64,000 nt of DNA, taken from IMG/VR virus record IMGVR_UViG_3300010396_000011, positions 3,818 to 67,817 of that record, one strand, 5' to 3'. The position numbers and the translations under genes were made by a program. Numbering within the stretch: the stretch's first letter is position 1; every line of letters starts with the position of its first letter. Source of the DNA: a virus. The notes under the pieces were generated by a model. That model saw nothing but the letters and a program-made list of their open reading frames with translations. It was not told the origin of the DNA and made no database searches. Positions 1 to 64,000 of this stretch are shown here, piece after piece.

Positions 1-408
1 GCCTGGAACAACGCGGGCGGCTCTCCGCTGGCGATCCCAGACCGCTACCTCGTCCCCGGATCGCAGTGGTCCGCGCTCACTCAGCCCATGGTGGTTGGCA
101 GCACTCCGCTGGCTCTCAGCGTGGCGCAGTACCTGAAGGAAAACGGCTTCGCTAAAACCTTCGGCATCACGCCGGAGATTTACCCGCTGCCCGTCTGGCT
201 AGAAACCGCTGGCGCCAGTTCTTCGAAGCGCGTCATCGCCTACCGCTTTGATCAGGACTGCCTCAGCTTCACGCTGCTGCAGAACATCCAGCGCATGGGC
301 GGCCCGCTGTCCGTGCAGGCTGGCGCGTTCCTCATCACCTACGTCGGCAATACCGGCGTGGTGAAGGTCAACCGTCCGCAGACGATCAACTATTGGGATG
401 GAGTATAA
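1..408 (+). CDS. Major capsid protein, C-terminal part (DUF2184-like)
   Basis: Frame is open from base 1 (AWNNAGGSPLAIPDRYLVP...) and ends GVVKVNRPQTINYWDGV, typical of this capsid family. Sits just before the head-completion genes. Confidence 0.8.
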   Translation, partial: AWNNAGGSPLAIPDRYLVPGSQWSALTQPMVVGSTPLALSVAQYLKENGFAKTFGITPEIYPLPVWLETAGASSSKRVIAYRFDQDCLSFTLLQNIQRMGGPLSVQAGAFLITYVGNTGVVKVNRPQTINYWDGV

Positions 409-417
409 GAGGCGGTT

Positions 418-672
418 ATGTTGATCATCACCAGACAGACATACCGCTTCACGGACAAGGACAAGTCGGATATCTTCGTCAAGCCGTCGAAGGAACCGCA
501 GAGCGTTCCCGACGATCTGAAGACGTATCCGCTGTTCGAAATGGCCGCGAAAGACGGCTCCGTGACCGTGGTCGAGATTCCCGGCGCACCGGCGCCCGAA
601 ACTGCGCCCGCTCCGGAACCGGAGCCGACTCCGGACGCAAAGCCCGATCCCAAACCCGCCAAGGGCAAGTAG
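418..672 (+). CDS. Small Pro/Glu-rich hypothetical virion protein
   Basis: 84-aa ORF with GAGG RBS, directly after the capsid gene. Confidence 0.7.
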   Translation: MLIITRQTYRFTDKDKSDIFVKPSKEPQSVPDDLKTYPLFEMAAKDGSVTVVEIPGAPAPETAPAPEPEPTPDAKPDPKPAKGK

Positions 673-697
673 CCATTCCCCTCCTTGAGTGCAACTT

Positions 698-725
698 GAG
701 GGGCGGTAATCCGCCCCTCGTTTTT
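698..725 (+). terminator. Intrinsic terminator after the capsid genes
   Basis: GAGGGGCGG-TAAT-CCGCCCCTC perfect 9-bp stem followed by GTTTTT. Confidence 0.8.
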
Positions 726-727
726 CC

Positions 728-1441
728 ATGGAACCATCGCTCAACCTTTTTTTCGACGATCTCTGTAGCGGCTTCGGCTGGGACTGGGGCGCGCTCACCG
801 TGGGCGTCGTCTGCGGTACCAACCCGCCGTACGGAGTCGCCGATTTCTTCGCTGTCTTCCCCAAGTTCTTCGGGGTAGCGACCGCAATTCAGGTCGCGAC
901 CACAACTGGATCTGCCGTGGTGCAAGGCACTGGTACGACGTGGCTATCCTCTGGATTCTCCGCAGGGCAACTGGCGAACTCGCCGGCATTCCCGGCTGGG
1001 ACGCTCATCACCAGCGTGGACTCCAATACGCAGATCACGCTCTCTCAACCGGCAACCGCCACGGGAAACGCCAGCATTTCAGTGTTCGCGGCGCCGCTCG
1101 TGCCGATGGCCGTTCTCGCGATGTACATCACGCTCGCGTCCGGCTCGCTGGTTCAGGCCCGCTGGCTGGATACGTGGTTATACGCGATGAGCTTATATGT
1201 CGCGCACTTCGCCACCCTGTACCTGCAATCCGATGGCAGCACATGCACCGCGCCGGGAGCGGTCGCCGCATCGGGACTCGCCCGCGGTATCGCGACTTCA
1301 AAGGGAGTCGGTGGCGTGAGTTTCGGATTCCAGCCGGTCCAAGGATTGGAGCAGTGGGCGGCGTGGACCCTCACCAGCTACGGAACGCAACTCGCGAGCT
1401 TCGCTAAGACCGTGGGCGCGGGACCGGTTTGGGTGCCTTGA
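728..1441 (+). CDS. Head-tail adaptor (DUF4054-like) with an inserted beta-rich domain
   Basis: ADFFAVFPKF, LYVAHFATL, SKGVGGVSFGF and WTLTSYGTQL motifs; synteny. Confidence 0.8.
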   Translation: MEPSLNLFFDDLCSGFGWDWGALTVGVVCGTNPPYGVADFFAVFPKFFGVATAIQVATTTGSAVVQGTGTTWLSSGFSAGQLANSPAFPAGTLITSVDSNTQITLSQPATATGNASISVFAAPLVPMAVLAMYITLASGSLVQARWLDTWLYAMSLYVAHFATLYLQSDGSTCTAPGAVAASGLARGIATSKGVGGVSFGFQPVQGLEQWAAWTLTSYGTQLASFAKTVGAGPVWVP

Positions 1442-1538
1442 CGAGTTGAGGGCCAGTCTTCACCGAGGGCTTTAGAACCGTCTTCAGGTTTGGTTTTTCG
1501 CCGCGCTTGAGCGCATCGATGTATTCGCCGAGAGACAC
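1404..1538 (-). CDS. Putative 44-aa leaderless antisense ORF
   Basis: GTG-start MSLGEYIDALKRGEKPNLK...RS* fills the 1442-1552 gap. TATACT lies 7 nt upstream. Confidence 0.4.
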   Translation of the reverse strand: MSLGEYIDALKRGEKPNLKTVLKPSVKTGPQLVKAPKPVPRPRS

Positions 1539-1552
1539 AGGTTTCAGTATAG

Positions 1553-2023
1553 ATGGCGGCAAAGGTCACCAAGAAAGGCCCCGGACTTGTTGCTCTCGCC
1601 CGCGATCTGAAGCGTCTCGAAAAAAGCGAAGTCCTGGTCGGCATCCCGGCTGATAAGACGCTTCGCAAGGGCGACCCGATCAATAACGCGAGTCTACTTT
1701 TTCTGCACTCCAAAGGGTCACCTATCAACCACATTCCGGCGCGGCCAGTGCTAGAGCCGAGCATTGAGGAAAACAAAAAGATCATCGCTTCGCACCTCGG
1801 CGCGGCGGCCAAAGCCATTCTGGACAAGCAGCCGGACCAGGCGCAACGCGAATTGGAACTCATCGGCACGCTGGCTGCGAATGCGGCCAAGCGGTACATC
1901 ACCAGCGGCGAACTGGCACCGAATGCGCCATCCACGATCGCGCGAAAGGGCAGCGATCAGCCGCTGATCGACACCGGGCAACTGCGGCGCTCTATAACTT
2001 TTGTCGTCCGTGAAGAGAAATGA
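1553..2023 (+). CDS. Neck / virion morphogenesis protein
   Basis: IPARPVL, PNAPSTIARKGSDQPLIDTGQLRRSITF motif. Confidence 0.8.
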   Translation: MAAKVTKKGPGLVALARDLKRLEKSEVLVGIPADKTLRKGDPINNASLLFLHSKGSPINHIPARPVLEPSIEENKKIIASHLGAAAKAILDKQPDQAQRELELIGTLAANAAKRYITSGELAPNAPSTIARKGSDQPLIDTGQLRRSITFVVREEK

Positions 2024-2376
2024 TTTCCCTCGGAGAACTCACCTACGACCCGGATTTGGGCCAGTGCGTCACGATCATCCGCACAACCGGCTCTTTTCAG
2101 CAGGGCGGCTGGCGTGGCACCGAGGCGCAAGTTCAGGCGTACGGAATCGTGACGATCGCAAGCGCCAAGGACCTTCAGCAAGTTCCCGAGGGCGACCGCG
2201 TGCGCGGCTCGCTGATGTTCGTCACGGAGACGCCGATCTACCCGACTTCGGCGGCGGCATCGCAAATCAGCGACGAAATCATCTGGAACGGTGAGCGGTA
2301 TCGCGTGCAGCAAGTTGAGCCCTGGACGCAGTACGGCATGTATGTGGCCGTGCTCGTGAGGATGGCTGGAAATTGA
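2020..2376 (+). CDS. Head closure / head-tail joining protein
   Basis: DLQQVPEGDR...DEIIWNGERYRV motif; synteny. Confidence 0.75.
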   Translation: MISLGELTYDPDLGQCVTIIRTTGSFQQGGWRGTEAQVQAYGIVTIASAKDLQQVPEGDRVRGSLMFVTETPIYPTSAAASQISDEIIWNGERYRVQQVEPWTQYGMYVAVLVRMAGN

Positions 2377-2780
2377 CGCCAGTAGATCAAATCATTTTTG
2401 AAGAAGGCAAGGGAGATTGCCTGCGCACCTGCATTGCGAGCATCCTAAATCTCCCAGTTCTAGACGTGCCCAATTTCGCTGATGACGATAGTTTTATCGG
2501 CGGAGCGATTCAATGGCTGTCCCGTCGCGGAATAACGGCCCTGACCGTTAGCTTCACTGGCAATGGTTACGACCAAAGCCAATATTTCTCCTGCCCCGAG
2601 TTTTGCATTTTGGTAGGGGTTAGCCCGCGCGCGACACCAGAAAAAAGAAAGCAACATGCCGTCGTTGGGCGTGCGATGGGGTGGAGCTTCAAGGTTGAGC
2701 ACGACCCGCATCCAAGCAGGGATGGGATCGTCGGCAATCCGACTTTCGTGATGTGGATATTCCCTCCGCTGATCCCGTAA
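2373..2780 (+). CDS. Hypothetical protein (GDCLRTCIASIL...HAVV...HDPHP; possible papain-like fold) inserted among neck genes
   Basis: 135-aa ORF coupled to the upstream gene; Cys/His/Asp motifs. Confidence 0.6.
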   Translation: MTPVDQIIFEEGKGDCLRTCIASILNLPVLDVPNFADDDSFIGGAIQWLSRRGITALTVSFTGNGYDQSQYFSCPEFCILVGVSPRATPEKRKQHAVVGRAMGWSFKVEHDPHPSRDGIVGNPTFVMWIFPPLIP

Positions 2781-2786
2781 ACGTAA

Positions 2787-3404
2787 ATGTCCACCGTAAC
2801 CTATCCGAACGGCCAGACGCTCACGTCTTCGGCGCTGACCCCCGCGACGCTCGCGACGCTGCTTCAGCCGCTCATCGCTCAGGCTCTCGGTATTGATCCC
2901 ACCGTGCCGAACACGACGGCATGGAGCGCAGTGCGCATCGACTGGCCAGCGGTTGGTCAGCCGGTAGGCGGCATCTCCGAAGATATCTGCTTCATCCGCG
3001 CGACAGCAGACAACGCGCCGTTCAGCCGCGTCCGCGATCAGGAGTACTCGCCCCTCGATAGCGAGACGCTGACGCAAAATATGGGATTCACGCAGGTCTG
3101 GAATCTTCACCTGACGGCGTACGGTCCCAACTGCTTCGACCGGCTACGAGAGATCGTCTCGGCATTCTCTTTCGATTGGCTGTGCCAGTCGCTTGCCGCC
3201 GCGAATCTCTACCCTGTTCCTGATTGGCAGCGTCCGCAATACGCACCCGACCTGTTCCAGGGGCAATGGTGGCCGCGCGCCGATGTTGATCTGAAATTGT
3301 ACGAGTCCGTAACCGAGTCCACCACCGCACCCAGCGCCGCCGGTGTGGACATCACCCTCCAGCCGGATACCGGCGCGGCAGTCGAATTCGAAATCACCGC
3401 GTAG
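2787..3404 (+). CDS. Tail terminator / neck terminator protein
   Basis: AYGPNCFD...PDLFQGQWWPRADV motif; sits just before the sheath gene. Confidence 0.7.
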   Translation: MSTVTYPNGQTLTSSALTPATLATLLQPLIAQALGIDPTVPNTTAWSAVRIDWPAVGQPVGGISEDICFIRATADNAPFSRVRDQEYSPLDSETLTQNMGFTQVWNLHLTAYGPNCFDRLREIVSAFSFDWLCQSLAAANLYPVPDWQRPQYAPDLFQGQWWPRADVDLKLYESVTESTTAPSAAGVDITLQPDTGAAVEFEITA

Positions 3405-3438
3405 CCGAACGGCTCGCAAACCAGAAAGGAAGCTTCTC

Positions 3439-4860
3439 ATGTCCACCTCTTTGCCGCTTTCCTCCATCGTCGGAGTCAGCGTAGTCGTTTCGCCGGCCGC
3501 TTCTCCAGGGCCGAGTTTTAACCAGGCGCTCATCGTCGGGCCAAGCACCGTGATTCCGTCCGTCGGCGCGAACTCGCGAGTCCAGCTTTACCAGTCGTTG
3601 CTCGCTATGCAGCAGGCTGGTTTCAGCATCACGTCGCCCGAATACCTCGCCGCAGAGCTGTACTTCGGCCAACAGCCTCAGCCCACCTTCCTGTGGATCG
3701 GGCGGCAGGATCTCACCGCGATTGAGACCGCCATCGTCGGCGCCAGCGGCGGAACCGGATATACCGTGGGAGACATTCTCACCGTGGTCCAGTCGGGCGC
3801 GAGCGCCGGGCAGTTCAAAGTTACAACCATCGGCGGCGGCGGCGTGGTAACGGGCATCTCGCGAGTCGCTGGTGGCACGGGATACTCTGTCGCGACTAAC
3901 CTTGCGACCACCGGCGGCACCGGAACCGGGGCCGAGATCAATGTCTCAACGATTGGAGAAAGCGCGGTCGAAGCGGTTTCCGCCTGTCGCCTCGCCCAGC
4001 CCGACTGGTACGCCTGCATGTTCGTGGGCACCGCGGTGGATGCGGATCACCTCGCGATCGCGGCATTCATCGAAGCCGCCTCGCCTGCCTCGGTGTACTT
4101 CCTGACGAGCGGATCCAGTGCCGTGCTGAACGGGACGGCGGGAAACCTGTTCGCCGAACTCCAGACGGCGAATTACCGCCGCACCTTCAGCGTGTATTCG
4201 ACGACGCAGGGCGGCACGTTCCCCAACAATACGTACGCCTCCGCCGCGCCGATGGGCATGGCTATGGGCCGCAACAACAAAGCCGTCGGTTCGTACTTTG
4301 ATGTGATGTTCAAACTCATATCGGGAGTGGCGGCCGAGCCCCTGACGCAAACCCAAGTGAACAGCATCTGCGGGACCATTGACCGCTCTTCGAATGGGCT
4401 CAACGGAAATGTCGTGCTGGAATATGCCGGGAACCGTATTTGGCTCCAGCCCGGCACTACGGCGAGCGGCGCGTGGTTCGACGAGGTGCTGAACCTCGAC
4501 ATGCTCGCGGCCGACATACAAAACAGCGCCATCAATCTGTTGACCAGCGTTCCCGCCCTGCCGATTACCAATGCGGGCGTGGCGACCATGCAGGCTGTTA
4601 TTTCTGACGCGTGCGTGCGCGCACAGCAAATCGGCTTTATTGCTTCTTCTGGCCAGTGGGGTGGCGTGCAGATCGGAACCGGACGGGCCGCTATTGAGAA
4701 CGGCGACGCGCTGCCCAACGGGTACGCGCTGTATGCGCCGGCGGTATCGACGCTTTCCAGCGGGCAGCGCTCGGCACGCCTTCTTCCGCCGATCACGGTT
4801 GCGGTCATTGAGGCGCAGAGCGGCCATTCGCTCAGCGTGAACGTCAACGTCCAACGATAG
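3439..4860 (+). CDS. Tail sheath protein (DUF3383-like)
   Basis: ATG 3439 after an AAGGA RBS. LPLSSIVGVSVVVSP, SPEYLAAELYFGQ, FK.ISGV, WFDEVLNLD and HSLSVNVNVQR motifs. Confidence 0.9.
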   Translation: MSTSLPLSSIVGVSVVVSPAASPGPSFNQALIVGPSTVIPSVGANSRVQLYQSLLAMQQAGFSITSPEYLAAELYFGQQPQPTFLWIGRQDLTAIETAIVGASGGTGYTVGDILTVVQSGASAGQFKVTTIGGGGVVTGISRVAGGTGYSVATNLATTGGTGTGAEINVSTIGESAVEAVSACRLAQPDWYACMFVGTAVDADHLAIAAFIEAASPASVYFLTSGSSAVLNGTAGNLFAELQTANYRRTFSVYSTTQGGTFPNNTYASAAPMGMAMGRNNKAVGSYFDVMFKLISGVAAEPLTQTQVNSICGTIDRSSNGLNGNVVLEYAGNRIWLQPGTTASGAWFDEVLNLDMLAADIQNSAINLLTSVPALPITNAGVATMQAVISDACVRAQQIGFIASSGQWGGVQIGTGRAAIENGDALPNGYALYAPAVSTLSSGQRSARLLPPITVAVIEAQSGHSLSVNVNVQR

Positions 4861-4895
4861 CGCGGACCTGAATTCAGCAAAAAGGAGAACTTAAA

Positions 4896-5354
4896 ATGTC
4901 CAACATTCTCAGCACGTACAGTGGGCGGGACACGAACATCGCCATCACGCACCCGCTGTTCACTCCCATTCAGGCCGCGGGCATTGCCTCTCTCGGCCTG
5001 AACCAAGCGACCATTCGCATGACGCAAGATCAGGCCAGCCTCAAGGTGGGGATGGACGGCGCCGTGGTTCCGAGCGTCATTCCTGGCGACCAAGGCGAGA
5101 TCGAGTTGCAGGTCTGGCAGACGTCCACGCTTCACCAGCTTCTGCTCGCAGGCTACAACCTCTGCAAGGCCGCGCGCGATCAGGGCGACGTATCGAACTG
5201 GTTTGCCGGCACGATTGTCGTCGTCAACATCGTGGACGGATCTTCCCATCACGCGACGGGAGTCGGCTTCAAGAAGGTCCCCGACAAGACCTATCAGACT
5301 GAGGCTCAGGTTGTGACGTGGGTTTTCGCCGCGTGCAACATCGTGAGTGAGTAA
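4896..5354 (+). CDS. Tail tube protein (DUF3277-like)
   Basis: STYS..D, GMDGAVVPS, QTSTLH, KVPDKTY...VTWVF motifs; follows the sheath gene. Confidence 0.85.
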   Translation: MSNILSTYSGRDTNIAITHPLFTPIQAAGIASLGLNQATIRMTQDQASLKVGMDGAVVPSVIPGDQGEIELQVWQTSTLHQLLLAGYNLCKAARDQGDVSNWFAGTIVVVNIVDGSSHHATGVGFKKVPDKTYQTEAQVVTWVFAACNIVSE

Positions 5355-5359
5355 TCCTT

Positions 5360-5725
5360 ATGCCGATCGAACTAACCAAAAATATCACGATCGACGGGCG
5401 GGAATTCCAGGTAGGGCGCGTTCCCGCCAACGTCGGTCAGTGGATCGTAGTGCAAATCGATAGATTCTCCGACGAAGCGGTATTCAATAAAGCGCGCAAT
5501 TACCTGTTCAACGCTTGCTCCTACATAAAGCAGGTTGACGGTGCGCCGGTTCCGATGAAGATGTACCACGATGGCAAGTGGCTTCTTCCGGACCTGGAGT
5601 ACGATCTGGAAACCGTGTCGGCGCTCTTCCGAGAAGCGTTTGATTTCAACTTCGGACCTTTTTTGAAGCGTCGGCTGGAGGAAATGGAAGCGGAATCCAG
5701 CCGGGAACAGGCTATCAACCTGTAG
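5360..5725 (+). CDS. Tail assembly chaperone
   Basis: Lies between tube and tape measure; ends FNFGPFL over a slippery T-run. Confidence 0.8.
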   Translation: MPIELTKNITIDGREFQVGRVPANVGQWIVVQIDRFSDEAVFNKARNYLFNACSYIKQVDGAPVPMKMYHDGKWLLPDLEYDLETVSALFREAFDFNFGPFLKRRLEEMEAESSREQAINL

Positions 5726-5904
5726 CTTTCCCACCCGATATGTCGGCGTACCTCTGGCGGCCGGTTATCGCCGGCCTCTGGCGCCAGCACGAAACCAGCG
5801 ACGGGACGTACTCGTTCTTGGACCTCTGGGAAGTCAATCGAGCGCTTGACGTGCAGCAGGAAAACCAGCGGCGCGCCGCTGAAGCACACCGAAATCGTAA
5901 GTAG
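5659..5904 (+). CDS. Tail chaperone -1 frameshift extension (GT-like); internal ATG at 5740
   Basis: T TTT TTG at 5659-5665. The -1 frame is open to TAG 5904 and encodes YLWRPVIAGLWRQHETSDGTYSFLDLWEVNRALD. Confidence 0.7.
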   Translation, partial: FFEASAGGNGSGIQPGTGYQPVAFPPDMSAYLWRPVIAGLWRQHETSDGTYSFLDLWEVNRALDVQQENQRRAAEAHRNRK

Positions 5905-5909
5905 ACCAC

Positions 5910-8102
5910 ATGCCGAACGTAATCGAGGAGTACTTAGTTTCTCTGGGATTTTCTTCTGACGAAAACTCCCTGCGAAAACTCCAGGGCACGCTTGGAATAG
6001 CCGAAAAGGCGGTAGAGTCTCACACGTTCGGCATGGCCCGCAAGCTTCTCGAAGCCCAAGGCGCAATCGTCGGCGCCTTCACGTCGATATCAGCCGTTAT
6101 CCTCGGGACGGTCGATAAGGTCGCCATGGCCGACCAGGGCTATCGGCTGATGGGATTGCACATGCTCATGAGCACGGAGCAGGCCCGCAAGCTCGACATC
6201 GTTACCAAGGCTCTCGGGGCGACGATGGAAGAGATCATGTACGACCCGGAGTTGCGGGCGCGTGCAGGAGAGGTGAGCGAACACATCGACCGCCTCACTC
6301 AGCAACTTGGACCAGGCTTCGAAGGCAGCATGAAGAGCGTGCGCGACTTCCGCCAGCAGTTCACCCTCCTGGGAGTAGACGCCAAGTTTCTTGGCATGCA
6401 GTTCGCCTCGAATCTTTTCTCCAAACTCGTGCCCGGGGACAGTATGACAGAAAAGCTGTCGTCGGTTAAGAAATGGGTCAATGACTTCGAGGCCAAAATC
6501 CCAAAGATTGCCGACTCCCTCTCTGGATACGCGATCCCCGTCTTGAAGCAGACCTATGAAATTCTGGCGTCCGTCGGCGGAGCCGCGAAGGAATTCGGCG
6601 TTCTGTTTACGAACGTTGTTGGCCTGCTCAGTAATGATCGAGCCCTTTCCGGCGCCACCTTCTCGTTTTCTGCCCTGGCTGGCGCGATCGGCCACGTCGG
6701 CGAATGGGTAAAGGACCTTTTCGTTTGGATCACGGACGGAGAAAAGGCACTCGTCGGGTTCTCGGGATCGCTGGCGCGTGCTATCACCAGGATTCGAGAC
6801 GATCCCAAAGGGATTTGGGACGGGCTGAAAAACGAAACCGCTTCCGCGTTCAACTTCGTATCCAATTTAGCGGAAAAGAACTTCTCTAAAATTCTGGGAA
6901 ATATTGAAAGCTGGATCAACAAGCAGGCCACGTCGATAATGGCGATGCTGTCCAAGGTCCTTGACGATGCCAGCAAGAAACTCGAAGCCCAATTGGGAGT
7001 CATGGGCCGCGACCTGTACAACAAACTTCCGGGATGGATGAAAACGCTGCTTGGTCCCGGATTCGCAGCTACAGAAGATAAAGCACCGTCTAAGACGCCG
7101 CCTAATACCCTTAAAGACCATGGCTTCCCTTCCACGAAGCCTCCCGCTGCTGTAGCGGGGATACTTATGGGAGGAGCCGCAGGAGCCGGGATTGGCTCGA
7201 TATTTGGTGGCGTAGGTGCGCTACCGGGAATGGGGATCGGTGCGGTTATTGGTTTGTGGAGAGGGCTGCATTTCGGAGAGCAGGAAGACGAAACCAGAGC
7301 GCGGGCGCTGCTTGAGCGCGATCAGGTATTGCGAGATAACGAGGCGCTGCGCAAGAAAATTTCCCCTGCTTCTCAGTACTGGCCCAAATTAAATCTTTTA
7401 TCGTCCTCACCAGAAGCGCCATCCTCATTTTCGATTGCTGATCGGATAATCGGTGCCATTTCCAAGGTGGAAGCCGGCAAGAAGCCTAACCCAATCAGCG
7501 AGCGCAATAACAACCCTGGGAATCTGCGCTCTTGGCCTGGTGCTCCAACCGAAGGTGGATACGCCAAATTTCCCACGCCCGAAGCGGGCGCGGATGCTCT
7601 TCGCCAGCAAGTGGATAAACTCATAAGCCGCGGCTTGACGCTCGAAGAGTTTTTTGGAGGAAAACCGGGGGTTTATAAGGGCTATGCTCCTAAGGCAGAC
7701 CACAACAACCCGCACGCGTATGCGTCCGCCGTCGGGAAAGCGATCGGCGTTGACGTTGACGTTCCGCTGAACAAAATCACTGGCGTTCCGAGTTCCGGGG
7801 ATGATGGGGGCAAGAAACCTGGGGCGGCGCTCATTATTCCAAAGTTCCCGATTAGCGCTCTGCCATTCCCAGACCGAGACTACAGCCCAGCTCTCGCCCA
7901 AATGGAGCGGCCGATCTTCCCGGCGGCTCAGCATGTCACGCATGACGATCACAGCACGGTAATCGGGGATATCAATATTCACGTCATGCAGCCCGGAGCG
8001 GACGCATACACGATAGCCGCCCTAGCCCGGAAAGAGGTCCGGGAGGAATTAGACTCCCGATCAAAGATGGGCATAGCGGCCGTGGCGCCGGCTTGGGGAT
8101 AA
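5910..8102 (+). CDS. Tape measure protein with a C-terminal lysozyme-like domain
   Basis: VIEEYLVSLGF N-terminus, long helical region, ISKVE...RNNNPGNLR...YAKFPTPEAG motif. Confidence 0.85.
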   Translation: MPNVIEEYLVSLGFSSDENSLRKLQGTLGIAEKAVESHTFGMARKLLEAQGAIVGAFTSISAVILGTVDKVAMADQGYRLMGLHMLMSTEQARKLDIVTKALGATMEEIMYDPELRARAGEVSEHIDRLTQQLGPGFEGSMKSVRDFRQQFTLLGVDAKFLGMQFASNLFSKLVPGDSMTEKLSSVKKWVNDFEAKIPKIADSLSGYAIPVLKQTYEILASVGGAAKEFGVLFTNVVGLLSNDRALSGATFSFSALAGAIGHVGEWVKDLFVWITDGEKALVGFSGSLARAITRIRDDPKGIWDGLKNETASAFNFVSNLAEKNFSKILGNIESWINKQATSIMAMLSKVLDDASKKLEAQLGVMGRDLYNKLPGWMKTLLGPGFAATEDKAPSKTPPNTLKDHGFPSTKPPAAVAGILMGGAAGAGIGSIFGGVGALPGMGIGAVIGLWRGLHFGEQEDETRARALLERDQVLRDNEALRKKISPASQYWPKLNLLSSSPEAPSSFSIADRIIGAISKVEAGKKPNPISERNNNPGNLRSWPGAPTEGGYAKFPTPEAGADALRQQVDKLISRGLTLEEFFGGKPGVYKGYAPKADHNNPHAYASAVGKAIGVDVDVPLNKITGVPSSGDDGGKKPGAALIIPKFPISALPFPDRDYSPALAQMERPIFPAAQHVTHDDHSTVIGDINIHVMQPGADAYTIAALARKEVREELDSRSKMGIAAVAPAWG

Positions 8103-8888
8103 ATGGCCTCACTCGCATCAGTACTCGTCGGGATTCGAACGAAGGTTTCGACCGGAAACTTCGTTGCTACCGAGATCGGAGACTTGCTAACGGCGGGTCC
8201 ATGGCGTCCGCCTCAGTGGGTAAACGCGCCCGCATTTGCTATGACCGCTACCGATCCCGTCACGAAGAAACCGACAGCGTACGTATTCGATGCGGTAATT
8301 CGCGCGGAGTACGACCAGAAAACAGTAGTCACCCTGAACCCGGTGCAGACCGGGGCTCCTCTCACGGATCACGCCTATGCAATTCCGGCGACTGTTGTGA
8401 TCGAGGTCGCGATGAGCGACGCGATGCAATCTTTCGCGATGGACCAATGGGCGGATAGCCCATCCAAGAGCATTTCCACGTTTCAAGCGCTACTCGCTCT
8501 CCAAAAACAGAGGCTACCGGTACAACTGGCAACCCCGCTTAACCTCTACAGCGCCATGATGATTACCGGCGTGAGCGCGACAGCGGACAAAGATACGAAG
8601 CACGCGCTCAAGGCCATCGTCACGTTTCAGCAGATATTGACCGCATCCGTACGGCAACCTTCGAACTCCGCAAACAGCTCCATTCCGCAGACCACCGACC
8701 AGACCATCGGCGGGGTTTCGCAAGCCGTCGCTGTTCCCGCATCCACCGTTGCCCAAAACAACGTGCAGAGTGCTATCGCATCGGGCGCACTCACCGCTCA
8801 GCAAGCCGCCAGCGTAGCAAGGCAGATCGAAACGGCCGGCGTGTGGAGCAGCACGAATATCAGTTCTCTCGCCTCAATTTTCAGGTAA
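8103..8888 (+). CDS. Baseplate / Dit-like tail protein
   Basis: FDAVI..E..T.NPVQTGAPLTDHAY...Y..MMI motif. Confidence 0.8.
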   Translation: MASLASVLVGIRTKVSTGNFVATEIGDLLTAGPWRPPQWVNAPAFAMTATDPVTKKPTAYVFDAVIRAEYDQKTVVTLNPVQTGAPLTDHAYAIPATVVIEVAMSDAMQSFAMDQWADSPSKSISTFQALLALQKQRLPVQLATPLNLYSAMMITGVSATADKDTKHALKAIVTFQQILTASVRQPSNSANSSIPQTTDQTIGGVSQAVAVPASTVAQNNVQSAIASGALTAQQAASVARQIETAGVWSSTNISSLASIFR

Positions 8889-8892
8889 GCAA

Positions 8893-9240
8893 ATGCCTGC
8901 TCAACTGATACCACTCACAAACGCGCCGAACCAGCAGTTCCAGCAGCAGTTGCGCGTAAATGGGCAGCAGATCACGCTCGGCCTTGACATCCGCTTTAAT
9001 TCCTCCGCTGGCTTCTGGGTAATGGATATTTCGGATCAGTTTGGAAGCGCTTTTGTATCGTCGGTGCCGCTTCTGACCGGCGCATGGCCGGCGGCGAACA
9101 TCCTTGAGCCGTACGACTATCTGCAAATCGGATCAGCCTACGTCGTAAACCAGAACGGCGCTTCCACTGATTTCCCCAACGACTCCGATATCGGTCAATT
9201 CGCTCTGATATGGGATGACAATCCTGGATTCGGCGCATGA
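8893..9240 (+). CDS. Baseplate plug protein
   Basis: IPLTNAPNQQF...WVMDI...VPLLTG..NIL motif. Confidence 0.75.
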   Translation: MPAQLIPLTNAPNQQFQQQLRVNGQQITLGLDIRFNSSAGFWVMDISDQFGSAFVSSVPLLTGAWPAANILEPYDYLQIGSAYVVNQNGASTDFPNDSDIGQFALIWDDNPGFGA

Positions 9241-10328
9241 GCACTCTGCCGCAGCAGCTTCCATTTTTCGGCCGGGCGTGGCAGGTGTCCGTCGATACGA
9301 CTGACGGTACATTCGCGGTCAGCAGCGCCGATGATGCCGACCCGTTACGCGTTTGTTTCACGGTTGAGAAATACATGCTGATGGCGTATTGGAAAGCCGA
9401 TATCAGCATCTACAACATGAACCAATCCACGGCGCAAACGGTAGGCGCAAGTGCCCCAACGTTCGCGGATTTTTGGCTTGCAAATAAACCGCTGAAACTC
9501 GGATGCCCGATTACAATAAGCGCCGGATACCAGAACGGTACGAGTGGTCAGCCATTCGCGCCGACCGCCAACGTACTACACCGCGCAAACCTTCTTCAAT
9601 CCGTGTGGACTCGCGAAAACGTCACGGATTACCGCCTGATTCTGCGAACGGTTACAGGACTTCTCGAAGATGCTCTGAACGTAGTGAATATACCCATTGG
9701 CGGCGAAAACACCGACTACGACGCACTTCTCCAGATTTGCTCTGGAGCCAAGCGGCCACTGGTGATAGAAAGCATTGACCAAGCGGCAACCGAAAAATTA
9801 TCCGCCGCGAGGCAGGGTCCGCGCGTGTTCAGCGGTCGCCCATACGAAAAGATCAACGAGATCGTGGCGCAGAATAAACTTTATGCCTGGTACTCGCCGG
9901 ACGGATTGAATATCAGGGGCTCCGATCCTTTCGAGCGCTCAGCCAGCGGCGGAGTTCCGGATCACTCTTTCGCACCAATCGGAGATGCTTCCGAAGGCGC
10001 TTCCACGGTAGACGTGCAGATCCCCATTAAACAGACGCTTATCGACGTTCCACAGTTGACGCAGGATGGAGTTTTATTCAAGGTGCTTCTCGACTCCGAC
10101 GTAAAGATCGGAGACCTGGTGCAACTCAGCGGAACGGTGCTTCCGAATTTTCAATTCCAATTCACCAGTGGGTTCACGCCCGTTACCGCACTAAATGGCA
10201 CATACTGCGTTGTCGGAATTCGTCACGTAGGTGATTCTCGCGGTCGGGGCGGAGATTGGTACACCGAAATCCAGGGAGTCGCGCGCGGCTTCTTTGCCAA
10301 CATTCTGAACGCCAAGAACCCGAACTGA
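9237..10328 (+). CDS. Baseplate hub protein
   Basis: FGRAW...ISIYNM...ISAGY...HVGDSRG..WYTEI motif. Confidence 0.8.
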   Translation: MSTLPQQLPFFGRAWQVSVDTTDGTFAVSSADDADPLRVCFTVEKYMLMAYWKADISIYNMNQSTAQTVGASAPTFADFWLANKPLKLGCPITISAGYQNGTSGQPFAPTANVLHRANLLQSVWTRENVTDYRLILRTVTGLLEDALNVVNIPIGGENTDYDALLQICSGAKRPLVIESIDQAATEKLSAARQGPRVFSGRPYEKINEIVAQNKLYAWYSPDGLNIRGSDPFERSASGGVPDHSFAPIGDASEGASTVDVQIPIKQTLIDVPQLTQDGVLFKVLLDSDVKIGDLVQLSGTVLPNFQFQFTSGFTPVTALNGTYCVVGIRHVGDSRGRGGDWYTEIQGVARGFFANILNAKNPN

Positions 10329-10329
10329 A

Positions 10330-11067
10330 ATGCTTCCTAAGCCCCCTCAGTCTTCGAACTTCGGAGAGACGTTAGAGCAGCGACTTAATCAGCCCGAAGC
10401 CGTATTGCGCGCAATTAGGCAGGCCATCTTCCAGAACTTGCGCGTTGCGCTTCCGGCGCAGGTGCAATCTTTTAATCCAGGCCCTCCGGCGACGGTTAGC
10501 GTCATTATCTCAACGAACGAATTAATGCTCCATGGAATCGGGGACCTCGATACGCTTTCACTCCAGACCGAAGCTGTGCGACTTCCAATTCTCGAGAATG
10601 TTCCCGTGCTTGTTCCTGGCGCCGGGGGCTGGAGCCTCACGTTTCCGATTCAGGCCGGCGACGAGTGTTACGTCATATTCGCGGATACTCCGCTGGGCGT
10701 CTGGCTGCAAAACGGTGAGGTTGATAATTACCCGTCAGACCAGCGGCGCCACAGCCTTTCCGATGGAGTGGCCATTTTCGGCCTGCGATCGAAGCCCCGC
10801 GGGCTGTCCGGATACTCCACCGAATCCGCGCAACTCAGGAACGATGACGGAACGGTAAAGATCGATCTCGCTCCCGATACGATCACCATCACCGCTCCCA
10901 CGGTCAACGTGAACGCCGCGAACGTGACGGTGGACGCTTCAGAGACAGTGAAAATCGAGGGCGACAGCCAGGTGCTCATATCGAATGGCACCAAGACCCG
11001 CGATTTCTTCTCGCACCAGCATTCTGGCGTAGCGGGCGGAGTAGCAAATAGCGGACCGGTGTTCTGA
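10330..11067 (+). CDS. Baseplate central spike (Gp138-like)
   Basis: LRVALPAQV, LTFPIQAGDEC, RRHSLSD motifs and a C-terminal HQH metal-binding tip. Confidence 0.85.
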   Translation: MLPKPPQSSNFGETLEQRLNQPEAVLRAIRQAIFQNLRVALPAQVQSFNPGPPATVSVIISTNELMLHGIGDLDTLSLQTEAVRLPILENVPVLVPGAGGWSLTFPIQAGDECYVIFADTPLGVWLQNGEVDNYPSDQRRHSLSDGVAIFGLRSKPRGLSGYSTESAQLRNDDGTVKIDLAPDTITITAPTVNVNAANVTVDASETVKIEGDSQVLISNGTKTRDFFSHQHSGVAGGVANSGPVF

Positions 11068-11426
11068 TGCCGACTATTCAGGTTAGAAAACTGGACGCGA
11101 ACGGCGACCCGATGCGCGGCGCCGGTCTCGCGAACTTCGTCACCGATATCGACGCCGTGGCGCAGATTATCCGCACGCGCCTCCTTCTACTGCAGGGCGA
11201 GTGGTTCCTCAACACCAGCGAAGGACTCCCGCTGTTCCAGCAGTTGCTTGGGCACTCAACCACGGTGCGAGCGGTCGCGCTGATTCTTCGCGAGCGCATC
11301 TTGGGCACGCCGTACGTGACCGGCATCAATTCTCTTTCGGTGGATTACGCGGCGGCGGGCCGCAATTTCACCTTCACCGCGAACGTGCAGACGCAGTTCG
11401 GTACGGTCTCCATCTCAAACCAGTAA
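11067..11426 (+). CDS. Baseplate wedge / sheath initiator (gp25-like)
   Basis: RKLDANGD...AVAQIIRTRLLLLQGEWFLN..EG motif. Confidence 0.85.
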   Translation: MPTIQVRKLDANGDPMRGAGLANFVTDIDAVAQIIRTRLLLLQGEWFLNTSEGLPLFQQLLGHSTTVRAVALILRERILGTPYVTGINSLSVDYAAAGRNFTFTANVQTQFGTVSISNQ

Positions 11427-11430
11427 AGCC

Positions 11431-12804
11431 ATGCCATACACCCCTCCGACCATCGGCCTGACAGGGCTGACGCTGCCGTCCTATGCCGACATTCTGAACT
11501 GGCTGACCGGTCAATTTTTGGCAATTTACGGAGCCGCATCCTATCTAGGCGCGGACTCTGCTGATTTCCAGGACATCGCGGTGCGCGCGCTGCAAGCCTA
11601 TGACACAGCGCAAGCGTTGCAGGCGGTCTACTTGTCGATGAACCCCGAAACTTCGGTCGGAACGAGCTTAGACCTCTGCGGGCGCCTGATCGGCACGGCT
11701 CGTAAATCGGCATCGTATTCGAGCGTCATCCTCACGCTCAGCGGCGCGGCCGGAACGGTCATCAATAACGGTTTCGCCAAAGACGTGAACGGCAACTCGT
11801 GGAAGCTGCCCTCGCCAGTGACGATCGGCAGCGGCGGAACGATCGCGGTTACTGCGACCGCGTCGACGCTCGGGAACATCACTGCGAACGCAAACGACAT
11901 CACCACAATCGCGACGCCTACGGCTGGGTGGACCGGCGTGGTGAATCTCGCCGCTGCCATTCCCGGCGCGGCGGTGGAGCCGGACTCTTCGTACCGCGCG
12001 CGGCTTTTGGTCGCACAGACGAAGCCGTCTATGAGCTTGCTCCCCGGTACCGCCGCGGCTATCGCGGCAGTATCGGGCGTCACCCGCAGCCAGGTGTACG
12101 AGAACCCGACGAACGCGACGGACTCCAACGGCCTTCCTCCGCATTCCATCACCTGTGTAGTCGAGGGCGGCGCAGCGGAAGATGTCGCACAGGCGATTTA
12201 CGATAACTCCGGCGTGGGGTGCGACAGGAACGGCAACACAACGGTGACGATCACCGATCCGGCCAACCCCGGAATTACGATGCCGATTTCCTTCGACGTG
12301 CTCGCGTACGTGCCGGTATTCGTTGCGCTGAACGTGCATTCCCTGGCCGGCTACACCACGGCCACAACGGCGGCGATTCAGGCGGCGGTTGCTGCCTACC
12401 TAAACAGTCTCGGCATCGGAGAGGGCGTAGTCTACAGCGAGCTTTTCGGTGCGGCGCTGAACGCGCGCCCAAACCCGGACCAGCCGCTTTTCTCTGTGCG
12501 CGCGATCGCATTTGGCGGCGCAGCGGCGCAGACGACGGCAACCACAACGGCAAGCAGCCCGACCATCACCGTTGCGAGCGCAACCGGCATTGCCACGGGC
12601 CAAGTCGTGGTGGGCGCGAACATCCCGGCAGGTACGACCGTTTCGGCAGTCAGCGGAACGACGATCACGCTATCCGCCAACGCGACGGCGAACGCGACCG
12701 GCATAGCGGTATCTTTCTTCCCGACTGGCACTTCAGATTTGGCGGTCGCCTTCAACAAGGCCGCCAGCGGCTCTACGACATTCGTTCAAATCACTCTCGT
12801 TTAA
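11431..12804 (+). CDS. Baseplate J-like protein with an extra C-terminal beta domain
   Basis: G.SLD, E.DSSYRAR, VYEN.T..TDSNGLPPHSI.CVVEGG motifs. Confidence 0.9.
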   Translation: MPYTPPTIGLTGLTLPSYADILNWLTGQFLAIYGAASYLGADSADFQDIAVRALQAYDTAQALQAVYLSMNPETSVGTSLDLCGRLIGTARKSASYSSVILTLSGAAGTVINNGFAKDVNGNSWKLPSPVTIGSGGTIAVTATASTLGNITANANDITTIATPTAGWTGVVNLAAAIPGAAVEPDSSYRARLLVAQTKPSMSLLPGTAAAIAAVSGVTRSQVYENPTNATDSNGLPPHSITCVVEGGAAEDVAQAIYDNSGVGCDRNGNTTVTITDPANPGITMPISFDVLAYVPVFVALNVHSLAGYTTATTAAIQAAVAAYLNSLGIGEGVVYSELFGAALNARPNPDQPLFSVRAIAFGGAAAQTTATTTASSPTITVASATGIATGQVVVGANIPAGTTVSAVSGTTITLSANATANATGIAVSFFPTGTSDLAVAFNKAASGSTTFVQITLV

Positions 12805-12816
12805 AGGAAATCAATT

Positions 12817-13227
12817 ATGGCTCTGAACCTTCAAATCTCGGACGCGACGGCGAATGCCGGCGTCAACGCGCTCTGCGCTCTCGCCAACGGTGGATTCATC
12901 AAGCTCTATACCGGAAGCCAGCCCGCGAATGCGAACACGGCTCTCGGCGCTCAAACGCTTCTCGTTACGTTGGCGCTCTCTGCGACGGCTTTCGCAACTG
13001 CGGTCGCAGGCGTCGCAACGGCGAACTCGATCACGGCGGCATCGGCGGTCGCAAGCGGCACGGCTACCTGGTTCCGCTGCTACAAATCGGACGGCACAAG
13101 CGTTGTGTTCGACGGCACCGTAGGAACTTCCGGTTGCGACATCAACATGAATTCCAACGTGATTTCGAGCGGTGCGACCGTCGGAGTATCCTCGCTCACC
13201 TTCACACTGAACGAAGCCGGTAGCTAA
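12817..13227 (+). CDS. Small structural protein (fibre base-like)
   Basis: 136 aa, Ala/Thr-rich, IKLYTGSQPA...GTATWFR...FDGTVG. Confidence 0.65.
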   Translation: MALNLQISDATANAGVNALCALANGGFIKLYTGSQPANANTALGAQTLLVTLALSATAFATAVAGVATANSITAASAVASGTATWFRCYKSDGTSVVFDGTVGTSGCDINMNSNVISSGATVGVSSLTFTLNEAGS

Positions 13228-13256
13228 ACCTTTCCCGCATAAGATCCGCACCAGCC

Positions 13257-14432
13257 ATGTCTACCCAAACCTGGAATACTCCCGGCACTTTTACCTGGAC
13301 ATGCCCTGCTAATGTCAGCAGCGTCCAGATTGAGTGCTGGGGGCCGGGTGCGGACGGCGGAGAAGGGTCGGACCAAAACCTCGGGGCGGATTTCCAGGGG
13401 GGCGGTGGTGGTGGCGGCGGCGGTTACGCCAAGGTTTTATCGTATGCCGTAACTCCCGGAACCAATTACACCGTAGTCGTAGGAGGCGTCGGCAACTTCG
13501 TCGATTCTTCTTTTGCTTCTTCGGCCTGCATCGGCGGCAAAGGCTCTCCCGGAACGGATTCGTCTGGTACTGGATTCGTCAGCGGGGGCGCCGGCGGCTC
13601 CGGCACTGGCGACGTCGTAGTAGCGGGCTCACCCGGACAGGACACCAGCGTTGGGGCAGCCGGTGCCGGTGGAAACGGGGGCAACGGCGGGACCGGTGGA
13701 GGTCCTGGAGATCCTACCGCGAGTCCAACCGGAAACACTGGCTTTGGCGGCGATGGTACCGCTCCGGGCGGTGGTGGTGGTGGTGGATACAGCGCCTTCG
13801 ACCACATCGGCGGGCCAGGGTACCCCGGCGGCGCCGGAGCAACGGGCGCGGTTACCCTCACCTGGCAGGTATCGTTTATCGGGACCGGCGCGGTTTCAGC
13901 CGGACCATCTTTTTCCGGATCTGGCACCCAGTCTCTCTCCGGATCTGGCGCGGTCACATCGGTATCGTCTTTTTCCGCTACAGGTTCCCAATCCCTTATC
14001 GGGCGGGCCGCGACCTCCGCAATATGCTCCCTGTCGGCATTGGGTACGGAGACGTTCTCCGGTACCGCGACCGTCAGTTCGTCGGCATCGCTATCCGGCT
14101 CGGGGATCGAGGTCAATAATATCGCCTCTGGGTCTGTGGCGACGTCTGCCCATATCTCAGGCTCGGGAACTGAGACATTCACCGGAACCAGCAGCCCGCG
14201 CGCGACAGCATCAGTTTCCTCCGTTGGCACCGAATCCTATGCCGGATCGGCGGCGGCCACCGCTCTCGCGTCAGTTGCCGCAAACGCTTCTCAATCTCTT
14301 TCGGGCGACGGCGCAGTTAGCCTTTCCGCATCCACCTCTGGCGATTTCTGGATGATCCCGCCGCCGCCACTTCCGCCACGGTGGAAGACATCGGCATATT
14401 ATCTCGGCCTTTTGACGTCGGAGTATAAATGA
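13257..14432 (+). CDS. Glycine-rich fibre-like protein; C-terminus resembles the start of DUF2612
   Basis: GTFTWTCPANVSSVQIECWG.GG gly-rich domain, Ser/Gly/Thr repeats, ends YYLGLLTSEYK. Confidence 0.7.
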   Translation: MSTQTWNTPGTFTWTCPANVSSVQIECWGPGADGGEGSDQNLGADFQGGGGGGGGGYAKVLSYAVTPGTNYTVVVGGVGNFVDSSFASSACIGGKGSPGTDSSGTGFVSGGAGGSGTGDVVVAGSPGQDTSVGAAGAGGNGGNGGTGGGPGDPTASPTGNTGFGGDGTAPGGGGGGGYSAFDHIGGPGYPGGAGATGAVTLTWQVSFIGTGAVSAGPSFSGSGTQSLSGSGAVTSVSSFSATGSQSLIGRAATSAICSLSALGTETFSGTATVSSSASLSGSGIEVNNIASGSVATSAHISGSGTETFTGTSSPRATASVSSVGTESYAGSAAATALASVAANASQSLSGDGAVSLSASTSGDFWMIPPPPLPPRWKTSAYYLGLLTSEYK

Positions 14433-14953
14433 GCGCTCCCAATATGACGGCGTGGCTGAGCGCGAATCTCGAGCTATACCAGGACATTCTTCTGTGTCTC
14501 TCGGAGTTTGAAGACGCGTTTGATCTGCCGACCGCTGTAGGGCCGCAGCTCGATATCTTGGGAGCGATTGTCGGACAATCCCGTACGGTTCTCTTTCAGC
14601 CGAGCGGCGGCATCAGCCCGGTGCTGGATGACGACACCTACCGCCTGTTGTTGCAGGCGCGCATCGCCCAGAACCACTGGGATGGGAAAATCGCTAGCCT
14701 ACTGGCAATTTGGAACGCGATGTTCCCCGGCGGAACGCTCGTTGTTGACGATCACCAGGATATGACGGTGGATATCTTCGTATCGGGTGCGTTCACGAGC
14801 ATCATTCAGGATCTGATTCTGAACGGCTACATGCTCCCGCGCCCGCAGGGCGTGCTTTATAACTACTCGCTCGCGGATCTGCCCATGCTCGGGTTCGACC
14901 GCGACGATGCCTTTGTAAGTGGGTTCGATTCTGGAAAGTGGACTGGGAGTTAA
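14429..14953 (+). CDS. Baseplate protein (DUF2612-like)
   Basis: FDLPTAVGPQLDILGAIVG, LDDDTYRLLL.ARI..NHWDG, DHQDMT, LPRPQGV motifs. Confidence 0.85.
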   Translation: MSAPNMTAWLSANLELYQDILLCLSEFEDAFDLPTAVGPQLDILGAIVGQSRTVLFQPSGGISPVLDDDTYRLLLQARIAQNHWDGKIASLLAIWNAMFPGGTLVVDDHQDMTVDIFVSGAFTSIIQDLILNGYMLPRPQGVLYNYSLADLPMLGFDRDDAFVSGFDSGKWTGS

Positions 14954-14957
14954 GTAA

Positions 14958-15848
14958 ATGCTTGGAACCTCTAATATTCTTCAGTGGAACCCATCCGGCT
15001 CAAACATGGAGCCGGACTCCACGTATGCGGCCGATACGCAGCGATCCGGAGGCGCGACAACCGCGGCCATCTTCGGATCTCCGGTCGGCAATAAGCTTTT
15101 CTATCAGGTATCGACAGTCTGCGCGGCATTCTGCGCGATGATGGCGGCGAAGGGCTACACCATCTCCGACTCCAGCCTTTCCGCGCTCACCGCGGTCATG
15201 ATGAACGTGAAGACTTCGGCGGATTTCCCGTCGTCGATCCTGTCTATCGCGTACGCCACGTCAGTCACCTTCGACGCAACCGCCTCCGAAGGCTTTGACC
15301 TGATTCTCACGGGCAACGTATCAGCCTCAACCCTGACGGGCACCAGTCCGGGGCAACTACTCACCTTTGTCTTCGCGCAGGACGCCACGGGCGGCCGGAC
15401 GTTCGCCTGGCCAACGAATGTCATCGCGCCCGGTGCCGTTTGCCCATTCGCCAGTTCGGTGAGCATCCAGGTATTCAAGGTGCGGGCGGGCGGCACGATC
15501 ATTCCCGTCGCGCCGATGCTCTGGATATCGGCGGCGGGGGCCATCATCCCGCAGAGCGCGGCCGTGGTCGTTTCCGTGAATTCCAGCGGAACGGTCGCCT
15601 CGGGATTTTCCGAGATCACCGAAAAGGTGGATGCGAGCGGCGGGGCCATCACCCGCACTCTGTACGCCGGGATAGCGGCGCATACCGGCCTGAAGGTGAA
15701 CGTCAAAAAGATGGACAGCAGTATCAATTCCGTGACGATCGCCGGTGCCGGATCGCAGGGCATCGACGGTTTCCCGAGCATCACGATTTTCCGGCAATCC
15801 GACTCCATCACCGTGCAATTCGACGGCGCGAACTGGATCATCATCTGA
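14958..15848 (+). CDS. Tail fibre protein (baseplate-anchoring N-terminus)
   Basis: NKLFYQVST..AAF..MM..KG anchor motif; QDATGGRTFAWP domain. Confidence 0.75.
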   Translation: MLGTSNILQWNPSGSNMEPDSTYAADTQRSGGATTAAIFGSPVGNKLFYQVSTVCAAFCAMMAAKGYTISDSSLSALTAVMMNVKTSADFPSSILSIAYATSVTFDATASEGFDLILTGNVSASTLTGTSPGQLLTFVFAQDATGGRTFAWPTNVIAPGAVCPFASSVSIQVFKVRAGGTIIPVAPMLWISAAGAIIPQSAAVVVSVNSSGTVASGFSEITEKVDASGGAITRTLYAGIAAHTGLKVNVKKMDSSINSVTIAGAGSQGIDGFPSITIFRQSDSITVQFDGANWIII

Positions 15849-15855
15849 GGTCTAA

Positions 15856-16530
15856 ATGAGCTTTCTCGGCGGCAGAATTCAAAAGCAGCAAGTCTTCACG
15901 GGCAGCGGCACGTTCTTGCTATCAACCCTACTGCAACAGGCCGGAGGATGGGTGACCGTTCTCGCGGCCGGCGGAGGTGGTGGTGGCGGTGGCAACTTCG
16001 GTGGCGGCGGCGGCGGCGGGCAAGTCATTGAGCGCGTGGTCCAGGTATCTGGGTCATCGGTTTCCGTCACAATCGGTGGCGGCGGCTCAGGCGGCGCCAA
16101 TGGCCTGCCCGGCAATCCAGGCGGACAGACCTCCTTCGGTCCATACGTCACGGTTACGGGCGGGCGCGGTGGGGACGCCTCCGGCAACGGCGGAAACTGC
16201 GGCGACGGAAGCGGTGGCGGTTTTGGAAGCACTGCTGCGGGCGCTGGCGGAGGCGGAGCGGGCGGTGCCGGCGGCAACGCGCAAGTTGGGTCTGGCTTCG
16301 GCTCAATATCCGGCGGCGGCGGGATTGGGCTCAAAGGATTCGGCGGCGGTGGTGGCGGTGGTGGAACCCCAGGCCCGGGAAGTTGCGGAGGCGGAACGGG
16401 GGCGAGCGGGACAATACCGCCAACAAGCGCTACCGCCAATAGCGGATCTGGCGGCGGTGGAGCGAACCCAACGTACAACACAGGCGGAAACGGTGGTAGC
16501 GGCATCGTGATCGTGACGTGGTGGGAGTAG
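15856..16530 (+). CDS. Glycine-rich tail fibre domain protein
   Basis: VFTGSGTF...GGGGGG repeats...GGNGGSGIVIVTW. Confidence 0.75.
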   Translation: MSFLGGRIQKQQVFTGSGTFLLSTLLQQAGGWVTVLAAGGGGGGGGNFGGGGGGGQVIERVVQVSGSSVSVTIGGGGSGGANGLPGNPGGQTSFGPYVTVTGGRGGDASGNGGNCGDGSGGGFGSTAAGAGGGGAGGAGGNAQVGSGFGSISGGGGIGLKGFGGGGGGGGTPGPGSCGGGTGASGTIPPTSATANSGSGGGGANPTYNTGGNGGSGIVIVTWWE

Positions 16531-16533
16531 ACG

Positions 16534-16986
16534 ATGGCTCAACAGACCTTTGCAATTCTGTCCAACGGTAAGGTGGCGAATATCATCTCAGCGGAGCCCG
16601 ACGTTGCGGCGCAGAGCTTTCCGCAGGCCGTCCGGATCGACAATCTGAGTCCGACGCCGGGAGTGGGATGGACGTACGCGGCAGGAGTGTTCGCATCGCC
16701 GTACTCTACCGCTCCACAGCCGTTTCCAACGGTGTTCTCGAAATTCGCGTTCCGGTCTCTGTTCACGCTTTCAGAGCTAATGGGAATCGACAACTACGCC
16801 AGCAACCAAACCCTCACCGACGATCAGCGGGCGACCCTGAACACCATCACAAAGAACTTCGATGTTTCTGAATCTATCGACGTCACCGATCCCGCAACAC
16901 AGTTCGGAGTGAACTATCTCGCGTCCGCTGGGCTGATCAGTGATACGAGAGCAGCCATCATCCTCAGAGGACAAGGCCCCAACTAA
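16534..16986 (+). CDS. Tail fibre assembly chaperone-like protein
   Basis: NGKVANII, GVGWTY..GVF..P, SKFAFRSLFT..E, GLIS..RA..IL motifs. Confidence 0.7.
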   Translation: MAQQTFAILSNGKVANIISAEPDVAAQSFPQAVRIDNLSPTPGVGWTYAAGVFASPYSTAPQPFPTVFSKFAFRSLFTLSELMGIDNYASNQTLTDDQRATLNTITKNFDVSESIDVTDPATQFGVNYLASAGLISDTRAAIILRGQGPN

Positions 16987-17010
16987 AGAGCAAAAGGAAG
17001 GCCTGTAGAA

Positions 17011-20000
17011 ATGAAAAGAATTCTATCTCTTGTAATCACCGCTGCGTGCACGCTGCCGGTCCTCGCGCAGCAGCCTCCGACGATTGTTCGGGGCGTGCAG
17101 ACGTACCAGGAAAGTAAAGCTCCCGCCACTCCGCCTAGCCCCGGCTACGGCAACGTATGGTTCGACGCGCAGGCGCACAAGTATTACGTGCAGAATTCCG
17201 ATGGCACGATATCGCAGTCCGTCGCGGCTGTTTCCGCGCTGCCCGCGCATTGCGCCGTTGGCGACCTCGCATTCCTGACTACGGGAAGCGTCGGGCTGAA
17301 CGCCTGCACCGCAATCGATACGTGGACAGCCGTAGGGATTGGAGCTGGAGGCGGTGCCAGTGGCCAATACTCTACAGCTTCGGCCTCGTACGCCGCTGGC
17401 ACATACTACTTCGCTCCGGGCGGTGGATTGGCGGCAAATTCCACCCGCGCAAATGTTCAAACCGTACAAGGCGGAGCCGGTGCCATTAGCAATTTTGCGG
17501 CGACGGTGGTCCCCGCTCTCGGCGCTGGCGTAACCGCGGCGTTCACTTGGTTCGACGGATCGACTGGCCAAGTCGTGACCTGCACGATAGCAGCGCTGGC
17601 GCAGTCCTGCTCGGACGTTACGCATAACTTCAGTTACGCGGCTGGCGACTCCATCTCTGTGCAGATGGTGGTTGCGGGTGGATCCTTCTCTGGAACGGTA
17701 GCGATGTCTTGGGCCACAGGCCAGGTGGGACCGACTGGACCAGCCGGTCCAACTGGGCCGACCGGCCCCACCGGATCCACTGGCCCGACAGGCCAGACTG
17801 GACCAGCAGGGCCTACCGGCGCCACCGGACCAGCGGGCGCGACCGGACCCACTGGAGCAACCGGTCCGTCCGGACTTCTATCCGGCACGCTCGCCGCAAT
17901 TCCCGCTACCTGCACGGCTGGCGCGTCTCTGTACCAGGCCACGGATCAGCCGACCGGCCTTCAGGTTTACGCCTGCACATCGACGAATACCTGGACACGA
18001 GTTGCGTATTCTCAAGGGTCCAGCAATCCGGCGACGTGCTCTGTCGGGCAGATCTTCTTCAATACGAGTTCGTCCGCTGGATCGAATCTGCAACTCTGCA
18101 CTTCTTCTAATACATGGACGCAGGTGAGCGGAAGCGGCGGTGGTGGCTCGGGAGCTTCCGGCATCGCCTCCGCAAACTTCAGCATCGGAGCGACCTCAGT
18201 CACGATCAACCACAATTTCGGCACGTTGAGCCACGCGGTCTATTGCACGGATGCTGCTGGCAACTCGTACGGCGGAATCCCCGTGAATGGCGTCAACTCG
18301 ACGGTAGTGACGTTCTCTGTGGCCACCACCGTAGCGGGGCAATGTACCGCAGTCGGTGGCACGGGCTTCTCGGGAACGTTCACCGTTTCCACTCTGCCAG
18401 CGACTCCCGCGACCGGAGCGCTGGCGGTAATCACGGATGGCAACACCACTTGCTCGACAGGCGGCGGTAGCACGGTAGCACTCTGCCGGTACTCCGGCTC
18501 AGCCTGGCAGACGATCAGCGGCGGCGGTGGAAGCGGCCTCGCGGACCCCGGCAGCAACGGCATCGTTAAACGCACGGCGCTGAACACAACGGCCCTGGCT
18601 GTGGCTGGAACTGACTATCAAGTCCCGCTCAACATCTCCCTCAATGGAGACGGCACGAATACCGCTACGAAGTCTGTGACTTGGGCATCCGCCTACAAAC
18701 CGACCTTCAGCGGAGGAGCAACCACCACTTGCGATTTGAGCCAATCGAACCTCTGCGAAGTGGACTTCGGCGCTGGAAATACGACACTCGCATTTACCAA
18801 TCCGCACGGCAGCGGGCCATATTGGCTGCGCTCGTGTCAGGACAGCGTTGGCGGCAGAGCGTACACGTTCGCCGGCACGATGAAAGGCTTCGTGCAGCCT
18901 GACCCGGCAGCGGGTACCAGCAATTGCACAGAGCAACCGTTTACGTACGACGGCACGAACTATCAGGGTGGAACTTCGGCTGTCCCAACGAGCGCATGGC
19001 ACGGAGTAAGTTCCCCCGAGGGAAGCGCTCCTACTGCGACATCCGGCTCCGACATCATCTACGCCGATTCCGCCGCGCACCGCTTCAAAATGACGAACAA
19101 CGGCGGGACGGCGGTTCAGGTCGTTGGCTCTGGAGTCGACATCAACGCGTCGGATCAGGTGACCTCGACGCACCTCTCTGCTGGCTTGCCGCGAGCGCAA
19201 GGCGGCCTGAGCTCCGCGAGCCCCGGCACGGGAATTCTACGGGATGGCACCACGCCAACGGCTTCTGAGTTGAGCGGGGACGCGACTACATCCGGGTCAA
19301 ATTCCGTAACCGTGGCAAAGGTCAACGGGACGAGTGTCCCCACGAATTCCGTAGCGGATCAGTTCCTTGGAACTACAGCATCGGCAACCGGAGCGTGGGC
19401 GTCGATGCCGAATTGCGGGGATAGCTCCCACGCACTGGCGTACAACACTTCGACCCATGCTTTCAGTTGTCAGAGCGTAACGGGCGGGACCAGTTCTCCA
19501 CCAAACTTCCCGGTCAACCCCCAGACTACCACCTACACTGCAACAGTAGCCGACTTCACGAATTGCAAGGTAATTTCAGTAGCGTCTGGGACTTTTACCG
19601 TGACGCTTGTAGCGAGTGGCTCTCAGCCATCCAACGGCCAATGCGTCTGGGTCGTGAACTACGGGTCGGGCGTTGTCACGCTCGCAAGAAACGGGCAAAA
19701 TATCAATGGCGCAGCGGCCAACTTGACGTTGCCAGCGGGGTCGGCGTCTGCTCCCACCGGGGCGTTCGTTGTCTCGGATGGGACAAACTACTTCACGCAG
19801 CCGTTTGGAAGCGGCGGCACAGCCACAGTGCAGCACGCCATTCCTTTCGTAATAGACGGCGGCGGTTCACCCATCACAACGGGCGCGCTGAAGGATTTCC
19901 CAACGGCGGCATTCTCCTGCACCATCAACCGAATTGACATCTCGGCGGATCAGGCGGGCTCAATCACGATCGATATTTGGAAGGCGGCGGGTGCGATCCC

Positions 20001-20178
20001 GACATCGGCCAACAAGATTTCCGCATCGGCACCGCTGACTCTTTCTTCCGCGCAGTTGAATCAGAACGGATCGCTGACGGGCTGGACTACCGCAGTAAGC
20101 GTTGGGGACGTATTCGGGTTCAACGTGGCGACAGCCAGCACGGTAACCCATGTAGACGGCCAAATCTGGTGCCAGTAA
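17011..20178 (+). CDS. Large secreted fibre/adhesin-like protein with a collagen-like segment and Cys-paired repeats
   Basis: Sec signal [20 protein letters not shown]; GPT/GPA/GAT triplets at ~17720-17875; repeated P..C..G...C...NTW modules. Confidence 0.8.
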
Positions 20179-20189
20179 GGAGACGCCGC

Positions 20190-21395
20190 ATGAAGAAACT
20201 CATCTCTTTCGTTCTTCTGTCAATGACGTTGCTCGCCATCGACGTGAACCGTATCCGGTTTGGCTCTCCAGTCGAAGTCGGGACCGACAACTCTACGCCG
20301 ACGTTCACGGCGGTATCTCTGAATAGCACGAGCAATTTTCTGGCGTGGATCTTTCCCGCGCCAAAGAGTGAAACGGCTACTTCGTTTTTAATCCGGCAAT
20401 CGAGCGTGACCGGGACGCAGCCGCAGTACCGTGTGTCTCTGCAAACCGTTGACGGAAACGGCAACGCGAGCGGCACCATCCTAGCGGCTGGCGCTTACAC
20501 CTCCGCGGGTAGCGGCGCGAATAACACTTTCGTTTCCATCGGGACACTTTTCGACGCCTCTGGCACATCCCTGCCAAGCGGAATCGCCGTCACGCGCGGC
20601 ACATACTACGCGCTCGTCATTGACCCGTGCCCGAACTCGACCGCTCCATGCTCCGGCGCGGCGACTCCAGATGCAAGCGACTTCACCGCGTTCAGCTCGG
20701 TGGTTACGGGTATCAATTCCGGGGCGACAGTCGGTCAGTCCCCGTATTCCGAAACATGGAACGGGACGACATGGACGAAGAACACCAGCCAGCCCGTCTA
20801 TGGCTACCGCACGAGCACCAGCACGACGCGCGGATTCCCGATTCAGTCGATTCAGTCAACCACCATAAACCAGGGAGCCGAAACCGGCATCCTGCTCAAT
20901 TTGCCAACTGGCTTCTGCTCTACCTTCCAGGTGGCGGGTATCCACTTTTGGGGAACGGCGGCGATTGCGGCCAAGACAATGGACCTCACCGTGTACAACG
21001 GGACAACCGTAGTCGGGGCCACTACGGCTATCGACTCCGATTACGTGCGCACCCCAGGATCGTTCGCGGCAGAGATTTGGTATTTTACTGACGCCACTCT
21101 ACCAACCCTGAACTGCGGCACGTCTTACCGCATCGGCCTTGCGCCGGCCGGAGGAGGCAGCGAAGCATTCTTCGTCCGTGCGCTCAACTTCCCCACGGCG
21201 CAAGACCGGCTGGCCTTCCCCGGTGGAGACTGGTTTGCCTACACGAGCCGGACGGGATGCACGGGAGCGTGTCCCGGAAATACCACGGCGTGGACCGACG
21301 ACACCACCACGCGGCCAGTGCTCAATCTGATATTCGCCGATATCACCCCGCCTGCCGGATCTGGAGGACAGCGCTCTTATGCCACGATTCGCTAG
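20190..21395 (+). CDS. Secreted beta-rich hypothetical protein
   Basis: ATG 20190 after AGGAG; signal MKKLISFVLLSMTLLA. Confidence 0.75.
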   Translation: MKKLISFVLLSMTLLAIDVNRIRFGSPVEVGTDNSTPTFTAVSLNSTSNFLAWIFPAPKSETATSFLIRQSSVTGTQPQYRVSLQTVDGNGNASGTILAAGAYTSAGSGANNTFVSIGTLFDASGTSLPSGIAVTRGTYYALVIDPCPNSTAPCSGAATPDASDFTAFSSVVTGINSGATVGQSPYSETWNGTTWTKNTSQPVYGYRTSTSTTRGFPIQSIQSTTINQGAETGILLNLPTGFCSTFQVAGIHFWGTAAIAAKTMDLTVYNGTTVVGATTAIDSDYVRTPGSFAAEIWYFTDATLPTLNCGTSYRIGLAPAGGGSEAFFVRALNFPTAQDRLAFPGGDWFAYTSRTGCTGACPGNTTAWTDDTTTRPVLNLIFADITPPAGSGGQRSYATIR

Positions 21396-22413
21396 GCTAG
21401 CGCTGCTCGCGTCTCTATCCGTCGCGCTGTTCGCTCAACCTCCAGCGACCTTCACCGTTGTCGTGTGGAATGACATCCACACCGATTCAGCGGGCAATAC
21501 AGTAGCGGGCGGGCACATCCGCGATTGGATCGTCGCCAACAAGACAGCACGAAACATTACGGGATTCCTGTCGGCGGGCGATGAAATCGCGGACCCCTTG
21601 AGCGCGACGGGCCATTGGACAGATGTCGTCGGGCTCCTGACGGACATCCACAATGCCGGAATTCCAGTGGTCACCGCGCTAGGCAACCACGACGTGGCAT
21701 TCTTTTCGGCCCCAGACTCCTCGCAGTGGAATTTCTATATCGCACCCCTGAATGCCGCGTGGGCATCGCACGTTTCCAGTTCGCATTTCACGGGCGGTCT
21801 CGCTTCGGCGAACGAGCAGAATGTGAACGTCTACTTCCCGTGGGACGTTGTGACCGCCTCGGGAACTATCCATCTTGCAGGGGTCGCGGTGAACATGAAC
21901 GCCGCGCATGGAGATATTTCCGACGTGCGCGCATTGATGGATGCGGACACAACCCGCCAGTACATTCTGACGACGCATATGTTCGTGTCAACGCGGGACG
22001 CCTCAAATAATCCAGTGGCGGCGCATACCTGCCTGTACGGCGAGGAATTCTGCGTTGCGACCAACGCTGTCGGAGCGCAAGATGCCGTGGATATGTGGGC
22101 CGACTTCTCGGCCAATCCTCGGATTCTCGCAATGATGTCGGGCCACGAGCACTTGCAGGGCTTCTACACCATGGCTGGCTCTGGCCCGAATCCCGTGATC
22201 GCGATGGAGAACTTCAATGCAGCACTCAACGGCGGAACGTTCACCATCCTGAATTTTCGTCCGGCTGACCGCAAGATCGATCTCATCAGTTCGCAGTGGA
22301 ACTCCGGCACGAGCAGCTTTAACGAGACCACGCTCGGCACCTATGACTGGACGCCGATTCTATCGTCCGCATCTTCCTCCGCGCTGTACGGCGGGGGCCT
22401 GACTGTGCACTAA
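21379..22413 (+). CDS. Secreted calcineurin-like metallophosphoesterase
   Basis: Signal peptide plus DIH, GD, GNHD, THM and GHEH motifs. Confidence 0.85.
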   Translation: MPRFARLALLASLSVALFAQPPATFTVVVWNDIHTDSAGNTVAGGHIRDWIVANKTARNITGFLSAGDEIADPLSATGHWTDVVGLLTDIHNAGIPVVTALGNHDVAFFSAPDSSQWNFYIAPLNAAWASHVSSSHFTGGLASANEQNVNVYFPWDVVTASGTIHLAGVAVNMNAAHGDISDVRALMDADTTRQYILTTHMFVSTRDASNNPVAAHTCLYGEEFCVATNAVGAQDAVDMWADFSANPRILAMMSGHEHLQGFYTMAGSGPNPVIAMENFNAALNGGTFTILNFRPADRKIDLISSQWNSGTSSFNETTLGTYDWTPILSSASSSALYGGGLTVH

Positions 22414-25340
22414 TGAGACTGCTTTACCTGTTGCTGCTATCTCCCGGCATGCTTTTCGCGCAGTTCGCGCAGGGCTGGACGCAGATATCAGGGACGACCA
22501 TTTCTAGTGCTGTTGCGCCAACAGGATACCTCGGCTCGGTATGCCCCTCGCCGAGTACGAGCCTCTGTCCGGCCGGATCTCCCATCCCGTTCTCCGATCC
22601 GATCCGCATCAACGCGCTGATATTGGCGTGGAATGGCGCCGTGTGGGATTCACTGCACAAGCAGATGATACTGCCGGCGGGTGGCGGTCACGATGACGGG
22701 TTCGATAATTCAGCCTTCGGTGTGAAAACCAGCGGTTCTGTGTCGAGGCTGGTCGGCCCATCAACCAACATCGTCGGAGGGATCTTTCCCGACGTAGACG
22801 CCAATCCAGACGGTACTCCTGTTTCGCGGCACACCTATGACGGGATTGCGGAGATGGGCTATCGCTCTGGCTACTTCGTAATTGCGGAAGGCTCGACTTA
22901 CCCCAACGGGCAAAATCCCGGTGGTCTTTGGCTGTTGGATACGAATCAATCGCCAGCCGCCTGGACGTCGCTAAGTAAAACTGGGACGCCGCCTGGAATT
23001 GCAACCGACACTCCGTATTCCTCGCTCGTGTGGGACTCCGTAGCCAATCGCCTTCTGCTCTTATATAACGGGGCTCTGTATGCCGTGACAGTGAACGTCT
23101 CTACGGCAACCGCAACCTTCACGCGACTCTCCAGCGGATCGATGAACGGCTACCAGCCGACATGCGAGATTGACCCGGTGATGCGCACTCCGATCGGCAC
23201 AGCGAGCGCGGGACGGTGGATGGTTTGCATCGGGGACGGATACTCGGATACCCCGCCTGGGACCTTCTACATTCAAGCTACCGACATTTCGGGCAACGAT
23301 CCCACCTACACTCCACTGACATGGACAAGCAACGCCAACGGGACGTGCGACGGGCTGCATAACCTTTCCGGCTCGCAAGGTGGACCAGGCTTTTCCTACG
23401 ATGATGCACTCGGGATGATCGTCGGATACCCAAACGCCGGAGGCAATACGGTCTATGCATACTCCACGGTGACACAGCAATGCACCGCTATAGCCTTCCC
23501 CGGTGGACCGGCAGCACAACAGAATCTGGATGGTAATTATCACGGAACGTTCGGGCGGTTCCGGTACGTGCGCGAAGGGAACTACTTTGCGACGGTCCTG
23601 AGCGCTGTCGGGAATGCCTACGTGCTCAACCTCGACTCTCCCATTCCCGGCCTCGGATCCTCAACATCTACGTGCATAGATGCAGACGGTGACGGGTACG
23701 GAACCGGCTCGGGGTGCCTGGGGCCGGATGCCAACGACCAGGACGCCACGATTCACACTGCCGCACAGGCCATCGGGAAGTACGGCAGCATCGACGCGAC
23801 TTTCCAGTTACGGAATTACCATCCAACCCGCTACTGGACAGTCGATCCCGCATCCGGCAACGACGGAACGGGTGCGTCTTGCACGCCCGCGAATTTGGGC
23901 ACGGGCGGTGGATCGGACTGCAAGCCGTACCAGCATTGGTCCGCGCTCTCGGGCTCGGTTGCGGCGGGCGATGCTGTGGTGTTTCGCGCGGGCACGTACT
24001 CGTATCCTGTCACCATTGTGCAGGGCACCTCCTCTGCCTCCGTCTACTATCTGACTTACCCCGGAGAGTCGGCGACGTTCGCTGCTTACCCGAATTACTG
24101 GACCGTCATCGACAAGGCGTATTGGGTAATCGACGGACTCAGATTTGACGGCCAAGGCGACAGCACAAGCGGCACTGGCTGTATTGTCGGCGGCACTGGA
24201 GATCTGCAATCGGGTTCGACGCAGCATGATTTCATCGTCCGTAATGTGGAGTGCAAAAACTGGCTGAACGGCCCGTATATGTTCAACGGTCTCCAGAACG
24301 GGCTAATCGAATCCAGTTCATTCCACGACATGACCGGAAGCCACGGTATCTATCTCGGATCGCGTGCCATGGTCAGCAATAACATCACGATTCGGCGCAA
24401 CCTGCTGTATCGGAATTCCCGTTGCGGTGTGCAGTTCAACGGCCGCGTTTCGGACCTGCACATTGAGCAGAACTACGCATATCAAAACGGCATCGTGGAT
24501 GGTGGGGACGACATTTGCTTAGAGAACGGCGTGCACGATTCCTTCATCCGCGGGAATGTGTCTCTCGGATCGGCATTCGGCATCACGATGAACACGTACG
24601 ACGGGAGCGAGTTCGGCGGCGTGGGCTCATCCAGTAATTGCGGAGCGGCGCAGAATCAGAACTGCACATGCGGGGCGAGCCCCAATCTGTTTGCGATTTG
24701 CGCCTTCAGCGAATTCAATAACCTGTTCTCGAACAACACGGCGGTCAACACCGGCCAGGACGTGAACGGAGCGGATATTTCCGGCAACCCGCTCTATCAG
24801 ATCGGGAGACAGCCGACCGATTGCACAACCGCGACATGCCTCGCTACTTCGTTCCCGAACAATACGTGGCAGAACATGGTGATTCTGTCGAAGGGGCTGG
24901 CGAGCTTTGCGCCTCCATGGACCTTCACAGGAGGAACCACCGCCCCTGAGTCCGGCCCTACAAACACGCTGAATCAGGTGGTTTACTTCCAGACTGCGGG
25001 GACGGCGGAGGTGGTTGGCTACGGACTACAGGTCGGCTGCTGCGGATACCAGTCCTATTCGTGCGCGGCGGCGGTAAGCGGAGGGCACATCGGATCGGCC
25101 ACTAACTGCACGAAGTCCGACCCGAAATTCACCGCGCTCGGAGCGTACAACAACATCGCCGGATACAACCTGCGGTTGCAGCCGTCCTCCCCGGCGCTAA
25201 CAGGAGCGATCATCCCCGGATCGCTTCCCATGGACATACTCGGCGCCCCAATAGTTTCTGGATCGCTAGGGGCCTACGAAGGAACTGTCGTTGCCATCCC
25301 GTCCATCACCTTTGGCGGGAGGGTAGTAATTCATCCCTGA
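22413..25340 (+). CDS. Secreted protein: beta-propeller-like N-half plus right-handed beta-helix (pectin-lyase-like)
   Basis: Signal MRLLYLLLLSPGMLFA-Q; GGGHDD/SRHTYDG; AGDAVVFRAGTY; HGIYLG...NITIRRN beta-helix repeats. Confidence 0.75.
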   Translation: MRLLYLLLLSPGMLFAQFAQGWTQISGTTISSAVAPTGYLGSVCPSPSTSLCPAGSPIPFSDPIRINALILAWNGAVWDSLHKQMILPAGGGHDDGFDNSAFGVKTSGSVSRLVGPSTNIVGGIFPDVDANPDGTPVSRHTYDGIAEMGYRSGYFVIAEGSTYPNGQNPGGLWLLDTNQSPAAWTSLSKTGTPPGIATDTPYSSLVWDSVANRLLLLYNGALYAVTVNVSTATATFTRLSSGSMNGYQPTCEIDPVMRTPIGTASAGRWMVCIGDGYSDTPPGTFYIQATDISGNDPTYTPLTWTSNANGTCDGLHNLSGSQGGPGFSYDDALGMIVGYPNAGGNTVYAYSTVTQQCTAIAFPGGPAAQQNLDGNYHGTFGRFRYVREGNYFATVLSAVGNAYVLNLDSPIPGLGSSTSTCIDADGDGYGTGSGCLGPDANDQDATIHTAAQAIGKYGSIDATFQLRNYHPTRYWTVDPASGNDGTGASCTPANLGTGGGSDCKPYQHWSALSGSVAAGDAVVFRAGTYSYPVTIVQGTSSASVYYLTYPGESATFAAYPNYWTVIDKAYWVIDGLRFDGQGDSTSGTGCIVGGTGDLQSGSTQHDFIVRNVECKNWLNGPYMFNGLQNGLIESSSFHDMTGSHGIYLGSRAMVSNNITIRRNLLYRNSRCGVQFNGRVSDLHIEQNYAYQNGIVDGGDDICLENGVHDSFIRGNVSLGSAFGITMNTYDGSEFGGVGSSSNCGAAQNQNCTCGASPNLFAICAFSEFNNLFSNNTAVNTGQDVNGADISGNPLYQIGRQPTDCTTATCLATSFPNNTWQNMVILSKGLASFAPPWTFTGGTTAPESGPTNTLNQVVYFQTAGTAEVVGYGLQVGCCGYQSYSCAAAVSGGHIGSATNCTKSDPKFTALGAYNNIAGYNLRLQPSSPALTGAIIPGSLPMDILGAPIVSGSLGAYEGTVVAIPSITFGGRVVIHP

Positions 25341-25348
25341 GGAGACTT

Positions 25349-26935
25349 ATGAAAGCAGTAATTCTGATTCTGATTGCAACGGCGGCTTTCGCCCAGACCA
25401 CGACCAACGGAAGCACAACGGTAATCGGCGGCCGGGTGAACAACTCTGGCGCTGCGGCGACCCAACCACACCGGACGGGCACGGGCTCGCCAGTCGGTAG
25501 AGACGCCTGTTCGTTCGTTGGAGAAACCTATTTTCAGTCCGACGCGACGGCCGGATCGAACGTCTGGGCCAGCACCGCCACGGGGACTCCGTGCACATGG
25601 AGTTTGCAGGGCGGCGGGGCTGTTGCCGCCTCACAGTTGAACACGCTACAGGTGACGCGCACAAGCCCCACGGTCCTCACCATCGGCGCGAACTGCTCCA
25701 CCTCCACGCCCTGTAATGTTCAGGCGGGGACGAGCGTATTATCGATCGTCACGAGCGCGACGGCAACCATCTCAAGCGGAAACCCCACGGCCCGCATCTG
25801 GGTCGATAACACCGGAGCGGTAAATGTAGGCTACTCCACTTCCTCGGGCGTGGCATGCGTCAACGCGACCTGCGCGCCGAGTATATCCAGCTTCTCGAAT
25901 TCCGGTATTGCTCCGACGTGGCAGTGGGTATCCAGCACCACGGCAGGCCAGTGGGACGCTGCTGGTGGAACAGACCTGCGCTCGGTGTACCACATTAGCA
26001 AGGTAGTCTCGGCGACCGGACCGGCCATGAGCGCCTCTCAAACTCCGACAGGAACGACCGTCACTTACTCTCCCACCAGCAACACGAACTCGGCGCTTGA
26101 AACGTGCGCGCCTGCATCCGCGAGCGGTACGGCGTACGTGTGTTCAACTTCTCCTACCTTTACGCCGGTAAAGGGGAGTCGCATTATCTTCCAGCCAGAC
26201 GTGGCCAACACCGGAGCGGCAACACTCGCTGTCAATGGCGCATCTGCCGCATCGATCACCAAACAGGCTGGAGCGGCGGCACTCGTCGCTAACGATATCC
26301 TGGCCTCTCCCGCAGAGTACACCTTGGTTTACGACGGCTCAACTTGGGAAATGCAAAGTCAATCCGGCAATGCTTCTGGAGGCACAGTCACCGGCCCGGT
26401 GTCTTCGACTACCGGCAACGTGCCGCAGTTCGCTGACACTTCTGGTAAGGTCCTTAACGGCGGTTTGCCCGTCACTCAGATAGGCGCTAACTCATCGCTG
26501 GTTGAGACGGACTCCTCTGGTGATATCGTCACCGGGGCGGGCGGCGCAATCAAGGTAGGTGGCGTTTCGGGCGTCGCCGTTATCGCGGCAAGCGGGAATA
26601 TGATCCCGTATTTCCGCATCGCCTTCGGCAACCTGGACACTGTTACTTGCACTGCTGGCGCCGCATCGCTATCCACGAATTACACGATCCACCGCGTAGA
26701 CCTGAATAACCAGACATCGTGCGCGATCACTTTCACGGCAGCCTCGCAGGCGCAGCAGATAGCCACAGTATTGCTGTGCAACGGTGGTACGACCGCAACA
26801 ACAAGCATCACCTGGACGGGAGTTAAAGGCGCGACGGCGGCTGGTGGAACAACGGGACAATGCGCCCTCCAATCGTTCTATTACGACGCAACTAATTCTG
26901 TATGGTATGGAGCGGGAGCCGGTACATGGAACTAA
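25349..26935 (+). CDS. Secreted fibre-like protein
   Basis: Signal MKAVILILIATAAFA-Q; ANTGAATLAVNG...LVANDI...LVYDG tail-fibre-like motif. Confidence 0.75.
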   Translation: MKAVILILIATAAFAQTTTNGSTTVIGGRVNNSGAAATQPHRTGTGSPVGRDACSFVGETYFQSDATAGSNVWASTATGTPCTWSLQGGGAVAASQLNTLQVTRTSPTVLTIGANCSTSTPCNVQAGTSVLSIVTSATATISSGNPTARIWVDNTGAVNVGYSTSSGVACVNATCAPSISSFSNSGIAPTWQWVSSTTAGQWDAAGGTDLRSVYHISKVVSATGPAMSASQTPTGTTVTYSPTSNTNSALETCAPASASGTAYVCSTSPTFTPVKGSRIIFQPDVANTGAATLAVNGASAASITKQAGAAALVANDILASPAEYTLVYDGSTWEMQSQSGNASGGTVTGPVSSTTGNVPQFADTSGKVLNGGLPVTQIGANSSLVETDSSGDIVTGAGGAIKVGGVSGVAVIAASGNMIPYFRIAFGNLDTVTCTAGAASLSTNYTIHRVDLNNQTSCAITFTAASQAQQIATVLLCNGGTTATTSITWTGVKGATAAGGTTGQCALQSFYYDATNSVWYGAGAGTWN

Positions 26936-29900
26936 CCAAGCGGCTGGTTCTCATTCTGTTCTGCGCGTTCGCGGCGCGTGCGGCGAGTGTCGCGAATCTT
27001 GCCGTGCAGATTTCCAACACTCAGGCGATTCTGTCCTGGGACGCCGTAGATTACATCGGCTCCTGCGCGGTGACCGTGAGCGAGTCAGCCTCGATGACGC
27101 CGGTGGTGCATGACGTAGACGAAACGTTGTTCACCGCATCGAGTTCCGATGCTCGGTTTCCGCGGCTACGGGCTGGACAGCATCGCACCTTCGTGGTGGG
27201 TACGCGGACAGTGCAAGTGGGAAACGACGGGCACAACTACAGCCGTGCCCTTCAGGCCGATACGATCCACTATGTTACCGTGACGTGCGGAACGGCCACC
27301 GCCACAATTTCATTCCGTACGGCCACGATCCCGTACGGCGCATCGTTCGGCGAGCAGCCCGTGGTGAATCCGGCGCACGATGGGACGTATCTGTACCCGA
27401 CGTGGCTTATTGACACTGGCGGATTAACAGCCCGCACCAGCGCGCTGAATCGGGTCATCGAGCCGCACACTGGTTTACTGACCAAACCGTTCACGCTCTC
27501 CACCGATCCGAACGCCGCAGGAACCGTCAATATGGGGTCCTCGGGCTGGCCGGATATGTGCTATCCGCAGACGGTTTCGCTCAACGACGGAACGCCGGGG
27601 TACCAGTGCGTTCACCAATTCCTGACGGGCACGAGTTCATCGGGGCTCTATTGGGTCAACCCTGCGACTGGCGATTCGCGCTTTCTTACCTACCTCACGG
27701 CGCAGTACGGGCCGCCGGATATCGGATATGCAGGGCACTACTTTGGAGCGCTCGCGCCGCCTATGGACTTCACCGCTGGCGGGAATACCTTCTACACGCA
27801 GCTATCCTCTAGCGTGGACACCACGGGTTTAACGTGGGTATTTTTCAAGGGCACGTACACCGGACATTCGGTCGCCGGACAGGACTCTGACCACACGGGG
27901 CTCAACTGGTCCACCACCACTCCGGCGACCACTCTGCATTTCGCGTCAAGCCCGACCAACCCGAACTCCTGCGGGGCTGATCCGAATGATTTGTCGGTGT
28001 GCATGCTCGAACCATGGACACGCGACATCAAAACTTTGATCGCAGAATTGAATCCGGCAATGGCAAATATTTGCCAGCTAACGGGCGACAATCACGGCGG
28101 CGCGATCGAGACTCCGGGCAACGGCATTATTGTGCTGCGCTGTTTCACTTCTCAGGACGACCCCGGTTGGATTGCGGTGTTCGATGTGAACCGGACGGCT
28201 GCACAGCAGACTACCAAACTCGGTAGCGCGGCGGGGTGCATCGACAATCCCGCCGTTGCGAGCGGAACGAACATCGCCGGGAAGACCGGCTGTTTCATCG
28301 CGGTCACGGGAACTCTGCAAAGTGGCGCGGAATCGCCGCTCCGGTTTGCTACGCTGCATCAACTGGCCGTCCTTCGCGCGACTGCAAATTTCGGATCGAT
28401 ATACATTTCGACGAACACGCTCCGCAATAAGCTGGGCAACGCCTATCAGGTCACGCTTAGCTCAGCGATCCACAGCGCCTCTGGTGACCCCACGACCGGC
28501 GATTGGGGGCCATGCACGATGACGCAGCCCGTGGGAAACAATCTGCGGAACTGGCCTACTTCATCGTCTTGGGCGGATGGGTGCACGTACGCTACCGTGA
28601 CCGGACTCAGTTCGACTTGGAGCGGCACATCATCGGCCTTGTTCCCAGCCAACATCACAATACACGAAGGGGACGTGATTATCACTAACTCCTCAATGGC
28701 CTCCCCGCAAAAAGAACCGATGCGTATTTTGAATATAGACCCGGATGGGCACACTCTGTACTTGCAGCGGAGTTACGGTTACGGCAGTTCGCAACTCGGG
28801 GCCAACGGGCATATGGAAATCGCCAGCGGCACTGCGATGGACATGATGCCAGATGCTATTTATCCGGACACAAATAACACCGGACTGGCCGCTATGTGGT
28901 GGGACTTCAATAACGGGCCGCTGGTCACCAACCAGCAGACCGTTTACATCGATCCCGAGCCGGTAGTTCACAACACCGCACAGAACGCCATCTCATGCAC
29001 CGGATCAGACTGCCCCAAAGACAACCGTTGGACCTGGGCGGATTACGCGCAGGGCGGTGGGGAATTCGCGCGACTGACGAACGTGCCGTTTGCCAACAGT
29101 GTCCCGACGCCATCGATCTTCTTTCAGTCCGGCCTGGCCGCGCCCTACAAGTTTGCAAATACAGCCAACCAACTGGAAAGCCATCCGAACCTCAGCGTTA
29201 CGACGGGTACGGCTTTCGCGTTCAACCAACTCATCGACGTGCATCCGTTTTTCGGCAACCCGCCCACTCCGCTGCTTGCGGCGACATTGGCGAGCGGCGC
29301 CACGCAGGTCTACAAGATCCCGGCTACCGGCTCTGTCGTCGCTACGGATTATAAATGGATGACCTGGATCGGCACGAGCGGCTGGCACGCCATGAGTGAG
29401 CTTTCCGGCCCATCGGTGATTCTCACGGATGCGAACGCCTATCAGTGGTGTGTGGTTCTGTTTGCCGGTGAGTGTTACACGGGATCGGCAGTCGGAGAAA
29501 TCTACTTCAATGCTCCTAGCGTCGCCTTATTAACCTGCGATAAAAGTTGGAGCCAGAACATTGGTGACGGCGGCGGTATAAATGCCATTAGGGATATTTG
29601 CATATCGCCACTGACGGCCGATTTCCAGGCAATCAAGACGCAGGACATGGTTGCAGACCCCCTCGGCAGCCGGTCGCGAGTTCTATCCAATGCGTTCCTC
29701 TGGCCAAAACTCGACTCAATTTTCCACAACGCCAGAATGTTGCCGGATGGCTCCTGGGGCTTCACGATGTTTGAGGATTCCCAACTCCACCTATTCAAAA
29801 TCCCTGTGCGGCACATCGACAGCATCAACCGCGCGGCCTATGTCCCCGTAGACGTGACGGTCCAAGCTGGCGTGGCGTCAAACGCAGTGGTGGAATTTGG

Positions 29901-30156
29901 CTACGCCGAGAACGGGACACCCGCGAGCGGGCAATTGTATTGCACGGCGAGGCAGGAAAACTGCGTAGCTCAATCAGCAACCGTGACGCAAGCGTCTCCA
30001 TTCCTGTGGGCTACTACCGAGACGCACACCGGCATGTCCTGCTCCAGCGGCTGCACGATTAAAGTTCCCGGCATTAGCGGGCGGGTGCTCTGGTATCGGA
30101 CGAACAACGCCGCATTGACGGCACCCGGACCGCTGCAAACAACAGTAGTGCCGTAA
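26926..30156 (+). CDS. Large secreted Cys-rich hypothetical protein
   Basis: Signal MELTKRLVLILFCAFAARA; HDVD..LF and SRALQADT.HY motifs; many Cys pairs. Confidence 0.75.
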   Translation: MELTKRLVLILFCAFAARAASVANLAVQISNTQAILSWDAVDYIGSCAVTVSESASMTPVVHDVDETLFTASSSDARFPRLRAGQHRTFVVGTRTVQVGNDGHNYSRALQADTIHYVTVTCGTATATISFRTATIPYGASFGEQPVVNPAHDGTYLYPTWLIDTGGLTARTSALNRVIEPHTGLLTKPFTLSTDPNAAGTVNMGSSGWPDMCYPQTVSLNDGTPGYQCVHQFLTGTSSSGLYWVNPATGDSRFLTYLTAQYGPPDIGYAGHYFGALAPPMDFTAGGNTFYTQLSSSVDTTGLTWVFFKGTYTGHSVAGQDSDHTGLNWSTTTPATTLHFASSPTNPNSCGADPNDLSVCMLEPWTRDIKTLIAELNPAMANICQLTGDNHGGAIETPGNGIIVLRCFTSQDDPGWIAVFDVNRTAAQQTTKLGSAAGCIDNPAVASGTNIAGKTGCFIAVTGTLQSGAESPLRFATLHQLAVLRATANFGSIYISTNTLRNKLGNAYQVTLSSAIHSASGDPTTGDWGPCTMTQPVGNNLRNWPTSSSWADGCTYATVTGLSSTWSGTSSALFPANITIHEGDVIITNSSMASPQKEPMRILNIDPDGHTLYLQRSYGYGSSQLGANGHMEIASGTAMDMMPDAIYPDTNNTGLAAMWWDFNNGPLVTNQQTVYIDPEPVVHNTAQNAISCTGSDCPKDNRWTWADYAQGGGEFARLTNVPFANSVPTPSIFFQSGLAAPYKFANTANQLESHPNLSVTTGTAFAFNQLIDVHPFFGNPPTPLLAATLASGATQVYKIPATGSVVATDYKWMTWIGTSGWHAMSELSGPSVILTDANAYQWCVVLFAGECYTGSAVGEIYFNAPSVALLTCDKSWSQNIGDGGGINAIRDICISPLTADFQAIKTQDMVADPLGSRSRVLSNAFLWPKLDSIFHNARMLPDGSWGFTMFEDSQLHLFKIPVRHIDSINRAAYVPVDVTVQAGVASNAVVEFGYAENGTPASGQLYCTARQENCVAQSATVTQASPFLWATTETHTGMSCSSGCTIKVPGISGRVLWYRTNNAALTAPGPLQTTVVP

Positions 30157-30682
30157 GCAGCACAAAGGAGGACGGCTCTGGCGTAGGAACCTGCTCCCAT
30201 CCGATTGTTCCCCCGGTCTGCACGATGCTCCACGAGGCTAGCCCATCTCCGACTTCCCATCCTAGCGAGTCGTTCTCCAGCATCAGTTGCGGAGGGATGA
30301 ACATATCGACAACGTACGGGCGGTCAAGATCGGCAATGCCAACCTCAACTGCGGTTGCCCAAATGGACGCCGGCAGGGAACGTATCGGCGACTGCAAGAC
30401 GATGGCTGGCCCGTGGTACGCTTCGCCGTCAAACCAGGCGTTCACGGCCTCCCCTTGAACCGTTTCTGAAAACATGCCGCTCGTTAGAGTGAGCGAGAAA
30501 CGGTCTCCGATATTTGCGGAATCGCCAACGAGGTACGGAACCACCTCATCGGGATACGCAGGCCCCACGAGCCGCGTCCATGTGTCGCTCAGCGTTACGT
30601 GCATCACCAGGGTATCGCCGACGTTGAGCGTCGAGCCCATCGCCAGAACCGACGACAGAAGAATAGCAGCCGCAAGTCGCAT
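30074..30682 (-). CDS. PEP-CTERM sorting domain protein
   Basis: Signal peptide; C-terminal PTPEPSSFVLLTALLLFAAVR..RR. TAAACT lies 6 nt before the ATG. Confidence 0.75.
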   Translation of the reverse strand: MRLAAAILLSSVLAMGSTLNVGDTLVMHVTLSDTWTRLVGPAYPDEVVPYLVGDSANIGDRFSLTLTSGMFSETVQGEAVNAWFDGEAYHGPAIVLQSPIRSLPASIWATAVEVGIADLDRPYVVDMFIPPQLMLENDSLGWEVGDGLASWSIVQTGGTIGWEQVPTPEPSSFVLLTALLLFAAVRVPSMRRCSSDTRAPAR

Positions 30683-30766
30683 GGCTGAAGTTTAGAGCGA
30701 ATAGCCTTATCGTTCCGTGAAGCACCCACCATTCGGCCAACCCTGTACCTGAAAGAACAACGTTTT

Positions 30767-31522
30767 ATGACACACGGAATACGAAACGCTGGCCCCGCAT
30801 CGTGGGCCGGAGCGGTTGCTATTCTTGCGGTCGGATGCTCCCTGACGCTCGCGGCACTCGATGGTCGCGCGTTCATCAAGGCGCAGAACGGCAAAGCGGA
30901 GCGGGCCGACGTGCAGTGGCAGGCGCTCGCGGATCGGCACGCACGGCAGATCGAACAGGATCTACGCCTCCGCGAAGACGCGGCGGTCTCCGGGATATCT
31001 GCCCTCCACGCCACCGTTGACGCGCAACTGACTGGATTTCGCTCCGATCTCACGCGCGAATCATCCGCCTACCGCGGCGCACTCCTGATCGCAGTTGGGA
31101 TGCTGGACCGGCGCATAGGGCAGGGTCTTCAGATCAGCGACGCGCAGTTGGCCGGATTTCGCGCGGATGTGAAACCCACACTCGTGAATGCAGCCGCGCT
31201 GGAAGCCACGTACACCGCCCTGCCGGATCGTCTCGCATACGCGAATCGCTGGCTGTGGGATTGTCACGAATTCTCAGGCTGTCTGCAATCTCAGACGCTG
31301 GCGCTGGTCGGCTCAACGCGCTACACCCTCGGGCGCGTGGCGAAAGCGTCGGACGCCTTCCCTGAGCTTGTGCAGGGTATCGGAGGCATGGCGGCAGACG
31401 GTCATGCGTGGACCCGCAAATACGTCATGCCGCACCCGATGAAGGTCGGGGACTACTTCAAGGCGGCCGGCAAGGCCACGCTCGGTGTCGGCACAGCGGC
31501 GTTGCGCGGCGGGGTGTTCTGA
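30767..31522 (+). CDS. Membrane-anchored helical protein (spanin-like?)
   Basis: N-terminal TM segment followed by a coiled region; 251 aa. Confidence 0.55.
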   Translation: MTHGIRNAGPASWAGAVAILAVGCSLTLAALDGRAFIKAQNGKAERADVQWQALADRHARQIEQDLRLREDAAVSGISALHATVDAQLTGFRSDLTRESSAYRGALLIAVGMLDRRIGQGLQISDAQLAGFRADVKPTLVNAAALEATYTALPDRLAYANRWLWDCHEFSGCLQSQTLALVGSTRYTLGRVAKASDAFPELVQGIGGMAADGHAWTRKYVMPHPMKVGDYFKAAGKATLGVGTAALRGGVF

Positions 31523-31732
31523 GTGTCCAACTACTGCCACATCCTCAACAAGCCGCCCGTAATCGCGACGAACTACCGCGAGCGGCAGGAAATCTGCGCA
31601 TCATGCGGGGCTGAATTCACGAAACGCGCGGGCAATCAGGTTCGCTGCAAATCATGCGCGGAGGCGCGGGCGGCGAAGCTGGCGAAGTCTGCCCTTCAGC
31701 GCTCGCGTGCGAAGAAATCACTTTCGAAGTAG
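31523..31732 (+). CDS. Small zinc-finger protein
   Basis: CASC...CKSC. Confidence 0.55.
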   Translation: MSNYCHILNKPPVIATNYRERQEICASCGAEFTKRAGNQVRCKSCAEARAAKLAKSALQRSRAKKSLSK

Positions 31733-31905
31733 CACCCCAAAGGAGAAGCACCATGGACCTATCGACACTCGCAAACGCGGCGGAATCGGCTCTTTCCACT
31801 TACGGTAATAGCCAAACCGCCGTCACCAATGACCAAGCAACCCCCGGCCCCTGTTCCCGCTGCCTAACCAACACCTCACTAAAACCGAAAAGGAGCTAAC
31901 CGACT

Positions 31906-32208
31906 ATGAACGTTATTGCAATCGCCTTACTCGCCATGGCCGCCGTCCAGCAGCAGCCCCAAAAACAGGCGGACGGCATAAAGCCGAAGATCCTCAGTAT
32001 CGAAATGGTGCCCAGCGACGCCGAACTTCTCCCTCCCGCCTGCAAAGACGTTGCCAGCGGAGGATATCTGCACTTGGACGAACTCACCCCTGAGCAAGTC
32101 GGGGAAAGCGTAATCGAGCTTTCCAAGAGTGGCGCGGAAATCAAGTTGTGGGGCGTCGTCAACAATCGGATCTTCGTATCCACCAGATGTCCGAAGCCGA
32201 CTAAATAG
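31906..32208 (+). CDS. Secreted hypothetical protein
   Basis: AGGAG RBS; hydrophobic N-terminus. Confidence 0.6.
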   Translation: MNVIAIALLAMAAVQQQPQKQADGIKPKILSIEMVPSDAELLPPACKDVASGGYLHLDELTPEQVGESVIELSKSGAEIKLWGVVNNRIFVSTRCPKPTK

Positions 32209-32252
32209 CCGAACCGCGCGGCGTGCTTCGGTGCGCCGCGCACCTCCACAAC

Positions 32253-33158
32253 ATGAAAAGAATACTGAGTATCGATGGCGGTGGAATTCGCGGCTCGCTC
32301 CCGGCATGCGCGCTGGTGGAGCTGGAACGGCAGACCGGAAAGCTCACGCGCGATTCGTTCGACTTCGTAGCGGGGACTTCAACGGGCGCGCTGATCGCCG
32401 CAGCTGTGGCGGCCGGTGTTCCGGCGACGCGCATCCTCGACATCTACCTGAAGCGCACTCCGGAGATATTCAACCACGGCATTGCAGAGGCTTGGGGATT
32501 GCGCCTCACGCGCGGATGGGCCTACGATCCCCGCAACATCGCGCGGGTGCTCGCGTCCGAATTCGGCGTCGCGGCGGACTGGTCGCTCAACGATTCGCCG
32601 ATTCGCATCCTGCTGACGGCGCGCGGGGTGGGGCAGCAGCCCTGGTACTTCGTTCAGGACCGGCCGCGAAACGCGAAGACGACCGGCAAGCTGCACATAA
32701 TCGATTGCGCGGTGGCGAGCGCGGCGGCGCCCACGTATTTCGCGCCGTGGTATGTTCCGCCTCTCGCGGGCTCGCTCGTGGGCTGGGCGTTCGACGGCGG
32801 TACAGGCGTCACCGGGAACCCCGTGTACCAGGCGTGCGTGGAGGCCTTCGAGTACGACGATTTCACGCCGGCCGATACGCGCGTCATCTCGCTCGGCACC
32901 GGCTTTCATCCCGGCGCCACGGTGAATCCACCGGAAGGACTGCTCGCAACGCTCTCCTGGACCATCGACTCGCTCACGAGCGCGCCGGAGGATCAGCAGA
33001 CGGAAATCGTGCAACGGCACTACCCCGGCATCATGCAGCGCTTCAACTGGCCACTGCCTGCGGCTGTGGATATGGCCGACGTGAGCGCGGTACCTGGGCT
33101 GGTGGATATTGGCCGGAAGGTCGCGGCCGAGATGGACTGGAATTCGATTCTGGAGTAA
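32253..33158 (+). CDS. Patatin-like phospholipase
   Basis: ILSIDGGGIRG, GTSTG (GxSxG), ASAAAPTYF and DGG motifs. Confidence 0.92.
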   Translation: MKRILSIDGGGIRGSLPACALVELERQTGKLTRDSFDFVAGTSTGALIAAAVAAGVPATRILDIYLKRTPEIFNHGIAEAWGLRLTRGWAYDPRNIARVLASEFGVAADWSLNDSPIRILLTARGVGQQPWYFVQDRPRNAKTTGKLHIIDCAVASAAAPTYFAPWYVPPLAGSLVGWAFDGGTGVTGNPVYQACVEAFEYDDFTPADTRVISLGTGFHPGATVNPPEGLLATLSWTIDSLTSAPEDQQTEIVQRHYPGIMQRFNWPLPAAVDMADVSAVPGLVDIGRKVAAEMDWNSILE

Positions 33159-33181
33159 TACCGCATCAAAAAGGAGCAACT

Positions 33182-33544
33182 ATGAAAGCATATACGCCCA
33201 CTTGGGATACGCCTGTCGGCATTCAGTTCAACGGTCAGCCGTCAGGAGTTTCCGTCAATCCGAAACTCTGCCTGACGCCCGAAAGCGCGGTTGAGCTTGC
33301 GGCTTTATTCCCGCAATACATCTCCGCAATCACGTTCGAGTTTCCTTCCTCGCTCGGCGGCGCGTTCTCGTTCGAAGCGAGCAGCAACGCACACGGCGGA
33401 AAGGTGCCGTGGTTTAACTATGTCAACGGCACGAAGGACAACGCGGCGAATGTCGCCGGGATCTTCGACCACGGGTTTCCGATTGTCAACGCTCTGCCTT
33501 GGGCTCTGATGCAGATTCAGGGCGTGATGGACGCCGGAGAGTAG
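33182..33544 (+). CDS. Hypothetical protein
   Basis: AAGGAG RBS, ATG 33182, 120 aa. Confidence 0.65.
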   Translation: MKAYTPTWDTPVGIQFNGQPSGVSVNPKLCLTPESAVELAALFPQYISAITFEFPSSLGGAFSFEASSNAHGGKVPWFNYVNGTKDNAANVAGIFDHGFPIVNALPWALMQIQGVMDAGE

Positions 33545-33548
33545 GATA

Positions 33549-33791
33549 ATGATGCGGCAGGCTCTAATCCTCGTGGTGGCGCTTGCCGCATCCGCCAAGG
33601 CCCCCTGGGAACTAGCCAACGGTTACGCCGTGGTCTACAACCAGTGGGCCGCGATGCGCAACGAGCGCGTGAACGATCCAGCGAAAGTCGGCACCGTATC
33701 AGCGAAAGAATTTCAACTTTGGCAGCGCGTGAAGTCCGCTAGGCGCGCATTCGAAGATGCCATCGACGCGGAATATCGCGGCGAACGGTAA
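33549..33791 (+). CDS. Small secreted protein
   Basis: Signal-like MMRQALILVVALAASA. Confidence 0.6.
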   Translation: MMRQALILVVALAASAKAPWELANGYAVVYNQWAAMRNERVNDPAKVGTVSAKEFQLWQRVKSARRAFEDAIDAEYRGER

Positions 33792-33830
33792 AACGTCCCG
33801 CAAGTAAACCAACCGCACAAAGGAGATGTC

Positions 33831-34352
33831 ATGCGAAAGCTCTCTGTAATCACCGCTCTGCTCACGCTCACCGCGCTTTCCGCCTTCGCGCAAAGTGCTC
33901 ATCCCTGCTCCGCGCACGATCAGTTCTGGGCGCACGTCTACAATCCGGAACGATTGACCGTTCAGGAGCCCTGCGTCTCCGTTACTGGCGTGATCGTGGA
34001 TGCGACCTCCGGCAAGCGCAAGGATGGCCAGCGGCACGAGAAAGACGGCGACAACCACGGTTGGCTGAAACTGGATCCTGGCCAGGCGAAGTACCTCAAC
34101 GCCGGGAACCGATCGCACGAGGGCGGCAATCTGGTATTTGAGGTGGCTTGCAAATACCCCGTCGGCCAATCCGATGCCGTTGCGGCGTGCGAGGGCTACG
34201 AAAGCCCGGTGCAGATACCGCCCGTCGGCACGCATGTACGGATCACCGGTAGTTGGGTACAGGACGATAACCACGCCCGGTGGCTTGAGGTGCATCCCGT
34301 TTTTCTAATCGAAGTGCTGGATGCGTCGGTATCGGCGATGCTCCGGAAGTAA
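33831..34352 (+). CDS. Secreted OB-fold-like protein
   Basis: Signal peptide; HVYNPERL, E.DGD.H..LKLD and W.EVHPV motifs. Confidence 0.7.
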   Translation: MRKLSVITALLTLTALSAFAQSAHPCSAHDQFWAHVYNPERLTVQEPCVSVTGVIVDATSGKRKDGQRHEKDGDNHGWLKLDPGQAKYLNAGNRSHEGGNLVFEVACKYPVGQSDAVAACEGYESPVQIPPVGTHVRITGSWVQDDNHARWLEVHPVFLIEVLDASVSAMLRK

Positions 34353-34393
34353 AAGCTACTTGGGAACCCGGTTGTGCATCGGTTCAACACGAT

Positions 34394-34714
34394 TTAACGC
34401 GAGTCGGGCCAGTAATGATTGCGAATAACCATTTCCATGCGCGCCTTGCCTGCGGGATTAGCGGAGTGGACTCTGACGCCACGTTCGGGCCATACTCCGT
34501 TTTCTTCCATCCAGCAGACCACGGTGTATCCGGTCTTTTCTTTGCTTGGCCGTCCGAGGGTCGATTCGATATCTAAGTCGTGGTCTAGGGACGCTTGGAT
34601 AACGGTCCCGGTTTGCAGCGCGGCTATGGCCTCATCTGCAGTCTTGGCCCAGTGCCACCCAATGCAACCGTGCGCGGCGGGATCGCGTATGTCGTCAAGC
34701 CAAAGCCTCATCAT
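34394..34714 (-). CDS. Stand-alone receiver-like domain (cyclic-phosphate-processing receiver family)
   Basis: LWLDDIRDP...EAI..L...SLDHDL...TGY.V..W...VHSANP.G..RM. Confidence 0.8.
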   Translation of the reverse strand: MMRLWLDDIRDPAAHGCIGWHWAKTADEAIAALQTGTVIQASLDHDLDIESTLGRPSKEKTGYTVVCWMEENGVWPERGVRVHSANPAGKARMEMVIRNHYWPDSR

Positions 34715-34739
34715 ATAACCCGTCTCCATTCTACATTTT

Positions 34740-35258
34740 ATGAAAACCAAACTCACGCTCCCATTCGCGCTCGCGCTCTCTGCGTTCGGGCAAACCGTTG
34801 ATACGCTCCCCGCGCACCTGATCGGCTTCGGCCCAACCTGGAATCGCGGTGCGAACAACCCGTACAGCGCCGATCTGAACTTCGCCGTCCGCGTCGGCAC
34901 CACGAAGTTCTACAGCTACACATCCGTCGCCACGCCGATCAGTTTCCAGATCGCTGGCCAGCCGGTGGCGTCCTCGATTACCACAGGTGGCGCGTATGTC
35001 GCTGTGCAATCCGCGAGCGGCGCCGTCTCGCTCGTATTCATCGCGCAGGCGGGATTTTCTTCGCTCCAGCAGACCAGCACGATCGCTCCGCAGTTCAGCG
35101 GATCCGTGGGAGTTGATTTCCGCATCGGCAAGAGTCCGGTGCATGTGATGCCGTTTGCCAAAGCGGCGAATGCCAGCACTTCCGCAACGAGCGGGGCTCT
35201 CGCGACGGCTGTTCTACAGCCCGGAATTCAGGTGCTATTCAGCTTCGGAGGGAAGTAA
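34740..35258 (+). CDS. Secreted, outer-membrane beta-barrel-like protein
   Basis: Signal peptide, alternating beta strands, ends GIQVLFSFGGK. Confidence 0.55.
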   Translation: MKTKLTLPFALALSAFGQTVDTLPAHLIGFGPTWNRGANNPYSADLNFAVRVGTTKFYSYTSVATPISFQIAGQPVASSITTGGAYVAVQSASGAVSLVFIAQAGFSSLQQTSTIAPQFSGSVGVDFRIGKSPVHVMPFAKAANASTSATSGALATAVLQPGIQVLFSFGGK

Positions 35259-35437
35259 TGCAAACCTTCAAGTCATTCCTCGAAAGCTCTGCGGGCGAAG
35301 TCCTCGTCGCCTTTGCCCTGATGGGCGCTGGAACCGCAATGTATCTCGGCAAGATCCCGAAGGCCGAAGACGCCATCGTTGCGGGTTTGACGCTCGTGAG
35401 CCGCGCCATGATCGGAGGTCGTAACAGTGCCCAATAG
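35258..35437 (+). CDS. Putative holin (59 aa, two hydrophobic segments)
   Basis: MQTFKSFLESSAGEVLVAFALMGAGTAMYLGKIPKAEDAIVAGLTLVSRAMIGGRNSAQ; overlaps the endolysin start. Confidence 0.6.
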   Translation: MQTFKSFLESSAGEVLVAFALMGAGTAMYLGKIPKAEDAIVAGLTLVSRAMIGGRNSAQ

Positions 35438-35906
35438 CGAACAACTCGCCTTCCTGAAAATGGCCGCGACAGCAGCCGCCAAGTGCGAGCAGGAAACCGG
35501 ATGCCCCGCTGAGCTATCCGTGGCGCAATGCGTCCTGGAAAGCGCGTGGGGAACACGCATGCCTGGGATGAACGCATTCGGCATCAAGGCGACCGATTCC
35601 CACGCCACTTACCAGCTCACCAAGGAATATCTCGACGGCCAGTGGCAGACGGTCCGCGCCGCCTTCGAAGCGTACGACACTCTCGCGGATTGCTTCATCG
35701 CTCACGCGCGGCTGATCCAGCGAGGCCGCTACACGGACGCGTGGCGCGACTATGAGCAGCGGTGCGACCTTGACGCCCTGGTCGACGGCATCGCGCACAT
35801 CTACGCGACCGATCCGAACTACGCAGCAATGGTAAAGCAGATCGCGCACGAGCCCGCGGTAGCGGCTGCGCTTTCCGCCGCTCGCAACCGGGTGAACGTC
35901 GCGTGA
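35427..35906 (+). CDS. Endolysin, glucosaminidase/FlgJ-like muramidase (GH73)
   Basis: AQCVLESAWG, NAFGIKA, T.EY..G, F.AY and YATDPNY motifs. Confidence 0.9.
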   Translation: MPNSEQLAFLKMAATAAAKCEQETGCPAELSVAQCVLESAWGTRMPGMNAFGIKATDSHATYQLTKEYLDGQWQTVRAAFEAYDTLADCFIAHARLIQRGRYTDAWRDYEQRCDLDALVDGIAHIYATDPNYAAMVKQIAHEPAVAAALSAARNRVNVA

Positions 35907-35963
35907 GCCTCTTCCGCCACAAGCAGTGTGACCGCTGCAAAACGAAGCGACCGGAGTCCGCCG

Positions 35964-36254
35964 ATGGAACAGAGCGAGAATAGCCGCCGCGATCGCGCTG
36001 GCATGGTAGCGTATGCCGCTGCAGCCGATCTCCTGGACGAACTCACGATCATCGTCACGGAGGTGGCCGATGCCCGCGGCGAGCTCATGGATGACGACTT
36101 GATGCAGCCGCGGCTTCGCAAGATCCATGCGGCCACGGAACGGCTGGCGTGCGTGGCATTGAGCCTTCAGGCATTCGCGAAGGTGCGCGGCGCCGGCGGG
36201 TACATCAGCGTGCATGACGGCCGGTCCCGCGTTTCGGTTGTCACTGGGTGCTGA
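35964..36254 (+). CDS. Degenerate HisKA/DHp-like protein lacking the phospho-His
   Basis: AAAADLLDELTII...LRKIHAATERLACVALSLQAFAK aligns by eye to AHDFNNLLTVI...LEEI..AAERA..LT.QLLAFSR. Confidence 0.55.
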   Translation: MEQSENSRRDRAGMVAYAAAADLLDELTIIVTEVADARGELMDDDLMQPRLRKIHAATERLACVALSLQAFAKVRGAGGYISVHDGRSRVSVVTGC

Positions 36255-36255
36255 T

Positions 36256-36417
36256 TCACGCCGCCAGCGCGAACGGCACTTCCTCTGCCTTCGCTATCAC
36301 GGCGCGCGCCCATTCCAGCATTAATCCCTGATACCGCTGCGGATCGCGCAGAATGATCCGTGCTGCCTGCTCGTTTTCGCGGGCGTAGCGCTCTGCCTTT
36401 TGTTGCGGGGTTTTCAT
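36256..36417 (-). CDS. Small hypothetical protein
   Basis: MKTPQQKAERYARENEQAARIILRDP...; 53 aa. Confidence 0.55.
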   Translation of the reverse strand: MKTPQQKAERYARENEQAARIILRDPQRYQGLMLEWARAVIAKAEEVPFALAA

Positions 36418-36694
36418 GCGGAGCGGGCATTCGCGGGAGCGTTTGCGAATGCCCACGGGTGCGACGGCTGACGCCTTAACCATACAGCGGGTAATATCTT
36501 AGAATCAAGATTATTTGATGCGGGGGTGGGCGTTTACGCTCACTTGTCCGGTTTACTGGGTGGAGGCGGCGCGGGCGGATGAGGAGACGCTGGCCTCAAC
36601 GTGTCCGGATGGGCGTCGCCGACGTGATCTCGCTTGAAGCGGTCAGGACGAGGCTCGGGCGGGCGTGGCGGAGGCTGGGGGTTCTTTTGTTTCC

Positions 36695-37240
36695 CTAGAA
36701 ATGCGTCCAGAGGTAATCGGGCGGAATGGCCTGGAGGGTTTTGGCGTCTTCGCGCGTGAACATTTCCGAATCCGGATCGAGCTCGTCCATTGATTCGATA
36801 CGCGTGTACGCCTCGTGCAGCATCTTGGCGTAGCCGAGGTGTTCCGGAAGCAGCCTGCCGGCGCGCTTCATCTCCGTGATCGCCAGTTCGATTTGGCCGA
36901 ACAGTTGAGAATACGCAAATCGCAGGTTGCGGAGATCGCGGATCTTTTCCGACAGACCGAAGTAAGGAACGGTCCCGGAGATGATTGCCGCGATTCCCGA
37001 CAGGATCGCTGCCGGATAGCTCGGGGCATCGGGAATGAGTAGAAGCGATAGGGTGCCCGTGGAACACAGGGCCGCGGCGACCAGTAGCGATCGGCTGCGA
37101 CTCTCGAACTTCTCCGCGCGACAGCCGTAATACCGCATGTTCACGTTTGCGAGACGGTACAGATTGAACAGTCGGCACAACTCGGTGTGATACGGGTCCG
37201 GCGTCGCGGCGGATACGAGGGCTTCTACTGCCGATTCCAT
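36695..37240 (-). CDS. Two-TM membrane protein (SLATT-like architecture)
   Basis: Helix-TM-TM-helix layout: YYGCRAEKFE..RSLLVAAAL / ILSGIAAIISG / ..LRFAYSQL..IE. Confidence 0.55.
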   Translation of the reverse strand: MESAVEALVSAATPDPYHTELCRLFNLYRLANVNMRYYGCRAEKFESRSRSLLVAAALCSTGTLSLLLIPDAPSYPAAILSGIAAIISGTVPYFGLSEKIRDLRNLRFAYSQLFGQIELAITEMKRAGRLLPEHLGYAKMLHEAYTRIESMDELDPDSEMFTREDAKTLQAIPPDYLWTHF

Positions 37241-37528
37241 AATGGTTGCCCATATTATCTCCTATTGCGAAGCTTAAGTCTCTGGTTTTCTACTTCGCCC
37301 CGCACGCGCGTTCCGCGTCCTCCACAGCGATCCCCTTCCGCACCTGGGACACCCTGCACTCGCAGAACGTCTTCGCGTCAGTTCGCGCACCGACAGGTTT
37401 AAGACTCGGTTGTCGATTTTGCGGTCATTTGTCAGCAAGCCGCGGTCATTTGCCCGCGAGTTGCGGCGGATTGCGGCGGTATGTCGCGTGTGCTAACATT
37501 TGCATGAGTCTAGTGCTTTAGCAAGATT

Positions 37529-37588
37529 GGCCCATCATGCCGGACTAATACACCCGGCGCGGAAACGCAGATGGGCCTTTCTCTTTTT
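37529..37588 (+). terminator. Three-way-junction hairpin followed by a U-tract (terminator or regulatory RNA)
   Basis: GGCCCATC/GATGGGCC stem encloses GCCGG/CCGGC and GCG-GAAA-CGC, then TTTCTCTTTTT. Confidence 0.55.
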
Positions 37589-37622
37589 CCTTGACAGGCC
37601 GCCAGTGTCGTTTGTTATCGTA

Positions 37623-37953
37623 GGGGCGTATTCGGCTAAAGCGCAGTCCATCACTAGGTAAGTCCCTAGTCGGTTGGTTCGCGGGACTCCTTACCCCGGT
37701 TCACCCGGCCCGATAAAACAACGGCCCGCAGCAGCAAGGATTACGGACATAGGCACCGATGAAGTTGAGCGCTTGTGAAATCCCAGGCAACGGGCAGGTA
37801 GTTGATCCTGCAATCGCGGCTACGTCCTGGTCTCCGGCGTTCGAAGCATACTAAGCTAGCGCTCAACTTCAAGAATCCTTAGGTTCTGTGCTGAAGAAAG
37901 TCTTTAAACCCCTAGCGCTATATAGAACGCCAAGGGAAGCCGCGCTATGCCCT
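37623..37953 (+). ncRNA. Candidate ~330-nt structured non-coding RNA of unknown family
   Basis: Largely ORF-free gap. Closing stem GGGGCGTA/TATGCCCT plus CGGCT/AGCCG; 14-bp perfect TGAAGTTGAGCGCT/AGCGCTCAACTTCA; nested AAGGATT/AATCCTT, CCAGG/CCTGG, GCAGG/CCTGC and ACTAGG/CCTAGT; TTGACA at 37591. Confidence 0.65.
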
Positions 37954-37973
37954 GACGTTCTGAGACGAGCGTT

Positions 37974-39107
37974 TCACTTTACGCTGACGCTGACATTAGC
38001 TTGGCTGGCGGCCCCGCCAATTATGACGGACACTTGTTCAGGGCCAGCCGTCAGCCCGAGCGGGATTGTCGCATTGACCTGTAGGACTCCAGCAATGAGC
38101 CCCGGAGCTTCCCCCGCGTAGGTCACAGTGGAAGGCTTGCCGCCAATGGTAACGGCTACAGGTAAAACCGGCCGCGGAATGTCACTCGCCGACCCGCATC
38201 CCTTCGCGCATGTTACGCCGCCGGACGTTCCAGCCGGGTATGTTTGCCCTTCGCCAGTGCCAAAAATCTGAATTACACTGCCGACCGTCGCCGGATTAGC
38301 AGAGGAATTCACGGTTCCATCTTGGTTCAGCGCAGCAGCTTGCCCTACTCCGTTACTAGCAGTGAAGATAGACGGCACCGCCTGCGTGATCTGAACATTT
38401 GGCGAAGTCGTCGTATACCATCCCCCGACGTAGCCGACCTGAAGGTACGCGTTGGTCCATTTGGACACCTCATACGGCACAACGGCGTTTACCTGCGTGT
38501 CGGTCGCATAAATCACGGTTCCGAAGTATTCAGCGAGCGCTCCATCGAAAAAGATCACTTCTGTGCTGGACGTCGCAGGCGGGAGTGTCCCCGGAGGTGG
38601 TCCGAGGTTCGTCCCGAATATCGAGATGATCTCTCCCGGTGATAGCGGACCAGCCGTGAAGCTGGCTGCGTTCACGATTGCCGTTACATGCGGTGGCGGA
38701 AGATTGGTTACAGGGGGCGCGAGGACCGTAATGGATACGGGGACCTTGAGTGCCGGCGCAAGTGGCGACACGACGCTAAGGTATCCCGTATACGTTCCGA
38801 GTGGCGCATTCGGAAACGAAAACTTTGCGCATACCTGCAACGGGGCGTTCAAAGCGTTCGACACGGGGACTCCTAGTTGTGGCTGAAGCCAAGTTCCTTG
38901 CGGCGACACTGCGATATAGGTAATGGATGAGTTTAGCGCCGCAACGCTCTCGCCATCGGACGACGTTACGTTTACGCACTGGTAGGGTGGCGTGGCACCA
39001 GGCGACGTCATCATGCTAATCGACGAAGGCGAAGCCGTCAGAGCGGCCTGCGCGTCCAGCCGGAAACTGGCTATCGCCAGTAGCCCAACAGATATGATTC
39101 CCCTCAC
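37974..39107 (-). CDS. Secreted protein with a Solibacter-type TIGR03437 C-terminal domain
   Basis: IVNAASF..GPLSPGEIISIFGTNLGP, QVNAVVPYE, PSIFT...GQAAALNQDG..NS..NPA, YAG.APGL.AGVLQVN. Confidence 0.9.
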   Translation of the reverse strand: MRGIISVGLLAIASFRLDAQAALTASPSSISMMTSPGATPPYQCVNVTSSDGESVAALNSSITYIAVSPQGTWLQPQLGVPVSNALNAPLQVCAKFSFPNAPLGTYTGYLSVVSPLAPALKVPVSITVLAPPVTNLPPPHVTAIVNAASFTAGPLSPGEIISIFGTNLGPPPGTLPPATSSTEVIFFDGALAEYFGTVIYATDTQVNAVVPYEVSKWTNAYLQVGYVGGWYTTTSPNVQITQAVPSIFTASNGVGQAAALNQDGTVNSSANPATVGSVIQIFGTGEGQTYPAGTSGGVTCAKGCGSASDIPRPVLPVAVTIGGKPSTVTYAGEAPGLIAGVLQVNATIPLGLTAGPEQVSVIIGGAASQANVSVSVK

Positions 39108-39110
39108 GCC

Positions 39111-39371
39111 TTACGCCTCCTTGGAATTATCCCGTCGTCGCACGATTCCCCGCTTCTCATCGAAGTAGTATTTTGCGCCGGAATCTACCGCCCCGCGCTC
39201 AAGCCGCACACGCAGCCTGCCAAGCACCTTGCGCTCTTCTCCTTGCGCGAACAGAACGGTGTCCTGAACTCGAATCGCCTCTTCGTAATCGTCGTCAGTG
39301 ATGACATCTTCAGGCAGTGGATCGCCGGTCATTGACAGCACGCGGGCGGGTGGCTTTCTTTCCGGATTCAT
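39111..39371 (-). CDS. Hypothetical protein co-transcribed with the repressor
   Basis: 86-aa ORF overlapping the repressor 3' end. Confidence 0.6.
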   Translation of the reverse strand: MNPERKPPARVLSMTGDPLPEDVITDDDYEEAIRVQDTVLFAQGEERKVLGRLRVRLERGAVDSGAKYYFDEKRGIVRRRDNSKEA

Positions 39372-39621
39372 TGGGCGGCGGGACCTCCTTATGCTCTTTC
39401 TTCCATCGTTCTATAGCGTTTAGAATGACGTGGTTCGTCGGCGATCCTTTATCTTTTAGGATCTCGATAAGCGCCGCCGCGTCGGGAACTTCTACCCACA
39501 GAGTGAGCGCTTCGGCGGCAGCTTCCTTATCCGCCATCCTGCGCTTGGGGGCCTCTTCGCGAAATCTCCAAGCCAGATCCTTGGGTAGCGTGAACGTCGT
39601 TTTAACGTTTTCTTCTGACAT
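39310..39621 (-). CDS. Putative repressor, ribbon-helix-helix type
   Basis: VKTTFTLPKDLAWRFREEA..RRM..KEAAAEAL..W; divergent from the early operon. Confidence 0.65.
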   Translation of the reverse strand: MSEENVKTTFTLPKDLAWRFREEAPKRRMADKEAAAEALTLWVEVPDAAALIEILKDKGSPTNHVILNAIERWKKEHKEVPPPNESGKKATRPRAVNDRRSTA

Positions 39622-39640
39622 AAATTAATAAACTTTAATT

Positions 39641-39690
39641 CCGTAAAACCGTCGGTTCTTATTGACGGCTTTACGGCTTTACGGCATAAT
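39641..39690 (+). promoter_or_regulatory. Early promoter with operator repeats
   Basis: TTGACG-17-CATAAT (39662-39690). ACGGC occurs three times at 8-bp period in the promoter; inverted copy CCGTAAAACCGTC at 39641-39653. Confidence 0.8.
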
Positions 39691-39697
39691 CGTGTAC

Positions 39698-39892
39698 GTG
39701 AAAGCCTTAAATACCAAAAAACAGAGAGTACCAGAACCAGACGCCGGAATAAAGCGGACCTCGGTGAATGTCTCTGCGGATCTCTGGGAAGATCTGAAGG
39801 TTTCCGCCATTCGGCGCAAGATGACGACCGGGGAAGCGGTCGAGCGCGCCATTCGACTGTGGATCAACACTGGCGAATCCGCGGCCGCGTAG
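39698..39892 (+). CDS. Ribbon-helix-helix regulator in the Cro position
   Basis: KRTSVNVSADLWEDLKVSAIRRKMTTGEAVERAIRLWI; GTG 7 nt after the -10 box (leaderless). Confidence 0.75.
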   Translation: MKALNTKKQRVPEPDAGIKRTSVNVSADLWEDLKVSAIRRKMTTGEAVERAIRLWINTGESAAA

Positions 39893-39942
39893 ACCCCTAG
39901 GCCCCATTCTCAACAACGATTTCGAACTCACTAGGAGGAAGT

Positions 39943-40221
39943 GTGCCCGCATTCAAAGTTACTTCGAACTCGCGCCCCGCGAAATCCGCCAAAGGGACGA
40001 TTCTGCAATTTCCGCAGATCGACGAACGCCTTGGAAAACCGCTGACGGCGCGTGAATCCGAAGCTGTTGCGCTGCTGCCTCTACCAAACAAAAATATCGC
40101 GGCTGCGATGGGATGCGGCGTGAGAACCGCAAAGCAGCATCTGGCATCAGCGCGGGCCAAGTTCGGCGCGGCCAACAGATGCGAGTTGGCAATGATGACC
40201 GTGACTCGGCGGGCCGCGTAA
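39943..40221 (+). CDS. LuxR-type HTH regulator
   Basis: LTARESEAVALL..PNKNIAAAMGCGVRTAKQHL..ARAKFGAANR.EL. Confidence 0.85.
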   Translation: MPAFKVTSNSRPAKSAKGTILQFPQIDERLGKPLTARESEAVALLPLPNKNIAAAMGCGVRTAKQHLASARAKFGAANRCELAMMTVTRRAA

Positions 40222-40389
40222 TCGGAGGGATTTTATGGTCAAGCGAAAGACAAAAGAGACTGCGGCGGTATTCACGGCGTCTCAACTTGCCGTGGTGATC
40301 GAGCTAGTGCGCAAGCAACCACAGCGGGCCAGCACTCCGACCCCGCCGACTACGACGCGGCGGCTGGAAGTGATGAAGGCGAGGACGGC

Positions 40390-41064
40390 ATGATCGAAAT
40401 TCTCAATCGCTACACACGCGCGGTGATCTACGCGAGTGCCAGCGCCGAAACGATAGCCCAAGCGGTAGTTGAAGCGGCGAGGGTCCGCGCGAACCTCAGC
40501 TACGCGGACCTCAGAGAAGCGAACCTCAGCGGCGCGGACCTCAGAGAAGCGAACCTCAGCGGCGCGTACCTCAGCCGCGCGTACCTCAGCCGCGCGGACC
40601 TCAGAGACGCGGACCTCAGCGGCGCATACCTCAGAGACGCGGACCTCAGAGACGCGTACCTCAGCCGCGCGGACCTCAGAGACGCGGACCTCAGCGGCGC
40701 GTACCTCAGCCGCGCGTACCTCAGCCGCGCGGACCTCAGAGACGCGGACCTCAGCGGCGCGTACCTCAGCCGCGCGAACCTCAGAGACGCGGACCTCAGC
40801 GGCGCGAAAACCGATGCCGCCACCAAGATGGACCGCTGGTCGCTTGTGATTGTCGGATCGCGCCATGTCATCACGGCAACAGACCGTCTGGTTGCCATCG
40901 GTTGCCAGCGGCACTCACTGGACTGGTGGCTGGAGAACTACAAGACAGTAGGCTCCGAGAGCGGCTATAGCGCCGAAGAAATCGAAGAGTACGGCGGCCA
41001 CCTGAAGCGGATCGAAGCCGCCGCGAACGCCCTGAAATCCGATCTCGTTGCGAGGACGGCATGA
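40390..41064 (+). CDS. Pentapeptide repeat protein
   Basis: 21 A[NDY]L[SR]x units. Confidence 0.9.
   Translation: MIEILNRYTRAVIYASASAETIAQAVVEAARVRANLSYADLREANLSGADLREANLSGAYLSRAYLSRADLRDADLSGAYLRDADLRDAYLSRADLRDADLSGAYLSRAYLSRADLRDADLSGAYLSRANLRDADLSGAKTDAATKMDRWSLVIVGSRHVITATDRLVAIGCQRHSLDWWLENYKTVGSESGYSAEEIEEYGGHLKRIEAAANALKSDLVARTA
40489..40803 (+). repeat. 15-bp coding tandem repeat x21
   Basis: GCG[AGT]ACCTCAG[CA]NNN units. Confidence 0.9.
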
Positions 41065-41236
41065 CCCCGAACACCGTTTTCTACCGCCGCCCGGTCCACC
41101 AGCGGCCAGCAAAGCTGGACCCGGCGACGAATGACACCTGCTTCGGGCTGCTGCTCGGCTGCGCCATTGGCGCGGTGCTGTACGTGGTTGTGATTGCCGT
41201 GATAGCGATCAGCCACGGGTGGAAAGGATTTTAGAG

Positions 41237-41599
41237 ATGAGCGAGGCGATATGGACGCCGGGAACGTTTGACATTCCGCTGGGTGATCGTCCGCCGCGAG
41301 GCGCGCGCCACGAACTGTCGATGCTTAACGGCAGGCATACGACCGTCGATGCCCTGCATTGGAAATGCTTCGCCGTAACGCCGGTTCTCGATCCTATTGG
41401 CGGTAAGCCGACGGCGAGCTTCGACCTCACGCATAAGCCAACGGGATTTCGATTCAACCTTGTGCTGACTCAGGACAAGGCCAAGCAGCTTGCGGAGAGG
41501 GTCGCTGATTTGGACTGGAATTTCACAGACCCGGCTAACATGCCACATCGAACCAGGCTGTTGGCCAGCCGGATACGCCGGGAGTTTTTAGCGAAATGA
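41237..41599 (+). CDS. Hypothetical protein
   Basis: ORF in the early operon, coupled to the next gene. Confidence 0.55.
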   Translation: MSEAIWTPGTFDIPLGDRPPRGARHELSMLNGRHTTVDALHWKCFAVTPVLDPIGGKPTASFDLTHKPTGFRFNLVLTQDKAKQLAERVADLDWNFTDPANMPHRTRLLASRIRREFLAK

Positions 41600-42003
41600 G
41601 CCTGCCTTCCTCCAACTCCAATCCGGCGCGGTCTGTTGGGTCCGCGCCGGAATTTTTCGGCATGCTCGCTGCCAAGGAAGCGGAGATTCGCGGCCGCCGG
41701 CGAGAGATCAACGTGGAGAGAGTCGCAGACTCCCAGGAACAAGCGGCCATCCTCGCCCGCAATGAGAACGAAGCGCTATGCTGCGCCCGCGACCGCAATC
41801 TGCTGATCGAGGTTCGCGCGGCGATGGTGCGATTACAGCGCGGAGAATTCGGATTTTGCCTCTCCTGCGAGCGCCCTATCGGCGATAAGTGGCTTGTGGC
41901 GCTTCCATGGGCGAGTAAATGCGTACGCTGCGCTGATGCCCAGGAGCGCGTTGCGCGTGAGCAGTTAGAGCCCTGCGGAAGATTGCTGGAGGAAACGATA
42001 TGA
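41596..42003 (+). CDS. TraR/DksA family C4 zinc-finger protein
   Basis: EVRAAMVRLQRGEFGFCLSCERPIG..WL.ALPWA..CV.C. Confidence 0.85.
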   Translation: MSLPSSNSNPARSVGSAPEFFGMLAAKEAEIRGRRREINVERVADSQEQAAILARNENEALCCARDRNLLIEVRAAMVRLQRGEFGFCLSCERPIGDKWLVALPWASKCVRCADAQERVAREQLEPCGRLLEETI

Positions 42004-42263
42004 GACGCATGGTCTACATGATTGACGGTGTATCAGTGCCAAAGAAAACGTGGGAAGCACGCCAGATTTGGGGTGAGTACGCCGGGGCGAAGTTCTCCGT
42101 GTACGAGCCTGCGCCGAAGCGGGAGTTCACGCGGTGAACGGGTTTTGTAGATTCTGCCACCGCCTGACCGCCGACTGCATCTGCGACGTGCTTCGCGCGG
42201 CGGGATGTTCGGAGCGAGAGATCGCGGCGTATCTGCGAATAGTTTCGAGGGGAGAGAAATAGC

Positions 42264-42590
42264 ATGGCACAGATAAGCACGAAATGGACACCGGGGCCGT
42301 GGATGGTCAGAGGCAGACTCGGTTTCGCGAGTTACATCGTTGCCGAAGACGGTACGGCGATAGCGTGCGGATACGAGCATGGCACAGTGGCTGGAAATGC
42401 GAATGCCCAACTGATCGCCGCCGCGCCGGATCTCTACGATGCGCTGAAGGAAATCTGCGATGCGCTGATAGGTGCCCAGGCTGCGAATCCGGAAGCATCG
42501 GCGGAGTTCTTTGAAGAGATCGTTGAGATCGAGCCCGGCTACCGAACCAGAATGTGCGCCGCCCTCGCCCAAGCCCGAGGTGAGCAGTGA
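42264..42590 (+). CDS. Phage hypothetical protein
   Basis: WTPGPW...ANAQLIAAAPDLYDALK, a common phage motif. Confidence 0.75.
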   Translation: MAQISTKWTPGPWMVRGRLGFASYIVAEDGTAIACGYEHGTVAGNANAQLIAAAPDLYDALKEICDALIGAQAANPEASAEFFEEIVEIEPGYRTRMCAALAQARGEQ

Positions 42591-42908
42591 CCTCCCTCGA
42601 ATCCGCAAGCGACCGCGACTTCACCGAACAGGCGAACCCGCAAGAGCCCGAACCGGACCTCGGCGACGTGTGCCTGCACTGTTGGGCCGTGGGAGATCAG
42701 CCATGCGAACCAGAATGTCCGACGAGAAGGGGGAGAGCGTGAGCGAAGCCCGAAAGCGCCGCAAAGTCGAAGAGGCTGACATGAAAGATCACGTAATCGT
42801 CATCACCGTCTTCACTACGAATGACAAGCAGATTCGGCTTCCTGGGCTTTGCGAGTCCGACGCCTGGGATCTGGCCCACAAGTTAAGGCTATTCGGATTT
42901 GAGTGTGC

Positions 42909-44192
42909 TCAATGACCACAACTAAACAATTCGACCAGATGTGGCAGGGACACACCGTAGTCATCGGTGCTTCGGAGCCAGCACTCCACCAGTCCAGAGA
43001 ACGCTTTGGGCTTCTCAACGTGCTTGGCTTGGCCGAAGAGAACCTTGGCTCTGATGGCTTCAAACGAGTAGCCACGGCCCATTCGGTTGGCGACCTTCGC
43101 CATGCCGTTCACGGCTTCAGTGTAGGCGTTCGTGACCTTGTAGTCGAAGTAGTTGAAGATTTCGGGACGCCAATTGTCCACGGCCCGGATGACCTCAAAG
43201 AAGGCATCGCAGGTCTTCTTATCGCCTTGAAGGTATTCCTTCCATGTGTCGTACAGGTCCATCGCTTCGGCTTTGGTCTTGCAGTCGTAGATCTGGAAGA
43301 AGTCTTCTTTGGCGTTGTATGCGTTGAACAGGATCGGGACCAAATCAGTCCACTCCTGCATTGCCCGGAACTCTTCGGGCGTGAGATCGTGGCGGCGTTT
43401 GAGAAGCAACTTACGGCCTCTCAGGAGCTTGCGCCGTCCTTTCAAATCCAGTCCTTCACGGAAGGTCTTACGGATCGTATCGAGTGCGTGGTTCGCCAGC
43501 TTCACCACATGGAACACGTCTACGATACAGATGGCATTGGGCAAAACGTCCAGCACGGCATCCCGGTACGGCTTCCACATGTCCATGGTGACGACCTGAA
43601 TGCGTTCTTTCTCAGGCAAGCATTGGAGCCACTTCACGACGGTGGGCTTGTTCCTATCCACCAGAATGTCAACGACAGTGTTCTCAGCAACATTGGTCAA
43701 CATGCAACGGGGTTTGCGGATCAGGAACAGTTCGTCGATCCCAAGCCAAACCGGAGTTTCCGGCATCCAGCCGTTGTTCAGGTTGCGAACGTGGTCAAAG
43801 AAGATGTTACGGACGGTCTTTTCGTCCCGGCCCACGTCGCCAGCAACTTGGGTGAAGGTGCGTTCCAGACTCAGGGTCTGGATGTGGTGCAACAGGCGAG
43901 TGGTCATCTGCCGCTTGTCGTCCATGAAGTAGAGCGGCTGGAAGAACGTCTTCTGGCATTCCAAGCATTTGTACCGCTGGCGTCGGACTTGAATCATGGC
44001 ACGCTTGCCATGGATCGGGGTGTCGATGAAGCACTGGATCTGAACGCCGTGCCGCTTCAGTTGCGGCCCTTCAATGCCACACCGGACACAAAACTCAACG
44101 GGCTTGGTGAACTCGGCAGTAATCACCATATCGTGCTCATCTTCCCTTCGATCCAGCACGTTGTAGCCTTCCATTCCCAGAATGTTTGGCAA
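42909..44192 (-). CDS. ISL3-family transposase
   Basis: CxxC zinc fingers, LGIDE, VTMDMWKPY, VDVFHVV, TNAYTEAVN..K...R.GRGY.FE..RAKVL. Likely TTG start at 44192. Confidence 0.95.
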   Translation of the reverse strand: MPNILGMEGYNVLDRREDEHDMVITAEFTKPVEFCVRCGIEGPQLKRHGVQIQCFIDTPIHGKRAMIQVRRQRYKCLECQKTFFQPLYFMDDKRQMTTRLLHHIQTLSLERTFTQVAGDVGRDEKTVRNIFFDHVRNLNNGWMPETPVWLGIDELFLIRKPRCMLTNVAENTVVDILVDRNKPTVVKWLQCLPEKERIQVVTMDMWKPYRDAVLDVLPNAICIVDVFHVVKLANHALDTIRKTFREGLDLKGRRKLLRGRKLLLKRRHDLTPEEFRAMQEWTDLVPILFNAYNAKEDFFQIYDCKTKAEAMDLYDTWKEYLQGDKKTCDAFFEVIRAVDNWRPEIFNYFDYKVTNAYTEAVNGMAKVANRMGRGYSFEAIRAKVLFGQAKHVEKPKAFSGLVECWLRSTDDYGVSLPHLVELFSCGH

Positions 44193-44242
44193 GAGAACAG
44201 GATAACAAGATCGGATTCTTGTGTGCTCACCGGGAGTACCAG

Positions 44243-44908
44243 ATGAGTACCATGCGATTCGCTTACGCAGATCCGCCATACATTGGACAGGCGAAGAAGC
44301 ACTACTCGCATGATCCGGCGTGCGCCGAAGTAGACCACCGGGAACTGATTGATCGGCTCGTGGCCGAATACCCCGATGGGTGGGCGTTGTCTCTTAGTTC
44401 TCCATCGCTCAAGTACATCATTTCGCTTTGCCCGGACGATGTACGGGTGATGCCGTGGGTGAAGCCGTTCTGTTCCTTCAAGCCGGGGGTCGGAGTGGCA
44501 TACGCATGGGAGCCAATCATCGTTCGTGGTGGTAGGCCACGGACACGCCAACAGGCCACCATTCGGGATTGGGTAGAGGCCAACATCACGCTTCAGAAGG
44601 GTCTGTCCGGTGCAAAGCCCAAGCACGTCTGCTACTGGCTCTTCGATGTATTCAATGTACTGCCGGGGGATAGCCTTGATGACTTGTTCCCCGGCACTGG
44701 CATTGTTGGACGTTGCTTCGCTGAGTACACGTCCAAGCCAACCATTACAGACAGTCCGCTCTTCCAGTTCGATGAACGAAGTGCGATGGCAGTAGAAGAC
44801 TTGGAGCGTCAGGGATACCACTTTAATGAGATCCCTGTTGGTGACAAATTACTGCGGATTCCAGTGTGCCCTAACACAGTGAAATCCGAAGAGAGAACGA
44901 ATGAATGA
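44243..44908 (+). CDS. Cargo: minimal amino-methyltransferase-like protein
   Basis: YADPPY at the N-terminus, GAKP, and DDLFPGTG SAM-binding motif (beta-class order). Confidence 0.75.
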   Translation: MSTMRFAYADPPYIGQAKKHYSHDPACAEVDHRELIDRLVAEYPDGWALSLSSPSLKYIISLCPDDVRVMPWVKPFCSFKPGVGVAYAWEPIIVRGGRPRTRQQATIRDWVEANITLQKGLSGAKPKHVCYWLFDVFNVLPGDSLDDLFPGTGIVGRCFAEYTSKPTITDSPLFQFDERSAMAVEDLERQGYHFNEIPVGDKLLRIPVCPNTVKSEERTNE

Positions 44909-45018
44909 ACAGCGAACAATATGCGAAGCAACACACAAGAATCCGAATACCCCAAGTTAAACGACTACTACCCGGAAGCGTTGATTGAGGTGGCGCACAA
45001 GGGCATGAGGATCAGCGT

Positions 45019-45240
45019 ATGACCCCGACCACCTACGCACTCCTCGCCCGCGAGCGCAAGGCCGCGAAGATAGCGGATGCCCTTCAAAAGATCGGCATCA
45101 CCTCCGACGAAGCAGCCACGGCCACGGAGAACGAATATGGCATGGCGGCGGAACTGGCCGGCACGAAGGTTCCGAGTGCGGCGACCTGGGCTGTGGTGGT
45201 GGATATGTTGCGAAGGAGCCAAGCGGGAGCACTGGTATGA
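45019..45240 (+). CDS. Hypothetical protein
   Basis: 73 aa, translationally coupled on both sides. Confidence 0.6.
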   Translation: MTPTTYALLARERKAAKIADALQKIGITSDEAATATENEYGMAAELAGTKVPSAATWAVVVDMLRRSQAGALV

Positions 45241-45857
45241 CAGCAGCAGCGCGTCTCGAATTCGACGAGATAACGCATTCGTACACGATTGATGGTGCGC
45301 GCGTGCCGAGCGTGACGGCGGTACTTGAAGACGTCGGCATTATCGACTATTCCGCCATTCCTGACGGCACGCGCATTATGTCGCTGGAGCGTGGGCGCTT
45401 CGTCCACTCTCTCTGCCAATTCGATGACGAAGGCTCGCTGGATGAGAGCACGGTGGACCCGCGCTTATCTGGATACCTCCACGCTTGGCGCCGGTTTCGC
45501 TCGGACCATGGATTCCGGCCGGACCTGAATGAGCACCGCGATTACTGCGCTGCATTCGGATACGCGGGAACACTGGACCGCCGCGGCGTATTCGAGCACG
45601 TATACGGCAGCCCCGCGCCGACCGGCGAGGCGTTGATAGACATAAAAACAAGCGTGGCGCCATTTTGGGCCGCGTACCAGACTGCCGCGTACGCCAACTT
45701 TTTTGACAGCCCCGCGAAGTACCGACGCATGGCGGTGGAACTCCACGCCGACGAGACGTACCGCGTGCACGAATACCGGTGCTCGGACTTCGCAAAACAT
45801 CTGAACGTTTTCCTCGCGGCACTCGCCGTTTACAACGCCAAAAGGAGCACCAGGTAA
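45237..45857 (+). CDS. PD-(D/E)XK exonuclease (recombination module)
   Basis: H.Y...G..VPSVT.VL, RG..VH, GYAGTLDR, IDIKT, Q.AAY motifs. Confidence 0.85.
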   Translation: MTAAARLEFDEITHSYTIDGARVPSVTAVLEDVGIIDYSAIPDGTRIMSLERGRFVHSLCQFDDEGSLDESTVDPRLSGYLHAWRRFRSDHGFRPDLNEHRDYCAAFGYAGTLDRRGVFEHVYGSPAPTGEALIDIKTSVAPFWAAYQTAAYANFFDSPAKYRRMAVELHADETYRVHEYRCSDFAKHLNVFLAALAVYNAKRSTR

Positions 45858-45859
45858 AT

Positions 45860-46552
45860 ATGAGCGCACAACCAATTACAGCAGCACCTCCAATTTTAGA
45901 AGAACGCGCGATGACCATAACTCAGCGCGCCCAAGCGATTCGCGTGGTGGATCAGCTGAGTTACGAACAGGCCGCAGAGATGCTCCTGGGCATCAAGGAT
46001 CTGCGGAGGGAAGCGGAGGACCATCACCGTCCAATGATCGATGCCGCGCACAAATCGTGGAAATCGGCGCTCGCCGGTCTTCATCGAATCGATGGCCCAC
46101 TTTGCGAAGCCGAGAAGATCCTGAAAAACGGCATCGGTGGTTACGAGTCCGAACAGCGGCGTCTCCAGCAGGAACGCGAACGCGAAGCGCGGGAAGCGGC
46201 GGAGCGTGCGCAAGCAGAGTTGCTGGAAGCATCGATCGAAGCGGCCGAAGCCGAAGGCGCGAGCGTAGAGGAAGTGCGAGCCATCATCGAACAGCCGATG
46301 GTCGCGCCCACGGTCACGGTCGCGCCGACGATTCAGAAAGTCTCCGGCGTGAGCATGGCCAAAACGTACCGCGCCGAAGTTTCCAACCTTCGCGAACTTT
46401 GTAAGGCAGTGGCGTTAGGCACGGTTCCCGAGGCCTATGTCACCGCGAACATGCCGGCGTTAAACGGCGTGGCGCGTTCAACTCGGGGCTCACTCAGAAT
46501 TCCCGGCGTGCGCATAGTCGAAGAAACCAACGTGCGTGCCGGGCGGAGATAA
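45860..46552 (+). CDS. Coiled-coil phage protein (Gam/Gp157-like)
   Basis: Long coiled coil ending IPGVRIVEE; lies between the exonuclease and recT. Confidence 0.6.
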   Translation: MSAQPITAAPPILEERAMTITQRAQAIRVVDQLSYEQAAEMLLGIKDLRREAEDHHRPMIDAAHKSWKSALAGLHRIDGPLCEAEKILKNGIGGYESEQRRLQQEREREAREAAERAQAELLEASIEAAEAEGASVEEVRAIIEQPMVAPTVTVAPTIQKVSGVSMAKTYRAEVSNLRELCKAVALGTVPEAYVTANMPALNGVARSTRGSLRIPGVRIVEETNVRAGRR

Positions 46553-46557
46553 ACGAA

Positions 46558-47598
46558 ATGGCAACTCAAACGACAGCACCACCGAACAACGCGGTAGCTA
46601 GACAGCAGGCGCCTACTGGCCTCGCGACCGTCCAGAACTTGCTCGAAAAATTCAAGGGCCAGATTCAGGTCGCCCTGCCCAAGCACATGACTCCGGAGCG
46701 CATGATTCGCGTAGCGCTCACGGCTATGTCGCAGAATCCGCTACTGCAAAAGTGCGATCCACTGACGGTCTGCGCCTCGGTAGTGCAGGCATCGATTCTC
46801 GGCCTGGAGCCGAACAGCGCTCTCGGCGAGGCCTATCTGATCCCGTTCTGGAATCACAAGGGAAATGGCGGGCGCGGCGGCTACGATTGCCAACTGCAGA
46901 TCGGCTACAAGGGGCATACGAAGCTCGCTCGTAACTCCGGCGAAATCGCAATGATCGATGCGCAGCCCGTGTTCGAGGCTGACGAATTCGACTGCGAAAA
47001 AGGAGACTCGCCGTACCTGAAACATAAGTGGGCGAAGACTGGAAGCCGTGGGAAGATCATCGGGTATTGGGCCGGATTCAAGACGAAGGATGGTACCTTC
47101 TCTTTCGAATACTGGCCGTTAGAGCAGATCTACGAGCACCGCGACAAGTACAGTCAGGGAGCGTACAAGCGCGAGCGCGGCAAGGTCGTTCTCGACGAAA
47201 AGGGGCAGAAGGTTCTTCAGGGTCCGTGGAAAGATAGCCCTGACTGGATGTGCCGCAAGACCGTCCTCATTCAGGCTCTAAAACTGGCACCGAAGTCCGT
47301 GCACCTGGCAACTGCGATCGCTCTCGACGAGGCTCACGACGCCGGCATCCGCCAGCAGTTCAGCATCGACGTTCCGCTGGAATTGCAGCCTCCGGTGGAA
47401 GCGGAAGACACCGATCCGCCATTGCAAGAGCCGCAACGCACCGGATCGTCGGAAGCCGCGCCGAAACCCTGTACCACGAAGCCGCCATCGATTCTCGACG
47501 ACAGCGACGAATTCGACGGCGACACCCTGCTCTGGCAGAAAGTGAAGGGCGTCGTATACCACCTGAATTCGGACGGCAAGGGTTACCACAAGCATTAA
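46558..47598 (+). CDS. recT: RecT-family single-strand annealing protein
   Basis: ALPKHMTPERMIRVAL, LGLEPN..LGEAYLIPF, QLQIGYKG..LAR.SG, M..KTV..ALK.AP.S. Confidence 0.92.
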   Translation: MATQTTAPPNNAVARQQAPTGLATVQNLLEKFKGQIQVALPKHMTPERMIRVALTAMSQNPLLQKCDPLTVCASVVQASILGLEPNSALGEAYLIPFWNHKGNGGRGGYDCQLQIGYKGHTKLARNSGEIAMIDAQPVFEADEFDCEKGDSPYLKHKWAKTGSRGKIIGYWAGFKTKDGTFSFEYWPLEQIYEHRDKYSQGAYKRERGKVVLDEKGQKVLQGPWKDSPDWMCRKTVLIQALKLAPKSVHLATAIALDEAHDAGIRQQFSIDVPLELQPPVEAEDTDPPLQEPQRTGSSEAAPKPCTTKPPSILDDSDEFDGDTLLWQKVKGVVYHLNSDGKGYHKH

Positions 47599-47601
47599 CG
47601 G

Positions 47602-47697
47602 GCTCGGAGGCGCTAGCGATAGCGCCCTCTGGTAGCCGCTGGCAACGTTCCGGTTTCCTGGGGAGGATCTGAGGATTGCGCCAGCGGCTACCTGAGC
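47602..47697 (+). ncRNA. Structured intergenic element (branched hairpin)
   Basis: GGCGCTA-GCGA-TAGCGCC and 13-bp GGTAGCCGCTGGC/GCCAGCGGCTACC, closed by GCTC/GAGC. Confidence 0.5.
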
Positions 47698-47704
47698 AAA
47701 AAAC

Positions 47705-48157
47705 GGCTATTCGGATTTGAGTGTGGAGAAACGTTGAAATGACATTGCATCCAAAATCGGATTCTGGTGTGGCTTCTGGTGACGGTCGGGAAAGTATGCC
47801 GTTACGGGCCGTCGTTCAGGACGGCAATCTAGTCGTCTCCATCGGTATCCGCACGCTGGCTTTTGCCTTTGAGAATGGCGAGGGAAACAACCCGTATGAC
47901 GAGTCTTCAGGGAAGTTCAAGCGGGAGTTCCAGATAGCCGATCCTCTTCAATTTGCCGAAGATGTCTGCCACGAAATCAACGATGAGGAAGAGGACGGCA
48001 GCACGCCGCTGACCCGATTCTTGGATTACATGATGGACAAGGCTGTCGATAACGGCAGTCTCGGAATCTTGGACCCGGAAGACGATGAACCACACGCAGC
48101 GAATCCCGATGGAGTTGACGGTGATGGAGCAAAAACCACACCAGAATCCGAATAGCC
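47705..48157. mobile_element. Non-autonomous ISL3-derived element with a cargo gene
   Basis: Left end is identical to the ISL3 left TIR (21 bp). Right end CCACACCAGAATCCGAATAGCC. Flanks are CAAAAAAC and CAAAAAAAC. Confidence 0.85.
47739..48155 (+). CDS. Cargo: acidic phage hypothetical protein
   Basis: LVVSIGIRTLAFA...EEEDGST.L...D; its stop codon lies inside the right TIR. Confidence 0.7.
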   Translation: MTLHPKSDSGVASGDGRESMPLRAVVQDGNLVVSIGIRTLAFAFENGEGNNPYDESSGKFKREFQIADPLQFAEDVCHEINDEEEDGSTPLTRFLDYMMDKAVDNGSLGILDPEDDEPHAANPDGVDGDGAKTTPESE

Positions 48158-48622
48158 CAAAAAAACAAGGAGAAATATGCAAGTCAGCCCGATCGAGAAA
48201 GAAGCCATCAAAGCGGCCATCGAAGAAGTACGCCAAAACTGCGAGCGCGTCTACGGCCAGCAGCCGGTGGGCGATTGGCGGTCGCGACTAGTGCTTCAGA
48301 TTTATCAGCGCAACATGCGCGAGATGGCGGAGCGGAATTAGAGCGATGTACACCATCCACAAAAAGCGCCTCTGCGAAGACTGCGGCTGCGGTCAAACCT
48401 TGCCGGAACATCTACAGTCGTGCGAATGCGCCTGTCATCCGCAGGACCGAGAGTCTGGTCCGCTCGTGAATAGCGCCGGCGCGGCGGTGCAGCAATGACC
48501 ACCCTCCGTCGCCTCTGGTGCCGCGCCTTCCATCGCAAAACCCTTTGGCCGATCCACGGAACTTACATTTGCGCGGTCTGCAAGTTGGTGCATCCCGCGT
48601 GGGAGTCTGAGGTGGTTCGGTA

Positions 48623-50101
48623 GTGTGGCTACACGTCCCATCCGAATGCTCTCCCTGTTCTCCGGCGCCGGTGGACTTGACCTCGGAATCCGAATCGCTC
48701 TACCAGGCGTTCGAACACTCTGTTACGTGGAGAGGGAACTCGCGGCCTGCCAGATCCTGGCGGCGCGCATGGCCGATGGATCGGCTGAGCCAGCACCCAT
48801 CTTTACGGACATTGCCGCCTTCGATGGCCACCCGTGGCGTGGAGCAGTGGATCTCATTGTGGGCGGATTCCCTTGCACCGACCTGTCCGTCGCCGGGAAA
48901 CGCGCCGGCATCACCGGAGAACACTCGGGACTCTGGTTTGAATACCTCCGCATCATTCGCGAGGTGCAACCCCGATGGGTCTTTATCGAGAATGTGCCGG
49001 CAGTTATCGCTGATCCCGCTGGAGGAATCGTACTCGGAGGGCTTGCCGAAGTCGGGTTCGATGCGGAATGGATATCTCTTCGAGCGTCCGACGTGGGAGC
49101 GCCCCACAAGCGGGAGCGGGTCTTTATCCTGGCCGTCTCCAAGGAGCGAGGATTCCGAGAGTTGCGGCAATCATCCGGGAGCGAACGATTCGTTGACGGG
49201 AATGGCTGGCCCGTGGAACACGCCGTCAACGGAGGACACCAAGACGGATGGACCAGCGGTTCTGGAGAGGTACGGAACGGCCGCCATGAAGACGTGCGAC
49301 ATGAGACTTCGGAATCAAATCGAGGCATGGGCGACACCGCGGGCGAACGATCCAGAGAAGCGCGGGAACTTCGACCCCACGGACCCGATGACGGGGATAG
49401 CGGGGCAGGCGGCGATGTGGACGACTCCGCAATCCCACGACACAGCACCGGGAGATCCGAGCCGAGTAGGGCGGTACGGGACGGAGCACGGCGGCCGGAA
49501 TCTGACGGACGACGTGATGCTGTGGCGGACGCCGGATGCTCCGGGGAGCGGCGATCCAAGGAATCGCCAGAACTCAATCGGCAACGGACATCAGGTGACG
49601 ATTGCCGAGCAAGCGGAGAGCTTCTGGTACACCCCGAACACCCCGAACGGCGGACGCCCTGTATCTGCGGACGTTGTGGAATCGAAGGGGCAGACGGAGG
49701 ACGGCAAGCGGCAAGTGGGGCTGGAGAGTCAGTCGCGGCATTGGCCGACGCCGGCGGCGAGGGATTACAGGAGCGAAGCGGGGAGCGAAGCGACGGTAAC
49801 GCACTTCAACCGCGCGGCGGGGCCGAGTTTGCCGGCGATGATCGAGCACGGATTTTCCCTCCCGGACCCGCAGACCGAGACGGATGGGCAGAGCTCTTGC
49901 GGACGCACCCGCACTTCGCGCCTGCGATTGAACCCGGCCTTCGTGTGTCTGTTGATGGGCTGGCCCTGGTGGTTGACGAGGCCCGAACCGATCAGCTTCG
50001 CGCGGCGGGAAATGGAGTCGTGGCTCTCTGCGCAGCGCTGGCATTTACGGTCCTTGCTCACCGCGCGGGGCTTGACCTGTCGGAATTCGGAGGACTGTTG
50101 A
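48623..50101 (+). CDS. Overlapping-frame partner chain (WxTP repeats plus motif IX)
   Basis: 492-codon open frame; seven W.[TS]P repeats; RLNPAFVCLLMGWP. Confidence 0.7.
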   Translation: MWLHVPSECSPCSPAPVDLTSESESLYQAFEHSVTWRGNSRPARSWRRAWPMDRLSQHPSLRTLPPSMATRGVEQWISLWADSLAPTCPSPGNAPASPENTRDSGLNTSASFARCNPDGSLSRMCRQLSLIPLEESYSEGLPKSGSMRNGYLFERPTWERPTSGSGSLSWPSPRSEDSESCGNHPGANDSLTGMAGPWNTPSTEDTKTDGPAVLERYGTAAMKTCDMRLRNQIEAWATPRANDPEKRGNFDPTDPMTGIAGQAAMWTTPQSHDTAPGDPSRVGRYGTEHGGRNLTDDVMLWRTPDAPGSGDPRNRQNSIGNGHQVTIAEQAESFWYTPNTPNGGRPVSADVVESKGQTEDGKRQVGLESQSRHWPTPAARDYRSEAGSEATVTHFNRAAGPSLPAMIEHGFSLPDPQTETDGQSSCGRTRTSRLRLNPAFVCLLMGWPWWLTRPEPISFARREMESWLSAQRWHLRSLLTARGLTCRNSEDC

Positions 50102-50106
50102 AGTGA
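48625..50106 (+). CDS. DNA cytosine-C5 methyltransferase, catalytic chain (motifs I-VIII and X)
   Basis: LSLFSGAGGLDLG, GGFPCTDLSVAG, FIENV, GAPHKRERVFI, LRAAGNGVV. Confidence 0.9.
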   Translation: MATRPIRMLSLFSGAGGLDLGIRIALPGVRTLCYVERELAACQILAARMADGSAEPAPIFTDIAAFDGHPWRGAVDLIVGGFPCTDLSVAGKRAGITGEHSGLWFEYLRIIREVQPRWVFIENVPAVIADPAGGIVLGGLAEVGFDAEWISLRASDVGAPHKRERVFILAVSKERGFRELRQSSGSERFVDGNGWPVEHAVNGGHQDGWTSGSGEVRNGRHEDVRHETSESNRGMGDTAGERSREARELRPHGPDDGDSGAGGDVDDSAIPRHSTGRSEPSRAVRDGARRPESDGRRDAVADAGCSGERRSKESPELNRQRTSGDDCRASGELLVHPEHPERRTPCICGRCGIEGADGGRQAASGAGESVAALADAGGEGLQERSGERSDGNALQPRGGAEFAGDDRARIFPPGPADRDGWAELLRTHPHFAPAIEPGLRVSVDGLALVVDEARTDQLRAAGNGVVALCAALAFTVLAHRAGLDLSEFGGLLK

Positions 50107-50107
50107 C

Positions 50108-51325
50108 ATGGACTACCAATCTGAAATCGCCCGCTGCGAACGGGAAATGGCCGAATGCGAAGCGTACGGCGGCAAAGACGGGTTCGGGGCACTCCTTGGA
50201 TTTTGCGATTGGTGGGGTGAGCGGAGTTTATTGATGGCAGAAGCGTTGAGGGCACCTTTTCCTTACTTCGGCGGAAAGTCAAAAGTCGCTCCTTTGGCGT
50301 GGGAGCGGTTCGGGGACGTGCCGAATTACGTAGAGCCGTTTTTTGGCAGCGGCGCGGTGCTTTTGGGCCGTCCAACCACACCAGGTGTTGAAACAGTGAA
50401 CGACCGCGATTGTCTGCTCGCAAACTTCTGGCGGGCACTCCAAAATGACCCAGATAAAGTAGCGCGGTATGCCGACAATCCCGTAAACGAAGCAGACCAG
50501 CACGCGCGCCACTTATGGCTCGTTCAGCAAGAAGAGTTTCGCGAGCGAATGAAGACCGAGCCGGAGTTTTACGATGCAAAGATTGCAGGATGGTGGGTAT
50601 GGGGACAGTGTATTTGGATTGGCTCTGGATGGTGCGCGGTACAGCTACCCCACCTCGGGGACGCGGGCAAAGGGGTAAACCGACAGCTACCCCACCTCGG
50701 GGACGCGGGCACGGGCGTACATCGTAAGCTACCCCACCTCGGGAACGCGGGCACGGGGGGAGCATGGATAAGCGACCCCACCTCGGGAACGCCTTCGCGC
50801 CAAATCCCGTTTCTCAACCGTCCCGGCGCTGGAATCAACGCCAAAAATCGGCGCAATGCTCTTACGCAATACATGTGCGAGCTGGCGGAGCGGATGCGCC
50901 GCGTACGGGTATGCTGTGGCGATTGGTCGCGGGTGTGTGGGCCTTCGCCTACGGTCAAGCTCGGCATTACGGGAGTCTTCCTAGATCCTCCATACGCAGA
51001 CGAAGCAGACCGCGCAGACTCACTGTATTCGACAGACGATCTGACCGTTGCCCATGCAGTGCGCGAATGGGCTGTCGCCAACGGAGATAACCGCAATCTT
51101 CGCATTGCGCTTTGCGGCTATGACGGGGAACACCAGATGCCGGATTCATGGGAGTGCATCGCGTGGAAAGCGCGCGGCGGGTATGGATCACAGGGAGAAG
51201 GACGGGGCCGCGAGAACTCAGGAAGAGAGCGGATATGGTTTAGCCCGTTCTGCCTTCGACCGCAAGAGAGCCTATTCCACGCCCTGAATAGCGCACTGCC
51301 AAGCGACGCCGAGGCCGTAGCATGA
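50108..51325 (+). CDS. DNA adenine methyltransferase (Dam/D12-like)
   Basis: PFPYFGGKS, YVEPFFGSGAV, ETVND and FLDPPY motifs; internal 42-bp repeats. The start may be 50233. Confidence 0.9.
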   Translation: MDYQSEIARCEREMAECEAYGGKDGFGALLGFCDWWGERSLLMAEALRAPFPYFGGKSKVAPLAWERFGDVPNYVEPFFGSGAVLLGRPTTPGVETVNDRDCLLANFWRALQNDPDKVARYADNPVNEADQHARHLWLVQQEEFRERMKTEPEFYDAKIAGWWVWGQCIWIGSGWCAVQLPHLGDAGKGVNRQLPHLGDAGTGVHRKLPHLGNAGTGGAWISDPTSGTPSRQIPFLNRPGAGINAKNRRNALTQYMCELAERMRRVRVCCGDWSRVCGPSPTVKLGITGVFLDPPYADEADRADSLYSTDDLTVAHAVREWAVANGDNRNLRIALCGYDGEHQMPDSWECIAWKARGGYGSQGEGRGRENSGRERIWFSPFCLRPQESLFHALNSALPSDAEAVA

Positions 51326-51690
51326 CCCCCGACCTGAACCTTACCGCCGGGGAAATCGTGTGGATCTGCCGAGAATACGGCTCCCTCATGCAGGCCACGT
51401 ACAACGAAACGATCTCCGCGATCGCCGCGTGTCCCGCGTGCGATGCGGACGTGGACCAGCACTGCATCGGGCAGTACGGAAGGCGGCATCGCGGCTCGCT
51501 TCACTCGGGCCGGCGCTCTGCGGCCGAGGCGTGGCGCAAGGCCAATCGCGACGAATGGATAATGCTGCGCGATTCGATCTTCCTCTCGCTGGTGCGGGAG
51601 AAACTGGCCGAGCGGCAGATTGCGGGGCGCGCGGCCGAGTTGATTCTCAGGCAGGCGGATTCCAACTTCGACATTCGGAGGGCGCTATGA
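51322..51690 (+). CDS. Hypothetical zinc-finger protein
   Basis: CPAC.A.....C...H..R. Confidence 0.55.
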   Translation: MTPDLNLTAGEIVWICREYGSLMQATYNETISAIAACPACDADVDQHCIGQYGRRHRGSLHSGRRSAAEAWRKANRDEWIMLRDSIFLSLVREKLAERQIAGRAAELILRQADSNFDIRRAL

Positions 51691-52211
51691 ACTCCAAACC
51701 TTGTTATGGATGCCCGCTGCGCCACGTTGAGGCAGAGTCGCGAACTGGCAGCCTCATTCGTAAGCGATGCCCGATCCTTCAGGGGAAGTTGGACGCGGTA
51801 CGCGGGCTTGGACTGAAGTCAATCGATTTTGAATGCTCGACCAAAACGGCACTGTTCACGCCGGGGCAGGGAGTTGCGTTTCTCGGCAGTAGCGATGAGC
51901 GAGGAGAATATGGCGAAAGGCCCTACGAAACCTACGCCGGGTTTGTGATGCGATGGCGCGGCAATAAGGTGCTAGTGGTGTCTGAAGAGACGGACAGCCC
52001 ATTTTGTTCCATCTTCCCGAATAGGCTCACGCCTGTGTCGGATCGCAGGCGGGCGTGCATCCATTGTGGAATGCCAGAGGGCGTGAACATCAAAGTCAAG
52101 GGTAAGTTCGACGCCGAACCTCACGCATGGGTATGCAGGGCCGAAATCGGAGAGGGGGGAGACGGCATTCTCCCGTGTGAATACGGATCAGCTACGGAGG
52201 CCGAAGCGTGA
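51687..52211 (+). CDS. Cys-rich hypothetical protein
   Basis: ATG 51687 with GGAGG RBS. Confidence 0.55.
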   Translation: MNSKPCYGCPLRHVEAESRTGSLIRKRCPILQGKLDAVRGLGLKSIDFECSTKTALFTPGQGVAFLGSSDERGEYGERPYETYAGFVMRWRGNKVLVVSEETDSPFCSIFPNRLTPVSDRRRACIHCGMPEGVNIKVKGKFDAEPHAWVCRAEIGEGGDGILPCEYGSATEAEA

Positions 52212-52507
52212 CCGGCCCGCGAGCTCGTCCGCATCCTCGCTGAGAACGTCACGTTCCCGCCTAGCACTACAAGCTCAACGTCATTGGTGACCGCGCGCGC
52301 GGGTACCGTTTTGCCGATTCGGATGAAGAGTTCGCGGAGTACCAGGGGGGGGGGAATATTCGACAGGCAGTTACGACAATGCGGCGGGTGCGGGCGCGGA
52401 TCGGCGAGAAGCGCTTTTCGCGGATTGCTCGTGAAGATGAAGGTTGCAGAGGCCTTGCAGTTGGGTGCCGATTTACAAACCGGGGTAAGTGAAAGGAGAT
52501 AGATGCC

Positions 52508-53110
52508 GTGGGCAAGCCAAAGAAAATCAATTTTGAACTGATCGATGATGTGGAATCTGAACCGTATCAGATCCTCAATGAGATGCGCCGCTTCCATGAC
52601 GGCATTCGTGAGGCGGCAATCGCGCTCGCGTGGCGCAAGGGCCTGACTCCGGACACGGACGGAAAACTGATACTCGGCAAGTGCATCAAAGCTTCCGACT
52701 TACAGCGCGAATTTGCCGCGTACGATTTCGTGATCTTACTCAACCGCGAAGTCTGGAGCGATCCGGAGTTCACCGACGATAAGAAGCGCGCGCTGATCGA
52801 CCACGAACTCTGCCACGCGGCGGCAGCGTATGACGTTGATGGTCCGAAGTATGACGAGCGTGGCCGGCGCGTATTCCGCACCCGTAAGCACGATATCGAG
52901 GAATTCTATGAGATCGTGCAGCGGCACGGCTGCTACAAACGTGATCTGGAATTGTTCGCGGAGGCGCTCAGGAGGAAGCGAAACACGCCGCTATTTAAGG
53001 ACGAAAGCACGAACATAGAAATACGCACGGGAGAGGGTAAGGTTCTGTATCGCGGGACCGGCGAAGAGCTTCACGACATCGCGGAGAAGATGGCGGAGAA
53101 GGTTCAGTGA
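52508..53110 (+). CDS. Putative phage metallopeptidase
   Basis: LGKC.KAS, DFVI.LN..W, ALIDHELCH, HDIEEF..IV.RHG. Confidence 0.85.
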   Translation: MGKPKKINFELIDDVESEPYQILNEMRRFHDGIREAAIALAWRKGLTPDTDGKLILGKCIKASDLQREFAAYDFVILLNREVWSDPEFTDDKKRALIDHELCHAAAAYDVDGPKYDERGRRVFRTRKHDIEEFYEIVQRHGCYKRDLELFAEALRRKRNTPLFKDESTNIEIRTGEGKVLYRGTGEELHDIAEKMAEKVQ

Positions 53111-53532
53111 CAATCACCGTAATTGGACTCCCGGCTCCTCAAGGCTCAAAAAAGCACATCGGCCACGGCGTAATGGTCGAGTCCAGTAAGAACGTTAAGC
53201 CGTGGAGAGAGGCAGTGGTTTGGGCCACTCGCGATGCGATGGAGCGGCCGGACCACATGCCGGACGCGCGGCTTCTCGGTCCAGTGGAAATAGGAATCGT
53301 ATTCACGGTTCCGAAACCAAAGAGCGCCCCTAAAACGCGGCGCACGTTTCCAGACCGCAAGCCTGACTTGGACAAGCTGTGCCGATCCACCTTGGATGCG
53401 ATTGTTACTGCTGGCGTTATCGAGGATGACGCGCGAGTGATAAACCTCTCGGCGGTAAAGGTATATCCGAATGAGGGAATCGGGGCTCTTGACGTTCCGG
53501 GCGCGGTGATTCGGATTACGAATGCGAGTTAG
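53107..53532 (+). CDS. rusA: RusA-like Holliday junction resolvase
   Basis: PAPQGSK, WREAV, KPDLDKLCRSTLDA, DDARV motifs. Confidence 0.88.
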   Translation: MTITVIGLPAPQGSKKHIGHGVMVESSKNVKPWREAVVWATRDAMERPDHMPDARLLGPVEIGIVFTVPKPKSAPKTRRTFPDRKPDLDKLCRSTLDAIVTAGVIEDDARVINLSAVKVYPNEGIGALDVPGAVIRITNAS

Positions 53533-53723
53533 CCGATGGATAACGGGCAAAAACGTATAGGGCGAATTTTGTTGAATTCCGCCGTGATAGGGTGGAAAAT
53601 AGAGATTCAAGGTTCCGCCGGCCAGCGGGATTTTGATGCTGTTCTCTCCGATGCAGCGGGTCGCCTTCTCCTTAGAGGCGGCCCCACTTCGGAAAGAACA
53701 ACCCGTCTAAGGAGCGGGCGTCG

Positions 53724-54164
53724 ATGACTAAACCAGAAGGCTCTCTAGCCACAATACCCCTAACGGAAGCTGTATCCAAAGTTCTGTTCGGCGACCAAAA
53801 ATGCAGCCAGCACGATATCCTGCTTGCGATAGCGCTTATAACAGAACAGTCGCCACACTTCTCAGCCGCCAGAAAGTTCTCTGCCATAGCCGAATGGCTC
53901 GAATTCGCGGAAGCCGATGAAATCCTGAAGAAATTGCCGTATAAGAGATTCTTATCTGGCGGGGTGTGGCGATCTATTCGTGAGTACCTGTTTGAGATTC
54001 GCGGTCGAGCGTGCCAGGTGTGCTGCTCGTCTGAGCGTCTTCAAATTCATCACAGCACCTACAAGCATCGCGGATCGGAGTATAAACACTTGAACGATCT
54101 AGTTATACTCTGCCGCGACTGTCACGCCAAATTTCACGGCAAGTTGCCCCAGGAGCCAGCATGA
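53724..54164 (+). CDS. HNH endonuclease
   Basis: CQVC...LQIHH..Y....E...DL..LCRDCH..FH. Confidence 0.85.
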   Translation: MTKPEGSLATIPLTEAVSKVLFGDQKCSQHDILLAIALITEQSPHFSAARKFSAIAEWLEFAEADEILKKLPYKRFLSGGVWRSIREYLFEIRGRACQVCCSSERLQIHHSTYKHRGSEYKHLNDLVILCRDCHAKFHGKLPQEPA

Positions 54165-55003
54165 AGGGAAAATTTCCAGCATTCCAGTTCTACCCGGACG
54201 CTTGGCTGGCATCCACAACTGTCTCCCTGATGACTCCCGCTGAAGAGGGCGCGTACCTGCGGCTGTTGTGTCACGCATGGCAATCTAGCGATTGCGGAAT
54301 TCCAGCAGACGATGAGACTTTAGCTGAGTTATCGCGCCTGCGGACTCAATGGAAGAAGAGTTCCGGCAAGATACTTTCCAAGTTCGAGCGCGTTGGCGAC
54401 CGCCTGTTTAATCCCCGCCTCATAGAAGAGCGCCAGAAACAGCTTGATTGGCGCAGTAAGTCAGCGCGGGGTGGAAAGCGTTCTGCTGCAACAAGATCAT
54501 CGAAGGGTGGTTCAAGGGTGGTTCAACCACACTTGAAGGGTGGTTCGGTTTTGGTTGACGAAAACAACGAACCAAAAGGCAACATTTCTTCTTCATCTTC
54601 ATTTACAGATAATGCTGGTACAAAAAACGTACCAGCATTAGAGATTGTCCCTCGCACGCTTGACGTTGAGCACCCATCTCCACGCTTTACCGAGTGGTGG
54701 GCGCTTTGGTCATCGGTGAGGGGGACCAACCACCGCATTCAAGCGGAGCGGACATATTTCCGAACGGTATCCGTGACGAATGAGGAATCCTGCTTTAACT
54801 GCACGCGGAGCTACCTTGATTCGCTAACCAGCCCAGCCAAGGGCTACAACCCAGAGAACTTTCTGGAAGAACAGGCGAAAGATGAATTCCGCGCGACGTG
54901 GCCAAAGGCCCGTGACTCACCTACTTCCCGTGAGCGTTGCTTTACGTCAGACGTAGCGGAAGTGTTCGGCAAGAGAATGCTAGAGGATGGTAAGCCATGG
55001 TGA
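54161..55003 (+). CDS. Replication initiator (DUF1376/YdaU-like N-terminus)
   Basis: PAFQFYPDAWL...MT..EEGAYLRLLCHAW...L.NPRL..ER. Confidence 0.85.
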   Translation: MKGKFPAFQFYPDAWLASTTVSLMTPAEEGAYLRLLCHAWQSSDCGIPADDETLAELSRLRTQWKKSSGKILSKFERVGDRLFNPRLIEERQKQLDWRSKSARGGKRSAATRSSKGGSRVVQPHLKGGSVLVDENNEPKGNISSSSSFTDNAGTKNVPALEIVPRTLDVEHPSPRFTEWWALWSSVRGTNHRIQAERTYFRTVSVTNEESCFNCTRSYLDSLTSPAKGYNPENFLEEQAKDEFRATWPKARDSPTSRERCFTSDVAEVFGKRMLEDGKPW

Positions 55004-55563
55004 ACGTAGCAGAAGCGGCGAAGGAAATCGCCAAACTCGGGATGCTGAAATATTTTCCAGCTGACAAGGAGGCGCGCGCCGCCATCGTGCAAATGGTCTG
55101 CGAAATGGCCGCTAACAACGCGCAAGTGGCATGGCTTGTGAAGCGCGCACTAGCCCTCTACAACGAGTGGCCCGGGCCAAATGAGCTTCGCGCGGCGTTC
55201 TGTTCTAAGTTCCGGCCGCGCGATGGAATCACGGCGTATTCACGGATCTACGCAGATGGAATTCCCAGCGAGAAGCAGGGATTTGCCGCGGCGTTGCCGT
55301 CGCCGGATCGAAAAGCCCTCCCCGCTGGCGCTGCCTCTGCCGACCCCGAACTTGCCGCTGAGGTGAAAGCCTCCGTGAAGCGCCTACAGAATGCCCCGCT
55401 TTCGCGCTCTGGGTTCGCCAGAACGATTGCCGAGGTGGTAACCGCCCCGCAGGACCGGAAAGCGCTTCCGGGGCCAACGGAGCAGGTTATAACGCGAGAG
55501 GATTGCGAGCGAGCTGTCGAAGCGAATCACGCGGCAAAACGGGCAGAGGCGGAAAAGGCGTGA
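54997..55563 (+). CDS. Putative helicase loader-like protein
   Basis: Follows the initiator; WPGPNELR motif. Confidence 0.5.
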   Translation: MVNVAEAAKEIAKLGMLKYFPADKEARAAIVQMVCEMAANNAQVAWLVKRALALYNEWPGPNELRAAFCSKFRPRDGITAYSRIYADGIPSEKQGFAAALPSPDRKALPAGAASADPELAAEVKASVKRLQNAPLSRSGFARTIAEVVTAPQDRKALPGPTEQVITREDCERAVEANHAAKRAEAEKA

Positions 55564-55691
55564 GCGAAACCCTCCATGTCGTCAACTTCAGCGGCGGCCT
55601 GTGTTCTTTTTGGGCAGCGCATCGCGTGAAGGAGCGCTACGGGACGGAAAACATGGTCCTCCTAGAGAAACCGGAGGAGCAACCGAGGTGA
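55560..55691 (+). pseudogene. N-terminal fragment of a PAPS-reductase-like (PP-loop) protein
   Basis: HVVNFSGGLCSFWAAHRVKERYG..NMVLL, then truncated at 43 aa. Confidence 0.6.
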
Positions 55692-56032
55692 TGCTGGTAA
55701 AAACTGAGGTTCGACCCTCCCCTATCCACGGGAACGGCTGTTTTGCCGCCGAGTTTATTCCAGAGGGTAAGACCGTTTGGTGTCACATCGAGCGGCTTGA
55801 GAAATCGCCAATACACCTCTGCGATTTCTGCGACGACGCGCGCTTTATCAACCATTCCTTCGACCCAAACACCGGGCCAAGCCCTTTCGGTGAAACCATT
55901 GCACTTCGCGACATTCGAGCCGGAGAGGAAATCACTGAGAACTACTGGCGAACCGTCCCGCACCTGGCCTCGAAAGAACCTAGCGCTTCATGGTTGCTCT
56001 ATGAGCAATCGGAGGAACCAAATGCCGAATAA
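55691..56032 (+). CDS. SET-domain protein
   Basis: SPIHGNGCFA...I..G, ARFINHSFDPN, ALRDIRAGEEITENY. Confidence 0.88.
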   Translation: MLVKTEVRPSPIHGNGCFAAEFIPEGKTVWCHIERLEKSPIHLCDFCDDARFINHSFDPNTGPSPFGETIALRDIRAGEEITENYWRTVPHLASKEPSASWLLYEQSEEPNAE

Positions 56033-56453
56033 CTGGAGAGTCGGGTCTAAAATCCCACTGAACGTCTATGAAGGCGACCGTCCGGTGTGCCAGTGCCACT
56101 CGGAAGAGGACGCGAGACGGATTGTTGCAGCGATGAACGCCTCTGCGGGAGAGGGCGTTTCGTTAATTGCGGCAGAGCGTCAGCGGCAAGTATCGGTCGA
56201 GGGTTGGACGCCAGAACACGATGATGAGCACCAGTACGGTGAATTGACATTGGCCGCAATGTGCTATATCGAGGCCAAACCAAGCCATTTTCACCGCAAC
56301 ATTAGGCGGTGGCCGTGGGATTCAAAGTGGTGGAAGCCGAAGGACCGCATTTCCAACTTGGCCAGGGCCGGAGCGTTGATCGCCGCCGAGATTGACCGAC
56401 TGAAGCGCGCCCGAGACCTTCAAACGGAACGCGAAGTTCTGGAGGGCAAATGA
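56022..56453 (+). CDS. Phage hypothetical protein
   Basis: AERQRQ..VEGWTPEHDD.H...WPW...WWKP...L.RAGALIAAEI.RL. Confidence 0.75.
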   Translation: MPNNWRVGSKIPLNVYEGDRPVCQCHSEEDARRIVAAMNASAGEGVSLIAAERQRQVSVEGWTPEHDDEHQYGELTLAAMCYIEAKPSHFHRNIRRWPWDSKWWKPKDRISNLARAGALIAAEIDRLKRARDLQTEREVLEGK

Positions 56454-56719
56454 CAACCGGAAACCACGGTCTTGACGCGTTGGCGGATTCGATAGCCCAG
56501 CGCGTCATCGAAGAGATGAAAAATTCGCAGAAAGAGCAGAGAATCACCCCGCGCTTGCTATCAGTGGATCAGGCGGCGCAATACCTCTCGCGAACCAGCG
56601 CGGCAGTTCGCCGTCTGATTTCGAGCGGCAAACTGAAATCCGTGCGGATGGACGACCGCGTATTTCTTGATATCCAGGACCTTGACCGCATCATCGAAGC
56701 GTCGAAGGGCGTAGAATAA
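56450..56719 (+). CDS. xis: Excisionase-like HTH protein
   Basis: LLSVDQAAQYL..T...VRRLI..GKL; directly upstream of int. Confidence 0.75.
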   Translation: MTTGNHGLDALADSIAQRVIEEMKNSQKEQRITPRLLSVDQAAQYLSRTSAAVRRLISSGKLKSVRMDDRVFLDIQDLDRIIEASKGVE

Positions 56720-56725
56720 TCACCC

Positions 56726-57775
56726 ATGGGACGAAGGCCAAAAGGCACCGGATCGATTCAGCCGCACGGCACGGGCTTCCGCATCCAGTATTTCGTGGAT
56801 GGTGCCCGCCGTCGCGAGACGTTCGCCACGTGCGAAGAGGCCGAGGCTAAACTCCTAGACAGACTCTCAGCCGCGAAGCGCGGGAGCATTGCCCCGGAAA
56901 AAATCTGCGTCGGTGATCTGATTGACCTGGTGATTGAGGATTACGAGTTTCGGCGCCTGCGCTCCGCAGCGGTGGTGAAATGGCGGGCAGAAGCGCACTT
57001 GCGGAAAGCATTCGGGAAAGTACGCGCCGCCAAACTGAGCCAAGATCACATCAAGCGCTATGTCGCGCAACGGCGATCTGAGGGCGCTACAGACGCGACG
57101 ATCAACCGTGAGCTGGCCATCGTGCGTCGCGGATACACCTTGGGAGCGCAGCAAGACCCGCCATTGGTCCACAGGCAACCGTACATCGCGAAACTCGACG
57201 AAGACAACGTGCGGCAAGGGTTTTTGGATGCTAGCGCCTATACTGCCCTATTAGCCGAGCTACCGGAGCGACTGAAGGCCCTGTGCGTCTGCGCCTATCA
57301 TGTCGGCACGCGCAAGGGTGAGCTTCGCAAGATCCGGTGGGATCAGGTGGATTTCGAAGCGCTGACAATCCGACTCACGAAACGGCAGACGAAAGGAAAG
57401 CGCCCGCGCACAGTTCCCATTTACGGGGACATGCTGCCATGGCTGGAAGCACAGAAGGAACGCTGCCCGCAAGGTTGCCAGTGGGTATTCTTCCACCACA
57501 GCAGGCCGGTCGGGGCTCAATTGCGCGGATGGCGCGAAGCCTGCGAACGTGCAGGAATGCCGGATCTGCTGTTCCACGATCTGCGCCGTTCCGCAGTGCG
57601 CAATATGGAGCGGGCGGGAATACCGCGCAAGGTGGCAATGGAGATCAGCGGACACAAAACTGAATCGGTTTACCGCCGCTACGATATCGTGTCTAGCGAT
57701 GATCTGCAATCAGCCGCCAAGAAACTCGCTGAGTTCCATTCCCGGAAACCAGAGCTTCGGATCGTCAACAAGTAG
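56726..57775 (+). CDS. int: Tyrosine integrase
   Basis: ATINREL, GTRKGEL, FHDLRR, SGHKT and RY motifs. Confidence 0.95.
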   Translation: MGRRPKGTGSIQPHGTGFRIQYFVDGARRRETFATCEEAEAKLLDRLSAAKRGSIAPEKICVGDLIDLVIEDYEFRRLRSAAVVKWRAEAHLRKAFGKVRAAKLSQDHIKRYVAQRRSEGATDATINRELAIVRRGYTLGAQQDPPLVHRQPYIAKLDEDNVRQGFLDASAYTALLAELPERLKALCVCAYHVGTRKGELRKIRWDQVDFEALTIRLTKRQTKGKRPRTVPIYGDMLPWLEAQKERCPQGCQWVFFHHSRPVGAQLRGWREACERAGMPDLLFHDLRRSAVRNMERAGIPRKVAMEISGHKTESVYRRYDIVSSDDLQSAAKKLAEFHSRKPELRIVNK

Positions 57776-57779
57776 AGCC

Positions 57780-57968
57780 TCAGTGCGCTCGTGGCTTTCT
57801 GCAGTGCATCCAAGCGGCACGCGCCGATGGCTGCTCAACTCCACATCTGGAACAGAGCGTTGGTACGGGCTTTCGGCCACCAGCCGCACTCGGGGGAAGT
57901 TCGCCGGAGCGGACTTTGGCAGCTTTCGCGAGCGCGGCTTTGCGAAGGTGCTTCTGGAGGGCGTTCAT
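57780..57968 (-). CDS. Small basic zinc-finger protein
   Basis: CSRC...HC; last gene of a three-gene leftward operon. Confidence 0.5.
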   Translation of the reverse strand: MNALQKHLRKAALAKAAKVRSGELPPSAAGGRKPVPTLCSRCGVEQPSARAAWMHCRKPRAH

Positions 57969-57976
57969 TGCGACGG

Positions 57977-58219
57977 CTACCAAACCACCGAATACAGGCT
58001 GCGGACGTTGTCGCGGTAGATCGTTTCCCCCTTCGCGAATCCGCCTCCCCCTCGAATAACCATGGCCGTGGACTGGTTCGGCTTGCCGCCGGGGAGCGTC
58101 ACGCGGTGACGGCTCGCCGCTTTTTTCGCAGCCTCCTCGCTCGAATGTGCCGAATACACGCACGTCGTGTTGCCCTGCCCAAATCCGTCTCTATCGATCA
58201 CTGCGTACTGTTTCGTCAT
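57977..58219 (-). CDS. Hypothetical protein
   Basis: AAGGAG RBS; MTKQYAVID...VYSAHSSEEAAKKAA. Confidence 0.6.
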   Translation of the reverse strand: MTKQYAVIDRDGFGQGNTTCVYSAHSSEEAAKKAASRHRVTLPGGKPNQSTAMVIRGGGGFAKGETIYRDNVRSLYSVVW

Positions 58220-58251
58220 CGTCTTTTTCTCCTTCGCCTCAACTTCCGGCC

Positions 58252-58464
58252 TCAAGCCTCCCTCGCGTCCCGCTTTTCGCCCGTCTCGGTATCGAGGATC
58301 GCCCAAGGATGGTGCGCCCATGTGCTCGCGCCCACTGGGTTGCGAATCTGCTTTGTCCGCGCATACACTTTCGCCTTTTCGAGCGTGTCGAACTCAGCGA
58401 CGACTCCAGTGTGCGGCTGGTTAAGTCCGTTGTCGATTCTGACTACTTGGTATCTCTTGTCCAT
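58252..58464 (-). CDS. Hypothetical protein
   Basis: AAGGAG RBS; MDKRYQVV...AEFDTLEKAK.YA. Confidence 0.65.
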   Translation of the reverse strand: MDKRYQVVRIDNGLNQPHTGVVAEFDTLEKAKVYARTKQIRNPVGASTWAHHPWAILDTETGEKRDAREA

Positions 58465-58503
58465 CGTCTTTCTCCTTCGCCGATCACTTCCGGCTACATT
58501 CTG

Positions 58504-58532
58504 ATATTAGGATACTGCTGGCAGAATGTCAA
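58504..58532 (-). promoter_or_regulatory. Sigma70-type promoter
   Basis: TTGACA-17-TAATAT on the minus strand. Confidence 0.7.
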
Positions 58533-58609
58533 TAGGAAAATGCAGAAATCTGCGAAGCACTTGTTAATTGTGGAGATGGGAAATAGGGATGGGTGACCCT
58601 GGCGAAGTA

Positions 58610-58818
58610 TAAGCCCCAGGATAAGCCCCATGACTTTTTTACGATTCTCTATAAGTTGTTGGTGCGGATGATAGGACTTGAACCTACACTCCCTCGCGGG
58701 AACTGGAACCTAAATCCAGCAAAGGGTTATCGCCGGTCTTATCTTGCTTCACTTTGGATCGGTCTTGCCATGAGGCGGCAGCAGGCGTACAGAGGCGATA
58801 AGCCCCACGTAAGCCCCA
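58610..58818. other. attP: 3' half of tRNA-Leu(TAG) (58660-58720, minus strand) with arm repeats
   Basis: rc GCTGGA-TTTAGGT-TCCAG-TTCCCGCGAGGGAGT-GTAGG-TTCAAGT-CCTAT-CATCCGC-ACCA with no 5' half. TAAGCCCCA at 58610, 58622, 58799 and 58810. Confidence 0.88.
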
Positions 58819-58966
58819 GAGCTTAAAACATTTCCTTGACTCCACGTTGTATTCGGGGATACCGTGTAATCGAGCGTGCGCCTTTTCACCGCTCCGCGAC
58901 TGGCCGCGAAGCATGAAGCCCAGCACCTGATTCGCAGCACCCCCTTTTCAACCCCATTCCCTTCAT

Positions 58967-59359
58967 ATGCGCATACCGCCCAGCAGATTGGCCAGCGTGC
59001 TCACCCCTGGATCATCGTTTCAGGTGCGCACATCCGAATATCAGCCATTTGACCGCGCCATGCCGTACACCGAGGCTCTGGCCGCGGCGATTCGCGGCGA
59101 GATCGAGGGTATCGCGACCAGATCCGGGCACATCAAGTGCCTCCGGCAGTTGGCAGCGAGCGAGCGGCCCGTCGTGCGGCCGGAAGCCGGCGCCGAACTG
59201 GCGCCGAAGGGATCGAGTTCCGGCGTGGTGGCGCAACTCAATATGGGCGTCTACCGGCAAGAGGTCGAATCGGCGGTGAAGGATGAATGGGGAGTGCCGA
59301 CGCGCATCATCATCGGCCACGTCTACGCGTTCTGCCAGTTGCGCCACGCTGGGATGTGA
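58967..59359 (+). CDS. Hypothetical protein
   Basis: 130-aa ORF. Confidence 0.55.
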   Translation: MRIPPSRLASVLTPGSSFQVRTSEYQPFDRAMPYTEALAAAIRGEIEGIATRSGHIKCLRQLAASERPVVRPEAGAELAPKGSSSGVVAQLNMGVYRQEVESAVKDEWGVPTRIIIGHVYAFCQLRHAGM

Positions 59360-59534
59360 TGCAGTCCGGAGCCCGATTCATCGCCCGTGAGCGCGGCACG
59401 TTCGAAGCGCCACGCGAATCTGAGCCGGAGCGCGACAAGGCAAAGGCTTTTTGCGGAACGTTTTACGACGCCATCAGAATACACATGGATGGTGATGAAT
59501 TCGCGCGGTTTTGCGCATGGTTTGCGGGGTTGCC

Positions 59535-59855
59535 GTGACGGATCTGCTCACCACCATCTACCATGTAGCGGAGATCGTCATCGCCATTGGATTTCTGGCT
59601 GGGGTGTTCGTATTAGCGACTCGCGGCAAGGCAAAAAACGCAATCGCCGCCGAATGGAAAGAACTGGCGACAGCCAAGGCCGCAAAGATCACCGATCTTG
59701 AATCGCGGGTCTCGCATCTCGAATCGGAACTTCGCGCCGTGCGCAGTGAGAATGATGAATACCGCCGGCTGAACCTGGAGTACCAGGCAGAGGTAGTTGA
59801 GCTGCGACGAAAGGTCGTGGAGCTTGAACGGGAAGTGCAGCGGCATGGACGTTGA
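59535..59855 (+). CDS. Membrane-anchored coiled-coil protein (holin-like?)
   Basis: N-terminal TM segment followed by heptad repeats. Confidence 0.6.
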   Translation: MTDLLTTIYHVAEIVIAIGFLAGVFVLATRGKAKNAIAAEWKELATAKAAKITDLESRVSHLESELRAVRSENDEYRRLNLEYQAEVVELRRKVVELEREVQRHGR

Positions 59856-60091
59856 AGCCAGCGCGAACCGCAACCACCTGACACTCCGCGATGGCAAACT
59901 CACGCCCTGCGTAGATCCGAAATGCGCGTGCCGGCTGTTCGCAACGAAGCACACGAAAGTGGTCGCGTCGGTCGCGAAGCGAGCGGAGTAACTACTAATC
60001 AGTTGTTTGTTACTTACTCCCTCCGCTGAAGCGTCGGGTTCAGGGTAGCAGATAATCGCGGCATTCGACAACGGTAATTTTAGAAGCAGAT

Positions 60092-60616
60092 GTGCAAAAG
60101 CTTGGCAGGCCAACGCGATTCACCAAAGCGATCGCCGATAAAATATGCGAACGTCTCGCCAATGGTGAAACCCTACGGGCGATTTGTCGCGATGAGGGCA
60201 TGCCGCGCGAATCTACTGTTAGAGCGTGGGCGCTCAACGACTTAAACGGATTTTATGCGCAATATACACGCGCTCGCGACCTCGGCCTCGATGCCCTTTC
60301 CGATGAGACTTTGGAGTTGGCGGATATCGTCCGTGAGGGCGTAAAGGTAAAGCAGTACTCCTGCCCGCGGTGTCAGGGAACCGGCGAAGAGAAGTCCGGC
60401 GAATGCCCCAAATGCGGCGGCAGCGGCGGCCTGAAGGAAGTCGTAAGCGGCGACATGGTAGAGCGCGCGCGGCTGCAAGTGGAGACGCGCAAATGGTACC
60501 TGTCGAAGCTGGCGCCGAAGCGGTATGGCGAGCGGCCGGACAGCGACACCAGAGACGACCGTCTCGATGAGATTTTAGACATTGCAAGGGCCGGCCCCCC
60601 AAAAAAGAAAAAGTGA
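60092..60616 (+). CDS. terS: Terminase small subunit with a CxxCxGxG zinc-finger insertion
   Basis: GRPT.FT..IADKICERLANGETLRAIC..EGMP...V..W; ARLQVETRKW.LSKLAPKRYG. Confidence 0.9.
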   Translation: MQKLGRPTRFTKAIADKICERLANGETLRAICRDEGMPRESTVRAWALNDLNGFYAQYTRARDLGLDALSDETLELADIVREGVKVKQYSCPRCQGTGEEKSGECPKCGGSGGLKEVVSGDMVERARLQVETRKWYLSKLAPKRYGERPDSDTRDDRLDEILDIARAGPPKKKK

Positions 60617-61880
60617 GCGTGAACCGAAACTGCTGCCCTTCGGAGAGAAGGCGCACGAGTTCGTTTTCCGCGACCCCGCCAAAGACAAGCGCATCACGAT
60701 CCTGGAAGGGTCGGTTAGATCTTCGAAGACCTGGCAGTTGATCGTAAAAATCGTACTGCTGTGCAAGTACAGGGTCTCAGGGCAGCGCATCATCGTCGGG
60801 GTTTCGAAGGAAGTCATCAAGGCGAACCTGCTCAACGATCTGTTCGAGATCGTAGGCGAAAAGAACTACGACTACAACTCGCAATCCGGTGAGTTGCGGC
60901 TTTTTGATACGCATTGGCGAGTCATCGGGGCCAACGATGAAGGTTCCGAGCGCAGACTCCGCGGCGCCACCGTCGGGATTGCGATCACGGACGAATTGAC
61001 GAAGCTGCCCCGCTCGTTCCTACTGATGCTGTTCAGCCGGTTGAGCCCGCCGGGCGCGCGCTGGTACGCGAGCACGAATCCCGATAGCCCGTACCACTAC
61101 GTAAAGGCCGACATTATCGATGATCCGGCCAAGGCGAAGTACCTGGAAATTATCCACTTCGAACTCGATGACAATCCGAATCTCACTGAGGAATTCAAAG
61201 AGTTTGTGCGGGCTTCGTATGTCGGTGTCTGGCACCAGCGGTTCGTTCTCGGGCTCTGGGTTGTCGCGGAAGGCGCGATCTATCGCGACGCCTTCACGGA
61301 CGCGACGATTTACGACGATGACTCCCGGCCGGTCGGGTTGCTGAGCCGCGGCGGGCATGTGGAGCGCTGGATACCAATCGACGTCGGGACGGTGAACGCA
61401 TTCGCGGCTTTGGACGCCTACGACGACGGCGAGACGATTTGGATTGAGCGCGAGCTTTATTGGGACAGCCGCAAGGAAGCGCGGCAGAAAACGAACGGCG
61501 AATACGCCGACATGCTCATCAAGGGGCATGGCGAAGCATGGCCGGCGCTCAGCGCGGATTCTCGAGAATGGCCGGGCGCGATCGTAGATCCGAGCGCGGC
61601 CAGTTTCAAGCTGGAATTGGCGACGCGCGGCATGTACGTTAGCGACGGCGAGAACGACGTGCTTGAGGGGATTCGCAAGGTTTCCACGATGCTCTCCCGG
61701 CGCCGCTTGCGGGTGCACAAGCGCTGCGTAAACACGATTCGCGAGATGCAGACCTATAGTTGGGACTCGAAGAGATCGGACAAGGGCGTGGAGCAACCGA
61801 TAAAAGCGCATGACCACGCCGCCGACGCGATTAGGTACCTGGTTTCTACGCGGATTGGCGACTGGCGACTGGCGGCATGA
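60582..61880 (+). CDS. terL: Terminase large subunit (PBSX-like)
   Basis: EGSVRSSKT Walker A, LRGAT...DE, STNPDSPYH, DDNP.L, VDPSAASF, DHA.DAIRY. Confidence 0.95.
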   Translation: MQGPAPQKRKSEREPKLLPFGEKAHEFVFRDPAKDKRITILEGSVRSSKTWQLIVKIVLLCKYRVSGQRIIVGVSKEVIKANLLNDLFEIVGEKNYDYNSQSGELRLFDTHWRVIGANDEGSERRLRGATVGIAITDELTKLPRSFLLMLFSRLSPPGARWYASTNPDSPYHYVKADIIDDPAKAKYLEIIHFELDDNPNLTEEFKEFVRASYVGVWHQRFVLGLWVVAEGAIYRDAFTDATIYDDDSRPVGLLSRGGHVERWIPIDVGTVNAFAALDAYDDGETIWIERELYWDSRKEARQKTNGEYADMLIKGHGEAWPALSADSREWPGAIVDPSAASFKLELATRGMYVSDGENDVLEGIRKVSTMLSRRRLRVHKRCVNTIREMQTYSWDSKRSDKGVEQPIKAHDHAADAIRYLVSTRIGDWRLAA

Positions 61881-62692
61881 CCTTCCCCTCCTTCGAGAGA
61901 ATCGCGCGCCTCTACCAGACCCGCATGTCGCGGCTGTTCCAGGACCCGGCCATGCAGGCGCTACTCCTGAATCCAGGAATGCTCGAAAGTCAGGACCTAC
62001 GCAACCGGATTTGGGAACTGGCGCGCGGCATGGCCAGCGAGGTCGCGAAGACGAACGCTACCAGTTGGCGCGCGGCGGCCATGAAGACGACCCGCGCTCG
62101 TGAAATCTACGCTGCCCTCCGGCGTGAGATTGGTACCACGGGTCTCGAGTCGGAGATCAACCGTATCGTGTCCCGTAACGCGCAGTTGATCTCCAGCCTA
62201 CCTCGCGAAGTCGCCGGCCGCGTGACCGCGCGCGCCGCTGAACTGTTCCAGAGCGGTGCCCGGGCCGCCGAGGTCGAGAAGTTCATCCGCGAGCAGGGCG
62301 CGGAAGTGGCGAAGAGCCGGATTCGGCTGATCGCGCGCACGGAAATCAGCCGGGCCGAGACGCAGTTGACGCAGTTTCGCAGCGAGCGCATCGGAATCAG
62401 CCACTATCAGTGGCAAACGGCTGAGGATGGCCGCGTGCGAGCTTCGCACCGGAAGATGAACGGTGTATTGGTGCCGTGGGGCGACCCTCCGGCACCGGAG
62501 CAGTTGATCGGAGAGAAGAGCGGCCTCGGGCATTACGATCCGGGTTGCGCACCGAATTGCCGTTGCGTTGCTCTGCCCCTGGCTGATTTGGCTGAAGTAC
62601 AGTGGCCGGCACGGACCTACGCCTCAGGAGAAATTACGCGGCTCAGTCGTCATGAGTTTCAGCGCCGTTTTGCTGCGAGGGTTGCGGCATGA
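61877..62692 (+). CDS. Minor head protein (MuF / SPP1 gp7-like)
   Basis: LIARTE, Y.W.TAED.RVR.SH..M.G, PG..PNCRC. Confidence 0.9.
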   Translation: MTFPSFERIARLYQTRMSRLFQDPAMQALLLNPGMLESQDLRNRIWELARGMASEVAKTNATSWRAAAMKTTRAREIYAALRREIGTTGLESEINRIVSRNAQLISSLPREVAGRVTARAAELFQSGARAAEVEKFIREQGAEVAKSRIRLIARTEISRAETQLTQFRSERIGISHYQWQTAEDGRVRASHRKMNGVLVPWGDPPAPEQLIGEKSGLGHYDPGCAPNCRCVALPLADLAEVQWPARTYASGEITRLSRHEFQRRFAARVAA

Positions 62693-62866
62693 TGTGGCCC
62701 CATCTCTTTCCTTTCATCACCGGGGGCTCATAAGGCCGCCCTGCAACGTCTTTAGGGGCGCTTTGACCGGCTGAATAGCAGGTTTGCGCTTAGTCGCTAC
62801 CTGAGCACAGTAAGTTGCTCGGATATCTTTTGTTCTGCGTTCCTTTCGAGACAGGCGATTACTCAT

Positions 62867-63049
62867 TTAGGCTTCGGCTTTCGGAAAGCCCTCTTTAGCT
62901 ATGCGCAAGAGTTCTTCGCGGGGTATCAATACGCGGCGACCGTACTGGACGTGTTTGATCCTTCCGGCCAGAATGTCGCGCGTGAAGGTGTGCTGCGAAA
63001 TCCCGGTCAATTCTTCAGCCTCTTTTTTGCTGTAAAGCAGTTTTTCCAT
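62867..63049 (-). CDS. Small HTH (Xis-like) DNA-binding protein
   Basis: LLYSKKEAEELTGIS..T...I.AG.I..V..GRRVLIP. Confidence 0.75.
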   Translation of the reverse strand: MEKLLYSKKEAEELTGISQHTFTRDILAGRIKHVQYGRRVLIPREELLRIAKEGFPKAEA

Positions 63050-63090
63050 ATCTCAATTATCCAGTATTTGTAGGTATACACAAGCGATTT

Positions 63091-63354
63091 ATGACTAACC
63101 GCGAAAAAGCCCTCTTGAAACTGCTGCGCATGCTGGCGCAGAGCGGCCCCGAATTCGATGAGATCGGCGTCGAAGACTGGGCCAATCTGAAGATGTACGG
63201 GACGTACATGCGCAATCGCGGCATGAAGGCGAAGGACATCATGGTCTTCAGTAGTTATGAGCCGGGACAAATGTGGGTGCGCTTCAAGGAAGATCGCGAC
63301 CCCGGAGTCATTGGGCTTGTCGGAATGGTGAATTCGCCAGCGGGTGGCGTATGA
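63091..63354 (+). CDS. Hypothetical protein
   Basis: 87-aa ORF. Confidence 0.55.
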   Translation: MTNREKALLKLLRMLAQSGPEFDEIGVEDWANLKMYGTYMRNRGMKAKDIMVFSSYEPGQMWVRFKEDRDPGVIGLVGMVNSPAGGV

Positions 63355-63539
63355 ACCCAATCGAAGCCGAAAAGATCTGTCGCAATTGCGAATTCTGGGA
63401 TGGCGGCGGAGAAAAAGCAGCCAAGGTAGCCGAGACCGGAGATTGTCTTAATAGCCGCAGTCCCCGGTTTACCACAACCCATGACTTTACGTGTGACGCG
63501 TTCTTAGCGTCCTCAACCACGAATCAAGAAAACAGCTAG
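63351..63539 (+). CDS. Small Cys-rich protein
   Basis: CRNCEFW...GDC...T..DFTCDAF. Confidence 0.55.
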   Translation: MNPIEAEKICRNCEFWDGGGEKAAKVAETGDCLNSRSPRFTTTHDFTCDAFLASSTTNQENS

Positions 63540-63547
63540 CACCCCTC

Positions 63548-64000
63548 GTGAGCTATTCGAACACACGCGCCCGTCTCGGAACGGGCTCCAGCAACCTTGC
63601 GGAATCGGCGGAATACCCGCTGGTTCGCATCAGCAATAACTACATGCTGCTGCTGTCCCTGTACCGGGGAAGCTGGATATCTCGCAAGGTGGTCGACGTT
63701 CTCGCGGAAGACATGCTGAAGCACATGCCCCGGCTGAACTGCGAAATGCCTCCCGAGGCGATCGACAAGTTTGACCGCGTGGTAAAGCGGACGGCAACGC
63801 AGGGGAAATTGCTCGAAGCACTGAAGTGGGGCCGCTTGTTCGGCGGCGCCGTCGCGCTGATGGTGATTGACGGCGTGGAGGACCTGTCCGCGCCACTGGA
63901 TTTCGATGAGATCCTGCCTGGCAAGTACCGCGGCCTGATCGTGCTGGACCGCTGGAGCGGCGTGTACCCCGATTCGCAACTGGTGACGGACATCAACAAC
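63548..64000 (+). CDS. Portal protein (DUF1073-like), 5' part
   Basis: N.RARLG.G..N.....EY...LLSLYRGSWISRKVVDVLAEDM...ALKWGRLFGG; runs off the window. Confidence 0.88.
   Translation, partial: MSYSNTRARLGTGSSNLAESAEYPLVRISNNYMLLLSLYRGSWISRKVVDVLAEDMLKHMPRLNCEMPPEAIDKFDRVVKRTATQGKLLEALKWGRLFGGAVALMVIDGVEDLSAPLDFDEILPGKYRGLIVLDRWSGVYPDSQLVTDINN

What the first reader, a model, noticed from the sequence alone, without database searches (positions are those of the whole stretch)
42887..44952. ISL3 transposon with internal end-motif copies bracketing captured phage DNA: a possible iterative gene-capture system
Seen: TIRs and a perfect 8-bp TSD (CAAGTTAA) define the element. The end core TCGGATT-N3-GTGTG recurs inside it. 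The copy at 44211-44225 is a perfect 15-bp inverted copy of the right end (44932-44946), so the two bracket the cargo. Two more copies face each other at 44855-44868 and 44875-44888; the second continues AATCCGAAGAG like a relic right end. The cargo is a methyltransferase gene plus what look like gene stubs (...SDSCVLTGSTR* coupled by ATGA; MNEQRTICE...). Known: ISL3 elements make 8-bp TSDs and some carry passengers. Inference: end motifs are re-deposited around captured segments, building cassette-like arrays that shuffle phage early genes.
Basis: partly seen in the sequence, partly recalled or inferred. Interest (0 to 1): 0.82.

Follow-up and report, generated by a model that had tools for sequence, protein, structure and literature searches.

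The report
Phage-borne ISL3 transposon with cargo slot
This is an ISL3-family insertion sequence sitting in a phage genome that carries a DNA-methyltransferase-like gene in a fixed slot, and its internal end-like motifs are conserved parts of the element rather than scars of repeated gene capture.

Summary
Element 42887-44952 has 21-bp terminal inverted repeats, a perfect 8-bp target duplication and an intact ISL3 transposase on the minus strand. The 15-bp core occurs 6 times exactly in the window, against 0.02 expected.

The "iterative re-deposition" reading does not hold. In transposase orientation, close relatives (52-70% transposase identity, each with its own 8-bp duplication) share one five-site plan:
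- a terminal site;
- a subterminal site at +57;
- a facing site at +78;
- variable cargo;
- an internal site ("IRi") 51-53 bp upstream of the transposase start;
- the transposase gene and the other terminal site.

So the "relic right end" is a conserved subterminal site. IRi lacks the terminal GG in every case. The matching N3 spacers occur only in this phage's elements.

One part of the idea survives: the cargo really does vary and is bounded sharply by two of the sites. Cargoes seen include N6/N4- and C5-methyltransferases, a radical-SAM-like protein and phage proteins of unknown function. Contigs from other metagenomes carry a 94-100% identical backbone with different DNA in the slot.

It recurs in an unrelated phage with its own duplication.

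Verdict: a new variant of a known kind, namely a passenger-carrying ISL3 element plus a mobile insertion cassette.

The parts
42879..42886 (.). Target-site duplication, left copy (CAAGTTAA)
   Evidence: Read; identical to 44953-44960.
42887..42907 (+). Terminal inverted repeat at the 3' end of the transposase gene ('RE'); core 42893-42907, N3 = TGA
   Evidence: I2. The same 21-mer ends element 2 and the L058B and L059 elements.
42909..44174 (-). ISL3 transposase gene (421 aa from ATG 44174; a TTG at 44192 is an alternative start)
   Evidence: Pfam DDE_Tnp_ISL3 1.6e-58 and HTH_Tnp_ISL3 6.6e-9. NCBIfam 272 bits. Relatives align from residue 1.
44211..44225 (+). Internal site 'IRi': same orientation as RE, 37 bp before the transposase ATG and 18 bp before the cargo ATG; lacks the terminal GGnTAT
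   Evidence: (I6), 21 and alignment A4. Sits 51-53 bp from the aligned transposase start in 9 of 14 relatives that have upstream sequence.
44226..44242 (+). Leader with a GGGAG ribosome-binding-like stretch between IRi and the cargo start; partly shared with L058 unit A and an X5 contig
   Evidence: OWN1 909-941 vs L058 1789-1821, 91%; table 7 (loose end at 44228).
44243..44908 (+). Cargo ORF: MT-A70/beta-class N6-adenine methyltransferase-like, 221 aa. The first 3 codons and the last ~17 codons plus the stop are supplied by element sequence.
   Evidence: Viral homologues match residues 2-165 only.
44854..44868 (+). Site S3 (facing site, +78 from the tip); the cargo boundary lies 2 nt outside it
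   Evidence: Contig joints at 44851/44852.
44875..44889 (-).
44932..44952 (-). Terminal inverted repeat on the cargo side ('LE', site T1); N3 = CTT
   Evidence: Identical 21-mer in L058B.
44953..44960 (.). Target-site duplication, right copy (CAAGTTAA)
42781..42886 (+). 5' part of a small phage ORF cut by the insertion; it continues in frame at 44961-45022
   Evidence: Frames read. Removing the element and one duplication copy gives one ORF of about 57 codons whose stop overlaps the next ATG (45019).
47705..48157 (+). Element 2: a 453-bp transposase-less cassette. RE is 47705-47725, IRi 47757-47771, a 119-aa ORF 47796-48155, LE 48137-48157. Flanks are CAAAAAAC and CAAAAAAA.
   Evidence: A 94% identical copy lies in an unrelated phage contig with a perfect duplication GAAATAAT.

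Best explanation
Element 42887-44952 is an autonomous ISL3-family insertion sequence of the passenger-carrying kind, inserted into a small early gene of a 67.8-kb phage. Its transposase probably recognises a 15-bp site, TCGGATT-N3-GTGTG. Two copies that carry an outer GGnTAT are the cleaved tips and give the 8-bp duplication. Three further copies are conserved internal sites, not scars of capture. A pair lies at +57 and +78 from the cargo-side tip and makes that end asymmetric. One copy (IRi) lies in the 70-bp divergent region between the transposase start and the cargo start. There I infer that it acts as an operator and possibly as an accessory transpososome site. Between the +78 site and IRi lies a slot holding a passenger gene. 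The passenger uses the element's own leader and start codon and runs out into the left-end sites. Here it is an N6-adenine-methyltransferase-like gene taken from the phage gene pool, plausibly for anti-restriction. The slot content differs between otherwise similar elements. I infer that it is reshuffled mainly by recombination in the conserved flanking modules. Element 2 (47705-48157) is a non-autonomous derivative with the same tips and IRi and another gene, presumably mobilised in trans. Shown: the anatomy, its conservation, the variable cargo, and mobility (distinct duplications). Inferred: transposase binding to each site, the operator role, and the route of cargo exchange.
For: Identity and integrity. 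Five-site plan: the same order, orientation and spacing occur in OWN1, L053, L058B and L059 and in L068. Each has its own perfect 8-bp duplication. The left-end triple is aligned in 11 of 12 left ends; the exception is element 2 (A3). A copy at +56/57 occurs in 34 of 40 non-redundant elements with GG tips and 8/8 duplications. IRi lies 51-53 bp from the aligned transposase start in 9 of 14 loci with >=50% identity and upstream sequence. It was not found at <=3 mismatches in L060, L065, L066, L067 or L069. Cargo varies: a methyltransferase-like gene; C5 methylase in L059 (Pfam 2.1e-41) and, weakly, in L058A (1.1e-4); N6_N4_Mtase in the L054 cassette and L121; a radical-SAM-like protein in L053 (PHROG 1e-8); a phage domain of unknown function in L058B (PHROG 1.9e-33). 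Sharp boundaries: between-element homology stops just after S3 and at or near IRi. Among five elements with 86-94% identical transposase modules, homology starts at offset 0 or -1 from the IRi edge in 10 of 10 pairs. One X2 contig has a backbone with 75 changed letters over 42887-44228 and 3 over 44852-44952. It holds 694 other letters in place of 623 and has its own flanking TTCTTTTC. Module reshuffling: the left end of OWN1 is closest to L058B (91%), whereas the transposase modules pair L058B with L059 (85%, against 77% for OWN1). The cargo comes from phage genes: 23 of 23 viral loci with homologues show no ISL3 transposase hit, and none has an exact core match or a cluster of sites. Element 2 is mobile: only its 454 bp are shared with L007 (93.8%), and the duplications differ.
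Against: No experiment shows that the transposase binds any of these sites, or that IRi regulates anything. The sigma-70 scan found nothing above shuffles. IRi was not detected in 5 of 14 relatives. Junctions at the very same nucleotide in 10 of 10 pairs, and at 44851/44852 in three other samples, are tighter than simple conservation plus random capture predicts. This hints at a site-directed step. The exact 15/15 identity of tip and IRi in both of this phage's elements is unexplained. Element 2 moved without S2/S3, so those sites are not strictly needed in trans. No cargo-free member of the clade was found: the shortest of the 61 measured elements is 1907 bp.
Confidence: 0.75

Rival explanations
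1. Site-directed cassette exchange. The +78 site and IRi are direct repeats flanking the cargo. They would be the places where the transposase, or a host function it recruits, cuts and rejoins DNA. The slot would then work like an integron-type expression platform carried on an IS.
For: Junctions are nucleotide-precise: offset 0 or -1 at IRi in 10 of 10 pairs, and 44851/44852 in contigs from X2, X5 and X8. At least 8 unrelated cargoes are joined at the same edges. Cargo ORFs are trimmed to within a few codons at both ends: 5 of 5 in the 60-70% clade read through S3 into the left end, and the native C-termini of homologues end close to the junction. Backbones 94-100% alike carry different cargo.
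Against: No recombinase other than the DDE transposase is encoded. No free cassette, array or empty slot was seen. S3 and IRi are not especially alike within an element: 9-14 of 15 positions by my own by-eye comparison of the sites listed. That speaks against recent duplication of one site. Recombination in the ~100-bp left-end module and the transposase module, which is supported by incongruent similarities, would preserve old junctions and so mimic precision.
Confidence: 0.15
2. A nested cassette. IRi is a working alternative right end, so the tip plus IRi (44211-44952) is a cargo-only mini-transposon that moves on its own, and the transposase gene merely rides beside it.
For: Tip and IRi are a perfect 15-bp inverted pair here and in element 2. 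Transposase-less units exist: element 2, L058 unit A and the L054 cassette.
Against: IRi lacks the terminal GGnTAT in 9 of 9 elements. The one clean cassette with a duplication (L054, ACAATATG) ends in full GG tips, not in an IRi. Element 2 keeps a full RE beyond its IRi, and its duplications flank the full tips. L058 unit A has no duplication around an IRi end. Tip and IRi share only 9-12 of 15 positions in L053, L058B, L059 and L068.
Confidence: 0.07
3. Each capture leaves a new pair of end motifs around the captured segment, building arrays. The copies at 44854 and 44875 would be relics of an earlier end.
For: Internal copies do flank the cargo. L058 shows two units side by side.
Against: The same copies at the same distances occur whatever the cargo. 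The second unit of L058 is an independent insertion with its own duplication, GTTACGCC. N3 matching is not general. No element has more than the standard set of sites.
Confidence: 0.03

Closest known systems
ISPpu12 (ISL3 family, Pseudomonas putida pWW0): an ISL3 insertion sequence with passenger genes
   Same: It belongs to the ISL3 family, has imperfect terminal inverted repeats of about 24 bp and makes 8-bp duplications. It carries non-transposase genes such as czcD inside the element. It transposes independently, and an internal promoter has been suggested to be active. These points come from passages of PMC3735179.
   Different: My recollection that ISPpu12 carries four ORFs rests on memory: the original paper (PMC135414) is not held. 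I did not examine its sequence, so I do not know whether it has the +57/+78/IRi sites. Its cargo is metal- and lipoprotein-related and apparently fixed, not a variable slot, and its hosts are proteobacterial plasmids rather than phages.
merR-merA-carrying ISL3 elements of Firmicutes, Haemophilus and others (about 3.79 kb), as seen here's genome loci
   Same: Transposases are 42-46% identical. Tips start with GG and duplications are 8 bp. The cargo lies between the left end and the transposase gene. A second left-end copy lies at +56. Lengths vary from 2028 to 4905 bp with the same tips. The cargo is MerR plus a mercuric-reductase-like protein.
   Different: The cargo runs in the same direction as the transposase. 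No IRi-like site was found upstream of the transposase at the mismatch level used. The locus titles are bacterial genome contigs; I did not check these loci for prophage context. I give no published name for them: two searches found none (listings only).
Mobile insertion cassettes (MICs): IS ends around passenger genes, with no transposase (recalled from the IS231/Bacillus cereus literature, not read here)
   Same: Element 2 and the L054 cassette have IS-type tips, 8-bp duplications and a non-transposase gene. Copies occur in unrelated contexts.
   Different: They belong to an ISL3 lineage and lie in phage genomes. Element 2 also keeps the internal IRi site.
Integron gene-cassette platforms (a comparison of how it works only)
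   Same: There is a fixed expression slot with exchangeable, tightly trimmed ORFs bounded by short repeated sites.
   Different: There is no tyrosine recombinase, no attI/attC-type sites, no arrays, and the platform itself is a DDE transposon.

Membership tests
ISL3 family insertion sequence | Transposase with the ISL3 DDE domain | tested here: met
   Pfam PF01610 at 1.6e-58, covering profile positions 1-239 of 240. NCBIfam NF033550 at 272 bits against a cut-off of 180.
ISL3 family insertion sequence | N-terminal zinc ribbon and helix-turn-helix of ISL3 transposases | tested here: met
   HTH_Tnp_ISL3 at 35.5 bits (cut-off 27.4). Zn_ribbon_ISL3 at 24.6 bits, just under its cut-off of 25.5.
ISL3 family insertion sequence | Terminal inverted repeats starting with GG, and an 8-bp target duplication | tested here: met
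   21-nt arms with 17 of 21 paired. CAAGTTAA on both sides. The same holds in 61 of 166 loci screened by script.
ISL3 family insertion sequence | Plain IS size (about 1.2-1.5 kb, transposase gene only; figure recalled) | tested here: not met
   The element is 2066 bp and has a 666-bp passenger ORF. It is therefore a passenger-carrying IS, not a plain one.
ISL3 family insertion sequence | Transposition, possibly through circular intermediates | not testable with these tools
   Only contigs were available, and no circle or empty-site joint was seen. Mobility is inferred from the distinct duplications of relatives.
Mobile insertion cassette (element 2) | IS tips around a non-transposase gene, a target duplication, and copies at unrelated loci | tested here: met
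   Window copy: (flanks match at 7 of 8). L007 copy: 93.8% over 454 bp, flanks unrelated, duplication GAAATAAT 8 of 8.
Amino-methyltransferase (N6A/N4C, beta class / MT-A70-like) for the cargo | Rossmann-type methyltransferase fold with a DPPY catalytic motif before an FxGxG SAM motif | tested here: inconclusive
   Fold matches have E down to 2.9e-5 but TM only 0.35-0.51. D10, P12, Y13, P150 and G151 are invariant, and P11 and G153 are nearly invariant (90% or more), in 49 sequences. There is no Pfam or NCBIfam hit, no PDB sequence hit and a weak PHROG hit at 0.0022. Activity and target were not tested.
Integron-like cassette system | Site-specific (tyrosine) recombinase and attC-type sites | tested here: not met
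   The element holds two credible genes, the transposase and the cargo. No other recombinase gene is present.

The most novel reading that the evidence does not exclude
The segment between the +78 site and IRi may be a true exchange slot. A phage-borne ISL3 transposase (or a partner it recruits) would swap whole, tightly trimmed ORFs at two 15-bp sites and express them from the element's own leader and start codon. This would be a DDE-transposon counterpart of an integron, moving anti-restriction and other early genes between unrelated phages.
Probability: 0.15. Interest if true: 0.85.

Novelty: new variant of a known kind. Interest (0 to 1): 0.55.

Why it matters
My impression, recalled rather than checked here, is that insertion sequences are uncommon in phage genomes. 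This complete phage carries two related ones, an autonomous element and a cassette. Relatives of the autonomous one lie in at least two other viral contigs (L053, L054) and beside an endolysin gene (L058). The cassette recurs in a third viral contig (L007). Their passengers are often DNA methyltransferases: 5 of about 12 cargo sets seen. That points to transposition as a route by which phages acquire and exchange anti-restriction and other accessory genes.

The conserved five-site layout is a concrete, testable picture of how an ISL3 transposase may organise its ends and control itself. None of the literature searches here turned up a description of such a layout for this family. The nucleotide-precise cargo boundaries raise the question of whether the exchange is site-directed, and that can be tested.

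Tried and rejected
Hairpin or RNA reading of the S2/S3 pair. DNA folds give z-scores of -5.2, -1.9, -3.8, -1.25 and -1.2 in five elements, and the N3 spacers of the two arms do not co-vary. I therefore treat the pair as two protein sites and not as a selected stem.

Promoter and terminator scan of 42700-45100. It found 1 promoter-like site (1.2 expected) and 1 terminator-like site (2.2 expected), neither near IRi. It gives no information.

Empty site. The L007 phage shares only element 2 with the window. The neighbouring exonuclease gene found no relative in viral contigs. No uninterrupted target was obtained, so the insertion is argued from the duplication and the restored reading frame only.

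Cargo identification by sequence. There were no hits in Pfam or NCBIfam or in PDB sequences (best E 0.66).

Cover. X2, X5 and X8 show no cover over 44380-44824. I use only the contig joints, not the lack of cover. X1 may be the source sample and is not independent.

Duplication tests. I looked for 8-bp repeats around the left-end module alone, or around IRi-to-RE, in OWN1. None was found (read).

L058 unit A as a clean cassette. There is no matching 8-mer beyond its IRi-like site.

Literature. Six searches were seen as listings only, and passages of PMC3735179 were read. None describes internal end-like sites or a variable slot in ISL3 elements. PMC135414 is not held. Supplements were not consulted and could hold ISL3 element maps.

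Full report
WHAT IS THERE. The window is most of a complete 67,817-base virus record with direct terminal repeats. At 42887-44952 lies a 2066-bp element. It has 21-nt terminal inverted repeats (17 of 21 paired, I2) and a perfect 8-bp direct repeat, CAAGTTAA, on both sides. A 421-aa ORF on the minus strand (42909-44174) is an intact ISL3 transposase. Pfam gives DDE_Tnp_ISL3 at 1.6e-58 over the whole profile, plus the family's helix-turn-helix and a near-threshold zinc ribbon. NCBIfam gives 272 bits against a cut-off of 180.

The insertion splits a small phage ORF (42781-42886, continuing at 44961-45022). Taking out the element and one repeat copy restores one frame of about 57 codons, whose stop overlaps the next gene's ATG (read). 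Neighbouring genes are phage early genes: a RecT-like protein at 9.9e-76 and an exonuclease at 3.7e-18.

THE MOTIF IS REAL. TCGGATT-N3-GTGTG occurs exactly 6 times in the window, against 0.02 expected, and 0 of 100 shuffles reach 6. These are the only 6 in the whole record. Three lie in this element, at 42893 (+), 44211 (+) and 44932 (-). Two more copies with one mismatch each lie at 44854 (+) and 44875 (-). It spans 47705-48157 (453 bp), has full GG tips and an internal copy at 47757, and carries a 119-aa ORF but no transposase. Its flanks are CAAAAAAC and CAAAAAAA.

RELATIVES SHOW A FIXED PLAN. Transposase relatives were fetched from three collections:
- viral contigs: 5 loci;
- metagenomes: 145 relatives, 80 kept;
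- genomes: 136 relatives, 80 kept.

In transposase orientation, the closest complete elements all show the same five sites in the same order, orientation and spacing. These are L053 and L058B at 70%, L059 at 61% and L068 at 52%. The sites are:
- a terminal site T1 (pointing inward);
- S2 at +57, in the same direction;
- S3 at +78, facing S2;
- after a variable stretch, IRi, in the orientation of the far end, 51-53 bp before the aligned transposase start;
- the far terminal site RE, whose N3 is always TGA.

Each element has its own perfect duplication: GTTTTTTT, GTTACGCC, GGCTGATG and AGTGATTC. The left-end triple aligns in 11 of 12 left ends, the exception being element 2 (A3). A copy at +56/57 is present in 34 of 40 non-redundant elements that my script could delimit with GG tips and 8/8 duplications. 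That set reaches down to 42% identity (61 such elements among 166 loci screened).

IRi was found in 9 of 14 loci with >=50% identity and upstream sequence. It was not found at <=3 mismatches in L060, L065, L066, L067 or L069. In all 9 it lacks the outer GGnTAT of true tips (A4). The background rate of the core at <=1 mismatch is 0 in 40 kb.

The "facing" copy is S3. The copy at 44211 is a conserved internal site, not a leftover end.

THE N3 MATCH IS LOCAL. T1 and IRi are identical at 15 of 15 positions in the window's two elements and at 14 of 15 in the L007 copy of element 2. They share only 11, 11, 9 and 12 of 15 positions in L058B, L059, L053 and L068. S2 and S3 also differ in N3, and their hairpin potential varies widely (z from -5.2 to -1.2). 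That fits protein-binding sites better than a selected stem.

THE CARGO IS VARIABLE AND SHARPLY BOUNDED. The cargoes seen are as follows.
- This element: a 221-aa protein from a family of 6552 homologues, mostly about 175 aa and unnamed.
  - Its model (pLDDT 84.5) resembles N6-adenine methyltransferases (METTL3 at 2.9e-5; CcrM, M.BceJIV at TMq 0.51, M1.HpyAVI).
  - DPPY and FPGTG motifs are conserved.
  - In 23 of 23 viral loci its homologues are ordinary phage genes, with no ISL3 transposase hit and no exact core match or site cluster.
- L059: a C5 methylase (2.1e-41).
- L058 unit A: a weak C5 methylase hit.
- The L054 cassette and L121: N6_N4 methylases.
- L053: a radical-SAM-like protein.
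- L058B: a phage domain of unknown function (1.9e-33).
- Element 2: a protein matching PHROGs of unknown function.
- The 50-55% group: several small ORFs running in the transposase direction.

Between elements, DNA homology covers the left end up to just past S3. It resumes at IRi, or at the cargo start codon. Among five elements with 86-94% identical transposase modules, homology begins at offset 0 or -1 from the IRi edge in 10 of 10 pairs.

In the 60-70% clade the cargo runs antisense to the transposase. It starts 18-30 nt from IRi on an element-supplied ATG-RGT-ACY, giving MST... or MGTAN.... In 5 of 5 cases it reads through S3 to a stop in or beyond S2. Homologue P0002 (80-81% identical) starts with MGTAN and ends in a similar left-end-coded tail. 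So the same kind of gene sits in another backbone.

INDEPENDENT SAMPLES. Contigs of coded runs were laid on the region. X1 holds the whole stretch but may be the source. In X2, one 3124-base contig matches 42887-44228 (75 changed letters, 10 gaps) and 44852-44952 (3 changed letters). It has 694 other letters in place of the 623 of the cargo, and its loose ends on both sides share TTCTTTTC. It is therefore a related element elsewhere, carrying another cargo. X5 and X8 contigs follow the backbone up to 44228 and 44242 respectively and then diverge. Their joints run to 44851 and 44852, with a side of 30 letters at 90% likeness, so they are related elements and not this phage.

OTHER ARRANGEMENTS ARE ORDINARY INSERTIONS. 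L054 is a 1727-bp transposase-less cassette with full GG tips and duplication ACAATATG. It is inserted into codon ~13 of a resident element's transposase gene. L058 has a complete element (1950-3856, duplication GTTACGCC) lying 124 bp from a transposase-less unit: left end, C5 methylase, IRi-like site. That unit has no duplication of its own.

Element 2 recurs at 93.8% identity in a different phage contig, where only the element is shared. There it lies next to HNH-like and terminase-like ORFs (named by eye) and has duplication GAAATAAT. It is therefore mobile. Its RE is identical at 21 of 21 positions to that of the autonomous element, which could mobilise it.

HOW IT MOST LIKELY WORKS. Shown: the anatomy, its conservation, the mobility and the cargo turnover. 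Inferred: the transposase binds the 15-bp sites and cuts only where GGnTAT lies outside them. S2/S3 make the cargo-side end distinct. IRi lies between the divergent starts and serves autoregulation, and perhaps transpososome assembly.

Cargo reshuffling by recombination in the conserved modules is supported by incongruent similarities. The left ends pair OWN1 with L058B at 91%. The transposase modules pair L058B with L059 at 85%. OWN1's IRi region is 91% like that of L058 unit A. This route does not explain how each new gene first came to be joined at the same nucleotide. That is why I keep a site-directed exchange as the boldest reading not excluded (0.15).

WHAT IS KNOWN. ISL3 elements with passengers exist. 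ISPpu12 has imperfect 24-bp repeats, makes 8-bp duplications and holds czcD inside (passages of PMC3735179). It has the same tip style and the +56 copy.

No paper found or 70 (listings only) describes the internal sites, the slot, or methyltransferase passengers in phage-borne ISL3 elements. ISfinder/TnPedia could not be consulted, so prior description there cannot be excluded.

VERDICT. The finding is a new variant of a known kind, of moderate interest (0.55).

Noticed in passing
window 47705-48157: A second, transposase-less ISL3-type cassette (453 bp) with the same tips, an internal IRi copy and a 119-aa acidic ORF. A 94% identical copy lies in an unrelated phage contig (L007 3186-3638) with its own 8-bp duplication.
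   Followed up: yes
window 42781-42886 and 44921-45022: The insertion cuts a phage ORF of about 57 codons. An ATG inside the left end (44921) reads outward, in frame, into the severed 3' part, so a short fusion peptide is possible.
   Followed up: partly
window 42903-44246 (+): A 447-aa ORF lies antisense to the transposase gene. The same kind of shadow ORF occurs in L053, L058 and L059.
   Followed up: no
L054 1177-4253: A cassette carrying an N6_N4 methylase (1278-3004, duplication ACAATATG) is inserted 87 bp beyond the resident element's IRi, inside the transposase gene. In L058 a whole element sits 124 bp beyond an IRi-like site. This hints at insertion near the element's own binding sites.
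   Followed up: partly
L058 953-1826: A transposase-less unit with a full left-end triple, a weak C5-methylase ORF and an IRi-like site whose 33 bp are 91% like the window's IRi region. No target duplication was found, so it may be a decayed or rearranged cassette.
   Followed up: partly
L077-L217 (e.g. L164 1516-5305): ISL3 elements with identical tips but lengths from 2028 to 4905 bp occur in Streptococcus, Haemophilus, Bacillus and other genera. Most are 3.79 kb and carry merR plus a mercuric-reductase-like gene. Each has an 8-bp duplication and a +56 left-end copy.
   Followed up: partly
P0003 (protein): A homologue of the cargo methyltransferase has a 40-aa N-terminal extension that looks as if it is read through site-like sequence. 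The same gene family may sit in the slot in the opposite orientation in another element.
   Followed up: no
window 48623-50106: Two long ORFs overlap in neighbouring frames. One (48625-50106) looks by eye like a C5 cytosine methyltransferase (FSGAGG ... GGFPC). If so, the phage has a further methylase outside the transposon.
   Followed up: no
window 47603-47700: Two GC-rich palindromes lie just upstream of element 2's insertion point, which is an A-run. They look by eye like terminators after the RecT-like gene.
   Followed up: no
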